Positions 1 to 55,168 of a stretch of DNA of 55,168 nucleotides are shown piece by piece. The DNA is from a virus. Its lineage: Duplodnaviria; Caudoviricetes. Within the stretch, counting starts at the first letter, position 1, and each line of letters begins with the position of its first letter. The notes under the pieces are model-generated. The model had not been told where the DNA came from and searched no databases. It worked only from the letters and a program-made list of their open reading frames with translations. Position numbers and translations under genes: made by a program. The DNA is taken from IMG/VR virus record IMGVR_UViG_3300020171_000035, positions 1-55,168 of that record. The stretch is one strand, 5' to 3'.

Positions 1-2
1 TA

Positions 3-500
3 TGTAGGGTTGGATTTAACGATCCAAAAATAAAATGGTTTTGGATATTGGGGGACGACCATGTGTTCGCTCCAGATTTATGGCGCAAGCTTTATGATCG
101 TAACGTTGATATAGTCGTCCCCCTTTGCCTTCGTCGTGGCGATTGGGAACCTACCCTTAACTATGGCGAGGAGGGCGGATTTACGGGGTTGCCAGATCGA
201 TGGGCTCCACTTGTTGGTAAATCTGGCCTGATGGAGTGGTCTGGTACTGTTGGAAACGCCGGTATGTTAATTAGGCGAAACGTATTGGAAGAGATAGAAT
301 TTCCTTGGTTCCGACAAGGCCAACTTGATCCTAAATTTTCAAGCTCTGATCTTTATTTTTGTCATGCTGCTCAGAAAGCTGGATTTAAAGTCTATGTGGA
401 TCTCGATAACCACATTGGACACATTGATCATATAGCGCTTTGGCCCCGTAAGGGCGAAGATGGTCACTGGTATCTTGATTTCAGACCGGCGGCCCTATGA
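3..500 (+). CDS. Glycosyltransferase-like protein (GT-A fold), 5'-truncated by the window edge
   Basis: Frame is open from base 3; WILGDDHVF (DxD-like), AGMLIRRNVLE, PWF, SDLYFC..AQKAGFKVYVD..IGH are typical of phage GT2-like proteins. Confidence 0.75.
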   Translation, partial: CRVGFNDPKIKWFWILGDDHVFAPDLWRKLYDRNVDIVVPLCLRRGDWEPTLNYGEEGGFTGLPDRWAPLVGKSGLMEWSGTVGNAGMLIRRNVLEEIEFPWFRQGQLDPKFSSSDLYFCHAAQKAGFKVYVDLDNHIGHIDHIALWPRKGEDGHWYLDFRPAAL

Positions 501-949
501 GTATATACGATATATTACAACACGTAATTTACATACCACATTCGGAAGTCCATCAAGGAGAATTAATTCTGGACGAGGGTGAAATTTCCATCTCTCCAGG
601 CTGCTTCATCGATCTCACTGGTTCCGTATCTATCGGGGAATATACCATGGTAGGTGAAGGAACTAGGATCCTAACGCACGATCACTTCCATTACGGAAGA
701 GAGCCGCTCTTACTTTTACAAAAACGAATTGGTGTTAAGTGGCAAGACAAGAAGATCGGGCGGGATGTCTGGTTGCATTCCTGTATAGTGTTATACCAGG
801 TTACAGAGATACCGGATGGGACGGTTATAGGTATTGGCTCCGTCCTTACCCGTAATCCTGAAGTTCCGTATGGAATTTATGGGGGCAATCCAGCAAAAAG
901 AATCGGAGAAAGGGTTGATAGTGATATGGGAGTAAGTAGTGGCATTTGA
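497..949 (+). CDS. Hexapeptide-repeat (left-handed beta-helix) O-acyltransferase
   Basis: SVSIGEYTMVGEGTRILTHDH, IGRDVWL, IGIGSVLT, GIYGGNPAKRIG. Confidence 0.85.
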   Translation: MSIYDILQHVIYIPHSEVHQGELILDEGEISISPGCFIDLTGSVSIGEYTMVGEGTRILTHDHFHYGREPLLLLQKRIGVKWQDKKIGRDVWLHSCIVLYQVTEIPDGTVIGIGSVLTRNPEVPYGIYGGNPAKRIGERVDSDMGVSSGI

Positions 950-1379
950 CAGAATAGCATATCAAAAAAAATATAGGGATGACCACAAAGATCATTACAA
1001 GGAATATAATAAACGATATGCAAAGGATCACCCACGAAATAGACCATACGATAAAGAGTATCGTAATAAGTATTATCAGATCAATAAAGAACGTATATTA
1101 AATTTGAGTCGAGATGTTAATAAAAAAATCAAGCTAGATATATTAACATATTATGGGGGAGGAGTAGCTGCGTGTGTACTATGTGGATATGATAATATGG
1201 ATGCGTTAAGTATTGATCATATTAACGGAGATGGAGCGAGGCATCGTAGGGAACATCACATTACAAGTTCATATAAACTCTATAGGTTGTTACGAAGAAA
1301 TGGATTTCCGATTGGTTATAGAACTCTATGTATGAACTGTCAATGGCTTGAGCGGGTACGTCTTGGTATTCAACGATGA
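939..1379 (+). CDS. HNH endonuclease
   Basis: Basic Tyr-rich N-terminus, then CVLCG..LSIDHINGDG..YRTLCMNC. Confidence 0.8.
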   Translation: MAFDRIAYQKKYRDDHKDHYKEYNKRYAKDHPRNRPYDKEYRNKYYQINKERILNLSRDVNKKIKLDILTYYGGGVAACVLCGYDNMDALSIDHINGDGARHRREHHITSSYKLYRLLRRNGFPIGYRTLCMNCQWLERVRLGIQR

Positions 1380-1474
1380 AGTGTAGATCCTGTCGGACAC
1401 GCATGAAAAATTACGGTTGGTATTTAATTTGCCCCAAATGTCGTTGGGCTATTCAATATGGTGAAGTATTTTAA
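1376..1474 (+). CDS. Small zinc-ribbon peptide (32 aa)
   Basis: MKCRSC...ICPKC; ATGA overlap with the HNH stop codon; fills the gap before the next RBS. Confidence 0.45.
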   Translation: MKCRSCRTRMKNYGWYLICPKCRWAIQYGEVF

Positions 1475-1485
1475 AGGAGGAATAA

Positions 1486-1830
1486 ATGGGACGCGTATTA
1501 TCACGAAGAACTTGCGGGAAGCATCCAAGGAAGGCATATGCTATTGCGGCCACTGGCACAACTTTCGATGCCACATTCAATCTTGAGGGAGAAGTTCTGA
1601 CCCGATACATACTGGAATGTTACGATTCAACGGAAGACCGAACCAGAACGTTATCAATCATAGATGCAAACAGTATTACGATCTGGTCTGGAGCCGCACA
1701 TGCCGATGCTGCTAATTATTCTATCCCCGTTGATGTTGAGTTGGATGGAACATATACCTTCAGGCTTACGTTATCTGGCGCTGCTGGTGGCACTGGCGGG
1801 ACTGATAACCTGACCTTATTTACGAGGTAA
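1486..1830 (+). CDS. Putative virion structural protein
   Basis: Strong RBS AGGAGG; beta-rich, Thr/Gly/Ala-rich; first gene of the structural run. Confidence 0.55.
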   Translation: MGRVLSRRTCGKHPRKAYAIAATGTTFDATFNLEGEVLTRYILECYDSTEDRTRTLSIIDANSITIWSGAAHADAANYSIPVDVELDGTYTFRLTLSGAAGGTGGTDNLTLFTR

Positions 1831-1833
1831 GAA

Positions 1834-3219
1834 ATGCGAACAGAGAGACATTGGCGTCCATTTCCGGCAGATCCCTCCTGCGTACTTCACTTACCATTTT
1901 ATAAATATGGATCGGAGCAGTCTAAAATCCTGGACATCTCTGGACAGAATAATCACGGAGTGATCACTGGAGCCGTTCCTTATCCTGGTAATCCTCAGAT
2001 GACCTCTGTTGGCTCAACTCTCAACCGTGGTGACTTCACTGCCACCAACGCCTTCTTCTGGTCATCCCTTAACCTAAGTTCCTATGCTGGTAATGACTCA
2101 GGTTATACTCCTTATTACATCGAACTCTTAGACGGTACAGGCAAGAAAGCCACTGGCTACATTGGAGCAACTGGGGCAGGGGAGACGTTAGACGCCAATA
2201 TAGTTGCCGGATGGGATTTTACAAGTGGGTGGAGTAATTATTCGAATGCAACCATTATAGATTCCGACAGTTTTACCACAAGCGATACTGGGGGTATTAT
2301 GTCGGTTTATGGCATTCTTTCTATGTCTTCTTTGTACGCATATACTTATGTTGCAACAAATGGACACTTAGTAAATGGAGCGAATGGAGTGACAATTGCC
2401 TTGAATGATGGAGTTACAAAATATGATTGTACGGTTTATCCAGCTATCATTCCCTATAGACTCGGTGCAGGAAATGTTGATGTAACCACTTTAAATGTTC
2501 AACGTGTCACCGATCCTCCCGCAACCGCTGTCCACATTGTTTCCTCTCTTAATGGCACGACGAGGAATTGGGCAAGCATAGAGAGTGGATTTGATCCGAA
2601 TACGATAGCGAGTTGGAAGATCAATGGTGTGATTCCCAAGACGGCGATTGGATGGTATTTCGATGATGTTGATGACAGAATAGCCCATCCTTCTATCAAC
2701 TTTGGCAAGACTCACACCCTACTTTACTGGCTTCGATCTTTTGCAAATGCCAAGGACATTATTCATGGAAGGGCAGCCAACAACCATGTGGCGATAGATG
2801 GAACCAACCTATATTACAATGCCGGAGCGACCGAACTTTCGCAGGCTCATGGTGGAGGGATTGGTAATTCTACGATGATTGGAATTGCCAGATCAGGGAC
2901 AACCGTTCAATTCTTTAAGAATGGTATCCAGGTCGGGGCGGATCAGGTTCTCGATGCAAATAATGATCTAACACTGACAACTCTTGGTTCATACGACACA
3001 CCGGGAACATTCTTGGGTGGGGTGATACCAGAAAATTTAGGATTCAACCGTACTCTCTCAGCACAAGAAATCCGTAACTATTATGAATTGACAAAATATC
3101 GTTATGTTTTTTTTTCAACATCTGAGGGTGGTGCTCCACCATCAGACAATAAATTACTACTAAATATTGGTGACTATCTCCTTCTAAATTCTGGAGATAA
3201 GATTCTATTAAATAATTAG
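1834..3219 (+). CDS. LamG/concanavalin-A-like domain virion protein with a large internal insertion
   Basis: CVLHLPF..ILDISGQNNHGVITGA at the N-terminus; GWYFDDVDD..VQFFKNG..FNRTLSAQEIRNYY at the C-terminus; ends in an LLLxxG repeat. Confidence 0.75.
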   Translation: MRTERHWRPFPADPSCVLHLPFYKYGSEQSKILDISGQNNHGVITGAVPYPGNPQMTSVGSTLNRGDFTATNAFFWSSLNLSSYAGNDSGYTPYYIELLDGTGKKATGYIGATGAGETLDANIVAGWDFTSGWSNYSNATIIDSDSFTTSDTGGIMSVYGILSMSSLYAYTYVATNGHLVNGANGVTIALNDGVTKYDCTVYPAIIPYRLGAGNVDVTTLNVQRVTDPPATAVHIVSSLNGTTRNWASIESGFDPNTIASWKINGVIPKTAIGWYFDDVDDRIAHPSINFGKTHTLLYWLRSFANAKDIIHGRAANNHVAIDGTNLYYNAGATELSQAHGGGIGNSTMIGIARSGTTVQFFKNGIQVGADQVLDANNDLTLTTLGSYDTPGTFLGGVIPENLGFNRTLSAQEIRNYYELTKYRYVFFSTSEGGAPPSDNKLLLNIGDYLLLNSGDKILLNN

Positions 3220-3230
3220 GGAGTATTGTT

Positions 3231-4436
3231 ATGGCAGACACAAAAGTTATCGACCTAACCGCTGATGCAACCCCAACGTCAGATGATCTTATTTATGTAA
3301 GCGGAGACCCGACTGGGAGTCCAGTCGATAGAAAGGTTACCCTGGCAAATGTTCCAGTAGCATGGGGGACAACTGCTACAAAGGTTGGATATACTAGCGA
3401 TGTTACCTCTGCCATTCAAGCCCAATTAAGTGGTAAGCAAGCATCCGATGCAGAATTGACCGCTATTGCTGGGCTTACCTTCGCAGATGTTTCGATTATA
3501 GAATTAACGGGTGCATCAACAGCAGCAGTTGTAACCTCTGGTGGGGGGGGGAGACTACTGGGAAGCAACTCTGGTAATACAGCACTTGAATTTAAATCTT
3601 CCATTACTGGAATAACCATAGGTGGTTTAACCGCCTCTAAAAATGTCCTCAGTGATGTTAGTGGTAATCTTATTGCTTCAACATCTTCCGTTGCAGATAC
3701 ATTTGCAATGGGGACAATTCTGCATGCATCGGCAGCAAATACGGTAACGGGTTTGGCGACAGGAGCTACAACCGATATCCTTGTTGGGGGTGGTGCAGCG
3801 GCCCCAGTTTGGACGGCTGCAACGGGAACTGGCGCTCCGGTTAGGGCAGACTCTCCTACATTAGTTGATGATGTTAGTATTGGAGCAGCAGGGGTAAAAC
3901 TTACAGGGGCAAATGGAGCGCTGACAATCCTTGGATTAGGTGATGGTGCAGATGAGGATGTTAAAATTGACCTCAACACTACCGCCAATACAATCATCTT
4001 TTCCTCACCCGCTTCAAGTGCAACCGATGTTTCTTTTTCAGCTTTACACCTTGCTACGACAGGAATCATCTCGGGGAAAATTGGGGTAATATCAAAAGGT
4101 GCGGCCTATACTCTTGGGACTGATAGTGCGAAAGAACTCTATGGATACATGGTAATCGCAACAGCAGCCATGACCCTTACCCTACCTAATATTGATGCCG
4201 CCAATGGAGTTGGACAATCAGTTTGCATATATTCAACGGGAGCAAATGTTATACGGGTTAATCCGGGCGATGCAGATAAGATTCGACTTAACGGGACCCT
4301 TGGTGCTGCCGGGGTAGATATCTACAGTGCCGGTGCTGCTGGAAATTTTATTTGTCTAGTGGTAACTGATTTCGCAACGGATGTGGCCCACTGGACTACG
4401 CTTGGTTCGAGTGGCACATGGACCGTGGGAACATAG
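3231..4436 (+). CDS. Tail fibre-like protein
   Basis: A/T/G/S-rich; MADTKVIDL N-terminus; C-terminal LTLP..GQSVCI..W beta domain typical of phage fibres; RBS GGGAG. Confidence 0.7.
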   Translation: MADTKVIDLTADATPTSDDLIYVSGDPTGSPVDRKVTLANVPVAWGTTATKVGYTSDVTSAIQAQLSGKQASDAELTAIAGLTFADVSIIELTGASTAAVVTSGGGGRLLGSNSGNTALEFKSSITGITIGGLTASKNVLSDVSGNLIASTSSVADTFAMGTILHASAANTVTGLATGATTDILVGGGAAAPVWTAATGTGAPVRADSPTLVDDVSIGAAGVKLTGANGALTILGLGDGADEDVKIDLNTTANTIIFSSPASSATDVSFSALHLATTGIISGKIGVISKGAAYTLGTDSAKELYGYMVIATAAMTLTLPNIDAANGVGQSVCIYSTGANVIRVNPGDADKIRLNGTLGAAGVDIYSAGAAGNFICLVVTDFATDVAHWTTLGSSGTWTVGT

Positions 4437-4449
4437 GGGGGACCTTGGT

Positions 4450-5205
4450 ATGGAAAGAACATGTTCACATAATTGGATTAAGAAACAAGTTGGTTGTTGT
4501 AAGAAATTTGTCTGCATCAAATGTCAGAAAATGTGGATGAATAAGGAGAGCCCCTATTCAATGGTCGGTGCTGCAAGGGGAATACTCGGAAATCAGGACG
4601 GCTTTTTAAACATGGGAGTGATTGGGGGAGGAGTGCCTGTGGCTGCTGGATACAGTGACACCTTTACCGGCACTAACGGAACACATCTTTACGATCACGA
4701 TAATAATTGGACAGCGATAACTGGGCATGATGTTGATAATGTGGTTATCAACGATGGAAATGCTGAACAGGTGGCTGCTTGGAGTGAGGCTGCTGTTTTT
4801 TACAATGCGAGTTCTTCGGAGATATCCGAGGTTGTCTTTATTGGAAATGCAGTTAATACCTCTCACCGTGGACGGCCGTGTGTCAGAATGGGTGGGACTC
4901 ACGTTGGATATAGTGCTTATTTGGTAGATGTATTAGACGACCACTATACATCTTTATATATAAATAAAGATGGGGAATATTTTAGCAATGGTAGTACAAC
5001 AGGTGATTGGCCAGTTGCATCTAACCATACGGTAAGAATAGCTACTTCAGGAACCACCACCGTTACGATTGATACATGGGTGGATGGTGTTTTATTAACC
5101 CAAAGATCAGACCCATTATCTCCCCTTGGGGCAGGGAAACCTGGTATACATTTTTCTAGTGGAGTTGTTAGTCAGACAAGGGTGACAAGTTGGAAAGATT
5201 ATTAA
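4450..5205 (+). CDS. Putative virion or receptor-binding protein (Cys-rich N-terminus, lectin-like beta-sandwich)
   Basis: ATG 4450 follows GGGGG; SDTFTGTNGT..W..WVDGV..GAGKPGI pattern. Confidence 0.5.
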   Translation: MERTCSHNWIKKQVGCCKKFVCIKCQKMWMNKESPYSMVGAARGILGNQDGFLNMGVIGGGVPVAAGYSDTFTGTNGTHLYDHDNNWTAITGHDVDNVVINDGNAEQVAAWSEAAVFYNASSSEISEVVFIGNAVNTSHRGRPCVRMGGTHVGYSAYLVDVLDDHYTSLYINKDGEYFSNGSTTGDWPVASNHTVRIATSGTTTVTIDTWVDGVLLTQRSDPLSPLGAGKPGIHFSSGVVSQTRVTSWKDY

Positions 5206-5216
5206 AAGGAACACAA

Positions 5217-6554
5217 ATGAGAAAATTGTTCTTTACTATTTTAATTTTATTTTCTTTCGCTTCAATGGGACGGGCAGCGACCATAACTGTTGGTGATGGA
5301 AAAACCCACGCCACGATTCAGGCAGCCATAAATGCGGCTTCGAGTACCGATACGATAGAGGTCTATACTAAGGCTGCAACATCTAATGTCTATGCCGAAA
5401 GCATAGACGAAAATGGTCTTAACACTATCACCTTGATTGGTATGGTTGCAAATCAGGGGATCACCATAGATGGAACAGGTATTGCCCAACTTGCTGGGGG
5501 AGAGAATGTCAGAATATCTGGCGTTACTGGTTGGACGATACAGAACTTCACATTAAAAGACAATGATAATGCTACTCTGTCTGTAGTCCGTTTCGGGGGA
5601 GGTAGCGGTCATACTTTAACTAAATGTAAATTAAGCAGTACGATAACTGCTGCCACACAGATAGTACGTGAAGTGGCTCTTTGGACTTCTACTGGATGCA
5701 CAATTACACAAAATGTTTTCGAAAGCAGTATATCTGGAAATCAATATCATCAATTAACCCTGACCGAAGGTTCAAATAATGCTACCGTAAAATATAATGA
5801 TTTTGGTGGAACAAATGTTTATCTGAACCTCTACCTTGGAACTACAGACAACTCCTCGAATTCTGCTACCGTTCAATATAATTATTTCCATTCATCTATG
5901 AGTCTTGATTGGCTTGGAATTATCTATGTTAGGGACACTTCTGGACATAGTATAAAATATAATCTTGTCATTCCTTCATCTGTGGCTCATTCAGGAGATT
6001 ATGGAAAAGCGGCCTCTATTGTATTAAGAGAAGATAACTGTATAAACAATGACATTCAACACAATACAGTTGTTTTTCCATCAACAGGATTAAATGATCA
6101 ATATGAAAGCATTATATTATATTACGATGATGTTGAGGGTAATGCTGGACCTAATGTGGTCAAGAATAATATATTTCAAGGAGGATCATATACTCATAAT
6201 GGGATGGTGAACGGTTCTACCATAGATAGTATTACATATAATTACCATTACAATCCTCAAGATGATTATCAATATAATTGTTTCGGAGGTTTCACTTTTA
6301 CGAACTATGCCAACAACACCGAAACTCTCTTGGTTGCCCCAGGTTTCGCTGGCTCAGGCACAGTTTGGGAGACAGATGGGACAGATGTGGGGACGAGTTC
6401 AACTTATTATAGGTTGACCCAGAGTGCACCAGCAAGGACAACTGGAGAGGGTGGAACATATTGTGGTGCATTTAGTTCTGGTAACACATTAACCCTCGGC
6501 ACAGGCTCCCAATCCATCACAATAGGTGGAGGGAGTCTGTCAATAACGTGGTGA
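5217..6554 (+). CDS. Right-handed beta-helix (pectin-lyase-like) protein with Sec signal peptide
   Basis: MRKLFFTILILFSFASMGRA|ATITVG..HATIQAAINAA..DTIEV; Asn-rich parallel beta-helix repeats (QHNTV, VKNNIF). Confidence 0.75.
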   Translation: MRKLFFTILILFSFASMGRAATITVGDGKTHATIQAAINAASSTDTIEVYTKAATSNVYAESIDENGLNTITLIGMVANQGITIDGTGIAQLAGGENVRISGVTGWTIQNFTLKDNDNATLSVVRFGGGSGHTLTKCKLSSTITAATQIVREVALWTSTGCTITQNVFESSISGNQYHQLTLTEGSNNATVKYNDFGGTNVYLNLYLGTTDNSSNSATVQYNYFHSSMSLDWLGIIYVRDTSGHSIKYNLVIPSSVAHSGDYGKAASIVLREDNCINNDIQHNTVVFPSTGLNDQYESIILYYDDVEGNAGPNVVKNNIFQGGSYTHNGMVNGSTIDSITYNYHYNPQDDYQYNCFGGFTFTNYANNTETLLVAPGFAGSGTVWETDGTDVGTSSTYYRLTQSAPARTTGEGGTYCGAFSSGNTLTLGTGSQSITIGGGSLSITW

Positions 6555-6967
6555 GTTCAGTACTTATACCACTTTTTACCATTGGTGTAGTTATTCTTGT
6601 TGGAATTCTAGTAAGATACATTTGGATAGGTGTTGGATTTGTTGTATCCGAATCCATGTTTCCTGCATTGCTAGTTAATGATATTATATTAATCAATAAA
6701 TTAAATAAAACCCCCATTGTGGGAGATATATTCGCATTTAAGTATCATAATAAGACCTATATTAAAAGGGTAGCCATTGTAAATGGAAATGGGGTATATT
6801 TTTTAGGAGACAATAAAAAGAATAGTAAAGATAGTAGGTTCTTTGGTTATATAAGTCGAGACCAATTAGTCGGTAGGGTTTTTAAAATATTACTTTCATT
6901 TGATGAAAAGTGTAATATAAGATGGAATAGGATTTGGTCTCAAATAAACGGTGGGGTGTGGTCATGA
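6548..6967 (+). CDS. lepB: Signal peptidase I (S26 family)
   Basis: N-terminal TM segment; SESMFP (catalytic Ser), YIKRV (catalytic Lys), LGDN..NSKDSRFFG. Confidence 0.85.
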   Translation: MVSSVLIPLFTIGVVILVGILVRYIWIGVGFVVSESMFPALLVNDIILINKLNKTPIVGDIFAFKYHNKTYIKRVAIVNGNGVYFLGDNKKNSKDSRFFGYISRDQLVGRVFKILLSFDEKCNIRWNRIWSQINGGVWS

Positions 6968-7218
6968 TTTATCTGATCTCGGCTTTGTTTATTGCAGCCA
7001 ATATCCTTGACTGGTATCTGACAAAAAGAATCCTAGATAAGGGTGGCAATGAATTAAATCCCATCTTGAGGAAATTCGGTGTTGCCAAGGTTAAGTTAAT
7101 CGTCTGTCCCCTTTTTGTATTGGCCGGATTCATACTCCATTGGGCAATTCTTATTGTTCCGACGCTGATAATTGCAGGAGCGTGCGCTTGGAATTACCGT
7201 GTCTATAGAAAAATGTAA
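6964..7218 (+). CDS. Small membrane protein (DUF5658-like)
   Basis: ILDWYLT..L..GG.ELNP motif with hydrophobic helices. Confidence 0.6.
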   Translation: MIYLISALFIAANILDWYLTKRILDKGGNELNPILRKFGVAKVKLIVCPLFVLAGFILHWAILIVPTLIIAGACAWNYRVYRKM

Positions 7219-7358
7219 TCATCAAAAATTCTTGAAATCTTTTCGATACAGGGAGGGTAACATGGAAGAAGAAGAAAAAGAACAATCCAAGCAAGATATT
7301 GTTCTTGAGGTCCAAGATGTTTGTCAGGTCTTAACTTTTAAAACTATAGGAGATTAAC

Positions 7359-7718
7359 ATGGGAAAATCAGTAGCCGATGCAGTTTTAGATGCTGCCCTG
7401 GAGGTTATTAAAACCTCTACACGAATGGATGTTACGAGTGATGTCGGTACCCCTGCCGACTTATCTAATACTCTTGCAAACGTTGCCATGACTCCAGCGA
7501 CCGATTATGCAATTGCGAATGGGGATACTTCTGGGCGTAAAATTACTACAGCACAAAAAGCTGGTGTATCCGTGACGGGAAGCGGAACTGCAAGGCATGT
7601 TGTGTTGAGCCTAACTGGTGCAATCAAGCTTACCACCACCTGCACGGAGCAAGTCTTGACATCGGGTAATACAATCACGATACCCGCATTTAAAGACGAA
7701 ATCGCTGACCCGACGTAA
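7359..7718 (+). CDS. Phage virion structural protein
   Basis: MGKSVADAVLDAAL..GD.SGRK..SGTA.H..GNT.TIPAF..EI.DP pattern seen in phage tail-region genes; RBS AGGAG. Confidence 0.6.
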   Translation: MGKSVADAVLDAALEVIKTSTRMDVTSDVGTPADLSNTLANVAMTPATDYAIANGDTSGRKITTAQKAGVSVTGSGTARHVVLSLTGAIKLTTTCTEQVLTSGNTITIPAFKDEIADPT

Positions 7719-7779
7719 TGGTAGATACTTAAGGGAAGTATAAAATAAAATATGTTCAGTTACATTAACTGCCCTTCCA

Positions 7780-9795
7780 ATGACAATTAGGCAAGAAATT
7801 AATATCCTTAATTCTTTATATCAAAGTACCGCTAGTGCTACAGTTGATAGTGGTGAACGGATCCATTTAGGTGCATATATAGAATGGTGGGACGGAAAGA
7901 CCGTTTACTTTGAGGTTTTTGCTTATAATTCGGACAGTCAGGCCAGAACCGTAAGTTTGCTTGATCGAAATGGTAGCCTAGAAGTTTCCGTTTCTGTGCC
8001 CAACAACAGTACTTGGACAAGAGTAAGATCTGGTAACTTTACAGGATCATATGAATCAATAAGATTTATTAGATTAGATGGAACTACGGATGCTGGTCAG
8101 TTGCAGGTTAAATCGGCCAGGGTAATTGTAATTCAGAATAATTTCACCAAGACTTATACCCAGATTGAGATTGGCAATAAAGAGACAGGCAAGACAAATA
8201 TAACGAGTCTACCGCTTACTTATCCCAAATATTGGAAATATGAGGCTAACAGGTGGGGAAATAACTGTGTTTTTACATTTCATCTTGCTGCTGAAGTTGA
8301 GGTAAATCAACAGAATCATTATCTTACTGCCACGTTGCAAGAAGACGATGGTAATTTTGATAACTGGACAGATAAAGTTTCCGTAGTATTTTATCAACAG
8401 TCACCGGGCATGTTGACTTCAAATTCCTTTACTCCCACAGATGGCCGCAATTACAGGATCGTGACCAAGACCTCTAAGGCGACCATTTGGTATAATATTT
8501 ACAATTTGAAAATTGCCGTAGAACAGGTCAGTTCAGTCGTTAAACTCCAACCGCAATATTTGATTGTAAATACGAATGAAGGTAGTACCGGACTGAAACG
8601 CTATGATAACCTTTTTGATCCAGCAGATTGGTCTGGCGTCAGTAAAGATTTTTATCATGAAATTAATTCGTCTATAGATACTACTGATTCGGCCAAGCTT
8701 CAAAGAGATCCTGGCGGAACACCCGTCGATATTCCAAATTCGACCGCTACTGGTGCAAATAGGGCAAGGAGTTTGGCCATGACAATGCCCGATTCTGCAC
8801 ATAATATTGGTACGAATGTTCTGAATGTGCCTATTTATGCAAGTAGAATTGTCGCTAATATTGACTGTGGAGTTTATAGTTTAACAATACAAGCATTACA
8901 GCATGATCATATATTGGGTACGGTTACCTTATCGCAGGTACACAACCTTATTGTACAGAGCTCACAGCATGTTCACGGCATTGATAATGTAGCTATATCC
9001 ACCGCTATTTGGTTGGCTATCCAGGACATGCTTCATTCTAACGTAATAGATGGAATTGCATTACTTCAGATTCACAATATTACAATATCGGATTTGTTAC
9101 ACTCACATGTTATTGGTACACCAACCCTATCGCAGATTCATAATCTAATAATACAGGCACTCGTTCATGGACACGGTCTGGATACAGCTACATTAACACA
9201 GGTTCACAATCTTATTGTTCAGACACTTCTCCATTCACATAATCTTGGAGCGGTAATTCTTTTACAGGTTCATAATTTACTAGTTAATCATCCTACTCAT
9301 ACGCATGGCTTGGATGCAATCACTCTTAATCAAATACATAATCTTACAATACAGAATTTACAACATACTCATTCCGTTAGTAACGTTTTTTGGAATACCT
9401 TTTTAATCGTAGACGGACTCTTGCATGGTCATATACTAGAATCACTAACATTATTAAAATTAGCTGGTGAGTTTTATTACGAACACCTTGGCGGTAAGAT
9501 TCCAAGATTGGATATATCTGATTTAATTGCGGACTTTTCCTTTAATCGTCCAAAAAGTAAGAAATCAGAACTAGATATATCGGGTTCGTTTGAATATGAA
9601 GTTGTGGGTGGATCTTTGCTAGGATCATTAACACCTGCACAAACAGCAGATGAATTTTATTATGAATGTCTTGGCGGGAAAGTTCCAAAACTAGATGTAC
9701 CAGATTCAATCGGGGACTTCCTTTTCGATCGTCCTAGGAGGAAGGAGCCAAAATTAAGTGCAACTGGTTCATTTGAATACGAAGAGGTTATATGA
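7780..9795 (+). CDS. Fibre or spike-like virion protein with 22-aa HxH repeats
   Basis: N-terminal beta domain, about 9 repeats LxQ(V/I)HNLx(V/I)QxLxHxH, duplicated C-terminal motif. Confidence 0.55.
   Translation: MTIRQEINILNSLYQSTASATVDSGERIHLGAYIEWWDGKTVYFEVFAYNSDSQARTVSLLDRNGSLEVSVSVPNNSTWTRVRSGNFTGSYESIRFIRLDGTTDAGQLQVKSARVIVIQNNFTKTYTQIEIGNKETGKTNITSLPLTYPKYWKYEANRWGNNCVFTFHLAAEVEVNQQNHYLTATLQEDDGNFDNWTDKVSVVFYQQSPGMLTSNSFTPTDGRNYRIVTKTSKATIWYNIYNLKIAVEQVSSVVKLQPQYLIVNTNEGSTGLKRYDNLFDPADWSGVSKDFYHEINSSIDTTDSAKLQRDPGGTPVDIPNSTATGANRARSLAMTMPDSAHNIGTNVLNVPIYASRIVANIDCGVYSLTIQALQHDHILGTVTLSQVHNLIVQSSQHVHGIDNVAISTAIWLAIQDMLHSNVIDGIALLQIHNITISDLLHSHVIGTPTLSQIHNLIIQALVHGHGLDTATLTQVHNLIVQTLLHSHNLGAVILLQVHNLLVNHPTHTHGLDAITLNQIHNLTIQNLQHTHSVSNVFWNTFLIVDGLLHGHILESLTLLKLAGEFYYEHLGGKIPRLDISDLIADFSFNRPKSKKSELDISGSFEYEVVGGSLLGSLTPAQTADEFYYECLGGKVPKLDVPDSIGDFLFDRPRRKEPKLSATGSFEYEEVI
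8875..9450 (+). repeat. About 9 degenerate 66-nt (22-aa) coding repeats
   Basis: CAG(G/A)TNCA(C/T)AA(C/T) recurs at about 66-nt intervals. Confidence 0.8.
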
Positions 9796-10703
9796 ACATA
9801 GCTGAAATTGTAAGTTTAGTCCGTAATGAAGTGTTAGATGATGCTGTGATGCCATATCTATGGACGAATGCCGGACTGGTGAGTCATTTTAACCGTGTAT
9901 ACGATGAGCTTGTCCGCGAGACATACTGCATAGTGGATTCGTCTACGGTTAGCGTATGTCAAGTTCCATTGCTCGCGAATCAGTCCCTGCACGCTGCGAG
10001 CCCGAAGGTGTTAAAGATCTTAAGCACATGGCTAAACAGTAATGGATATCCGTTAGACCGCAAGACCGAAGCATTCATGAATGGGTACTTCAACTGGCGC
10101 GCTACGACTGGAACGTATCCATATTGGTTAGTGATGGATAGTCAGAATCGAAATATCGTTCCGTACCCAAAGTATGACACCACTGGGTATGTTGCCGGTG
10201 CATCCAATATCACATTTAATGCGGCAGCAAAAACTATCACAAAGGTTGGAGAAACATTTACCAGTCATTATACAACTGGCGATTCCATCGTGGTAACCGG
10301 GTCTCTTTCAAATAACGGTACGCTTACGCTCTCAAATGTAACAGACACAATTCTTACCGTGAATGAAACTCCTGTTAATGAAAATCTGTGTAGCGCAACG
10401 CTACGGAAAGTCCGCGATACCGTGCTTATGCGAGTTGCCCGGTTACCACTTGTAACGTATACGGCGAGTGATTTGGGGCTCGCAACACCTCCAACCCCAG
10501 AACTGGATGCCACATACCATTATGGGTTAATGGACGGGATTGCCAAATACGCTTACCTGAAGCAAGACACGGAAACCTATGATTTCGAAAGATCAAAACG
10601 ACACGGGGATATATTCGGGGAATTTAAAAGTAGCGTAGCGCTTGATATGGCGATTCTCATGGAGGGTGATACGGTATGCTCTCCACATCTAGGAACATTA
10701 TAA
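9792..10703 (+). CDS. Head-tail adaptor-like protein with inserted beta domain
   Basis: EIVSLVRNEVLDD..PYLWT; PELDATYH..L..AYLKQDTETYD..RS..F pattern of podophage adaptor proteins. Confidence 0.65.
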   Translation: MNIAEIVSLVRNEVLDDAVMPYLWTNAGLVSHFNRVYDELVRETYCIVDSSTVSVCQVPLLANQSLHAASPKVLKILSTWLNSNGYPLDRKTEAFMNGYFNWRATTGTYPYWLVMDSQNRNIVPYPKYDTTGYVAGASNITFNAAAKTITKVGETFTSHYTTGDSIVVTGSLSNNGTLTLSNVTDTILTVNETPVNENLCSATLRKVRDTVLMRVARLPLVTYTASDLGLATPPTPELDATYHYGLMDGIAKYAYLKQDTETYDFERSKRHGDIFGEFKSSVALDMAILMEGDTVCSPHLGTL

Positions 10704-11599
10704 TGGCAGAAACCTTTATTGAAATGAAAGATATTAAGGGTGTAATGAATACGGTTGACCCAACACGGATTCCAGGGGACTACCTTGCAGTTGGGACCAA
10801 CATAGACATCGATGATGAGTTTATGGTTAAGATGGCCAGGGGGCATGTGAAAATTATCTCTGGAAATTGTCATAGCCTATGGTCGAATAAGGACAAAACG
10901 TTCGGCCTTTTTGTAAATGGTGGTGCATTAAAGATGCTTCACCAAGACCTGGTAACAGTAACAACCCTTTTGTCTGGCCTGTATGTAGGTTCCCCAATGT
11001 GCTACACCGAGGGCGGCGGGCTTATCTTTTTCTCAAACCGCGAAGTTATTGGATGTATCCGGGATGGTATTGCTTATCCATTCCCCACGATAGACCAGCC
11101 ATTCAAAAAACGCATGGTTGGCGGACACATTCTTGAATATTTTAATTCAAGGCTCTATGCGGCTGGTTCTGAAATTATTGCTTACAGCGATGCAGCTTCT
11201 CCGTTTATGATGGATGAGCGTGATAACGCTATCCAGCTAACCGGCCAGATTACAATGATGAAGGCGATTGCTGATGGAATGTATGTCAGCCACGGAAATA
11301 CCGTCGCATTCCTTTCGGGACTCTCTCCTTCTGAGTTTAAATATATCCCAGTTAATGACAGCCCTGCCATACCCGGGATGTCTATGACGGTAGAGGGAGA
11401 AGAAGTAGCGAAGGGTATTATGGGACGTGTTGCTATATGGTGGGCGGAAGATGGATGTTTTATTGGTTTACCGGAGGGACAGGTTAAAAACCTGACCAAA
11501 GGTTATTTTACCCTTGAAGACGTGGAGGGTGGTGCCTTAATCTATCGTGACGATCTTGGATTCGGGCAATTCCTTGGAGCGTATAAGGCAAAACTTTAA
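10703..11599 (+). CDS. Tail nozzle/tubular-like beta-propeller protein
   Basis: GVMN..D..NIDIDD..G; YFNSRLY; position directly after the adaptor; TAATG coupling. Confidence 0.55.
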   Translation: MAETFIEMKDIKGVMNTVDPTRIPGDYLAVGTNIDIDDEFMVKMARGHVKIISGNCHSLWSNKDKTFGLFVNGGALKMLHQDLVTVTTLLSGLYVGSPMCYTEGGGLIFFSNREVIGCIRDGIAYPFPTIDQPFKKRMVGGHILEYFNSRLYAAGSEIIAYSDAASPFMMDERDNAIQLTGQITMMKAIADGMYVSHGNTVAFLSGLSPSEFKYIPVNDSPAIPGMSMTVEGEEVAKGIMGRVAIWWAEDGCFIGLPEGQVKNLTKGYFTLEDVEGGALIYRDDLGFGQFLGAYKAKL

Positions 11600-11614
11600 T
11601 AGGAGGATATTACA

Positions 11615-12400
11615 ATGGCATTTCAATTTTCTACAGGTTTGAGGCAGTATTTATTGGGTGAAGGATCGGTTCGAAAGGCGTTTGAAGATTCGATGATTAA
11701 AATCTTCAGCGGGACCGCTCCCGTAGATGCAGATGCAGCGGAAACTGGGGTTTTACTTTGCCCTATTACAAAGGCGAGCGGGACAGTTACCCTTGGAGAT
11801 CGATCTACTCCAAGAGCGTATGAAATTGCAATATCGGGCACTATCACGACCGGTAATGTGGTTAGTATTAACGTTACGGTTGATGGTGTTGGTCCAACGG
11901 CGTATCCCTATACGATTCTTGCCGCAGATGATAGTCGTCTAAAAATCGCCGCCAAGGTTGCCAGAATGTTAAATGACATTCCGCAAATTCGGGCAATCCC
12001 GGATATCGATGATGCGACTGGCCTTATATACGTTCAGGGCAGTATCGATGGTTTAGATTTAACTTTGGCAGATGTTCCCGGAACATGTACGACAACCGTT
12101 ACTGCAAAACAGGCCGCAGTAAGAACCAATTGTATCCAGCTAGCCCTTCCGGTTGCTGGTACTATCGGAAAGGAATCCGCTGTTAATTCTGGAATCAACG
12201 TTGCCGCTGGAACCGCCAGTCATTTTAGACTTGTTATTTCAACGGATGTTGGATCTTCCACCGCCCTAACTAACCTAAGAATTCAAGGAACGGTTGGTAT
12301 TAGCGGAACCGACTTGGTTCTTAACTCGACAAACTTCGCTGTTGGTGCAACAACGACTATCAGTTCGATTGCGATTACAATCCCGGCAACGACAGTCTAA
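11615..12400 (+). CDS. Phage tail-associated structural protein
   Basis: FSTGLR..IKIFSG..P..AD.AETG.LL..GTASHFRL..RIQGTVG.SG.DL motif; RBS AGGAGG. Confidence 0.6.
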   Translation: MAFQFSTGLRQYLLGEGSVRKAFEDSMIKIFSGTAPVDADAAETGVLLCPITKASGTVTLGDRSTPRAYEIAISGTITTGNVVSINVTVDGVGPTAYPYTILAADDSRLKIAAKVARMLNDIPQIRAIPDIDDATGLIYVQGSIDGLDLTLADVPGTCTTTVTAKQAAVRTNCIQLALPVAGTIGKESAVNSGINVAAGTASHFRLVISTDVGSSTALTNLRIQGTVGISGTDLVLNSTNFAVGATTTISSIAITIPATTV

Positions 12401-12415
12401 ATAGGAGGGATTAAA

Positions 12416-13177
12416 ATGCCGAATTTAAAGATTACCCAATTAACTCCGGATACTACACCGACTGCCGATGACCTGATTATAATAGTAAACGATCCCGGAG
12501 GAGTCCCTACTAATAGAAAGGCGACGATTGCCAATCTTTTTGCTGCCAATAAGTTGTCTGCGCTTGCCGCCACCACCTCGGCTGAACTTGCCGGGGTGAT
12601 AAGTAATGAAACTGGTACGGGAGCCTTGGTGTTTGCTGAAAGCCCAACGCTTGTAAGTCCTGCACTTGGAACACCAGCGTCAGCAGTCTTGACTAACGCA
12701 ACGGGACTACCAACGGCGGGGCATGTCGATGCTAGCGTTACTGGAGTAAAGTTATCGGCTACGGCAGGTTCGAAATCTATTGTGAGGGAAGGAAAAACAA
12801 TTGCTACCGCTGCTGGTGCTACTAATGAATATATTATTGCCCCAGAAGCGGGTTCATTAACTTCAGTTGAAATTAATCCCCTAGATGCCTTGGCAGCAAA
12901 CGATACCAACTATATCACTTGGACCGTGGTTAACTTAGGACAAAACGGAGCAGGCTCAACTGCCATGCTGGCCGTTGATAATGCTAATACCACCAAGGCA
13001 ACCGGTGGAACAGCATTGGCTGTTAATACTAAGCGAACCTTGACCATTCATGGTACAGAGGCAAACCTAGTTGTGGCGCAAGGCGATAAGATTCAAATTG
13101 TCGCTACTGTTAGTGGAACCCTAGCTAATACAGTTACTGTTCCTATTTATATATTGAGATTTAAAGTAACAACCTAA
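12416..13177 (+). CDS. Tail fibre-like protein
   Basis: N-terminus paralogous to 3231; ETGTGALVFAESPTLVSPALGTPAS fibre motif. Confidence 0.65.
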   Translation: MPNLKITQLTPDTTPTADDLIIIVNDPGGVPTNRKATIANLFAANKLSALAATTSAELAGVISNETGTGALVFAESPTLVSPALGTPASAVLTNATGLPTAGHVDASVTGVKLSATAGSKSIVREGKTIATAAGATNEYIIAPEAGSLTSVEINPLDALAANDTNYITWTVVNLGQNGAGSTAMLAVDNANTTKATGGTALAVNTKRTLTIHGTEANLVVAQGDKIQIVATVSGTLANTVTVPIYILRFKVTT

Positions 13178-13204
13178 CCTTAGTTTAAATAGGGGGAATT
13201 TAAA

Positions 13205-13756
13205 ATGGCAAAAGTAGTATCCTTCGATGGTTCGGTAGCGACCTTTCGTATCTTGGGAAATGCCGCTACCACACATAATTTATTTACTATTGAGAACGCA
13301 GTCGGTTCAACCACACTAATTGGCATTAGGGAGCTAATAGTTCAATTAGATGCAACCGCTGTTTTGGTAGCAGTAATGCCGTTAGTGAAGGTAAGTCGTC
13401 CGGCTGCGCTTCCAACGGGTGGCACTGTATTAATAAAAAGTAAATTCGATACAAACCAAAGTCCCAACGAAAGTGTCATACCAAGGGGGGCAAATGCAGC
13501 CGATGATGGTGGAGCTACGGCCATTACGGCTACCGCTGCCGACATCATGTGGCAACAGTATTGCATGAGACTACATACGGCTGCCGGACAGGTTCTAGCC
13601 CTTGATAATCACCTTATACCAAAATTAGCAGACACCCCCATTATTCTTCGGGCAAATCAGTCCTTACTTGTTCAAGTAGTAGCAGCGGTTGGAACAAGCA
13701 ACCCAGCTACAAATTACTGGTTTGTTCAGTGCGCATGGGAAGAGTTTACAATTTAA
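13205..13756 (+). CDS. Virion protein, paralog of the N-terminal domain of 13758
   Basis: Shares ATFR..GNA, LDATA.L..VMP, WQQY..RLHT..GQVL, GTSNPATN.WFV.C.W. Confidence 0.6.
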   Translation: MAKVVSFDGSVATFRILGNAATTHNLFTIENAVGSTTLIGIRELIVQLDATAVLVAVMPLVKVSRPAALPTGGTVLIKSKFDTNQSPNESVIPRGANAADDGGATAITATAADIMWQQYCMRLHTAAGQVLALDNHLIPKLADTPIILRANQSLLVQVVAAVGTSNPATNYWFVQCAWEEFTI

Positions 13757-13757
13757 T

Positions 13758-15485
13758 ATGGCTATAACCTATAAGGGACTCGCAGCAACCTTTCGTACGA
13801 TTGGAAATGCGTCAACGGTGCAGACTATCTTCACGTTGGCGAATGGCACAGATGCGGCTAATGTTGTTACTGTTCGTAAACTAATAGTACGACTTGATGC
13901 GACGGCAGCCCTAAATGAAGTAATGCCGCAGGTGAGGATAGGCCGTCACGTAACTTCTCCTGCGGGGGGTATTGTTCTTAATAAGGGTTCATTCGACACA
14001 GCCCTTACATCAGATAGTAATATCGTGCTTCGTGGTGCAGCAGTTTCCGATGGGAGCGCCCTGACCCCTATCGCTGTAACCAGTAGCGAAGAAGACTTTT
14101 ATCTACTCCTTGAAGATGGAACCTCATTACTTCTAGAAGATGAATCATTTTTAATATTGAATAGTCCCGCCAGGGTTACATGGCAACAATATACCATAAG
14201 ACTACACACGCTTGAGGGACAGGTTCTCTCTCGCGATAATGAAATTCTCCCATCCTCAGTAGAAGATACACCAATCGTTATACGTTCGGGCCAGGCGCTG
14301 GTCGTTCAAGTTATTTCTGGGATAGGGACAAGTAATCCGGCTACAAACCACTGGTTCGTGGAATGTGTATGGGATGAAGAATTACCACCGCCTGGTCCAC
14401 CCGGAGGTGTTTCGGCTGCAATCTCAGGATTCATTAACATAAGCGGAACCTTCGAGGGTATACAAACCCTTGACCTTATTTCGGGTGAGATTAGGTTTAG
14501 CGGTGAATTGGGGGGATTGACTGGTGGAGTCGGCTCTATCCTGGGATCCATTCCGATTCATGGATTAATCTACGGAGACCCAAGCCTTTATGGAACGATA
14601 ACTGGTTCATATGGATTGGCGGGAAATATATCTGGACTCGTAGGTTCATCCGGGCAAATCCTTGGGTATATCAATTTATCAGGAGAGAAATGGCATGGCT
14701 TCACTGATTTAATCGGAGCTCTATCGGGAAACATTCCGATTAGCGGTAGATTACAAGCCTTCCTTGAACTGCTTACATTTATACTTAAGGGCGCTGTAAC
14801 TAATGCCAGTCATTTTGGAGTGACTGAATATGAGGATTTCGGGTTTAATAGTTTTGCTTGCATCAATGGGGTTTATGTTGCAGCCAGTGAGGATGGTTTA
14901 TTTTCTTTGGGTGGAAAATTAAGGGACGGAGAACCAATACAATCTGAAATTGACGGTGGTATTATAGATTTTCATAAACCCTATAAAAGAAAACCAAGAC
15001 AGGTATGGATTACCAAACGTGTTGATGATGCAAATATTGTAACGGCAGCGGCTATCGTTAACGGAGGCTCCTCGTATGCAGTGAATAACATCCTGACCGT
15101 AGTGGGTGGAACCGGAACGGCTGCAACGTTGAAAGTGACAACGGTGTCCACTGGGGTCATTACGGGCATTACCATTAACGCAGTGGGCGCATATACCGTT
15201 AACCCAACGAATCCCGTTTTGGTAACGGGAGGGGCTGGTTCTGGTGCAACATTTAACCTAACACTTAAGGACCCACTTGTTTTAATCGTTAAGGGTGATG
15301 AGGATGATGTTCACGAATATCCAATTGTCATCATTGACAGTAAGATACACGAGGAACGTGTGAAGATTGCCCGTGGTTTAAGGAATCGGTTTTACCAGTT
15401 TGGTATCAAAAACGTCGATGGCGCTGACTTTGAAATAGATTCAATTCGTATTATGGTTGATGGAATTCCAGCGAAGAAACGTTAA
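13758..15485 (+). CDS. Multi-domain tail protein
   Basis: Paralogous N-terminal domain, Gly-rich G-x-I repeats, C-terminal TEY..FNSFA..GL..L..RGLRNRFYQF domain. Confidence 0.6.
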   Translation: MAITYKGLAATFRTIGNASTVQTIFTLANGTDAANVVTVRKLIVRLDATAALNEVMPQVRIGRHVTSPAGGIVLNKGSFDTALTSDSNIVLRGAAVSDGSALTPIAVTSSEEDFYLLLEDGTSLLLEDESFLILNSPARVTWQQYTIRLHTLEGQVLSRDNEILPSSVEDTPIVIRSGQALVVQVISGIGTSNPATNHWFVECVWDEELPPPGPPGGVSAAISGFINISGTFEGIQTLDLISGEIRFSGELGGLTGGVGSILGSIPIHGLIYGDPSLYGTITGSYGLAGNISGLVGSSGQILGYINLSGEKWHGFTDLIGALSGNIPISGRLQAFLELLTFILKGAVTNASHFGVTEYEDFGFNSFACINGVYVAASEDGLFSLGGKLRDGEPIQSEIDGGIIDFHKPYKRKPRQVWITKRVDDANIVTAAAIVNGGSSYAVNNILTVVGGTGTAATLKVTTVSTGVITGITINAVGAYTVNPTNPVLVTGGAGSGATFNLTLKDPLVLIVKGDEDDVHEYPIVIIDSKIHEERVKIARGLRNRFYQFGIKNVDGADFEIDSIRIMVDGIPAKKR

Positions 15486-15486
15486 T

Positions 15487-17427
15487 ATGGCAGAAGATAA
15501 ATACTTTCATCAGAACCCTGTAAGGTGGAAAATAATTGGCAATCAGCTCGATGCACTTCCGTATCGTGGCGAGGCTACGAAATTGCTCTGGCAATTAAAG
15601 AACGGTATGAAGTTTAATGATATAAGGCAAGGTGGGATGACACGATATTTTGAGGATGGAACGGTTATTACTGCTAGGTCTGTTTTTGGACAGGATTTTT
15701 TAAGCATTAATGTTCCATCGATTCCAATGGTAGCGATGGAGGAAGAAGAGATTGATGGATTCTTAGTATTTTATATCAAGAATGGACTACTAAAGTTTAG
15801 TCTTATAGAATATCTGCAATTAAATTCTATCGCTAACGGAACTAGTAAGGCAAAGCCCAAGGAAAAGGATGCCCTGGAGAATGGATTTGATATACAAACG
15901 TTTCAAAACAACCTACATTGGCCGTTTATCCACTGTTGTGTTCCCTTTGAATATCTTTACGAGACTGGGAGCGAAACGGTAACTAAGAATATTTATATCA
16001 TAGGATTGGGGTTCAAGTTAAATCCTAGCGTGAAATCTGAGGGACCACTCCCAGAATATGAAAATTACAGTTATCTTTCTGACGGTGGGATTTCAGATCC
16101 AATGGTGACCGCACCATCGTATCATCCCGTTTATTTCTACGTTTTTGATCCAGATTCTGGAAAATATTACTATTTAGGAAAGGATGAAGCGGGATGGTGG
16201 GCTACTGGCTGGTCCGGTGGTTTTAACGTTAATGGAAATAAAATCTACTACCATGATGCAAACGAAAGTCTTCTAAAGGTATTTCAACTTAAAGACGAAG
16301 AAATAGTTTTAATTAAACAGGTTGACACGAATTGGGAGAATGGACTTTTTGTGTCGTCTGACGGTTATTTTTATGGTTGGTATCGTGAAATTGTTGGGAA
16401 AAAAAATACTTCCTGGTATCCAGGCATTCTCTACGAGTTAACGAATCACGATCTTACACATTGGGTGATGTATGCGGGAGAAGAGCCAAAATATTACATG
16501 AGGTTAAACATAGAAACCGAAGAGTGGGAGCCATATTGGTACGATGAATTAATCTCGAACAGCGAAACTGGCACCTGGAGAACCACCACATGCCCATTAA
16601 ATGAGTCGGCATCCTTTACCTATTCCCAGATTGGTAAAAGATGGTATATCAAATCTGATGGTAAAAAGCTGGTCATGGATTACATCCTTTATGATATTGA
16701 CACAAGCGGAACTCAGGAAGGGGTTTATACGTCAGAAAACTTGGGTGGCCCTCCAGAACATCCAACAACGAAATATCATTTTACCCTCGATGAAATCATG
16801 TCGGGAAGTGGTATCGCTCAAGCCAAAAACTTCGCTAAAGTCTATACATCTTTTTCAAGAAACACAAATAAGCACGTTTACTACACATACACACAGGAAT
16901 GGGATCCAGGGTTGCTGCCGGAGGCAGGATATAAAGTAATCGAAATAACGGTTGAAGATAACGAAAATGTTGGATGGACATCCCAATTGGACTTGGGCAT
17001 GATGAGATTTCCCTTCCTTAAAGACGATAAAATATTCTGTCAATTAGAGAAAAATGATTATGAGGTTTCTTCCAACATTGTGGGTCACTGGACACAAGCT
17101 GAAGGATACGTAGTCGATTCTGGCTCCAGGTCTTATGGAGGTAGCAATCCACCGTATTACCTTTACTCTCCCTATGAGGAATTTCCGCTTACCAGACCTC
17201 AGGAATGGATCGAATACGGACAGATCTATTCCGATTATAATAAACTCCTTGTTCAATCCGTTGTTTCCGGATCAGCAGTGGGATTCAATCCTATTATTTA
17301 TTTTAATGGGCAACGAATAGAGGATCAATTAGCTTCTTGTTTGGAAATTAGTCCAAGCGATATCATGTGTATCGTTATGGTTCCAGGATTAGATAAAGAT
17401 CCAAACAGAACAATATTTACAGGTTAG
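15487..17427 (+). CDS. Tail-associated protein, possibly receptor-binding (Tyr/Trp-rich)
   Basis: N-terminal DGTVITARSVFGQD.I.I motif then a long aromatic-rich beta region; in the tail cluster. Confidence 0.5.
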   Translation: MAEDKYFHQNPVRWKIIGNQLDALPYRGEATKLLWQLKNGMKFNDIRQGGMTRYFEDGTVITARSVFGQDFLSINVPSIPMVAMEEEEIDGFLVFYIKNGLLKFSLIEYLQLNSIANGTSKAKPKEKDALENGFDIQTFQNNLHWPFIHCCVPFEYLYETGSETVTKNIYIIGLGFKLNPSVKSEGPLPEYENYSYLSDGGISDPMVTAPSYHPVYFYVFDPDSGKYYYLGKDEAGWWATGWSGGFNVNGNKIYYHDANESLLKVFQLKDEEIVLIKQVDTNWENGLFVSSDGYFYGWYREIVGKKNTSWYPGILYELTNHDLTHWVMYAGEEPKYYMRLNIETEEWEPYWYDELISNSETGTWRTTTCPLNESASFTYSQIGKRWYIKSDGKKLVMDYILYDIDTSGTQEGVYTSENLGGPPEHPTTKYHFTLDEIMSGSGIAQAKNFAKVYTSFSRNTNKHVYYTYTQEWDPGLLPEAGYKVIEITVEDNENVGWTSQLDLGMMRFPFLKDDKIFCQLEKNDYEVSSNIVGHWTQAEGYVVDSGSRSYGGSNPPYYLYSPYEEFPLTRPQEWIEYGQIYSDYNKLLVQSVVSGSAVGFNPIIYFNGQRIEDQLASCLEISPSDIMCIVMVPGLDKDPNRTIFTG

Positions 17428-17442
17428 AAGGGGTGATAAAAA

Positions 17443-18759
17443 ATGACCATTTCTGGAGATGCGGGACTTTTTCCCTTAACAAAAGAGCTTATAGTAGATA
17501 AATACAATCAATCCATGATTTTTGCCAGGGATTCCATTGTTGACACAAGAGATACCCTTGATAGGTTGAGCGATGCCGTAGAGGTGTTACGGGGAATTGA
17601 CGTGTTGGTTTCGATAGATAAGGTTTCCCCAGTTCAATTACCCGAAGTGTTTACGTTGATTCCCCCAAGTATTCCGACTGGTATAAGTATGACCCTACCG
17701 TCATCCCCAGCCAAACCTGGTTTGATAAGAATAGATATTTCCGACCTTAACCTACCAGACATGGAATATCTTCCGGTACCAAGCGTAGCAATTAATGCGG
17801 GTCCCCAGTCCTATTCGTCCCAGCTTCTATCTGCGGTTCAGGTTAAATTACTCCGTGATATTAACGAGGGTGGAACCGGTATACCCATTGAAGTAAGGGA
17901 AGATATTTATAATTACGAATATGAGAAAAATTTACAAGAACTCCTCGATACAAAAGATAAGATAGCAAATGAGTGGAGTAAACGTGGATTGCCGATTCCG
18001 GACAGCGCACTTATATCAGCCCTGGCACAGGCTGATGTTGCATACCTTAATAGGGGTCATACCGTTTCCAGGGACATTCGTATTGAGCATATGAAGTTGG
18101 CGCATCAAAATACTCAATTCGCAGTCCAGCAATCAGTTGCCCTTGAACAGGTTCTTGTGGGTTTTGCCAGTATGGCTTGTCAACGGATATTTGAAGCCTC
18201 GAAAGCGCAGGTTGAAATGCAAATTGCTGTAGTAAATTCCCTCTTGCAAAAATATAGAATCATGACAGACATTTATACTGCAATTGTAAGTTCAAGAATA
18301 GAACTCGCTCGTGCAACTGTACAGATTTATTCGGCTGAAGTTGAAGCATATAAATCCGAGATTATGGCTGAATCCATGAAGGTCGATGCTCAATTAAAAA
18401 CATTCTTGGCCGAGGTGGATATTTTTAAGGCTAAGGCTTCGGTGTTTGAGAGTTTATCTAATGTGAATATAAAGATATTTGAAGCTTACATTCAGGAAGC
18501 TATTTCAAAGGCTAGCCTTTATCTTAAAGAAGCCGAGATTCGCATTCAAAGCCATGCCGCCCTGAATGGTATGAAAATGGAGACACTTAGGTCTATTGCA
18601 GCAACCACGGCACAATTTGTTGCTGGGGCGTTAAGTAGTGTCAGCGCTGGAGCGACCATTGGTATTGACGGGAAGGTTTCCAGTAGCGTGAGTGAACAGT
18701 TTGGGGAATCTCATGAGTATAAGTATGAGGGAGATCGTGATCCTGTGTGGAATGGATAA
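17443..18759 (+). CDS. Virion structural protein (Pro-rich linker, coiled coil)
   Basis: GGTGIP..E..I..W..RG..P motif followed by a long helical region. Confidence 0.5.
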   Translation: MTISGDAGLFPLTKELIVDKYNQSMIFARDSIVDTRDTLDRLSDAVEVLRGIDVLVSIDKVSPVQLPEVFTLIPPSIPTGISMTLPSSPAKPGLIRIDISDLNLPDMEYLPVPSVAINAGPQSYSSQLLSAVQVKLLRDINEGGTGIPIEVREDIYNYEYEKNLQELLDTKDKIANEWSKRGLPIPDSALISALAQADVAYLNRGHTVSRDIRIEHMKLAHQNTQFAVQQSVALEQVLVGFASMACQRIFEASKAQVEMQIAVVNSLLQKYRIMTDIYTAIVSSRIELARATVQIYSAEVEAYKSEIMAESMKVDAQLKTFLAEVDIFKAKASVFESLSNVNIKIFEAYIQEAISKASLYLKEAEIRIQSHAALNGMKMETLRSIAATTAQFVAGALSSVSAGATIGIDGKVSSSVSEQFGESHEYKYEGDRDPVWNG

Positions 18760-18777
18760 TTAAAGGGGTAACTTAAA

Positions 18778-20097
18778 ATGGCAAGATATGATGATGAAGA
18801 AGAGGGAATTGTCCGAGAAGGAAGGCGAGAACCTGGTATTTATTCTTTAGCCGAAATGCCTAAGCCAGCCAGGGAGGGTGTTCTTGGAAGGGCATATGAA
18901 ACAATGGTTGAGCCATGGGTAGAGGGTTACCAAAAATATGTCGGAAGACCTACTCAGCGGATAGTTGGCGCTGCTGCTGGTGCTGCCTATAGGGGGATCG
19001 TAGAACCGCTCGCCAGGGACATTGGTTATATAGCTACGGGAAAAAGAAGTTTTCCCTCAACGGGTGATCTTTCCAGGGAAGTAGCAGGTAAGGTTATCGC
19101 TGGAGCCCAACCATTTGGTACTCAAGATGATTACGCTACCCGGGGAGAGGGTAGAATTCAACCTCAACGGGAACCTCAACCAGTCGTAGCTCCACAACCT
19201 GATCTGGAACGTATGTGGGGTATTACGCGGGAAGCCCTTCCAACTGGAGCTACCAAGTATACACTCCCGGGTGAAGAGGGAGTTATGACGGTAGGTCGTG
19301 AAACAAGAGGTCCAGCTACGGCTGCCTTTGATGAAGAATATGCCAGGGCGGGAGTGATGCAGGCTGCCCGTATGGGAGAGGCTGAACGTGAACGTGGTAT
19401 TATATATCGTGAGCAGGTAGAGCAGGCCAAACGTACACAAGCTGAAACTGATGTTCGCCTGGAGGAAGAAAAATTACAAGAAGCTGCTGGTATCATTCCA
19501 CGCAGAGGAATGGCAGAATATGAATATGGTGCCAAATTAATGAGAATGACACCACGAGAAAGAAGGGAAGAAGCGAAGGCAACAGGGAAAGCCAGGGAAA
19601 CATATATCGCTGGTCGTGCTGCAAGGGAAGCCGCTGGTGTTCAGGTCGAAGGCGTTGTCTCCGCGGCTGGCATGAAAGCACAAACTGAAGCTGCCAAACT
19701 AGGTATACAGGCTGCTGATGTTAAGTCTCGCATTCAGTTAAGACAAACGCAGATGGATAAAATGCTTACGGAAACGGGGTTACTTGAACCAATGAAGTTG
19801 AAACTTCAGGGCGCTAGGGATGCCGTTGCAAGAACCAAGATTCAACGTGATACATATGAATCGGCTAATAAACAGATATATAACAATACCATCAAGGGTC
19901 TCCAGGACAAATTTAACATAGGCCAAATAGATGCCGTAACATATGATACTGAACTTAACACTCTTACGAAAAGCTTTGCTGCACGTCAGGACATGATTGC
20001 TGATCAGTATGCTATGGAGGGTCAGGTACATTCTTCTGGTGTAGCGGTAATGAAAAATGGTATATGGGTAGATATTGAGAAGGGAAAGATAAAATAA
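18778..20097 (+). CDS. Putative internal virion (ejection) protein
   Basis: Helical and A/E/R-rich; directly upstream of the giant protein as in podoviruses. Confidence 0.45.
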   Translation: MARYDDEEEGIVREGRREPGIYSLAEMPKPAREGVLGRAYETMVEPWVEGYQKYVGRPTQRIVGAAAGAAYRGIVEPLARDIGYIATGKRSFPSTGDLSREVAGKVIAGAQPFGTQDDYATRGEGRIQPQREPQPVVAPQPDLERMWGITREALPTGATKYTLPGEEGVMTVGRETRGPATAAFDEEYARAGVMQAARMGEAERERGIIYREQVEQAKRTQAETDVRLEEEKLQEAAGIIPRRGMAEYEYGAKLMRMTPRERREEAKATGKARETYIAGRAAREAAGVQVEGVVSAAGMKAQTEAAKLGIQAADVKSRIQLRQTQMDKMLTETGLLEPMKLKLQGARDAVARTKIQRDTYESANKQIYNNTIKGLQDKFNIGQIDAVTYDTELNTLTKSFAARQDMIADQYAMEGQVHSSGVAVMKNGIWVDIEKGKIK

Positions 20098-23000
20098 ATG
20101 CCTAGCGCATATGAATTAAACCTTGAATACGGTCTTACCGACCCAGATGAACTTGAGGACATTGGCACAGAAGAAGAACGTTCCGAAGCGTTAATTAGTG
20201 CCAATTTACCTACTATAAAGTCTCCCGACCTTAATCTAGATCTAGATAGCGCCCTATTTCCTCCTGAAGAGGCTGCACCAATTGTTCCCATGAGTCTTGC
20301 GAAGGCTCCCCTAGTGTCTCGTATGGGACTTACAACCCAGCCCCCCAAGACCCGGGGTCCAATCTTTAAAACCGCAGAAACAATTCTTAGTCCAGCAGAA
20401 CAACTTAATCGTGAGTATGGCCTCGCCCCCCAGGTGGAGGGCATTATCCCGAAAGAAATTTCTCGTCCAGAAAGTCCCGCTACACGTCTCAACCGTGAAA
20501 TGGGTCTAGGCCCACTTACCCGCCCTATCGGTGAAACCAGGGATACGCAAGAACCTGGCACTCCCGTTTCTACCATCTTTAGGGATCTTATGGTCCCAGT
20601 CGAACCAACACCTCCGCTTCCACCCGAGAAGCCTGGTCTTATCGGGGAAGCACTCAGGGGTATACCGCATGGCGTTTTGCAGGTAGGGGAAATAGCTGGT
20701 GGATTAGTTGGTCTTGCCGGAGAGGTCACGGGTATTGAAGCGATAGAAAAAGTTGGCGCCCATCTACATAAAACCTTCCAGGAGATGAATGAAAAGTTTA
20801 AACCAACCGTGGCCGGATTTCAAGATATAGAATCCGTTGGTGATGCAGCAAGGTATCTTGGGCACGGATTTATGTCTATGTTACCGTTTATGGTTGGAAC
20901 ATTCGGTGTTGGTGCTGCCATACGTGGTGTCGTTACAAAGACGCTTGGTAAAGCGATTACGGAACGTGCTGCCGCAAAAGCTATCATCGGATTTTCATCG
21001 TTAGCCGCTGCTTCAACGATTGCTGAAACAGGTATAATCGCTAGTGAGCGTGTCGATGAGGGTATGAAGGCGGCCAGTCTCAATCTTCTCTGGGCTATAC
21101 CAGCCGGACTTATGGATGCACTTCCGGCATGGCGCTTACTGGGTAAATTGGGATGGTTCGGAAGGTCTGTTACTAAAAGAGCGGAACGGGAGGGCCTTCG
21201 TGCCGCTAGACACTATTTCATAAAGGAAGTTGGTAAACAGGGATTCTTTGAGGGTGTTACAGAATCTGCCCAGGAAGTTTTTGAAGCTATGGGTGCCGGA
21301 AAGAAACCATTTTCTTACGAAACTCTCATGCAGGCGGCGAACACATTTATCATTGCAGGCTTTACCGGTGGTATAATGGGTGGTGCGGTTACCCTATTAG
21401 GGCCATCACCCAAGAAGCAAGTTGCGCCCACTCCAACGGTTAAACCTCCAATAATTCCACCCGATATTACACGAGACCCTACGGATATCTTAAAACCCGC
21501 AGTTGTTAGACCGGATGTTGCGGCCCTATGGCAGGAAACTGTCTTCCCTGGCGTAGTGGAAGAACCCGTCCCGATGAATGAGGTGAGTAGGATATGGAGG
21601 AAATTCCTTGAAGGTACGGGTGTGTGGACCAATCTTGACGTAAAGAATGGTCAGATGATAATTGAGGATATTAAGGGGGGAAAATTATCTTCTGTTCTTA
21701 ATCCTGTCAGTCAAGTATTTGAATTATACGGTTATACCAATGTAAATGGTCAGTTTACGAAACTTGACCCAGGTGTTCCGTTACCCCGATCATTAATGGA
21801 TATTATCACTGAAGGGTTGGCATTAGGGAAACCCGCGGAAGTAAGGGTTGAGGGGGTAAAAAAACCAAGAAAAATTGGGTTGACCAGTTATTCCGGAAGA
21901 TTCGTTACGGCTGGATACGGAACTACAAAATATTCAGGAACCGAACGAATAACCCGTAAGAACTACAATGCTGCCTATGAACAGGGAGATCTACCAGAAG
22001 TTTGGTATGGCTATGGGGACGAACATGAAGTAGAACCCATGTTTGGGGGAATGCGTCCACAGAAGGTAGAGGCTGAATTCAAAATATTTGACAGGAAGTT
22101 AGCCACCAAGGAAGAACTGGCTGAGTTCAATGCCAAACAAGATGAGGTAGCCGCAAGGCTCGAAAGAAAATGGGGCTTTAATAGAAACATGCCCGACCAG
22201 GCCCAGGTCTTAGGATACCAGGCCGCCAAGGAATTAGGGTATGACGGCCTCAATACCGGCAGAGCTATTGCAATGTTCCATGATCTTCCAGTTCAAATGA
22301 GACCCAAGGAGGGTGCAATACGTGGCGTAATAGAGCCTACATTACCGCGTGGATATAACAGCGTTGAGGAATTTACTGATCCGATTAATACACCCCTTCG
22401 AACATCACAATATGCAATACTAACTGCCGCCAATCCTGGCAATGCAAAATTACCTGCACAGGAAAATGCGGTACGGAATAAGAAGTTAGTGAAGGAACTA
22501 AAGGATGCAGGATTTACCGTCATCCCAGTTCAGGGTAAATATGCTGGCTTGCGGGCACCCTCCTTCTTGGTCCCCGAAATGTCTAACGACCAAGCCCTTG
22601 AGTTTGGCATAAGGCATGGACAGGAAAGTGTCTTAGTACCGCGTGGCTTGCTATACCAAGATGGTTCTGTCAATCCAGCAAATCTAGATGCTATCGTATT
22701 TGACAATACCTTAACAGATAATTATACCGAAATCAATATCGGTGGGAAAAGGGTTCGATTTTCTACGCCCATAGATTTTGAGACCAAAATAGCGCGTGGC
22801 GCAGGTGTTACCGCAGCCCCAACTCCTCCCGGGGCAGGTCTCGTTCCTGCTGCCACGCCTTTTATTGAGGGAGCGAAAATCGATCTTCTTCATAAAGAGG
22901 TTGTTGAGCCCGCACTAGAACCCGTTAGGGAAGTTCCTGTTGCACCCGCAGCACCCCCGGGTCTTCCTCGTGGTTTCTTTGAAGCCGTTATCATGTTCGA

Positions 23001-26000
23001 CGAACAGGGATCTATTTCTGTTCGACCCATCTCATATGAATCAATACGTGAAGGTGTTGAGAATCTTCCAGGTTTTTTAGGTAAGGTATACCTCGATGCC
23101 AAGAAGGATACCGTCTATACCCCAGAAATGATGATAGCTAAGAATACAGGGGAAGCTATTAATGGTATCATGAGATCTAAAATTGAGTCACTTCCCGCCG
23201 AAGGTTTTCGTCCCGCGTTTCAGGAGTTACTTCCAGGAGAGAGGTTTAGGGCGAGGATGGCTGGGGAAGCTCCCCGGGGACCTTTTTGGACCACTTCTAG
23301 GGCTACATCATGGTCTGAACTTATCGAAACTGAAGTCGAAGAACGTGGTAATTATAGTACAGAAGAAGTTGAAATATGGAGGAAAAAGTATGGTCTAAGA
23401 CCAACCGATAGGGTAATTTGGGTATCTCCATCTAAGGCGGTTGCAGCATCATACCAGGTGTCTTCCGAAGAAATGGAATCCGTTAGGAACTTACCGGAGG
23501 ATCAGGTAGATGCTACCGAAGTTAGGCAACCCGGATTCATTATCCCCGAATCAGACGATGGTGATGGGGGATATCTTTATGTGATTCGCCCAGTGGATAT
23601 TGCCCGCGAAGCCATGCAGGAGATGGAAGGGCAGCCGATGTCGGTCATGGCTGTGCAGAAAATCATTGATACCTTCCAGGTTCAACTTCCAGCAGGTGTC
23701 CTTTCTTATGATGTTCCAAGTTCTGTGGACGAACTACCAGCAGATATCCGAAAGCGCAACAAGGTAACCGGAAAAACACAAGCCCTTTACGATCGCGTGC
23801 TCAATAGGGTATATATCATCGCAGACCGCCACACCTCCGAGCAAGATGTATTGACCTCTATAAGCCATGAACTATTTGCCCACTTCGGATTCGAGCGCCT
23901 ATTTGGTCCCCACCGTATGGATCAAATTGTGCAGGAAGTGCTCAAGTTCTACGGAAAAGAAAATCTTGCCTATCTCTATCAGGCATACAGTAAAATCCCT
24001 GGATCACCCGACGGTGACTACACGGTAGCCATCGAGAAGATCGCAGAATTCGCAGGCACTGGTGAAAACCCAGGATTATGGAAACGATTCGTATACTGGT
24101 TTCGTTATCACGCAACCAAACTGTTCGGCCCCATTCGTTTCTCTGAGGATGACATAAGGGCGTACCTCTGGCGTAGTCGTATCCTTATCCAACAGCAATC
24201 ATTCCAAGACCAGGTTCGTAAGTATAACGCTTTCGTAAAACTTACTGGTGCAAAGATGTGGGACAACGGATTACCCATTGGTCCACTCGGTGCCAGATTT
24301 GCCATGCGCGAAGATACATCCCCATCTCACGAAAGCGCTGCGGAAAACTTTACCGGATGGCGGGGATGGTATGAAGCATACAGTAATAAAAATAAAAACT
24401 TTGGGAACGAAATTTTTAAAAGGTTAGGGCTTATTGAATCGGTTGCCTCACTTCCCCATTGGATAAGTATGAACCATCCATCTTTTAAGCCAACCACACA
24501 GGTCCAGTGGGACAGGATGGACGAGAAAAATAGGGACAGGTTATACTTACTTCAAGATCCGGGGACCAATCAGGGGAATAATCCATACATGTCCGTTGAC
24601 GCCCTAAGGGATACCTCTAGTGTAGATCCACTTATTATATGGTCTGATCGAAACAATATTTACCTTGAAAGTGATGAAAATCTTCAATCAAAGGCACGAG
24701 AATTAATTCATCGCGATCTTACCAATACGGAGATTAAGGCATACCGTGGCTGGAAGGATGGTTTTGATCGAGCCGTAGATTATGCCATCGCAAGGCTTCG
24801 CCAGTTAGCTGTAGATTTTTATTCCAGTACGAAATGGTATGACCAGCTCAAGGGTGTTCTTGATAAATCATTACCCATGGAACAAGTTCAACTAGAGAGT
24901 AGTGATGCAAAAGATTTTCAACGTGCCCTCAATAAGGTGGCCGAACGAATGAAGGAAATTGATAGGCAGGAAGCCCAACTAAAGGGGTTTAACTTTTATG
25001 CACCTCATGTTCGTGGTCGTGGTGACCATATTGTTCGTGTGTACGATGTTGATCCAGAAGGTAAGGATGTAGCAATCTGGGTTGAACGTTTCGATAGCGC
25101 TACACAGGCCGAACAAGCCAGAATGAGATTAACCAGCCAATATAGAGATCTCCGAGTAGTGAAGACTCTTGAAAAACAAACAAGCGAATTTGTCTATGGC
25201 GGACTAAACATTTACGCCATGGAAGCCTTTCTGAAGAAATCTGCTGAGCGTGCCGTTAAGGAAGAAAAGATAAATGAGGCTGAGGCCGATACCCTCCTGA
25301 ATGCTGTTTTCAAAAGCATCAACGATGAAATTATGGCTCGGGGTTTTAGGCAACACTACATCCGCAGACAACAGGGTAACATTGGTGGTTATCGTGAAGA
25401 GAACCTTCGCCAAGTTTTTCTTGATTACATGTCGGGGCTTGCCGGTAGTATGGCAAAGCTCGATGCAACCAGAAAGTTTCACGATGCCCTCCAAAGTATA
25501 AACAAGGTTAACGAACCAGAAGTATATGAGTATGCATCCCGATATACCACGGATATGTTACGAAATCGGGATAGCCTTGACAATAAACTGAACTCCCTAA
25601 AGACGATACCTTATCTATGGTATATCAGCATGAACCTTCGTCTTGCCGCAACGCAGATGTTCCAGAATGGGATTACGGCCTATCCAATACTTTCTCGGAT
25701 CATGCAAGACCTAGGCGTAGAGGGCCATGCATCCACTGAACTTGCAAAAGCCATGAAAGATCTCGCCGGGAATATGACCGTGCAAGAACAGACTATGTTA
25801 CAAAACGCGTATAACGATGGCGAGACAATGGCTAACTTTATCCAAGAAATTAAGGGTGATATCAGCCGTAGTTGGGCTGGGAAATATTTTACCAAATTTG
25901 TAGACCTTGTTTCGTATCCATTCGCAGGAATGGAACGGTTTAATAGAAAATCGTCCCTCTTGGCCGCCTTCCGCGTTGCTCTTCGTGCAGGGCAAACCGA

Positions 26001-26985
26001 AACTGAGGCATATGAGACGGCAAAGGAATTTGTGCGCAGCGCTCACTATGCCTATGGACTTAATAATTTTCCACAATTACTTAGGGATGGAACTCCGTTT
26101 TCTAAGATTGCGGGATTAGGGTACGTGTTTAAAAGTTTTCCCCACAATTATGTCCTATCCATGATTCACTACGCGAAGGGTAAGGATGGAAAGTTGGCGC
26201 TTGGCGTACTCATGAGATCTCTTGCGATGCTCACCATTCTTGGTGGATTGGGTGCTGCCCCGTTTATAGACGACATCCTGGATGAATTCGAAAGGCAGAC
26301 GGGTTATCCCGCAAGGTCCGTTATAAGAAAATCTCTAGATAAAGTGGGCGGACCCCTCTTGGCCTCTGCTGGTATGGAGGGAATTCTGGCGCTCGTAGGT
26401 CTGGATATGTCCGGATCTACTAAGATTCAGATACCAATTCCTGGGGTTGGAGAATATAACCCGGGTGCCATTATGATGGGCGTTTATGGTGGACTTATCG
26501 ATAAGGGTAAGAACGCCATTACTTTCGCCGCAAATAACCAGTGGATGCGTGCCGTAGAATCTGCAATGCCCGCCGGTGTTGAGTCTGCCATTAAATCACA
26601 TAGATTAGCCACTGAAGGTCTTCGTACCGCAACCGGAAAACCAATCCTTGACGAACGGGGGAGACCGATTAAGGCGGGTCCATATGAGGTGGCGGTAGGC
26701 CTAGCGGGGTTTAGGCCGCAACGTATTGCTGAGGTACAAAAGGAACGTCGTGTAGCTCAGAATATTAAGGACGCTTATGCAGCAAGGCGCAAGAAGATTA
26801 TACGGAGAATGAGACTTGCCACGACACCGGAAGAAAGACGGGCATTATCTAAAGACATTCAGTCTTACAACCTTTCGGTCATGAAATATGGTAAGATCAT
26901 TCCTAAAATTGGGGCACAGTCCATTAAGCAGGCAATGCAACCCGAACGTGGATACATGGAATATGAAAGATTATACGAGGATTAG
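20098..26985 (+). CDS. Large polyvalent internal virion (ejection) protein, 2295 aa
   Basis: Hydrophobic G/A-rich segment with EGVTESAQE; DUF3293/SAM-lyase-like domain; zincin-like SHELFAHFG; helical LPD-type C-terminus. Confidence 0.75.
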   Translation: MPSAYELNLEYGLTDPDELEDIGTEEERSEALISANLPTIKSPDLNLDLDSALFPPEEAAPIVPMSLAKAPLVSRMGLTTQPPKTRGPIFKTAETILSPAEQLNREYGLAPQVEGIIPKEISRPESPATRLNREMGLGPLTRPIGETRDTQEPGTPVSTIFRDLMVPVEPTPPLPPEKPGLIGEALRGIPHGVLQVGEIAGGLVGLAGEVTGIEAIEKVGAHLHKTFQEMNEKFKPTVAGFQDIESVGDAARYLGHGFMSMLPFMVGTFGVGAAIRGVVTKTLGKAITERAAAKAIIGFSSLAAASTIAETGIIASERVDEGMKAASLNLLWAIPAGLMDALPAWRLLGKLGWFGRSVTKRAEREGLRAARHYFIKEVGKQGFFEGVTESAQEVFEAMGAGKKPFSYETLMQAANTFIIAGFTGGIMGGAVTLLGPSPKKQVAPTPTVKPPIIPPDITRDPTDILKPAVVRPDVAALWQETVFPGVVEEPVPMNEVSRIWRKFLEGTGVWTNLDVKNGQMIIEDIKGGKLSSVLNPVSQVFELYGYTNVNGQFTKLDPGVPLPRSLMDIITEGLALGKPAEVRVEGVKKPRKIGLTSYSGRFVTAGYGTTKYSGTERITRKNYNAAYEQGDLPEVWYGYGDEHEVEPMFGGMRPQKVEAEFKIFDRKLATKEELAEFNAKQDEVAARLERKWGFNRNMPDQAQVLGYQAAKELGYDGLNTGRAIAMFHDLPVQMRPKEGAIRGVIEPTLPRGYNSVEEFTDPINTPLRTSQYAILTAANPGNAKLPAQENAVRNKKLVKELKDAGFTVIPVQGKYAGLRAPSFLVPEMSNDQALEFGIRHGQESVLVPRGLLYQDGSVNPANLDAIVFDNTLTDNYTEINIGGKRVRFSTPIDFETKIARGAGVTAAPTPPGAGLVPAATPFIEGAKIDLLHKEVVEPALEPVREVPVAPAAPPGLPRGFFEAVIMFDEQGSISVRPISYESIREGVENLPGFLGKVYLDAKKDTVYTPEMMIAKNTGEAINGIMRSKIESLPAEGFRPAFQELLPGERFRARMAGEAPRGPFWTTSRATSWSELIETEVEERGNYSTEEVEIWRKKYGLRPTDRVIWVSPSKAVAASYQVSSEEMESVRNLPEDQVDATEVRQPGFIIPESDDGDGGYLYVIRPVDIAREAMQEMEGQPMSVMAVQKIIDTFQVQLPAGVLSYDVPSSVDELPADIRKRNKVTGKTQALYDRVLNRVYIIADRHTSEQDVLTSISHELFAHFGFERLFGPHRMDQIVQEVLKFYGKENLAYLYQAYSKIPGSPDGDYTVAIEKIAEFAGTGENPGLWKRFVYWFRYHATKLFGPIRFSEDDIRAYLWRSRILIQQQSFQDQVRKYNAFVKLTGAKMWDNGLPIGPLGARFAMREDTSPSHESAAENFTGWRGWYEAYSNKNKNFGNEIFKRLGLIESVASLPHWISMNHPSFKPTTQVQWDRMDEKNRDRLYLLQDPGTNQGNNPYMSVDALRDTSSVDPLIIWSDRNNIYLESDENLQSKARELIHRDLTNTEIKAYRGWKDGFDRAVDYAIARLRQLAVDFYSSTKWYDQLKGVLDKSLPMEQVQLESSDAKDFQRALNKVAERMKEIDRQEAQLKGFNFYAPHVRGRGDHIVRVYDVDPEGKDVAIWVERFDSATQAEQARMRLTSQYRDLRVVKTLEKQTSEFVYGGLNIYAMEAFLKKSAERAVKEEKINEAEADTLLNAVFKSINDEIMARGFRQHYIRRQQGNIGGYREENLRQVFLDYMSGLAGSMAKLDATRKFHDALQSINKVNEPEVYEYASRYTTDMLRNRDSLDNKLNSLKTIPYLWYISMNLRLAATQMFQNGITAYPILSRIMQDLGVEGHASTELAKAMKDLAGNMTVQEQTMLQNAYNDGETMANFIQEIKGDISRSWAGKYFTKFVDLVSYPFAGMERFNRKSSLLAAFRVALRAGQTETEAYETAKEFVRSAHYAYGLNNFPQLLRDGTPFSKIAGLGYVFKSFPHNYVLSMIHYAKGKDGKLALGVLMRSLAMLTILGGLGAAPFIDDILDEFERQTGYPARSVIRKSLDKVGGPLLASAGMEGILALVGLDMSGSTKIQIPIPGVGEYNPGAIMMGVYGGLIDKGKNAITFAANNQWMRAVESAMPAGVESAIKSHRLATEGLRTATGKPILDERGRPIKAGPYEVAVGLAGFRPQRIAEVQKERRVAQNIKDAYAARRKKIIRRMRLATTPEERRALSKDIQSYNLSVMKYGKIIPKIGAQSIKQAMQPERGYMEYERLYED

Positions 26986-26990
26986 AAAAA

Positions 26991-27350
26991 ATGGACTTCA
27001 TTGCGATTCCGGGATGGATATGGATATTTCTCGTGACAGTAGTTGTTGCAGGCTTGGTAAGGTATGCATGGTTTGGGCAGGATAAACGCATTCAGGAGCT
27101 TGAGGACTGCAAACTAGACCTGAATAAAAGGGGTGGACCGCTCACCCTTTTGGGACACCAAGAAATATGCAGTAAGTTCGCAAAAGAGAGGGATGAAGAA
27201 ATGACAGAAGCTGTAAGTAATTTAAAAGAATGGTTAGGTTGGAGGTTGGACGGTATGCAGAAAGATATTAAAAATCTTTCGGAAAACGTGGAAGACAAGA
27301 TTGAAAATAAGATCTTGAAGGAACTTCGGAAACTTAATGGTTCTGGTTAA
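26991..27350 (+). CDS. Single-TM coiled-coil membrane protein
   Basis: N-terminal hydrophobic helix followed by heptad repeats. Confidence 0.55.
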   Translation: MDFIAIPGWIWIFLVTVVVAGLVRYAWFGQDKRIQELEDCKLDLNKRGGPLTLLGHQEICSKFAKERDEEMTEAVSNLKEWLGWRLDGMQKDIKNLSENVEDKIENKILKELRKLNGSG

Positions 27351-27700
27351 AATGGAACATCGTTGTCGAGATTATTATTCCAGTCCCAGTCCTGAATTTC
27401 AGGTTGTGCAATTACGGTAGTATTTGGAATGGGAATCGGTAGGGATTCCTGAAATATCTCCTCATATACGGCAACCTGTATTTCTGACCCGGAAAACGAG
27501 GGCCACGCCCTAATGATCCTAGCGCAATCTTCAGCTTCTTCTTGGGATGTAAATTGTGTGGGCTTGGCTAGGCTGGTTGCATACCATGCCCCGTTATTTT
27601 CTTGATCGACATATAGACATCCCCTCCACGGAGACATGTTATCCCAAGATGTCTCATTTACCGGAATTTTACGTAATACCAACATCGGAAGATCCTCCAT
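27347..27700 (-). CDS. Hypothetical protein with SSB-like acidic C-terminal tip
   Basis: ORF ends LDNDVPF. Confidence 0.5.
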   Translation of the reverse strand: MEDLPMLVLRKIPVNETSWDNMSPWRGCLYVDQENNGAWYATSLAKPTQFTSQEEAEDCARIIRAWPSFSGSEIQVAVYEEIFQESLPIPIPNTTVIAQPEIQDWDWNNNLDNDVPF

Positions 27701-27929
27701 TAGCTTCTGCCGTTAGGCGCTGAACACAAACATCATATAGACGCTCTAAATGTTCCAATGAATCAGACTCGACCGACTTACCCACCCTTGTATTAACCAG
27801 GGAATACATTACCGTGTTGAGCTCGGTATCCTGAATAGACCATAGCGCCACTCGATGCCCACCCATATCGGACATCTTTATTCTTTGGGCGATAAGGTCG
27901 CCGTCACGAATGAGTCCGTCCCTTGTCAT
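27669..27929 (-). CDS. Hypothetical protein
   Basis: TAATG-coupled to the upstream gene. Confidence 0.5.
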   Translation of the reverse strand: MTRDGLIRDGDLIAQRIKMSDMGGHRVALWSIQDTELNTVMYSLVNTRVGKSVESDSLEHLERLYDVCVQRLTAEANGGSSDVGIT

Positions 27930-28774
27930 TATACGACCACCTTTCTAATGTTAGTAATTTGTCTATCATTAACTTCAACGATAACGTATCCCAATTCTAT
28001 CGGATCATATTCACCCATCTCCGAATAACTAGTTATATTCTCGCCAAAGGTCTTGAGAAACGAACCGGTGTTTGCATAATATCTATGGTCCGGATGGACG
28101 TAACCACCCTTTCCGAACGGTGGATTGTGGGTGTAATGTTCTCGGATGTCAGGCTCGGTTGCAAGGTAAAGCTGGGAGCGGGGATCACAAATAATTAGAC
28201 GGTGCGTATGACCCTTTGCCATCAATACACAGTCACCCATCTTATTTTTCAAGTGTTGCTTTAATTGCAACTGTTCGTTCGCTTCTCGTCTCACTGGGTC
28301 ATCTGCAATCGACCGTATCAACTTGCGCCCATGGGTGAAAAACCCCTTAAACTGCACGCCATGTTTGTCCTGAAAGTTAACCACGCAAGAGAATCCACCG
28401 TAGGCAATCCCTAATTTCTCTTCGCAGGTGTCTTTTGTAATATCACCAACCTTTGGGTAAAGGCGGTGCGAGTGATTGCCGTAGAGAATAGTAGTAAGAC
28501 GTTTTGCTTGGGCAAGTGGTTTCAGGTCGGCTACAACACTTTTTTGCTGAGCCAGCGGGTCTGCCGTGAGGATAGCGGGATCGTATCTGGGATCATCTAT
28601 CCAATAGGACTCCATCTCATCGCCCATGTGCAGGGCGTATCGATTTTTAGCAGAGAGAATATAATCGATACAAGCCTGGTAACCCCTCTTGTATTGCAAA
28701 ACATTTCCTTCCTGGTTATCCCCGAAAAGTACCAACTCATAGTTGCCCGGAACGGACTGTTCGAGTATTTTCAT
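27929..28774 (-). CDS. Calcineurin-like metallophosphoesterase
   Basis: FGDNQEG, MGDE, YGNH, FTHG, GHTH motifs. Confidence 0.85.
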   Translation of the reverse strand: MKILEQSVPGNYELVLFGDNQEGNVLQYKRGYQACIDYILSAKNRYALHMGDEMESYWIDDPRYDPAILTADPLAQQKSVVADLKPLAQAKRLTTILYGNHSHRLYPKVGDITKDTCEEKLGIAYGGFSCVVNFQDKHGVQFKGFFTHGRKLIRSIADDPVRREANEQLQLKQHLKNKMGDCVLMAKGHTHRLIICDPRSQLYLATEPDIREHYTHNPPFGKGGYVHPDHRYYANTGSFLKTFGENITSYSEMGEYDPIELGYVIVEVNDRQITNIRKVVV

Positions 28775-29036
28775 TTGGTATTCTTAACCCCCATACATTC
28801 ATTCGACAGGTTACACATTTAACGTGACCCTCATCCATTTCTTCATGTAAGGGCCAACCACAGCCTAAGCACCTACTTTCCCTACATCTTTTCTCGCATT
28901 GGGTCTTGCCATATTCCCTATACTGTTGAAGGTGGTGTTCACATTTAATTCGTCCTCTCTTGGCTGGACGACTACATAAAACACATAAACCCCTAGCCCT
29001 ATGTTCCCTATAATATTTCATGGTGTGATTAGGCAT
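28737..29036 (-). CDS. Cys-rich zinc-binding protein
   Basis: GLCVLC..KCEHH..CLGCG..CVTC. Confidence 0.55.
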   Translation of the reverse strand: MPNHTMKYYREHRARGLCVLCSRPAKRGRIKCEHHLQQYREYGKTQCEKRCRESRCLGCGWPLHEEMDEGHVKCVTCRMNVWGLRIPNENTRTVRSGQL

Positions 29037-29057
29037 GGGATTGCACCATATGGAAAG

Positions 29058-29086
29058 ATTATACACTACGGAAGGTTGGATGTCAA
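29058..29086 (-). promoter_or_regulatory. Consensus sigma70 promoter
   Basis: TTGACA-N17-TATAAT on the minus strand, preceded by TG. Confidence 0.8.
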
Positions 29087-29178
29087 GTGATTATTTGGTG
29101 GGATAAAAATGTGGGCCTTGCTTTTAATGGGAAACCCCACCAAAAAGGTGAGGCCCCCCTGCTGGGTCCACAATGGTA

Positions 29179-29388
29179 TTATTTACTAATAGGTTCTATG
29201 AACACCCTGCCACATGCAGGGCAACCATATATTCTTGCCTTTTCTGTTTTGGACATATCCGCCCTTCTCTCTAGGTCGGCAAATGTGGAATGATAAAATT
29301 TTCCAAGACTTCCGGGTTCCGGAATCGGATAGATACCACCTTCCTCAATTAAAATATCATCCTGATATTCACATTGTGAACAGTGCAT
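29179..29388 (-). CDS. Small zinc-ribbon protein
   Basis: CSQC...CPACG; RBS GGGAGG. Confidence 0.6.
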   Translation of the reverse strand: MHCSQCEYQDDILIEEGGIYPIPEPGSLGKFYHSTFADLERRADMSKTEKARIYGCPACGRVFIEPISK

Positions 29389-29398
29389 AACATCCTCC

Positions 29399-29839
29399 CT
29401 ATGATAAGAATAGTTCGCGTTCTCGTAAGCGCCTTAAATATAATCCCTTGATTTTACGACCACCGGCAAAACACCAGCGAGAAAATTGCTCGGCAGCACC
29501 TGTGTATTCTTCACGGTTCAGCATAGACCGTAAGGTCGAAGCCTGGAGTGCTCCAGAACCGATATTGAAGCAAAAAGACAGCAACGCTGAATATTGATTG
29601 TCCGTAAGTGGCACTGTAATGAGCCGCATAATAGCTGCACCAGCTACCAGGAGATCCTTTCGTAGTAATTCTCCGGCCAACCCCATCGTGATTTCTTCGG
29701 GGAACACTTCACCCCTACGAATAAGATGTCCTATCCCAATCGTGTCTAACCCTGCCACATCTTTATAGGCGCGAAGTCGAACCCCTTCGTCACGCCTGAT
29801 ATGCTCGATTGCGATTTGAGGAATTTCGCGGACCTTCAT
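29399..29839 (-). CDS. Endolysin, GH24 lysozyme
   Basis: DEGVRLRAYKDVAGLDTIGIGH, ALLSFCFNIG, GLYLRR..ERELF. Confidence 0.92.
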   Translation of the reverse strand: MKVREIPQIAIEHIRRDEGVRLRAYKDVAGLDTIGIGHLIRRGEVFPEEITMGLAGELLRKDLLVAGAAIMRLITVPLTDNQYSALLSFCFNIGSGALQASTLRSMLNREEYTGAAEQFSRWCFAGGRKIKGLYLRRLRERELFLS

Positions 29840-30321
29840 TATTTTTTATCAATTCTCTGTAAAGAGTACCGCATGAAACGACCGCCAAAGTAGAACGCTA
29901 TAATGGTACTGAATATAGCAAAGTCTTCACTTCCCCATACGTACGACCCAATCTCTTGCCATTTCTGCCCCATTTGCATCATTCCATAAATGGCTGAATA
30001 TTTTACATACATATAAAGCAACATAAAGGCGTATGTGATTGTCGGCCTTACGGAAGAATTGTAAAGCGATACCAGTCCATCTACGAACTTCCATCCTGTG
30101 ATTTTCTGCTCCGCACTCGCATAGAGCGCCTTGCTTTCCTCGATATCAGCCTGAGCATTAATTTCTTCAAGGCGTATCTGACCCTGAAGCCTGGCAGCAT
30201 CCATCTGCAATTTAGTCATCTCAATTTCGTGTTTATTATCAGCCTTCTGTTTCCAAAATTTCAGCAATTCCGGGATAAACGAGCCCAGAAGACCCAGCAC
30301 CGTACCAATTAAACTTAAGAT
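29839..30321 (-). CDS. Holin-like membrane protein (start uncertain: ATC 30321 or GTG 30300)
   Basis: SVRPTITY, TM helices, FYFGGR motif; coupled to the lysozyme gene. Confidence 0.7.
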   Translation of the reverse strand: MLSLIGTVLGLLGSFIPELLKFWKQKADNKHEIEMTKLQMDAARLQGQIRLEEINAQADIEESKALYASAEQKITGWKFVDGLVSLYNSSVRPTITYAFMLLYMYVKYSAIYGMMQMGQKWQEIGSYVWGSEDFAIFSTIIAFYFGGRFMRYSLQRIDKK

Positions 30322-30815
30322 ATCTCTACCTCCCTATGTGGACATATGCCTGGATTTTCTTGATTGAATTGGCGACCACAATTACAATTAAAACATAATA
30401 TCTGATAGCCCTCCGGATACGCGTGTCGAGCTAGCCAATAACCTATATTATCATTTCCATGATCTTTTCTCCATTTAAATCCATCATTATTAATATGATC
30501 AATTGTAAGAAATTTAATATTGGTTTCCCCACAACATGCGCATTTTCCACCGTAATGTTCAAGCGCTAATAATCTAAATTTCCGCCTAATCTTAATGCCG
30601 TATGCCCTACACTCCCCACAATATCCTCCACTCACGGAGGGTTTCCTGAAGCAGCGGGTACATAGCCCAACAGATCTAGCCTTTAAGGTCTTTTCCTTCT
30701 CCCTCTTCCTAATCCTTGGCTTATTTTTATAATAATAATCTCGGTTTATTTTATCAATTTTCTCTTTATGTTTGATATAATGCTTAGCTGCATTTTCTTT
30801 CTTATGTACTGGCAT
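30315..30815 (-). CDS. HNH endonuclease
   Basis: HYGGKCACCG..LTIDHINNDG..YQILCFNCN; paralog of 939..1379. Confidence 0.8.
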   Translation of the reverse strand: MPVHKKENAAKHYIKHKEKIDKINRDYYYKNKPRIRKREKEKTLKARSVGLCTRCFRKPSVSGGYCGECRAYGIKIRRKFRLLALEHYGGKCACCGETNIKFLTIDHINNDGFKWRKDHGNDNIGYWLARHAYPEGYQILCFNCNCGRQFNQENPGICPHREVEIS

Positions 30816-30925
30816 TTATTTCCCCTTCCCTATGGAAGATAAGTACCACTGAAGTGCCAGCCTTCTGGCTAGATATTTAATTCTGAAATTTAACCCAACC
30901 CGCTTGACATCGAGCCACCTTAACC

Positions 30926-31117
30926 TCATGCCCTTCCCTCCGGTGCAATGAATTTCATAAGATCTCTTACATTCGTGAGTGCTTCCGTAAAATACCTAGC
31001 CGACATTTTGGGGTGACTAATCCAATGTTTAAGTCCACGCTGGATTAGCATACCGATAACTTCTAATTTGTTGAGTATTTTTTCGTCTCTCTCTAGCATT
31101 ATACTCACCCATATCAT
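30926..31117 (-). CDS. Hypothetical protein
   Basis: ATGA overlap with the upstream protease gene. Confidence 0.45.
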   Translation of the reverse strand: MIWVSIMLERDEKILNKLEVIGMLIQRGLKHWISHPKMSARYFTEALTNVRDLMKFIAPEGRA

Positions 31118-32043
31118 TCATTAGCGCTACCATACCCACGCAAGAAATGCACTACGAAGTCGAGCCTTGTCGCGTATGAAAACTGCTCCCCAGTCATACC
31201 ACATTTGGCTATAGCTCTCGCCACCCCAATGATGAGCGGCTTACCCTTTAGCCACACCACAACCGGCGAGCCGGAATCACCGGGGTATATCGTGAGATCC
31301 ACGGTGAAGTCCATAGGTTGAAACCACGTTAGTGCTGAAACATCTATGACCCCGGGAAGTTTAACACCGGTAGATACAATTTTTCCTACCCTGATTTCAT
31401 ACCATGAAGTTTTATTACCATTCTCATCTCTTTTCCGCACAATAACACCAACGGCATCTCCGTCCGACAACACATCGGGTGATTCTATAACATAGGGTCC
31501 ATCTATTTCCTGCCACCAAGAAAACATAAGTGAGATATCTGTATCCCGAAAGGGTGAGTTTTTATCTATAAACAGAACGGCAATGTCACTTCCGGGATCG
31601 GTATATAGTATGTTTCCCTCGACCGCCGAGGTGCAACCTATTATAAAAATGCTCCTGCTCTTTATACGTATAATTTTTGTGTCCCAACTGGCATTCTTAG
31701 AGATCGGAATTGTAACCCTTGATGGTGATATCACGTGGTCGTTGGTGATAATGAACTTGTGAAACGGAAGATCCTTGACGAATCCGCTCCCCTCCATACC
31801 AAATACGCCCCCCCTTATCTCGTACCGAAAAGGAGAAACTTTCGTATTGAGTATTACTCCATAACCGGTCCCCAGAGTCCTAACCGTTACAACCCGATCG
31901 CTCAGGTCTATATATTCCTGCGTAAATTCATCCGGTAACGTGGCCTTCTTGTCGAATGCTGATACATGAAATGTAAGGCACCCAATAAATAATATTGAGA
32001 ATATAGCAATAAAAACAAATAGTTTGGGTTTATTTAATTTCAT
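31114..32043 (-). CDS. Trypsin-like serine protease with N-terminal signal or TM segment
   Basis: TNDHV (His), SDIAVL (Asp), PGDSGSP (Ser). Confidence 0.85.
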   Translation of the reverse strand: MKLNKPKLFVFIAIFSILFIGCLTFHVSAFDKKATLPDEFTQEYIDLSDRVVTVRTLGTGYGVILNTKVSPFRYEIRGGVFGMEGSGFVKDLPFHKFIITNDHVISPSRVTIPISKNASWDTKIIRIKSRSIFIIGCTSAVEGNILYTDPGSDIAVLFIDKNSPFRDTDISLMFSWWQEIDGPYVIESPDVLSDGDAVGVIVRKRDENGNKTSWYEIRVGKIVSTGVKLPGVIDVSALTWFQPMDFTVDLTIYPGDSGSPVVVWLKGKPLIIGVARAIAKCGMTGEQFSYATRLDFVVHFLRGYGSANE

Positions 32044-32044
32044 G

Positions 32045-32245
32045 TTACACTCCCTTCATACTCCTTTTAGATTTCTTTATCGGATTCAATTTCACGTCAG
32101 GCTTGATGATTTTCTCTAAATGTGTAGCCCTTGGACAGTTCCCTCTGCGCCAAAGTGCTGACGGAATGGGGTAACTTTTGCACGTACCCCCATCTTCGAC
32201 TTCCTTACATCCAAGGCATTTGTCTATAATGGGTAGTTTATTCAT
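32045..32245 (-). CDS. PxxKW-family-like cysteine-rich protein
   Basis: PIIDKCLGC..C.SYP.P.A.W..GNC..ATH..KLNPIK.SKR. Confidence 0.7.
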   Translation of the reverse strand: MNKLPIIDKCLGCKEVEDGGTCKSYPIPSALWRRGNCPRATHLEKIIKPDVKLNPIKKSKRSMKGV

Positions 32246-32253
32246 ATGATCTA

Positions 32254-32282
32254 ATGATACCTGACGAAACTGAATCTGTCAA
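32254..32282 (-). promoter_or_regulatory. sigma70 promoter of the leftward operon
   Basis: TTGACA-N17-TATCAT. Confidence 0.6.
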
Positions 32283-32296
32283 GTCGAAAATTTTAC

Positions 32297-32324
32297 TTGA
32301 CAATTCCCCGTGGTCTGTTAAAGT
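32297..32324 (+). promoter_or_regulatory. sigma70 promoter of the rightward operon (divergent pair)
   Basis: TTGACA-N16-TAAAGT with TG extension. Confidence 0.55.
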
Positions 32325-32354
32325 AAGTTGTGTCATGAAAAGCCGGAGGACATC

Positions 32355-32729
32355 ATGAAAAAATGTGACATTTGTGGAGAGGAAGGAGTTATATATACTT
32401 CTGGATATAACTACTGTCCCATATGTTGCCGTAAGAATATCGATAGGGTAGCAATTCATAATGAGATCTGCAACGCCTTTCCATCCCTAACCTTAACCCG
32501 AGTCAAAGATTTATGTAGAGAAATGTTTGAAGATGATGACCACGGCTATTCAAAATTCCCCAATCTTTACAAGATTCTTGATCGTGGAGGGTGGAACGGG
32601 AAGCGTGGAAGGTTTAATATCCCAACTCATATCTATTTAGTACGTGTTTTTGACCAATTTATCAAGGTACAACATCCTAAATTAGCCGAGAGGGTAAAAG
32701 ATGATAGGCGAATCCCCGAGTATTGGTAA
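32355..32729 (+). CDS. Hypothetical protein with N-terminal zinc ribbon
   Basis: RBS GGAGG; CDIC...CPIC. Confidence 0.55.
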   Translation: MKKCDICGEEGVIYTSGYNYCPICCRKNIDRVAIHNEICNAFPSLTLTRVKDLCREMFEDDDHGYSKFPNLYKILDRGGWNGKRGRFNIPTHIYLVRVFDQFIKVQHPKLAERVKDDRRIPEYW

Positions 32730-33771
32730 TCCGTTTTTTGAGATCTGCCAGGATATGTCTGCGCAACCTAACGGAATTTGTTCTCATTATATCAAAAATG
32801 GATTTTGCTCACTACCGAGTCATTTTCGGTGCGCAGAATATGTTGTGAGAAATGAGCCCAAGCTATCATATTCAGCCATTGACACATATTCGTCATGTCA
32901 CCGTAAGTTCTATTGGTCCCAAATGATAGGTCTTGAATTGATTGAGAAGTCATGGGCGATGAAACTTGGATCGTGCGCCTCTGTAATTCTTGGATGGCTC
33001 CACGATGAAAGAATTCCCATTGATCAGGCAGTACAGAAATATCGTGACTACATCGAGGACTTAATTAAACAGACCATGGACCCTGAAAATCCAGACCTTA
33101 CCTATGGTCATGTAGACGCATGGAAAATGAAGGCAATATTTGATGCCTATATCAAACTTGATCTGCATACAATTAGGGGAATCACCGAGTGTCAGTTCCG
33201 GTGGTCGGAACCGGACTTCCCCAAGGTGCACGGATATATTGATCTTGTTAAACTTTTGACATATGATAATCACATAGGATATGAATTTAAATACACAGCC
33301 GACGCAGACAATTATACGAAACTTACAGAAGGGGACCAACTCATAACCTATTTTATAGGAGATCCGGCCATTGAGCGTATGACGCTTCGATGTCTTGTCA
33401 AACCATCACTACGTCAAAAGCAGGCCACGAAGAAGGCGGTTGGAGAATCCATGATCGACCTATATGAACGAATGTATCAGGACATATTAGGCAGAAATAT
33501 TCACCATTATTTTATCGATCGAAGTTTTTGGAGATCTGAGTTTGATCTTGAAGCATACAAGGCTAAGGCCAAAACTATAGCCAAAGAAATTGTATCCTAT
33601 CTTGAGGGTGGCGGAATAGAACGTTTCTATCAGAATAAAAAAGCATGTTTCCACCCATTTACGTGTGATTTCGTACGTGTGTGTGAAAATGAAATTATGG
33701 AACCGTGGAATATGTGTGACCGCTACCAAAAACGGGAGATGGGTAGAAAAGAAAGTGCGAGCCTTAAATAA
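32701..33771 (+). CDS. PD-(D/E)XK Cas4/RecB-like exonuclease
   Basis: LSYS..C.RK.Y, HGYIDLV, YEFK, C-terminal C..C..C cluster. Confidence 0.8.
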   Translation: MIGESPSIGNPFFEICQDMSAQPNGICSHYIKNGFCSLPSHFRCAEYVVRNEPKLSYSAIDTYSSCHRKFYWSQMIGLELIEKSWAMKLGSCASVILGWLHDERIPIDQAVQKYRDYIEDLIKQTMDPENPDLTYGHVDAWKMKAIFDAYIKLDLHTIRGITECQFRWSEPDFPKVHGYIDLVKLLTYDNHIGYEFKYTADADNYTKLTEGDQLITYFIGDPAIERMTLRCLVKPSLRQKQATKKAVGESMIDLYERMYQDILGRNIHHYFIDRSFWRSEFDLEAYKAKAKTIAKEIVSYLEGGGIERFYQNKKACFHPFTCDFVRVCENEIMEPWNMCDRYQKREMGRKESASLK

Positions 33772-33783
33772 TAAGGAGGAAAA

Positions 33784-34626
33784 ATGCCAAAGTTTTTGGG
33801 TAAATTGTCAGAAACCGATAAGGCTGGGATTTGTTTATTGGCGTATGGCCCTACATCTGCTGGTAAAACGGCTAGCTTTATAACTGGAATACCAAAGATT
33901 TTATGTATAAATAAAGAAAGCAAAGATCCACGCCTGGTTCATTCAACACTTAAATCAGATTATAGCGATATAGTTGATTATGTGGAATTCGATGACTTTT
34001 GGGACGAGATGGAATATCTTAATAACCTTATCTTGAAGTACGAAAAGGGAGAACGACCGTACCAGACAATTGCTCACGATGGGCTTACCTTTTCTATGCA
34101 CAGTTATAAACGGACGGTTGAGGATGCCAGATTTATCGCAAACAGTCTATTGAAAAAGGAAACCGAAAAGATTGGGTTGCACAATATTTTAGATTTGGGC
34201 AAAAAGGAATGGGCCGACTGGAATACATTGGCCGGACTCATGGCAAGGGAAACAGTCCTCTTAAATAAATTATCTAAGTTCGGAATCTTAGTCGTAAGCA
34301 CGGCGATTTCAATGGAATATCCACGATACAATAAAGCGGTGAGTATAGCTCCGGCACTCTTGGGAAAAGAGTTTCCACAATTGATACATGGCCTATTTGA
34401 CTCGATCGGTTATGTTTGCCAGCCATTCCACATTAATGAGAAGCGTGAAATTATTGTACCCAAGATTTCGTTTGTAAATACAAGTAGTGAGAGCGATTTT
34501 GGTCAGGCAAATACCTATCTCTGTAGGGCCAATGGATTATTGATGGAGGCTGAGATAAAATATGGTCCCCCAAAGTTAGACCTAACGTTACTTGCAAAAA
34601 TTATTCGTGGAGAGTTTAAGGTTTAA
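33784..34626 (+). CDS. Sak4-like (AAA_24) ATPase / ssDNA annealing protein
   Basis: YGPTSAGKT Walker A, TIAHDGLT Walker B; lies between exonuclease and SSB-like genes. Confidence 0.75.
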   Translation: MPKFLGKLSETDKAGICLLAYGPTSAGKTASFITGIPKILCINKESKDPRLVHSTLKSDYSDIVDYVEFDDFWDEMEYLNNLILKYEKGERPYQTIAHDGLTFSMHSYKRTVEDARFIANSLLKKETEKIGLHNILDLGKKEWADWNTLAGLMARETVLLNKLSKFGILVVSTAISMEYPRYNKAVSIAPALLGKEFPQLIHGLFDSIGYVCQPFHINEKREIIVPKISFVNTSSESDFGQANTYLCRANGLLMEAEIKYGPPKLDLTLLAKIIRGEFKV

Positions 34627-34627
34627 C

Positions 34628-34656
34628 TTGACATTTTCCACTTCGGGGTGTAATAT
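34628..34656 (+). promoter_or_regulatory. sigma70 promoter
   Basis: TTGACA-N17-TAATAT in an intergenic gap. Confidence 0.6.
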
Positions 34657-34691
34657 CTTTCTATCACAAATTAAACCAAGGAGGTAGTAAA

Positions 34692-34865
34692 ATGAAACCG
34701 AGAAAGTTAGTGGTGACGATTGAGATGTTAACGGGTATTCCATCAAGGGAATTTTCCAAAACTAACATGCAGGGTATGTTTGACGGATACTTCACGGACA
34801 CGGAAATGGGGGAGGACCTTGAAGTCCATCAAGTTCGTAGCCAGGTAGTTAAGGAAAATAAATAG
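34692..34865 (+). CDS. Hypothetical protein (57 aa, not in the ORF track)
   Basis: RBS AGGAGGT then ATG; MKPRKLVVTIEM...VKENK*. Confidence 0.6.
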   Translation: MKPRKLVVTIEMLTGIPSREFSKTNMQGMFDGYFTDTEMGEDLEVHQVRSQVVKENK

Positions 34866-34875
34866 CGGGGGTCCC

Positions 34876-35322
34876 ATGGGATACGAAAGTTGTGCCAATA
34901 AGTACGGTAGTTACTTTACTCCTAAATTAAAAGACATATTCCGGGAAGCGGGCTGGAGTATACCGTATATTCTTGACCTGGTAGATGAACCGTGCGAGGA
35001 TCGTGAATGCTCACATCATGTTTTTGGTACTGCAAAAGAAATTCGCAATCTTAAATTGCCAAAGGTTGAACCGGTAGATATGCCATGGACCCTTCAGTGT
35101 CGTCGATGCATGTGTTTGCTTAACCTTATTCCTCGCTATTTATCGTCTACGGAAATTGCCGAGGTGTTTGGGGTTACAAGGCAGGCCGTTAACCTGATTG
35201 AACGTAGTGCGATCAAGAAAATCCAAAAAAGACTAAAGCTTATGGATGAACCATTTGCGAAAGGAGGAATCACCGTAAGGGAAAACTTACCGCCCGATGT
35301 GACTATCCCCGCGATAGCCTAA
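34876..35322 (+). CDS. Sigma70 region-4-like HTH regulator
   Basis: LSSTEIAEVFGVTRQAVNLIERSAIKKI preceded by Cys motifs. Confidence 0.75.
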   Translation: MGYESCANKYGSYFTPKLKDIFREAGWSIPYILDLVDEPCEDRECSHHVFGTAKEIRNLKLPKVEPVDMPWTLQCRRCMCLLNLIPRYLSSTEIAEVFGVTRQAVNLIERSAIKKIQKRLKLMDEPFAKGGITVRENLPPDVTIPAIA

Positions 35323-35357
35323 ACATTAACAACTATCAATCAAAAGGAGGTTGTGTT

Positions 35358-35879
35358 ATGGGATTAGTTGATCCGATCTTTGAATTTGGGTTTGATGTTT
35401 TAGACAAGGGTGTTTATGGCTTTGAGGTGAAAGAGACCGGTATTGAGCCACCCAAGCAGGACAAAACATCCGGAAAACGGTATTGGGTTCGCCTGATAGC
35501 CATCGGTGGCAGTCAGGACGGTACCTCCCACATGGAGAGTTTTTTTGAAATTACGAAGGAGGACTTTTCATTCCGGAAAATGGCCGGGCTTCTTTACAAG
35601 CTCGGCGTCATTAAGAGTCTTGGAAAGATAGACACCGCGTTCTTTTTAACTCCCGACTTCGAGCAGAAATGGCTTAGGGGAATCAACGGCAAAAAGATGG
35701 GTGGAAAGATCAAACATCGTTTCGATAAGGACGACAAGGATCATCAGAACCCACGGAGCGACCTCGAAAAGTACATGACTTACGATGAGGCTATGACAAT
35801 TATCAATAAGGGTTCTCCTCCCGTAGTTGGTGCAACATCTGCACCACCTGCTCCGGCAGAAAAGGCTCCTTGGGATTAA
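35358..35879 (+). CDS. Putative ssDNA-binding protein (DUF669-like)
   Basis: FDVLDKGVY.FEV N-terminus, P/A-rich tail ending APWD; next to Sak4. Confidence 0.6.
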   Translation: MGLVDPIFEFGFDVLDKGVYGFEVKETGIEPPKQDKTSGKRYWVRLIAIGGSQDGTSHMESFFEITKEDFSFRKMAGLLYKLGVIKSLGKIDTAFFLTPDFEQKWLRGINGKKMGGKIKHRFDKDDKDHQNPRSDLEKYMTYDEAMTIINKGSPPVVGATSAPPAPAEKAPWD

Positions 35880-35900
35880 TCAGACACATTCATACCTAAG

Positions 35901-35930
35901 ATGGACGGGGAGAAAATCCTCGTCCATTTT
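35901..35930 (+). terminator. Intrinsic terminator
   Basis: ATGGACGGGGA-GAAAA-TCCTCGTCCAT followed by TTT. Confidence 0.6.
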
Positions 35931-35946
35931 CACCATGGTAAACGAT

Positions 35947-36174
35947 ATGGCATGTAATCATAACAAAAAACAACTTATTATTACAATACATCCTAAAAAT
36001 CCTAAGATTACCAGGATTGATACGCAAGAGGTTTCCGAAATATATTACTGCCCATCGTGTAAGAAGGCTCTCCATATTGGACATAACATATACACTTATA
36101 ATGTGTATCCGTGGTATCCTGCACACCTATCTCCAGACGTTCATCTATGTAGAGCTATTCGGCAGGATAATTAA
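35947..36174 (+). CDS. Hypothetical zinc-binding protein
   Basis: MACNH...YCPSC. Confidence 0.45.
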   Translation: MACNHNKKQLIITIHPKNPKITRIDTQEVSEIYYCPSCKKALHIGHNIYTYNVYPWYPAHLSPDVHLCRAIRQDN

Positions 36175-36717
36175 ATGTCTAAAATCTTACCCGTTGGTCA
36201 ACGTTTCAATCGAAAAACAAAGAAGTACGAAGACATCAGCGTAATTGCGCCGAAGTTCGAATTCACGTTTCCGGAGGGGTTTTGTCTGGTAAGGGACACG
36301 AGGGAACAGGGTGGTACAGGTTTATTTATTAAACCGCCAAAGGGTTTAATGATGGTAAGGGATACCCTTAAGGTTGGTGATTATAGTTGTCGTGGTTTTG
36401 AGGATCTGGTTGCTATAGAAAGAAAAACATTATCAGATCTATGGACATCGTTAACGTCTGAATCTGCAAGATTTAAAAGAGAATTGGAGGTTCTGGCAAC
36501 TTATGAAAGGAAGTGGTTACTTATAGAAGCCCTTGAGTCTTCCTTTTTATCATTCCAACTCGATCGAAAAATACATCCCAATAGTATTAGGGGGGCGCTA
36601 GTATCCATTGAAATTAGATTAAATATTCCGGTTTGGCAATCAGAATCAACACAAGACGCGGAACGCTGGGTACTTGATAGATTATTAAAATTTTACAAAT
36701 GGAAAAGGGGTTTATGA
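36175..36717 (+). CDS. ERCC4/XPF-family nuclease (probable resolvase)
   Basis: DTREQ, LKVGDYS, AIERKTLSDL, RFKREL. Confidence 0.88.
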   Translation: MSKILPVGQRFNRKTKKYEDISVIAPKFEFTFPEGFCLVRDTREQGGTGLFIKPPKGLMMVRDTLKVGDYSCRGFEDLVAIERKTLSDLWTSLTSESARFKRELEVLATYERKWLLIEALESSFLSFQLDRKIHPNSIRGALVSIEIRLNIPVWQSESTQDAERWVLDRLLKFYKWKRGL

Positions 36718-37265
36718 TTACACCCATAGAGATAGGATGGGCGGCAGGTTTTATCGAAGGGGAAGGGTGTGTTGGATTTGCTACGGGATTACGCCTTAGT
36801 GCTGCCCAAAAACAATTATTTCCCCTATATAAACTAAAAAATATCTTTGGCGGAAAGGTTCATCCTAACTGTAAAATTTCTACATGGGATATACATGGGG
36901 CTAATGCAGCCCAAGTTATAATGACGATTTTTGCATTAATGTCTCCACGAAGACAAGCATCTATGGGGGCTGCATTGGGAAGGTGGAAATTACAATCGGT
37001 TGCAAATAAGGATAAGCAATGCTGCCCACGTGGACACCGTTATGATAAATTAAAAATGGATGGGAAATCGAAACGTTATTGTAGTATTTGCGAAAGTGAT
37101 CAAAAAAAGATTAGATATAGATTAACACATGTCGGGTATAAGATAAATCATATATGTAAGCGTGGACACCCATTGATCATCGTAGGTAAAACGCATAAAC
37201 GTAATGGGTGTAGAATTTGTCAGGCCATATTAAGGAAGAATCAAAAGGCGAAGAGGGGGCTATAA
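36714..37265 (+). CDS. LAGLIDADG-type homing endonuclease with CxxGH repeats
   Basis: WAAGFIEGEGC, LKNIFGGKV; two C..GH..C..C modules. Confidence 0.75.
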   Translation: MITPIEIGWAAGFIEGEGCVGFATGLRLSAAQKQLFPLYKLKNIFGGKVHPNCKISTWDIHGANAAQVIMTIFALMSPRRQASMGAALGRWKLQSVANKDKQCCPRGHRYDKLKMDGKSKRYCSICESDQKKIRYRLTHVGYKINHICKRGHPLIIVGKTHKRNGCRICQAILRKNQKAKRGL

Positions 37266-37876
37266 TGGATACGCAATTCGTTGGCTTTCCCAAAATTCCA
37301 AGATTGTCTCGGGAAATCGTAATCACGGAAAAAATAGACGGAACTTGTGGGCAGATTTTTTGGGATGAAACTGGTACCTTTATGCTAGTCGGTAGTAAAG
37401 GCCGATGGATCACCACATCGGATGATAACTATGGATTCGCTCGATGGGCTTCCGATAATGTGGAAGAACTTAAAAAATTGGGACCGGGAAGGCACCTCGG
37501 GGAATGGTGGGGTCAGGGCATACAAAGAAATTATGGTCTGAAAGAAAAAAGATTTAGCCTGTTCAATACTACTAGATGGGATCAGAAAATGTTTAATAAG
37601 TTCAAGATTGAGCCATGGGAACGGGGAGACCGTAAAGATCTGAGACCAGAATTTGTAACTCCACCGGATTGCTGCCATGTAGTTCCAGTTCTAACATGGG
37701 GGGAATTTCATTCCGACCTCGTTACGGCAACCATGAAATGCCTCGAAGAACACGGAAGTTATGCCGCCCCAGGCTTTATGAACCCGGAGGGAATTGTTAT
37801 ATGGCACAGCGCAGGAAATTTACTATTTAAAAAAACCATAAAGGATGATCAGAAATATAAAGGTGACACAACATGA
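37265..37876 (+). CDS. RNA ligase (Rnl2-like nucleotidyltransferase)
   Basis: FPKIPRL, TEKIDGT (motif I), GEWWG, FSLFN, EGIV. Confidence 0.85.
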   Translation: MDTQFVGFPKIPRLSREIVITEKIDGTCGQIFWDETGTFMLVGSKGRWITTSDDNYGFARWASDNVEELKKLGPGRHLGEWWGQGIQRNYGLKEKRFSLFNTTRWDQKMFNKFKIEPWERGDRKDLRPEFVTPPDCCHVVPVLTWGEFHSDLVTATMKCLEEHGSYAAPGFMNPEGIVIWHSAGNLLFKKTIKDDQKYKGDTT

Positions 37877-38079
37877 TCTTATACAAGGTCCAGAAACGTT
37901 TTGAGATTGCAGTCACTGGTAACCCAGAAAATACAGTTGATATGGCCTCCCTAGTCATGAAAAAAACATTACGTGACAGCGTTGATCTGCGAAAGGGAGA
38001 CCTGCTTAAAATAGATATCAGAATTTTAGTAGACGCGGAGCGTGATGACAACGATCGGTTTGTACAAAAGACTATATAG
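37873..38079 (+). CDS. Hypothetical protein
   Basis: ATGA coupling. Confidence 0.45.
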   Translation: MILYKVQKRFEIAVTGNPENTVDMASLVMKKTLRDSVDLRKGDLLKIDIRILVDAERDDNDRFVQKTI

Positions 38080-38815
38080 AATCGCCGCAGAAAAGAAACT
38101 CTGGCTAAGGGTGTTAGGCGAAGTTGGCTGTTACCCAATTTGGTACATTCGTAACCAAGATGGGAACACTAATCATCCTAGGCTCCTAATCGTATCCGGA
38201 TTTCACGGAGAGGAACGGGCTGGTCCGATTGCGCTTATTCAATGGCTTGAAGCCTTCGACCCTAATCTATACAAGAAGGTTCATCTATCTTTTATACCTA
38301 TCATTAATCCTGTGGGATTTAATAAGAACCAACGCTATAACGATGAGAAAGAAAGAACTAACTGCGGGTTCTGCCATCCGGAGTCCGGAGACAGGCCCTC
38401 ACAAGAAGGTCTTATTCTTCTAAAGAATTCCCAACTCTTAAAAAATTCATCGAAGCACGGATTCCTATCGTTGCATGAAGATATATCATCTGAAAAGTTT
38501 TATCTGTATACGTTTGAAAGGGAGACCGAGTATACTGCATTCACTCGCGAGCTTCGAGATACGCTTGGCTCTTTTTTTAAAGACCCATTACACGGAGAAA
38601 TGGTAACCACTGACGCCCACGGGGGGGATGGTGTCTTGGTTGAAAACGGTATCGTGTATAAATTATGCGACGGATCATTTGAGGACTGGTTATTCCACGA
38701 GGGTACCATAAAGGCGGCGACAACTGAGACTCCTGGTACGTACCCACTAAAAATTAGGGTCAACGCAAATGTGGCGCTGATCACAAAGTTTATTGAATTA
38801 CTTGGGGGTATATAA
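38045..38815 (+). CDS. M14-family zinc carboxypeptidase / succinylglutamate desuccinylase-like protein
   Basis: SGFHGEERAG, PIINPVGF..NQR, LSLHED, TTETP. Confidence 0.85.
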   Translation: MTTIGLYKRLYRIAAEKKLWLRVLGEVGCYPIWYIRNQDGNTNHPRLLIVSGFHGEERAGPIALIQWLEAFDPNLYKKVHLSFIPIINPVGFNKNQRYNDEKERTNCGFCHPESGDRPSQEGLILLKNSQLLKNSSKHGFLSLHEDISSEKFYLYTFERETEYTAFTRELRDTLGSFFKDPLHGEMVTTDAHGGDGVLVENGIVYKLCDGSFEDWLFHEGTIKAATTETPGTYPLKIRVNANVALITKFIELLGGI

Positions 38816-39006
38816 TGGTTTGCCCTAAATGCAATTCCAAACTGTGGAAACTTTACAAAGGATTCGACGGTCTCGTATGGCACGAATGCACGGAATGCCG
38901 TTATGCGCAAGTTGCCAGAGGTAAGCAATGGATGGAGGCGGTACTGCTTCTTGTTATCCTGTTCGGAATTTCAGCCGCATGGATTTACATTAGAAGGGTA
39001 TTATGA
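38815..39006 (+). CDS. Zinc-ribbon protein with C-terminal TM helix
   Basis: CPKC..CTEC plus hydrophobic tail. Confidence 0.55.
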   Translation: MVCPKCNSKLWKLYKGFDGLVWHECTECRYAQVARGKQWMEAVLLLVILFGISAAWIYIRRVL

Positions 39007-39194
39007 GGAGAGAGCCCGTACACCCACAATGCAATGGATGCCACCAGGTGATGTTAAGCTTGGATCATCCAATGCATGAAGTGTGTCGCCTGTTTCCGAA
39101 TCCCGACTGGATCTGGGAAAATCGTTATTGTACTGAAAAAACAAGAAGGGGTCATTTCCTTCCGGAGTGGTTCAGGGTGAAACATGAACCGTGA
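39003..39194 (+). CDS. Second PxxKW-like cysteine-rich protein
   Basis: PVHPQCNGC..C..FPNP...W...C. Confidence 0.5.
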   Translation: MRREPVHPQCNGCHQVMLSLDHPMHEVCRLFPNPDWIWENRYCTEKTRRGHFLPEWFRVKHEP

Positions 39195-39681
39195 AAAAAT
39201 AGAAGGGGTGGCTAGCGTCTTCGGAATAGACCCCCAATGGGCTATAAATGTGAGGTTACGATTTCTTCGTGGAGAGATTAAATGCATGGGCAGCCGCCTC
39301 GGAGAATTGAGTCGAATGGTACTCGGGGAATTAGATTGGGTCCACCTTCAGTTACTGGGTAGCGTTATTAAAGATGTAGAAAAAAAACAATATGGAATGA
39401 AGTGTCAAATTAATTACCTCAAGCATGATACCCAACCGACATCTGGCATATCCGGACATCATATCGAGAGAGCTAGGGGTTATCCTATCGAAGAACTATT
39501 GGGAGTGGAACCTGGTAAACGTATTCTCTGTCCATTTCACGACGATCACAATCCCTCGGCTTCCATTAAAAAAAATAAGCTCAGGTGTTTCGTTTGCAAT
39601 AAAACATGGAATAGCATTGATTACCTCATGGAACATGATGGTCTATCATTTATAGATGCCGTTAAGAGGCTTTCCGCATAA
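39184..39681 (+). CDS. CHC2 zinc-finger (primase zinc-binding) protein
   Basis: CPFHDDHNPS..RCFVC..IDYLM..GLSFIDAV; no TOPRIM domain. Confidence 0.85.
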   Translation: MNREKIEGVASVFGIDPQWAINVRLRFLRGEIKCMGSRLGELSRMVLGELDWVHLQLLGSVIKDVEKKQYGMKCQINYLKHDTQPTSGISGHHIERARGYPIEELLGVEPGKRILCPFHDDHNPSASIKKNKLRCFVCNKTWNSIDYLMEHDGLSFIDAVKRLSA

Positions 39682-39890
39682 TGCTAAAAACGAAAGTATC
39701 AAGAAAGAAAATGGAAGAACAATTATTACGTCAGGCCCCCAGGAAACGCATCTGCGCCATAGCGTTATGTCACGAAATAGCTACCATCCAGATGGGCGAT
39801 CTGAACTTATGCGAAGAACATAAGGACTGCATACCGATGTTACCGTTTAATTTTTTTGAAGATGGGTACATTTACATGATGGAGAAATAA
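39681..39890 (+). CDS. Hypothetical Cys/His protein
   Basis: C....C...LCEEH. Confidence 0.5.
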   Translation: MLKTKVSRKKMEEQLLRQAPRKRICAIALCHEIATIQMGDLNLCEEHKDCIPMLPFNFFEDGYIYMMEK

Positions 39891-39891
39891 T

Positions 39892-40107
39892 ATGGCAAAA
39901 TGTATAGACTGTTTTCTTTGTCGTACGCAAGTAACGGTGCGGGAGGGCATGAACCACGTTGGCCTTCTTAAAAAGTTTTGGTGTAAGGTTGGGCGCTTCC
40001 CTCCACTTAGTTATCTCACAAGAACTGTCAGCACCCCATATTCTCTAAAGGTTGAACATCGATGTCCAGAATTCGACTATGATGAACCCATAACTACACT
40101 CCAATAA
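39892..40107 (+). CDS. Hypothetical Cys-rich protein
   Basis: CIDCFLC...WC...CPEF. Confidence 0.5.
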   Translation: MAKCIDCFLCRTQVTVREGMNHVGLLKKFWCKVGRFPPLSYLTRTVSTPYSLKVEHRCPEFDYDEPITTLQ

Positions 40108-40115
40108 GGATCCAA

Positions 40116-41267
40116 ATGATAACCATTGAAGATATCAAGATGCAGTTCTCGAAGTATCTCTGCCTATCCGATACAGACGTAATCGATGTGATGCTAGGTA
40201 CCGTGGTCGCCAATAGAATGCCTGGGGATTCGGTCAGTCTATATATCATTGGTCCATCATCGTCTGCGAAGACTGAGTTGGTTCGTTCGTTGATAGATTA
40301 TAGGCATACCTATCACCTCACTAAAATTACCCCTCACACGCTTGTTTCTGGATACCAGGATAGGGCAAAAAGGGGCGAGAACTTTTCCCTCTTAACCAAA
40401 CTCCAGAAGGAGGGGAGAAATATTCTCGTCTTTAAAGACTTCACGACCATTCTATCCATGAGGCGCGAAGACAGGAGTGAGTTTATCTCCCAGCTTCGTG
40501 AAATGGCTGACGGGTATATTTGTGGCGATTACGGGAATGCCCAGCACTTTGAACTCAAGGAACACATTGGAGTGATTGCAGCCTGTACGAATGCTATCGA
40601 CGAGTTTGATTCGGTCAACGGCATCCTGGGCGAAAGATTCCTAAAATATAGGATCTCGGCGGAAATGGCCGAGGCGATAGCCAAGATAGCAATGGAGAGC
40701 AATAACGATAAGGAGAACCTACGTAACGAGGCCGCCAGGCTGGTAGTAGAGTTCTTGGGTCGATTTGAGGTTATTTGTGACCTTCCCACGTGGTACGAAG
40801 AATGCCGAAGCCGTATCCAAAATCTATGTATTTTTGGAGCCCACCTGCGGAGTCCAATTATCAAAGATCCCCAGGGTATTCAACTAAGCCCGGTAGATCA
40901 TGAAGGCCCCGGGCGGCTAATTTCCAGCCTTGACAAGCTTGCCAAGGGGATTGCCATGGTGCAGGGGGAATCCGTCATTTCTCCGACTGTATACCCTATT
41001 ATTAAGAAGGTCGTAAAGGACACCGTACCCCCTTACCGACTCCTGGTGGTTAAGTCCGTATTTGAACATGAAGAAATCACCACCAAAGATCTCGCTACCG
41101 ATCTGCGCGTACATTGGAGGACAGCCCAGAAGTATTGTGAGGACCTTCGATCGATAGGGATACTTCGGGACACCAAGGACAGTGAGAATCGCAACCTATG
41201 GTCTATTAACGAGTCATACGTGAAATGGATCAAGGATTCCCAGATCTTCGTTATAGATAGGTTCTAA
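40116..41267 (+). CDS. MCM-like AAA+ replicative helicase with C-terminal winged helix
   Basis: IGPSSSAKTE, KDFTTIL, LREMADG, GERFL; wHTH TTKDLA..L. Confidence 0.7.
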   Translation: MITIEDIKMQFSKYLCLSDTDVIDVMLGTVVANRMPGDSVSLYIIGPSSSAKTELVRSLIDYRHTYHLTKITPHTLVSGYQDRAKRGENFSLLTKLQKEGRNILVFKDFTTILSMRREDRSEFISQLREMADGYICGDYGNAQHFELKEHIGVIAACTNAIDEFDSVNGILGERFLKYRISAEMAEAIAKIAMESNNDKENLRNEAARLVVEFLGRFEVICDLPTWYEECRSRIQNLCIFGAHLRSPIIKDPQGIQLSPVDHEGPGRLISSLDKLAKGIAMVQGESVISPTVYPIIKKVVKDTVPPYRLLVVKSVFEHEEITTKDLATDLRVHWRTAQKYCEDLRSIGILRDTKDSENRNLWSINESYVKWIKDSQIFVIDRF

Positions 41268-41773
41268 ATACACACCGAATTGCCCCCTCATCCAGCGGCT
41301 ACCCTGCAAATACCCCCAAATTGGCATCCCTATGGCCTAATTTCACGATCGTGGCTTATGGGGCATCCTGAGCACAATCAACTTTTAATAAAAAAATCAT
41401 AAAAGCCCCATTATAAGCCACTTCCGGAGCCCTGATACATGCCGTCCCCTCCAGGGGGGGACACTTTTTCTCTATTATAAAAGTAAGTCACCCGGACGCC
41501 TCTATCTTTTGAAGCAAGGCGTGTGAAATCATTGAAGAATGATTAACTTATTTATTGGAAATTTTCGACCCTTCTTGTGAAATTAAATCACACGGAAAAT
41601 GTCCCAAAAACTTTGTGAACCTTGTGAAACGCTATACCCTCGGATAGTAAGTGTCCGGGGTACCCATCACCATTTGTCTCCAATTGTCTCAAGCATGGTT
41701 AACCTACATTTAGGTAGAAGAAATACCGCGTTAACTATTATAAAATTATTAAGGAATTCTTATTTTTAAGGAT

Positions 41774-42079
41774 TTATGGTATCCAGCGGTTACCCTTACT
41801 GCAATTCTTGGCGCTGGATATAACCTGGAGGTTCCAGGGAACATGAAGTCCGCATACGTTTTGGCCTTGAAGCGGAACTATATGGTCTACCTGAAATTTA
41901 CATCCCTCTTCTTGGGTTCGCCTTGCAGCTTCTATGTAAAATTTTAATATTTCGGCTTGAATCTCTGGAGTCCTAGCCCACAGGGGGGTGGCTCGCTTTC
42001 GACTAGTATAGCGTTTGGTATTTCTAAAATTAGCCCGGCCAGCCCTTTCCCACGTTTCTTGAAATTTCATCTTTTCCAT
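41774..42079 (-). CDS. HNH endonuclease
   Basis: [29 protein letters not shown]...N..K.N. Confidence 0.88.
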
Positions 42080-42090
42080 ATTTAAATAAA

Positions 42091-42119
42091 ATTATAACAT
42101 ACGTTTAGGCTCCCGTCAA
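42091..42119 (-). promoter_or_regulatory. sigma70 promoter for the HNH gene
   Basis: TTGACG-N17-TATAAT with TG extension. Confidence 0.65.
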
Positions 42120-42168
42120 GCCCCCCCCCCGATCCTTTATTATTTTCGACGGTTTCTTAAAAAATAGC

Positions 42169-42197
42169 TTGACACATCAAAAACCGTCTGTTAGTAT
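42169..42197 (+). promoter_or_regulatory. sigma70 promoter
   Basis: TTGACA-N17-TAGTAT upstream of RBS GGAGG and ATG 42238. Confidence 0.6.
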
Positions 42198-42237
42198 AGA
42201 TAACATGAAATGCAATTACTCTCGATGGAGGTTTGAA

Positions 42238-42702
42238 ATGATAGATGCGGAAGATTTGAGATGGTCACGTTTAAATTATTTTGCTATCCCGATTTACCGT
42301 AGAACAATCAAAACTGTCTACATCGCCGGCCCCCTCACGCCAGCGTCCACCACCCAAAACCATGCGATCGAATACCTGATGAATATTCGCAATATGGTCT
42401 CGGCGGGAAGAAGACTTCTCATGGCCGGGTTTTACCCATTCGTGCCGGCATTTGATTTCTTATTTTTCATGCTTCCTCCGGATGAGGGGAAATATTGCCT
42501 GGGAGAGGTCGAGATCTCTGGGTCTCAGATTAAGGAATACAGTATGGAATGGCTCCGAAGGTGCGATGCGGTGCTATTCCTTCCCGGGTGGTCGAAATCC
42601 CAGGGCGCAGTTGCTGAATACTTTGAGGCTAAAAGTATGGGGATTCCGACCTTTTTTGACATAGAGGATCTTCTTAGGGAGGCGCCGAATGCCGTATCTT
42701 GA
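42238..42702 (+). CDS. Nucleoside 2-deoxyribosyltransferase-like (DUF4406/DUF1937) protein
   Basis: VYIAGP, G..PFVP, WLRRCDAV..LPGW.KS.GA..E. Confidence 0.8.
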   Translation: MIDAEDLRWSRLNYFAIPIYRRTIKTVYIAGPLTPASTTQNHAIEYLMNIRNMVSAGRRLLMAGFYPFVPAFDFLFFMLPPDEGKYCLGEVEISGSQIKEYSMEWLRRCDAVLFLPGWSKSQGAVAEYFEAKSMGIPTFFDIEDLLREAPNAVS

Positions 42703-42946
42703 GAATAAAATCATAAGGAACCGGATAGACCTTTTAGTGGGAGACCTCCAAGATGAAGGGGTACATAATCTTCCAGGTAGATTAAACTACGTGCTTTTCG
42801 CTCTTTGCAAAAGGTATGTACCAAAAAACTACACAGACCTTCGAAACTTCCTCGCAGAAATTCACGAGGCTGAGTGTGAGATAAGGCGGAGGATACTTGG
42901 ACCCTTGGAGGATGAAAAAATCCAAACAAATGGAGACGTGATATGA
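42689..42946 (+). CDS. Conserved phage protein (DUF6899-like)
   Basis: MPY..R..G.LNY..E..RR..P.ED.KI..NGDV. Confidence 0.7.
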   Translation: MPYLENKIIRNRIDLLVGDLQDEGVHNLPGRLNYVLFALCKRYVPKNYTDLRNFLAEIHEAECEIRRRILGPLEDEKIQTNGDVI

Positions 42947-43629
42947 GAATGAGAATTGAAGAGATTGGACCGAAGGATTGTTACCATTCACGTGGAGACC
43001 TTAACCTTATTGGTAGGGTGGGGGAATGGGAATGGGAATCAGGACCAATTGGTGACTGGGAAAGTGGTTGGATGCATTTCGATGAACCAATCCTTGACTG
43101 GAAATGCTGGTATTTTATTCAAGTGAAGGTGACCCTACCACCTACTACCGAAGCACACATTAGTAATCGAGATGAACCAGCAACGGTTTCGCTGAAGCTT
43201 GCCGAGAACAGGATGAAATGGGGAGAAACGATCTTATCCGATGTAGAGCCCATAAGTGAATATGCAAGGACGATCAAGATGGAACCCACCAATCGCCACG
43301 GTCACCCCGATTTCTACCGTCTCTGCGAAGAGGAAATGGATTTACATAGTCGCAAAAACCACGACTACGCGGCTGGCGGTAACCCGCTCGGGAATTTTAA
43401 CCGGGTATCGGCTATCCTGGCAATGTATCCCGGACTTAAACTATCCGACCCTGCGGTGGTAGCTATCACCTACATGATGAAGCAGCTTGATGCCAGTCTT
43501 TGGATGCTCTCTAATGGTCATGTAGCGCAGGTGGAGGGCCAGAAGGAACGGTGGCAGGATATATCTGTGTATTCAAAAATCATTTCAATTCTAATTTCAG
43601 AAGGAGGTAAAAATGTTAAAGATAATTAA
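42943..43629 (+). CDS. Nucleotide-modification-associated (DUF1599-like) domain protein with Trp-rich N-terminus
   Basis: LHSRKNHDYA..NPLGNF..MKQ...DI.VY. Confidence 0.65.
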   Translation: MRMRIEEIGPKDCYHSRGDLNLIGRVGEWEWESGPIGDWESGWMHFDEPILDWKCWYFIQVKVTLPPTTEAHISNRDEPATVSLKLAENRMKWGETILSDVEPISEYARTIKMEPTNRHGHPDFYRLCEEEMDLHSRKNHDYAAGGNPLGNFNRVSAILAMYPGLKLSDPAVVAITYMMKQLDASLWMLSNGHVAQVEGQKERWQDISVYSKIISILISEGGKNVKDN

Positions 43630-43870
43630 AGGTTTAGAGGGTTCCCTACGTTTCTTAATTGGGTCCGAAGTAGCTAACCTACCAATTGGTACTACCTTTC
43701 TGGGAAGGATAGGATCAATAGGCAATCGTACCCTTGGTGCCAGGATATATTCTGGTATAGTTAATCTTGAAAATCTGTATCAAACGTGGACCTTTCCTCC
43801 CGGAGGCTCTCCGGATATTGCTGATTTTCAGGAAGTCGATATTGAAGCCATAATTAAGGAAAAAAAGTGA
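43613..43870 (+). CDS. Hypothetical protein
   Basis: RBS AGGAGGT. Confidence 0.55.
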   Translation: MLKIIKGLEGSLRFLIGSEVANLPIGTTFLGRIGSIGNRTLGARIYSGIVNLENLYQTWTFPPGGSPDIADFQEVDIEAIIKEKK

Positions 43871-44316
43871 AATTCTTAGCCGGAATCCTGTTCCTCCTTA
43901 TTCTGTTCACCCCGAGCGCTTCCTTAGTGGGCGGCAATCCCAGCCCTCAATCCATAACTGATACGTTCCAGAATATCGGCCAACTTACCGGGGTTGATCA
44001 CCGCCTACTCCGAGCCATCGCTACCGTAGAATCCAACCTTGACCCATGGGCTATCGGAGACAAGGGCAGATCTCTTGGTCTCATGCAGATTCATTCGTCC
44101 ACACGTAAGCAGTTCAGGGTTCCACATCATTCGTTACTATTCGATCCAGAAGTTAATATTCGAGTTGGGGCTCTCCATCTTAAACGGTTAATCAATCGGT
44201 ATGGAATTCATGGAGCGATTCATGCCTACAATGTGGGGGAATCCAAGTATAGAACTGGGGTAAGAGTAAAACTGTATCATCGAAAGGTTATGCGTGAGTG
44301 GAGGAAAATATTATGA
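43867..44316 (+). CDS. Lytic transglycosylase (SLT) with signal peptide
   Basis: AIATVESN, SLGLMQI, LFDPEVNI, AYNVG. Confidence 0.88.
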   Translation: MKFLAGILFLLILFTPSASLVGGNPSPQSITDTFQNIGQLTGVDHRLLRAIATVESNLDPWAIGDKGRSLGLMQIHSSTRKQFRVPHHSLLFDPEVNIRVGALHLKRLINRYGIHGAIHAYNVGESKYRTGVRVKLYHRKVMREWRKIL

Positions 44317-44495
44317 AAGCAGACCCATCGGGCCGTAAGCAGGTTCTCCGTGACTGGATGACTGCCACTACGCAAATCATTAAGGTGGGTGACCCGAAAC
44401 AAACCAATGCCGACATTGTTGAAAAATGGCGAGCCATGGGTATTAAGATGAATGAGGCGTGGGTTAAAAAAGCATTATATGGAGGCAAACAATGA
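44313..44495 (+). CDS. Hypothetical protein
   Basis: ATGA coupling, RBS GGAGG. Confidence 0.5.
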   Translation: MKADPSGRKQVLRDWMTATTQIIKVGDPKQTNADIVEKWRAMGIKMNEAWVKKALYGGKQ

Positions 44496-44695
44496 GGGGT
44501 ACTCGTGCAAAACAGATCCGCTCAAAAATTATGACTCACGATCAGTTTATTTCTTTTAAGAAAAACAAAGAGTATAAGGTTCCAGAAATTAACGGTAAGA
44601 TTATACCAACCCTGTATTTACAGGGTCCACTTAGGTTGTACCGGACCATGAAGAAAGCGTTTAGGAATCCAGATATGGCGTTGCCAGTTTATTAA
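44492..44695 (+). CDS. Hypothetical basic protein
   Basis: MRGTRAKQIR...YR..KK phage-type pattern; RBS GGAGG. Confidence 0.55.
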   Translation: MRGTRAKQIRSKIMTHDQFISFKKNKEYKVPEINGKIIPTLYLQGPLRLYRTMKKAFRNPDMALPVY

Positions 44696-44706
44696 GGGGG
44701 GACAAA

Positions 44707-44907
44707 ATGTTTAGAAAATGTCATGTGAGATATTATAAGTTTGTGGGGGTAGGTATAGAGCCTTATCACGAAGCAGATGGTTTATTTCATCAATGGGGTC
44801 AACAAGCATTTGAAGAATCCTTTAGCTATACGGTTGGAATAGTAGAGCTTGCGGATGGAACTATTGTTACTGCTGAACCAGGAGATATAAAGTTTGAAAC
44901 AGTATAA
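44707..44907 (+). CDS. Conserved small phage protein
   Basis: G.FHQWG..TVGIVE..DG.I......IKF. Confidence 0.6.
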   Translation: MFRKCHVRYYKFVGVGIEPYHEADGLFHQWGQQAFEESFSYTVGIVELADGTIVTAEPGDIKFETV

Positions 44908-44920
44908 TAAATAACTAACA

Positions 44921-45001
44921 GCCAGTGGAGGCTAACCATGAGGCGGTAAAGCCGTGATAATAAGCAGGGACATACTCGTGGGTACATCCTGCACCACTGG
45001 C
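44921..45001 (+). ncRNA. Putative structured intergenic RNA (three-way junction)
   Basis: GCCAGTGG/CCACTGGC closing stem enclosing GGC-GGTAAA-GCC and GCAGG...CCTGC stems. Confidence 0.45.
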
Positions 45002-45019
45002 CTTAAATTAGGGGGGAAG

Positions 45020-45274
45020 ATGGATGAGAAGATAGGGGAAATTAAGGATTGTCTATCTAAAATTCTTTATGATGAAAAAGATTATGGTGGAAAACATTTA
45101 CTTAAAGACGAGACAGCATGGCTGGCATATTATAAATTAGTGAAAAACTCAGAATTATGGCTCAGGCATCTCCTCTCCTGTATCAAGAAGTTAGGGGAGG
45201 GGATCGAGAAGTATCTTGATGACCCAGAATTTGATACTGACATATTAACTAAACTGATTGAGAAGGAGAAATAA
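45020..45274 (+). CDS. Hypothetical protein
   Basis: ATG 45020 after GGGGGG. Confidence 0.5.
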   Translation: MDEKIGEIKDCLSKILYDEKDYGGKHLLKDETAWLAYYKLVKNSELWLRHLLSCIKKLGEGIEKYLDDPEFDTDILTKLIEKEK

Positions 45275-45277
45275 GTT

Positions 45278-45344
45278 AGAGCCACTTCGGGTGGTGCGTA
45301 AGAGCAGGCTCCGTGTAAAGGCGGGAAGCGGAGGGAGTGGCTCT
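45278..45344 (+). ncRNA. Putative structured intergenic RNA (three-way junction)
   Basis: AGAGCCACTTC/GGAGTGGCTCT stem enclosing TGC-GTAAGA-GCA and CTCCG...CGGAG. Confidence 0.45.
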
Positions 45345-45363
45345 GAAATAACGGAGGTGTGAA

Positions 45364-45597
45364 ATGGCAGTGAAAGAAGATAAATTTATAGTGTTTCCCA
45401 AAAAAGATTTGGTTGGCATATCGGCTGCTCAGGTGGCGACATTGGATGAGATTGACCAATTAGTCCAAAGGAATCGCATAAAACGAGGGGCCAGTCAGTT
45501 CCCGAAATTTATCACCTGTAACCAGGATGAACCATATGCCGAGAAAGTGTGGCAAATTATCCTGGACGGAGAAACGGCTAAAAAACATTCTGTATAA
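45364..45597 (+). CDS. Conserved phage hypothetical protein
   Basis: KFIV..K.D..N.DEPYA..V..II..GE; RBS GGAGGT. Confidence 0.6.
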   Translation: MAVKEDKFIVFPKKDLVGISAAQVATLDEIDQLVQRNRIKRGASQFPKFITCNQDEPYAEKVWQIILDGETAKKHSV

Positions 45598-45810
45598 CAA
45601 TAGATATACCGCACGGAAGAATAAGTTAAGAATTTAATGATATATTGGGATAAGAAAAGCAAGGGCCTCCCTAACAAAGGGGCCCCACACCATGAGGTCG
45701 TAATATGATCAATTTATTTACAGATAATGGACCCGACTACAGATGTTCAAAGTGCGGGATTAATATCTTGGGTGAAATTGGTCATAATTGCGATGACGAT
45801 GAGGAAGAAG

Positions 45811-46620
45811 ATGAAGCTTGATATTCTTGGCAAACGTTACGTAGAGGAATTACAGAACAAGAACCCGGCTACCATTTCCAATCTAAAGCGAATAGTCACA
45901 TTCTTTTGCGGTTGGGACCCTGCAAAGATTACCCCCAAATCTGTAATGGATTATATTATTGACCGAAGGTGTAGGGCGGCTAAGCCCGCTACAATCAATA
46001 GAGAGATCACTATTATGAAGCAATTTTTCGCATGGCTCGTTAAGAATTCCATGATCAGCCAGAACCCAGCGCAGGATCTCAAATATGAAAAACCTGGCCC
46101 CCTCCGAACGAGGTGGCTCACGGTGGAAGAGGAATTACGTTTAATAGAGGTCAGCCCTTCATGGCTTAAGCAAATTATAATTCTGGCTACCTCAACCGGG
46201 TTAAGAAGGGGGGAGCTTTTAGGTCTCACATGGGATTGCGTGGACTTGGATCAAAGAATTCTTACTGTCATAAGGTCCAAGAATGGAGAGCCGAGGGTGG
46301 TCCCCTTAACAAAGAGGGCAATATCGGTTTTATCGGAACTATATCCGAGCGAAGGATATGTGTTTCTTTGTAAAGACTTGCAACCCGTTTCACCGGATAC
46401 GCTTGAATATTATTTTAGATTAGCAGTTAAGAAAGCTGGCCTTAGGGGGGTTTGCTTTCATACGATGCGCCATACTTGCGCAAGCCGCTTAGTTCAAGGT
46501 GGAACGGACATCTATGTTGTGTCTAAACTTTTAGGGCACAAAAGTATTCAAATGTCGGCCCGCTATAGCCATCTTAATGTTGAGTCACTACGAAGAGCGA
46601 TGGAGAGGGAGAATGAATAG
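45811..46620 (+). CDS. int: Tyrosine recombinase / integrase
   Basis: Complete catalytic set: TGLRRGEL (R), SKNG (K), FHTMRHT (HxxR), LGH, ARYSH (Y). Confidence 0.92.
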   Translation: MKLDILGKRYVEELQNKNPATISNLKRIVTFFCGWDPAKITPKSVMDYIIDRRCRAAKPATINREITIMKQFFAWLVKNSMISQNPAQDLKYEKPGPLRTRWLTVEEELRLIEVSPSWLKQIIILATSTGLRRGELLGLTWDCVDLDQRILTVIRSKNGEPRVVPLTKRAISVLSELYPSEGYVFLCKDLQPVSPDTLEYYFRLAVKKAGLRGVCFHTMRHTCASRLVQGGTDIYVVSKLLGHKSIQMSARYSHLNVESLRRAMERENE

Positions 46621-47098
46621 AAAACGCATAGCGTGGAATAAGGGATTAACCAAAGAAACGGATGAACGTGTTAAAAAATATGTAGATAATGGAAGTGGAT
46701 TACCCAAGGGTCACATTCCATGGAATAAGGGATTATTGGGATATAATAAAGATGTCGTTCATACACCAGAATGGAACGCAAGGGTGTCCATCGGGGTGAA
46801 ACGGTATTATTCGGATAAGCTAAAAACTACCAGATGTGGTCCGCTCGGACGTACGTGGACTCAAGGCATTATGGAGCGAGATTTTTGGATATGTAGGGTG
46901 TGTGGCAAGCCCGCCGTGATTGCACATCATATTTGTCCATGGAAAGAATTTCCAGAATATACGCTGGAAGCGTGGAATGGTGTATCAGTTTGTAAGGGGT
47001 GTCATAATAGGGTCCACAATCTTAAGGTCGGTATCGAAAAATTATGGATCATAACACGTCAAGACCTTGCCCTCATATTTCCTCTGGCTCCGCAATAA
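46613..47098 (+). CDS. HNH endonuclease with NUMOD-like WNKG repeats
   Basis: AWNKGL, PWNKGL, RDFWICRVCG..AHHI..NGVSVCKGCH. Confidence 0.8.
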   Translation: MNRKRIAWNKGLTKETDERVKKYVDNGSGLPKGHIPWNKGLLGYNKDVVHTPEWNARVSIGVKRYYSDKLKTTRCGPLGRTWTQGIMERDFWICRVCGKPAVIAHHICPWKEFPEYTLEAWNGVSVCKGCHNRVHNLKVGIEKLWIITRQDLALIFPLAPQ

Positions 47099-47471
47099 AC
47101 AACTTCCCAAGCTCTCCCAGCTTACCAAACCACTCCGCCTTTTCCAGCATTTCTTGCTGTGCAATGGACCTCATCGACTTCAATGTTCCACCCTCGGTCA
47201 TTACGTGACGTTCCAGACACATCTCCGTTCCGTTCCACATCTTCAGGCCAAGCGTGGTAGGATCGGGGGATTCCCCCTGGGACCTCATAGATCGTATCCA
47301 TTCTGACACCCCCAAACTCAGCATAACACTACACGCCCTGGAAAAGATATAGGTATCTGGTATATGCTTTAAGGCGTTACATGCCTGGCTCATACCGTAA
47401 CTATCAATCTGTAATGCGATGATGGAGGTTAGCTGAATATCATCTGGCAAATTAGAGATTGTGTTATACAT
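47073..47471 (-). CDS. Hypothetical protein
   Basis: RBS GGGGGTGA; last gene of the leftward operon. Confidence 0.5.
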   Translation of the reverse strand: MYNTISNLPDDIQLTSIIALQIDSYGMSQACNALKHIPDTYIFSRACSVMLSLGVSEWIRSMRSQGESPDPTTLGLKMWNGTEMCLERHVMTEGGTLKSMRSIAQQEMLEKAEWFGKLGELGKLFIAEPEEI

Positions 47472-47575
47472 TTAGTTATCACCCCCCCTAATATGATGTT
47501 CCACACCCCACACATTTCCAGTGGGGGTAAACGTTAAGTGTCATACAGTTAATGCATAACCACACAAACGGACCC

Positions 47576-47869
47576 TTACACTTCTTTCGTTTCACATTTT
47601 TCACAGCGATATGCCTCCATTACGTTAGGATAAGAGAATCGTATATCGAGCCATTCCCCGCACGTATCGCACTTGCCGGCATATTGAATTGGGATCATAT
47701 CTTCTGATTGACAGCAAGTCGTAACCTCTATTGGCCGAATATACTCCGGGTGCGTTAGGTGGTCGAGATCATCAAATCTACCATGTTTGTCCACCACAAT
47801 CGTGGTAGACAATCTCCAGCACTTCATGCACACTCCGTAGCTATCTCTTGCTATTTTATAATGATTCAT
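47576..47869 (-). CDS. Cys-rich hypothetical protein
   Basis: Multiple CxxC motifs; RBS AGGGG. Confidence 0.5.
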   Translation of the reverse strand: MNHYKIARDSYGVCMKCWRLSTTIVVDKHGRFDDLDHLTHPEYIRPIEVTTCCQSEDMIPIQYAGKCDTCGEWLDIRFSYPNVMEAYRCEKCETKEV

Positions 47870-47878
47870 TTTGTACCC

Positions 47879-48145
47879 CTATTTTGTAATTAAAGACCTT
47901 AAAAACTCCTGAGAATACTCCCCACTTTTGTACACTTTGACCGTAGCACATAACCTCTCATTGGCAGCCACCATGTATTTATCAAGCAATCTCTGAATTT
48001 CTGTGCATTCCCTGATGTATCCGTCCCCGGACATGAGGTCTTCCTCGCCCTCCACTTCGTCATTAGGGGGATCATCATAGAAACCGTCACTGTTAACCTT
48101 AGATAGGTCCCCCTTTGATATTTTAGAGTCCACCCTGTCAAGCAT
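47879..48145 (-). CDS. Acidic hypothetical protein
   Basis: RBS AGGGGG; downstream of promoter 48171-48198. Confidence 0.45.
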   Translation of the reverse strand: MLDRVDSKISKGDLSKVNSDGFYDDPPNDEVEGEEDLMSGDGYIRECTEIQRLLDKYMVAANERLCATVKVYKSGEYSQEFLRSLITK

Positions 48146-48170
48146 GTAGCACCCCCTTTCGGATAGTAAT

Positions 48171-48198
48171 ATTTTACACCATCTTTTTAGATTGTCAA
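48171..48198 (-). promoter_or_regulatory. sigma70 promoter
   Basis: TTGACA-N16-TAAAAT. Confidence 0.5.
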
Positions 48199-48387
48199 GT
48201 AATCATCCTCCTGATGATTTATGGTAGATTCATCAGTTTGTAGTGCAGACCATTCAAGCAAACTCAGGATAGATGCCTTACTGGGTAACAACAAAGAATT
48301 ATGCATTATCGCATCGGCCAGTAATTCATCGAGAGCCTGGTGTAGTTTCCGATGTTTTCTTACGTGTCTGTATTTTTTCCATTCCAC
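48187..48387 (-). CDS. Conserved phage hypothetical protein
   Basis: H..LH..LDELLAD.I.H....PS..SI..L..WS. Confidence 0.55.
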   Translation of the reverse strand: MEWKKYRHVRKHRKLHQALDELLADAIMHNSLLLPSKASILSLLEWSALQTDESTINHQEDDYLTI

Positions 48388-48544
48388 CTTGGATCACCTC
48401 TATTTTTTGTAATTTCTCAATTTTCTTCATCTCCACCCTGAAACACTTCGGACAATATCCATGAGTGACAGACTTATCCTTAAATGGTTCCTTCTCTCCG
48501 AATATCACCCAACATATACAGCATTGACGCACCAACTCAATCAC
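48326..48544 (-). CDS. Zinc-finger protein
   Basis: CCIC..GEK.P....VTHGYCPKC. Confidence 0.55.
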   Translation of the reverse strand: MIELVRQCCICWVIFGEKEPFKDKSVTHGYCPKCFRVEMKKIEKLQKIEVIQGGMEKIQTRKKTSETTPGSR

Positions 48545-48581
48545 CTCCTATTGAAATTGAATAATTCAAGTTGAATAATGG

Positions 48582-48839
48582 CTAGCACTCCCTGCACTCC
48601 ACACAGTCGCAAAGTGGTCGGGTGCAGACTTCCCCCCTACAATATAGGGCCACAGCCTCGCCTCCAATTTCAATACTATTGGGTAATGGGTAGGCATTAA
48701 TCGCTACGGTCTCTAAGCATACTTTACATTGGGAATATGCCTTACTAATGTTTCCATAATTCTTGAAATGTTCCATCTTATGCCCTCTAAATCTACACGA
48801 TTCAAGGGCTTCCCGCTTTAATCTTTCAATTTTTCTCAT
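48582..48839 (-). CDS. Cys-rich hypothetical protein
   Basis: C..RGH.M..F..C..C..I.GEAVAL.C; RBS GGAGGTGA. Confidence 0.55.
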   Translation of the reverse strand: MRKIERLKREALESCRFRGHKMEHFKNYGNISKAYSQCKVCLETVAINAYPLPNSIEIGGEAVALYCRGEVCTRPLCDCVECREC

Positions 48840-48851
48840 CTTTATCACCTC

Positions 48852-49055
48852 CTATTTTATTGTGACCTTTTTATTAAGGATAAACTTTCTGGGACTAAAT
48901 TCGTTTCCATCCCTATTAAGCTTTTCGATGAGGGTAATCTCATCTTCAGAAACGCCCCCCTTATCCATCATTAACCCCTCAAGGGCATCTTCCCACGCCT
49001 CATCCGGGGTTTCTCCCATAGCATTTAGGGTGACCGTAAATTCATAACGCTTCAT
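48852..49055 (-). CDS. Hypothetical acidic protein
   Basis: RBS GGAGGTGA; YEF.V.L...GETPDEAW.DA. Confidence 0.55.
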   Translation of the reverse strand: MKRYEFTVTLNAMGETPDEAWEDALEGLMMDKGGVSEDEITLIEKLNRDGNEFSPRKFILNKKVTIK

Positions 49056-49242
49056 TTTTATCACCTCCCCCTTTCAAATTCTTCATCCTCTCTGATCTCT
49101 TTATCCTCTCTTCATCGGAGATATTTATAACCCTTACCACCTGGCATTTCTCACGTATCCGCTTACACGTTCCAGCGGATAAGTTCCGGTCACACACTAT
49201 TTCATCCATTCTTTGCTCCTTACTATCACACCATCTGAACAT
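49042..49242 (-). CDS. Hypothetical protein
   Basis: RBS GAGGTGA. Confidence 0.5.
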   Translation of the reverse strand: MFRWCDSKEQRMDEIVCDRNLSAGTCKRIREKCQVVRVINISDEERIKRSERMKNLKGGGDKNEAL

Positions 49243-49415
49243 TTTATCACCTCAATTAAATTCTACGATTTGATATTCCCATGAGCAATTTTTCTTAGCG
49301 TATCTTTCCGCTTTTTTCTTGGTATCGAAAGAAATGGACCCCCCACTTTCGTCCGGGTCCAATATAACCTGAACATACGGTAAACAACCCAAGATTTCAA
49401 TAATGAAAAACATAG

Positions 49416-49772
49416 TCAATCACCTCCCTTTAAAAGATTTTTCTCAATATACCGATACGCCTGCTCTCGATTACTGAACCTTTGGAATCCATCTCCATCA
49501 TTTATCTTGACATTACGAATGTCGCCTTCAAGATTAAATAACCGGATGGTCCATTTCCGGGGTTCCCTATAATCGGTAAAAACCGACACAAACCTTTCGC
49601 TGGTAACAAAGTAAACACCCTCCGGGGCCTCGAATATTCGGGGTTCCAGCTTAGACTTGAACCCCTTCATCGTTAAGCGGTCAAAGAAATGGCTTCCGGT
49701 GACTTTCGCAACGGCAACCAATTCTTCGGAGTTCCTGATTTGATAATGGTTTCCTTCGATTGTAAATTCCAT
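49416..49772 (-). CDS. Conserved early phage protein (DUF7447-like)
   Basis: GSHFFDR.TM..F.S......YFVTSE...R.WTIR. Confidence 0.6.
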   Translation of the reverse strand: MEFTIEGNHYQIRNSEELVAVAKVTGSHFFDRLTMKGFKSKLEPRIFEAPEGVYFVTSERFVSVFTDYREPRKWTIRLFNLEGDIRNVKINDGDGFQRFSNREQAYRYIEKNLLKGGD

Positions 49773-49774
49773 TT

Positions 49775-49981
49775 TTAGTTCCCCCCCTTTCTATTGATAA
49801 TTCCGGCCTCAATCAACGCCATTGCAGTCCTACCGAGGCATCCCTGAAGTGTCCAGGCCATTCCAGTATCGACGAGATACTGCTATGCCTCAACCTGCTC
49901 TTCCCTGCTTGCACCCTCACCCTCACAAAATCCCTCAGCGATAGCTGTTGCTAAATAAGGTGTCATTTTAATCTTTTTCAT
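49775..49981 (-). pseudogene. Conserved small phage gene (DUF7417-like) with in-frame TAG
   Basis: RBS GGGAGG, MKKIKMTPYLATAIAEGF..EEQVEA*QYLVDTGMAWTLQG..GRTA..LIEAG; TAG at 49883-49885. Confidence 0.65.
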
Positions 49982-50171
49982 TTTTCAATACCTCCCGGAG
50001 ATGAGGACCGGAATCCTCACCTCCTATATTTTATTATGTATTACTTCCCGGAGAAAGATGTTAAACCACCCCTTACCATAAATCGAACCCCGGTATATAA
50101 ATCTTTATATACCTCGAATGTGGTTCCGAACCTCCCCTCCATCTCTCCGACGTATAACAATCCTATCTTTT

Positions 50172-50414
50172 TCATTCCCTATCACCCCCCTCTAATGGAA
50201 TATTTTTAAATGACTTCCGGGAATAGCCCCATTCCTTAATCATCATTTTTCTATGCTCCGGGTCATTACATTTACAGGACCCATCTTCCCGGTAATGCTC
50301 TGGAGCCATAATAAAAAACTGGCACTTTCCAATATCTGATTGTTTAATTAATCGAACATTTGTTACTGTTCCATCTGGAAATAATGTTCCGAATTGAATT
50401 TTATGCTCTTCCAT
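50172..50414 (-). CDS. Hypothetical protein
   Basis: RBS GGAGG; C...I..PEHYR.DGSCKC. Confidence 0.55.
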   Translation of the reverse strand: MEEHKIQFGTLFPDGTVTNVRLIKQSDIGKCQFFIMAPEHYREDGSCKCNDPEHRKMMIKEWGYSRKSFKNIPLEGGDRE

Positions 50415-50439
50415 TTTACCATACCTCCTTATTATAGAT

Positions 50440-50805
50440 TTATTTAAGATATATCTCTTGACCATTCTCAATATCCCATATTGCAATTTGACCCTCAGTT
50501 AAACCTTTTTGAATTGCCTTATCCCGGTCCAGAACCCATACTGATATATCAATATAAACCTTTTCGTTTGCCTTGTCAAGCCATATACCAATGAATTGCT
50601 TATTATAAATTATCTCATATTGTATGAAAAGTTTATTGATAGTTAAGAATAAACTTTCAGGAGTGAAATTTTTAAGGTCAATAACTATACCCTGACCTCT
50701 TAATGAAACGAAAAAACCGGTTTGCTTCTTAACCTGAACCAACCGGGAAGTTAAGGTTATACCGCCATCTGTTAGGACATTGTGATATAATCTTTTGAAT
50801 TGCAT
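50440..50805 (-). CDS. Conserved early phage protein, possibly SAM-lyase-like fold
   Basis: GGIT..GFFVS..IGIWLD...VYIDIS......AI..G...GQIAIWD....EI. Confidence 0.5.
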   Translation of the reverse strand: MQFKRLYHNVLTDGGITLTSRLVQVKKQTGFFVSLRGQGIVIDLKNFTPESLFLTINKLFIQYEIIYNKQFIGIWLDKANEKVYIDISVWVLDRDKAIQKGLTEGQIAIWDIENGQEIYLK

Positions 50806-50817
50806 AAGACCTCCAAT

Positions 50818-51417
50818 TTAGAAGATTTTTAACTGTAGTTGACCAGTATATGAAGTCATTGACTTAACAATTCGATGGTATGTTAACCATACAATAGCTT
50901 GAAATTGACAAGGTAACAAGTCATACCGAATTGATAAATTCTTAATTTCGACCTTTAATGTTTCAATATGCTTAGGTGTCATAAACCTTTTAAGATTGTC
51001 AATATTTAGGTCATTATAAAAACAGGATAACATAAATCGATCAATAGTAATACAGCTATCGTCAAACGGATTAAGAAGATTAAAGTAAAATTGAACTACT
51101 TTCGGACCTCTTAAATGAGGAAAGACTTTTTTTGTCCTATAAATATTTAATGCCCTATAAATGTTTGCCTTATAGCAAGATGTTTTAATATGAGATAGTT
51201 TACCTTTGAACTTTAAAATATTATAGGTTAGGATAGTGTTTTGACTCCATGACAACCCCGGAGAGGTGACGGCTGTAATCCCGCAAACGATCTTCAGGGG
51301 CACGTTAAAATGTTCGGCCATGTCCTTTAGATAGTTATGACTGTCATTATACCAGTGAAAACCAGCGTTACGCTCGAATTGGTTTGCTTGTAGGAATGTT
51401 GATTCGAAGTTATTCAT
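50818..51417 (-). CDS. DUF7178-like protein (HhH DNA-glycosylase-related)
   Basis: G..WY, A..SP..SW..N, GPKV..F..N, TID..M, QAI.W. Confidence 0.65.
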   Translation of the reverse strand: MNNFESTFLQANQFERNAGFHWYNDSHNYLKDMAEHFNVPLKIVCGITAVTSPGLSWSQNTILTYNILKFKGKLSHIKTSCYKANIYRALNIYRTKKVFPHLRGPKVVQFYFNLLNPFDDSCITIDRFMLSCFYNDLNIDNLKRFMTPKHIETLKVEIKNLSIRYDLLPCQFQAIVWLTYHRIVKSMTSYTGQLQLKIF

Positions 51418-51418
51418 C

Positions 51419-51577
51419 TTACTTGACCTCTCGATATGATTTAACTTGATAACATAAATTACAAAGTTTAACCTTTAACTGCTCTTTGCATATATGGCAA
51501 TCACAATTAAAAACCGTAAACTTAGTTTCGCAACCCCTACAGGTTAATTCTTTTGAGGTCCAGAACTTTTTAACCAT
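51419..51577 (-). CDS. Small Cys-rich protein, first gene of the leftward operon
   Basis: ATG 51577 with RBS GGAGG at 51586-51590; CRGC..CDCHIC..LCNLC. Confidence 0.6.
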   Translation of the reverse strand: MVKKFWTSKELTCRGCETKFTVFNCDCHICKEQLKVKLCNLCYQVKSYREVK

Positions 51578-51606
51578 CTTTTTAACCTCCGTTTGAACCT
51601 TATTAA

Positions 51607-51622
51607 TGCAAACGATATGCCA
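51607..51622 (-). promoter_or_regulatory. sigma54 (RpoN) -24/-12 promoter
   Basis: TGGCATATCGTTTGCA, matching GG-N10-GC and the consensus TGGCAC-N5-TTGCW, positioned just upstream of RBS and ATG. Confidence 0.75.
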
Positions 51623-51856
51623 GAACACAATAAATCTTTCAAATATAAACCATAATAAATTCAATAGGTTAAAAATGGGTTAATTTCATGAGAAACGTCA
51701 GGTATGTAAAGTTTACATAGTACTTTAACTATAACCACTTAACTAATTGAATATATTAAATAAATACCCATGACATTTATTGCATGGAGGGTCCAAAAAA
51801 CGTCACATGAAATGGAATGTTTCTGATAGACAGCTATGTGACCAAATGTCATAAAC

Positions 51857-51892
51857 TCGACAAAATTGTCGAAAGCTCGACAAAAATGTCGA
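51857..51892. repeat. Tandem palindromic operator-like sites
   Basis: TCGACAAAATTGTCGA and TCGACAAAAATGTCGA with 20-bp period. Confidence 0.75.
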
Positions 51893-52140
51893 AGTATATA
51901 CAAAGGCAATACATTGCATAGCCATCCCTTTATATAGATAGCCTGTAATAATTCTTAGATAAGAATCATTCTAAGCTGGAATGCCCTTCAAATGCTCACC
52001 ATCGTAACCTGCTGCCCGGAGCCATACCAATATGGACCGGGTTCGGGGTTAACCCATCATAACAAATCAATATAATAGTCAATACGTTAACCTGTTTACA
52101 TTTCATAGTGTATGAAATTGAATTGATCTAAATGAATTAC

Positions 52141-52168
52141 TTGACACTCCCCGATGGTATGGTATGAT
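52141..52168 (+). promoter_or_regulatory. sigma70 promoter of the rightward genes
   Basis: TTGACA-N16-TATGAT with TG extension. Confidence 0.55.
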
Positions 52169-52343
52169 GATCGTAACCGGGGGAGCAGTCGAGAGGGCCC
52201 CGAATAGGTAGTAAACCCGTCCCCCTATGGTTCTCTCTATCACACGGTGCGTCTATAACCCCCGGGGCCCGGGGGCACTCTTTTTGGACTTTTACTGCGT
52301 AGAAAAGTGGGTGGTATGAAAAATTATTCCTCATGGAGGTGAC

Positions 52344-52511
52344 ATGAAAATATTACTTGAGTGTCCAGATGCTTACGGGAACTTTATTTTTCAAAAAGAT
52401 ACTGTATGGAATATAAAATTTGATTCGTATCCATCACAATATTGTCATTTTACAGTTTTGGATATTATCTCACCTGATCCGTCGCAACCTTTCGACGAAT
52501 GGAACTGGTGA
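52344..52511 (+). CDS. Hypothetical protein (55 aa, not in the ORF track)
   Basis: RBS GGAGGTGA then ATG; MKILLECPDAYG...WNW*. Confidence 0.55.
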   Translation: MKILLECPDAYGNFIFQKDTVWNIKFDSYPSQYCHFTVLDIISPDPSQPFDEWNW

Positions 52512-52594
52512 TACCCGGGGGCAGTCCCTAAATAAATCCGAATCCGTATAAAAAGGGTGGTACCAAATAATTTTTTTAAAATTTCAGGAGGGAA

Positions 52595-52816
52595 ATGGAA
52601 ATGAAGGATCTTTGTTATAAGTGTATCGAGGAACGTAATGGTGCTATCTATTTTGGATGGGATAGTGAACACTGTCATCATGAACCGAGGGAGAAGCCGG
52701 AGTCAAAATGTACTATTTGCGAAAAGGGTTCCTTTACAACCTATGTGAGTAGTGAGGGTAGATACACGTTGATTATCGTAAAGTTCTGCCCCGAGTGTGG
52801 AAAATCTTTAATTTAA
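52595..52816 (+). CDS. Cys-rich hypothetical protein
   Basis: RBS AGGAGG; ends FCPECGK. Confidence 0.6.
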   Translation: MEMKDLCYKCIEERNGAIYFGWDSEHCHHEPREKPESKCTICEKGSFTTYVSSEGRYTLIIVKFCPECGKSLI

Positions 52817-52826
52817 GGAGGAAAAT

Positions 52827-53009
52827 ATGGAAGATCTAGATCTGGTGGGGGAAGTAAACGAAAAATTTCTATGGGCCATTCTGGAGGTATTAGACCCGAC
52901 AGGGTTGCATACCCTTACATCTGCATACCTTAATTTTGCCCATGCCGTGGAAGTTATGCAGGGGGTAGAACTGAGGGGTTGGGACGAACTGGATGGGGAG
53001 GACCCATGA
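52827..53009 (+). CDS. Hypothetical protein
   Basis: RBS AAGGAGG. Confidence 0.55.
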   Translation: MEDLDLVGEVNEKFLWAILEVLDPTGLHTLTSAYLNFAHAVEVMQGVELRGWDELDGEDP

Positions 53010-53236
53010 AATGCCCAGATGATTGCCATTCTAAATTCAAGGTATGGGAATGCAAGATTGTGGTGGCGGATGATGTAAGGATACCCGATGGGTTCGACTT
53101 CCCTCCACGACGTGCAGCGCTTGAGGCGATAGAGGCTGGTGGTATTGAGGTGTTGTCTTGCTTTTCGGGTTGGGGTGGAACGTTAACTGCAACGCAAATG
53201 GAAATCGTTGAGGAAAATTGTAAGCAAGGAGGGTGA
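53006..53236 (+). CDS. Hypothetical protein
   Basis: ATGA coupling; W.CKI..P.G.D.P.R.A..FSGWG. Confidence 0.55.
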   Translation: MKCPDDCHSKFKVWECKIVVADDVRIPDGFDFPPRRAALEAIEAGGIEVLSCFSGWGGTLTATQMEIVEENCKQGG

Positions 53237-53481
53237 CCTTGATTAAGAACATAATATACTGGCTCATCGATCGCCTTCCTAAGCGCAAACTTGGAATACA
53301 TAATAGGGAATTGGAGTTTTGTGGGGTAAAGTGCAAGGTGCAGACATTCGATCGAAGGGATCTGTATCAGGTAGTGATGCACGCGAGTGATGGGGCGGTG
53401 ATCATTATTGATAATGATACGTCTATCTTGGTAAGAAAGGGGTTTAGGGATGAAGGCGGAACTAGAGATTGCCCTGTTTAA
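53233..53481 (+). CDS. Hypothetical protein
   Basis: RBS AGGAGG, GTGA coupling. Confidence 0.45.
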   Translation: MTLIKNIIYWLIDRLPKRKLGIHNRELEFCGVKCKVQTFDRRDLYQVVMHASDGAVIIIDNDTSILVRKGFRDEGGTRDCPV

Positions 53482-53863
53482 AAAGTATCCGGAGATCTTT
53501 GCGGGAAAAGATAAATCAATTATGGAAAGCCTGATTCCATTCGGGCTTGAATGTGGTAGCGGTTGGTACAGGATTATTGATACTCTCTGTAGGCTAATTC
53601 AGCACTACGTTCAAGACCATCCGGATAATTCGGTCGAGGCCGTCCAGGTGAAAGAAAAATTTGGATCGCTCAGGTTTTATATCAACGGCGGGGATGACTA
53701 CGTTGATGGACTGATAACGTTCGCCGAGGCGATGAGTTACATGACCTGCGAACAGTGTGGGTCCACGGATGGCGTTACGCAGACCAAGGGATGGGTTTAT
53801 ACGCTTTGTAGGCAGTGCTTGTTTGATAGAGACATGGCGCAGTATGGCGGGGAGGACGATTAA
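53450..53863 (+). CDS. Conserved phage protein
   Basis: ECG.GWY.II..L..QVKEKFG.LRFY..CE.CG..GW..TLC..C. Confidence 0.7.
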   Translation: MKAELEIALFKKYPEIFAGKDKSIMESLIPFGLECGSGWYRIIDTLCRLIQHYVQDHPDNSVEAVQVKEKFGSLRFYINGGDDYVDGLITFAEAMSYMTCEQCGSTDGVTQTKGWVYTLCRQCLFDRDMAQYGGEDD

Positions 53864-53864
53864 T

Positions 53865-54554
53865 ATGGGTAAATTCCGTTTAAAATCTGAAATAATTACA
53901 GCTACCCGTTGGTTTAAGAACGGAGATCACCCACTCGATAAGCCCGAAGGTCACAGGGTTGGCGAGGAAGGCGCATTCGTGGGATACTCCAAGGGTAAGG
54001 ATAGCTTTCTCGCCAAGAAGTGCGACAAGTGTGGCGCTGTCATGCGAGTGCATGGGGAGATTAATAGGCTCGGGGAGGTTGGATACTCCGGGATATGGTA
54101 TGTGTGTCCTGGAAGTTGGGTCCTTACACCTCCGGATGGCACGATAGAAATCCTTTCCGATGCGGAATTTCGGGTATACGAAGAGGTGGACGATCGCGGG
54201 GCTCCGCTAATGACAGAACAGGAAATACGTAAGTTTACCTCCGAGGTGGAAGCGCCTAAGAATCCATACACGGATGGACCGAAGCCAGAACAGCAATGCC
54301 CAACGTGTAGGTTTGACATCGAAGAGCTCGACGTATGCATGAAGGATCGGCGCAGGATCCAACGTAACGAGGCTGGGAAACTATTTAAGGCTGTCAACTG
54401 TCCATTCTGGGAGTTTGGAAAGGAGTTACCCATAGTAGAGGTTTCACCCGAGCCCAAAGAACCTAGGCGCTCACATGGTGCAGCGAAAAGACAGCGTGGT
54501 CGCCCGAGAAAGTTTATCTCTCCAGATGAAATATATCCGAGGCCAACGACATGA
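53865..54554 (+). CDS. Phage protein with AT-hook-like C-terminus
   Basis: ATRWFKNGDHP..C..CG....HG..VCPG.W; KRQRGRPRK. Confidence 0.6.
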   Translation: MGKFRLKSEIITATRWFKNGDHPLDKPEGHRVGEEGAFVGYSKGKDSFLAKKCDKCGAVMRVHGEINRLGEVGYSGIWYVCPGSWVLTPPDGTIEILSDAEFRVYEEVDDRGAPLMTEQEIRKFTSEVEAPKNPYTDGPKPEQQCPTCRFDIEELDVCMKDRRRIQRNEAGKLFKAVNCPFWEFGKELPIVEVSPEPKEPRRSHGAAKRQRGRPRKFISPDEIYPRPTT

Positions 54555-54894
54555 AGGCTAAACGTAAGACAATCCGTATCTGTTCCCGCGAATGGACGCT
54601 TCGGGCTGACAAGAAAGACGGTGGTAGTGCTAGCCTTATTACATACGGAAGTCTGGCGCTGGAGAAATAGTTATTGAAACCAAGGGGCAATGTCGTAGAC
54701 GTGTTCTTGAGATGTTAACCCACGAGGTGGTGGAGGGTATATTAACTCATAATAACCATCGATGGAAAGAGAGTAAAGATAACGAAAAAGTACTTTTCTG
54801 TTTTGATCATAACTATCTTGATGGTTTTGCCGAAAAACTTGTAGATGCTTTTGTGTCATGTGGATTGATCGACCCTAAGAAGAAGGTGGTTTAG
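54551..54894 (+). pseudogene. Frameshifted HExxE metalloprotease-like phage gene
   Basis: MKAKRKTIRICSREW.. stops at 54670; the -1 frame continues GEIVIETK..EMLTHEVVEGIL. Confidence 0.45.
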
Positions 54895-54903
54895 GAAATA
54901 ATA

Positions 54904-55161
54904 ATGGATGAAAATAAGTTTTTAGAGATGACAAATTGTAATGACTGTCCCTGCCTAAATAATGATTACGAACAGGGTTCAAGTTGTAACTTAGCGTATG
55001 GGGCAGATTTGTATTGGACAAAATTCGACTTAATTAGCGCTTCCCCTGATTGTGGTCTTGAAATTGTGAAACATTCGAGGGGAGAATATAGACCCATAAA
55101 GGTTATGGCTCGAAAGAAACGTACCGATGGGAAGTGTTTGCGTTTTGGGTACCAAAAATGA
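54904..55161 (+). CDS. Cys-rich hypothetical protein
   Basis: CNDCPC.......CNL...P.C.L. Confidence 0.5.
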   Translation: MDENKFLEMTNCNDCPCLNNDYEQGSSCNLAYGADLYWTKFDLISASPDCGLEIVKHSRGEYRPIKVMARKKRTDGKCLRFGYQK

Positions 55162-55168
55162 AACAATC

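Follow-up and report, generated by a model that had tools for sequence, protein, structure and literature searches.

Considering that a 770-nt gap in this phage genome separates two divergent blocks of small genes, and that a −24/−12 element of the sigma-54 type stands at the head of the leftward block, the question raised by this locus is which polymerase and which regulatory sites control transcription out of the gap. A sequence-only reading had proposed a sigma-54-dependent early promoter backed by IHF-like sites, an FNR-like site and an array of many different palindromes, through which the phage would borrow several host activators. Every sequence described in that reading was confirmed; what the sequences are likely to do is analyzed below.

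The window is the whole record IMGVR_UViG_3300020171_000035 (55,168 bases), a linear sequence from an uncultured groundwater phage that is estimated to be 86% complete. Its genes include those for virion proteins, an endolysin, a tyrosine integrase, and proteins of recombination and replication. The gap lies between the ATG at 51577, from which one block is read leftward, and the ATG at 52344, from which the other is read rightward, and it would constitute the main control region of this integrase-carrying phage. Judging from its content of small ORFans together with a DUF7178 gene, the leftward operon is of an early or accessory kind. In the Lentibacter phage ICBM1, the DUF7178 gene is located 2.1 kb from the left terminal repeat, amid small genes. 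The 52-aa product of the first leftward gene had no family match in Pfam or PHROGs. A blastn search of the gap region against INPHARED returned no match, a tRNA search of the window found none, and Rfam gave no match in the whole window at gathering scores and a single chance-level snoRNA match at E ≤ 1 within 51400-52700. Elsewhere in the window, a 2295-aa protein (20098-26985, plus strand) carries a DUF3293 domain and is distantly similar to families of DarB-like antirestriction and virion proteins. The features of the leftward side are as follows.

47073..51577, minus strand: leftward operon of about 15 small genes, including those for DUF7178 (50818-51417) and DUF7447 (49416-49772)
51419..51590, minus strand: first leftward gene and its ribosome-binding site (GGAGG at 51590-51586, ATG at 51577, 52 aa, several CxxC pairs)
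51595..51597, minus strand: putative transcription start, about 12 nt 3′ of the GC, placed by sigma-54 promoter geometry
51607..51622, minus strand: sigma-54-type −24/−12 element TGGCAT-ATCGT-TTGCA, that is TGGCATATCGTTTGCA, with GG at 51621-51620 and GC at 51609-51608

The −24/−12 element and its conservation

Sigma-54 promoters start transcription about 12 nt after the GC of the −12 box. The element TGGCATATCGTTTGCA has the GG-N10-GC geometry, and its GC is located about 18 nt upstream of the GGAGG and 31 nt upstream of the ATG at 51577, on the same strand, so that a start near 51596 would leave a leader of only about 5 nt before the ribosome-binding site, which counts against the sigma-54 reading. 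The earlier description of a near-consensus element placed before the first ribosome-binding site was borne out: apart from TGGCATATCGTTTGCA, the 55-kb window contains no exact match to TGGCAY-N5-TTGCW, and 100 dinucleotide shuffles gave a mean of 0.05 matches (at least one match in 5 of the 100). When one mismatch was allowed, the window held 4 matches against 3.11 expected, and therefore only the exact site stands out. It also received the top score in an ad hoc weighted sigma-54 scan of the window (15.2 of 15.2). A site at 45414-45429 on the plus strand, TGGCATATCGGCTGCT, whose first 10 letters are identical to those of the promoter element, lies inside a reading frame that starts from an ATG at 45365 behind a GGAGG, and was set aside as a chance occurrence.

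To find related loci, we used an alignment (A1) of the 199-aa DUF7178 protein (50818-51417) and its 21 homologues, which share 57-91% identity, and scanned IMG/VR and metagenome contigs with it, which yielded 13 loci (L001 to L013). In six of them, the DUF7178 gene is preceded by 1 kb of sequence or more; these include two identical pairs (L003 and L011, L006 and L007) and thus represent four distinct relatives, whose DUF7178 proteins are 86% (L004), 62% (L006) and 58% (L003 and L010) identical to that of the window. L001, L002, L005 and L012 are cut within the gene and cannot be judged. No element was found in the short upstream stretches of L008 (310 nt) and L009 (351 nt), or in L013, a 29% match.

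The search for the same architecture in related phages was positive for the element itself: TGGCAT-N5-NTGCW, on the strand of the operon, heads that operon in each of the four distinct relatives for which enough upstream sequence was available. The sequences are TGGCATACCGTTTGCT, TGGCATGAGGTTTGCT and TGGCATGGCATGTGCA, the last of which occurs in two of the relatives. Across L001 to L013 (55,334 bases, both strands) the pattern matched nine times, always at operon heads and never on the opposite strand. In an alignment (A2) of the five distinct sequences, that is the window and the four relatives, 9 of 11 core positions, the GG and the GC among them, are invariant as compared with 1 of 5 spacer positions, 7 of 40 columns upstream, 6 of 40 downstream (13 of 80 in the flanks) and 98 of 978 other columns, and the element is the only long invariant block. 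The spacers read ATCGT, ACCGT, GGCAT or GAGGT. A sixth variant came from a contig about 90% alike (runs X3 and X4), in which four of the five spacer positions are changed, while none of the 28 listed differences, out of 37 in the piece, falls within TGGCAT or TTGC. The first genes behind the element are unrelated among the four lineages, indicating that coding constraint does not explain its conservation. No sigma-70-like hexamer pair is kept across the relatives at the position of the element.

These features suggest that 51622-51607 is probably a real sigma-54-type promoter of the leftward operon. Against this, the sigma-54 holoenzyme is reported to occupy many sites without productive transcription (PMC4591121), and in the complete, terminally repeated relative G001 the relaxed pattern has 7 matches, 6 of which are located elsewhere in the genome. 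In the cultured DUF7178 phages Lentibacter ICBM1, Roseobacter SIO1 and Maribacter Panino, the strict pattern had no match within 3 kb of the gene.

Further elements of the same type were observed around the main site in several loci. L010 contains two full GG-N10-GC elements 19 nt apart (2020-2054), the second copy being upstream; L006 contains a weaker TGGTAT-N5-TTGCA at 2226, which is 207 nt downstream of the main site and ahead of the second gene; and L003 contains extra TGGCA-type elements near the main site (2256, 2360, 2468 and 2485). In run X1, which may be the source sample, summed contig depth was 148 at 51587-51627, over the sigma-54 element, and about 100-123 at 52038-52201, over the sigma-70 promoter and its palindrome, as against about 45-60. 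More related contigs therefore align at both promoter islands than in the rest of the gap. None of the runs recorded as RNA contains this stretch.

Palindromes, a dyad family and IHF-like sites

Upstream of the element, the gap contains the following features.

51653-51672 and 51739-51758: pair of 20-nt inverted repeats flanking the −115 palindrome
51703..51719: palindrome TATGTAAA-G-TTTACATA, centre about −115 from the putative leftward start
51839..51892: three dyads of one family, GACA-N3/4-T/GGTC, with a 20-nt period and centres about −249, −268.5 and −288.5 from the putative leftward start
51906-51917, 51951-51966 and 51962-51972: lineage-specific palindromes GCAAT-AC-ATTGC, ATTCTTA-GA-TAAGAAT and AGAAT-C-ATTCT
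51975..52055: GC-rich spacer segment with no Rfam match

We counted palindromes with perfect arms and a spacer of 0-6 nt in 51590-52140 and compared the counts with those of 1000 dinucleotide shuffles. Palindromes with arms of at least 5, 6, 7 and 8 nt numbered 11, 6, 5 and 2, respectively, whereas the shuffle means were 5.15, 1.40, 0.385 and 0.082, and the shares of shuffles that reached the observed counts were 0.023, 0.002, 0 and 0.002. The proposed enrichment thus withstood the shuffle test, most clearly for arms of at least 7 nt, where none of the 1000 shuffles reached 5. The region is the densest 551 nt of the window, with 5 of its 27 palindromes with arms of at least 7 nt. In the relatives, the fraction of such palindromes that falls in the gap is 3 of 6 (L004), 7 of 10 (L006), 4 of 6 (L003) and 2 of 3 (L010).

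Most of these sites are not shared. The −115 palindrome TATGTAAA-G-TTTACATA is kept only in the closest relative, L004, with one arm change (2 of 5 sequences), and the palindromes at 51906-51972 are absent from L003, L010 and L006. At the same place a 10-nt unit is repeated 5.3 times in tandem in L003, and L006 has large palindromes of its own, one with 13-nt arms. The gap is therefore always palindrome-rich, with mostly lineage-specific sites. On the minus strand, the fold of the GC-rich segment is unremarkable (z −1.41). Outside the gap, the leftward operon contains the window's longest perfect palindrome (50092-50113, 10-nt arms, GGTATATAAA-TC-TTTATATACC).

The dyads at 51839-51892 behave differently. 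They comprise TGAC-N5-GTCA and two copies of TCGACA-N4-TGTCGA, and the family is found nowhere else in the window. The sequence GACATTTTGTC occurs four times in L004, once in L003, once in L010 and not at all in L006, and is thus kept in three of the four relatives. Two minus-strand ORFs across the dyads (40 aa and 56 aa) were rejected as genes, because the conservation there is that of a DNA motif and not of a reading frame. One dyad copy is centred at −288.5 in the window, −290 in L004, −289 in L003 and −289 in L010 relative to the inferred sigma-54 start, an agreement that involves two lineages only and in which the window and L004 offer three and four copies to match. By contrast, the distance from the same copy to the sigma-70 start of the rightward promoter (see below) varies from about 290 to 384 nt, as calculated from the coordinates. 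A distance that is fixed to one start and variable to the other suggests coupling to the sigma-54 promoter. The dyad array is accordingly placed, by position and conservation, as the best candidate for an enhancer of that promoter, an assignment that we make tentatively: the dyads, at about −250 to −290, are more distant than is usual for an enhancer, and L006 has the promoter but lacks them.

The palindromes and repeats may alternatively represent operators of the phage's own repressor, or iterons of a replication initiator, and not an enhancer, which would be compatible with a real sigma-54 promoter. The 20-nt-period array of the window, the tandem 10-nt units of L003 and the large palindromes of L006 are all what such a cluster could look like; they occur in AT-rich DNA (GC 0.33 in 51590-52140), they differ by lineage as motifs do in immunity regions, and the gaps of the four relatives are all rich in palindromes. 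Yet among the genes flanking the gap there is no HTH family match, hence no adjoining HTH repressor gene, and the replication genes are 10-19 kb away. In addition, 225 nt or more separate the dyads from the core elements of both promoters, so that they cannot work by simple occlusion, and the constant distance of one dyad is to the sigma-54 element and not to the sigma-70 promoter. We therefore regard an operator or origin cluster as rather unlikely, and the dyad array remains the candidate enhancer.

The IHF consensus is WATCAANNNNTTR. In the region, no exact match was found, and five matches with one mismatch were present against 1.82 expected, a count reached by 3.2% of 500 shuffles. The two IHF-like sites named in the sequence-only reading, 51659-51671 and 51740-51752, are among these five and are contained in the pair of 20-nt inverted repeats. 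The block TGAATTTATTA of this inverted repeat stretch is also kept in L004 and L006, but the IHF-like core is altered in L006, so that the sites, although present, are weak and only partly conserved.

Sigma-70 promoters and the rightward leader

The right-hand part of the gap and the adjoining leader contain the following features.

52057..52083, minus strand: possible weak leftward sigma-70 promoter, TTGACT-15-TATGAT with TG, 10 of 12 hexamer positions
52100..52118: palindrome ATTTCATA-GTG-TATGAAAT, centre about −66 from the rightward sigma-70 start
52141..52168, plus strand: strong rightward sigma-70 promoter, TTGACA-16-TATGAT with upstream TG, 11 of 12 positions
52259..52285, plus strand: terminator-like hairpin and T run in the rightward leader of about 170 nt, ahead of the gene at 52344

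An equivalent of the rightward sigma-70 promoter is present in L004, L003 and L010. L004 and L010 retain the palindrome ATTTCATA-N3-TATGAAAT, which takes the form ACTTCAT-N5-ATGAAGT in L003; its offset from the sigma-70 start, in part calculated from coordinates, is about −66 in the window, L004 and L003, and −77 in L010, one helical turn further. Because this offset is conserved, the palindrome, which is about 510 nt from the sigma-54 site, belongs to the sigma-70 promoter and is not a sigma-54 enhancer. FNR/CRP-type sites have the consensus TTGAT-N4-ATCAA and are centred near −41.5. The FNR-like site that had been pointed out, TTGAT-CTAA-ATGAA, is indeed present at 52123-52136, but one of its half-sites carries a mismatch to this consensus, its centre is about −45.5 from the inferred sigma-70 start, and it is kept only in L004; it does not qualify as a site of the FNR/CRP type.

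The gap, in which sigma-54-type and sigma-70 promoters occur together, is therefore a divergent control region that combines at least two types of promoter. It is possible that the sigma-70 candidate at 52083-52057 also feeds the leftward operon. In a stronger version of this idea, a sigma-70 promoter such as this one would be what feeds the operon, and the TGGCAT...TGC block would bind some other factor, for example a phage regulator. The candidate does face left, with an extended −10 promoter matching 10 of 12 positions, and a similar candidate with a 15-nt spacer exists in L003; moreover, extra TTGGCA copies upstream of the main site in L003 and L010 are what would be expected of a repeated protein-binding site. 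But the candidate is not kept in L004 or L010, and the block has no dyad symmetry. By contrast, a GG and a GC fixed 10 nt apart around a free spacer, in a fixed orientation, are the expectation for a −24/−12 promoter, and in the window and L006 the element stands directly ahead of the ribosome-binding site. Binding of another factor is therefore quite improbable, and the sigma-54-type promoter is retained as the reading of the element.

The many different palindromes of the sequence-only reading are all present and enriched, but three of them make up one dyad family, one belongs to the opposite, sigma-70 promoter, and the others are lineage-specific and not kept beyond the closest relative. 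In favour of a multi-input array that recruits several host activators, several distinct palindrome types are significantly over-represented ahead of the sigma-54-type promoter, and no phage activator is encoded. Such an array nevertheless finds no support and is very improbable, as is a transcription-factor sponge, which would predict many copies, not 1 to 3.

The start of the rightward leader is conserved together with its promoter (window 52141-52345, plus strand; minus strands of L004:315-519, L003:1700-1884 and L010:1243-1427), and a conserved motif, CCGGRGGRGCAGTC, directly follows the −10 element. The terminator-like hairpin is not evident in L004. The RNA fold of the rightward leader is not unusual (z +1.63), and the consensus fold of the four leaders is weak. 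A unit of about 60 nt, CCCGGGGGCA[C/G]TC ... AAA[G/A][T/A]GGGTGGTA, occurs at 52268-52328 and again at 52514-52574, 246 nt apart, each copy being directly upstream of a small rightward gene (52344 and 52595, respectively). At 32290-32345 on the plus strand, the block of recombination and replication genes is preceded by a second sigma-70-like promoter. Its −35 context, CTTGACA-N-T-N-CCC, is also that of the promoter at 52140, and the two may therefore represent one phage promoter class.

A host activator and comparison with known systems

Sigma-54 promoters are silent until an ATP-driven activator, an AAA+ enhancer-binding protein, fires. As the sequence-only reading had remarked, no enhancer-binding ATPase (PF00158) is encoded in the window, and the same is true of G001; sigma-54 itself (PF04552) and Fis-type HTH domains (PF02954) are likewise absent from both. 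Since neither genome supplies an activator, the activator, like the polymerase, would be that of the host.

We assign a probability of roughly 0.62 to the explanation as a whole, namely that the main control region contains a host-sigma-54 promoter served by a host activator, with the distal dyads as the best but less certain candidate for its enhancer. Host sigma-54 RNA polymerase would bind 51622-51607 as a closed complex, and transcription would begin near 51596 only once an AAA+ enhancer-binding protein remodels that complex. The tandem GACA-N3/4-TGTC dyads (about −250 to −290) are the best candidate for the site to which this protein would bind, and between them and the promoter the DNA could possibly be bent by way of the AT-rich IHF-like stretch (about −45 to −75). 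The rightward block would be driven by the sigma-70 promoter at 52141-52168, with the conserved palindrome about 66 nt upstream of its start, and the remaining palindromes would be lineage-specific sites for other regulators, probably phage-encoded. What the sequences show directly is the motif, its uniqueness and pattern of conservation, the dyad family with its spacing, and the lack of phage activator genes; that the promoter depends on sigma-54, where it starts, which sites form the enhancer and that the activator comes from the host are inferred from these.

In this scheme, the leftward block would probably fire only when the host activator protein is switched on. Because sigma-54 promoters need an activator, placing a phage operon under one connects it to a host signal and not to the default transcription machinery. 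A further reading, which we consider unlikely, is that the whole clade gates one of its two early-type operons on a particular host enhancer-binding protein, through the sigma-54 promoter and distal dyads at a fixed distance; if so, expression of that operon, and possibly also the lysis-lysogeny decision, would report a host physiological signal without a phage-encoded sensor. Alternatively, and as part of the same unlikely reading, a phage protein unlike known AAA+ activators would open the sigma-54 complex. The element occupies the main divergent control region and persists throughout a clade in which the neighbouring genes are otherwise mosaic, which makes it a clean and testable case; the promoter and dyads could be assayed with a promiscuous activator in a laboratory host.

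The searches for a host did not point to a particular one. The DUF7178 alignment had no match among genome contigs, a scan with the endolysin returned nothing beyond a Paenibacillus match at 38% and a fragment of 17 residues, neither of which is usable, and the integrase matched mixed phyla in the ESM Atlas. The structural proteins are about 26% identical to those of Pseudomonas F116/H66-like phages, a likeness that is too distant to name a host.

Bacteria have enhancer-dependent sigma-54 promoters such as glnAp2, Pu and pspA, in which the enhancer is usually located at −80 to −200. The phage locus shares with them the GG-N10-GC core with TGGCA and TTGC, upstream dyads with an AT-rich IHF-like stretch in between, and a position directly ahead of the operon that is, or would be, regulated. 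It differs in that no activator gene is present, in that the candidate enhancer is further out (about −250 to −290), and in that its sigma-54 dependence is a prediction.

In lambda-type early control regions, divergent early operons are separated by repeated dyads that overlap the promoters, and a repressor gene adjoins. The window resembles them in having back-to-back early-type operons with repeated dyads between and an integrase. By contrast, one of its arms is of the sigma-54 type, its dyads lie off both core promoters by the distance given above, and neither a repressor gene nor any HTH match flanks the region, so that the gap does not classify as a lambda-like operator array.

The motif of the activator GlrR is TGTC-N10-GACA. 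The sigma-54 promoters of glmY and glmZ are reported to have three GlrR sites and IHF (PMC3045617). The window shares with these promoters several tandem dyads of TGTC/GACA half-sites and IHF-like sequence upstream of a sigma-54 promoter, whereas the spacing and orientation of the half-sites differ (GACA-N3/4-TGTC in the window).

The present case is not the first of its type. One report describes the use of sigma-54 by phages as rare but with a precedent, and development of the Pseudomonas phage YuA as strictly dependent on host sigma-54 (PMC5053324), and another describes a sigma-54-like YuA promoter detected by ONT-cappable-seq (bioRxiv 10.1101/2023.10.13.562163). A literature search for a sigma-54 promoter at a phage early control region found none, and only YuA surfaced. 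The YuA GenBank record annotates −24/−12 promoter features at 38392-38570, 40888-41035 and 47152-47312, among structural genes. The strict pattern had no match in 50,000 bases of YuA, and thus none in the three annotated promoters; the YuA fragments depart further from the bacterial consensus than does the element of the window. The two phages, which are unrelated, would share reliance on host sigma-54, predicted in the case of the window, but in the window the element is located in a divergent control region before small genes and not amid structural genes as in YuA.

Two proteins encoded on the plus strand of the window are candidate phage DNA-binding regulators, judging from their profile matches. 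A 148-aa protein (34876-35322) has a sub-threshold match to sigma-70 region 4 and a counterpart with 45% identity in G001, and a 383-aa protein (40116-41267) has a weak HTH match and a counterpart with 54% identity in G001.
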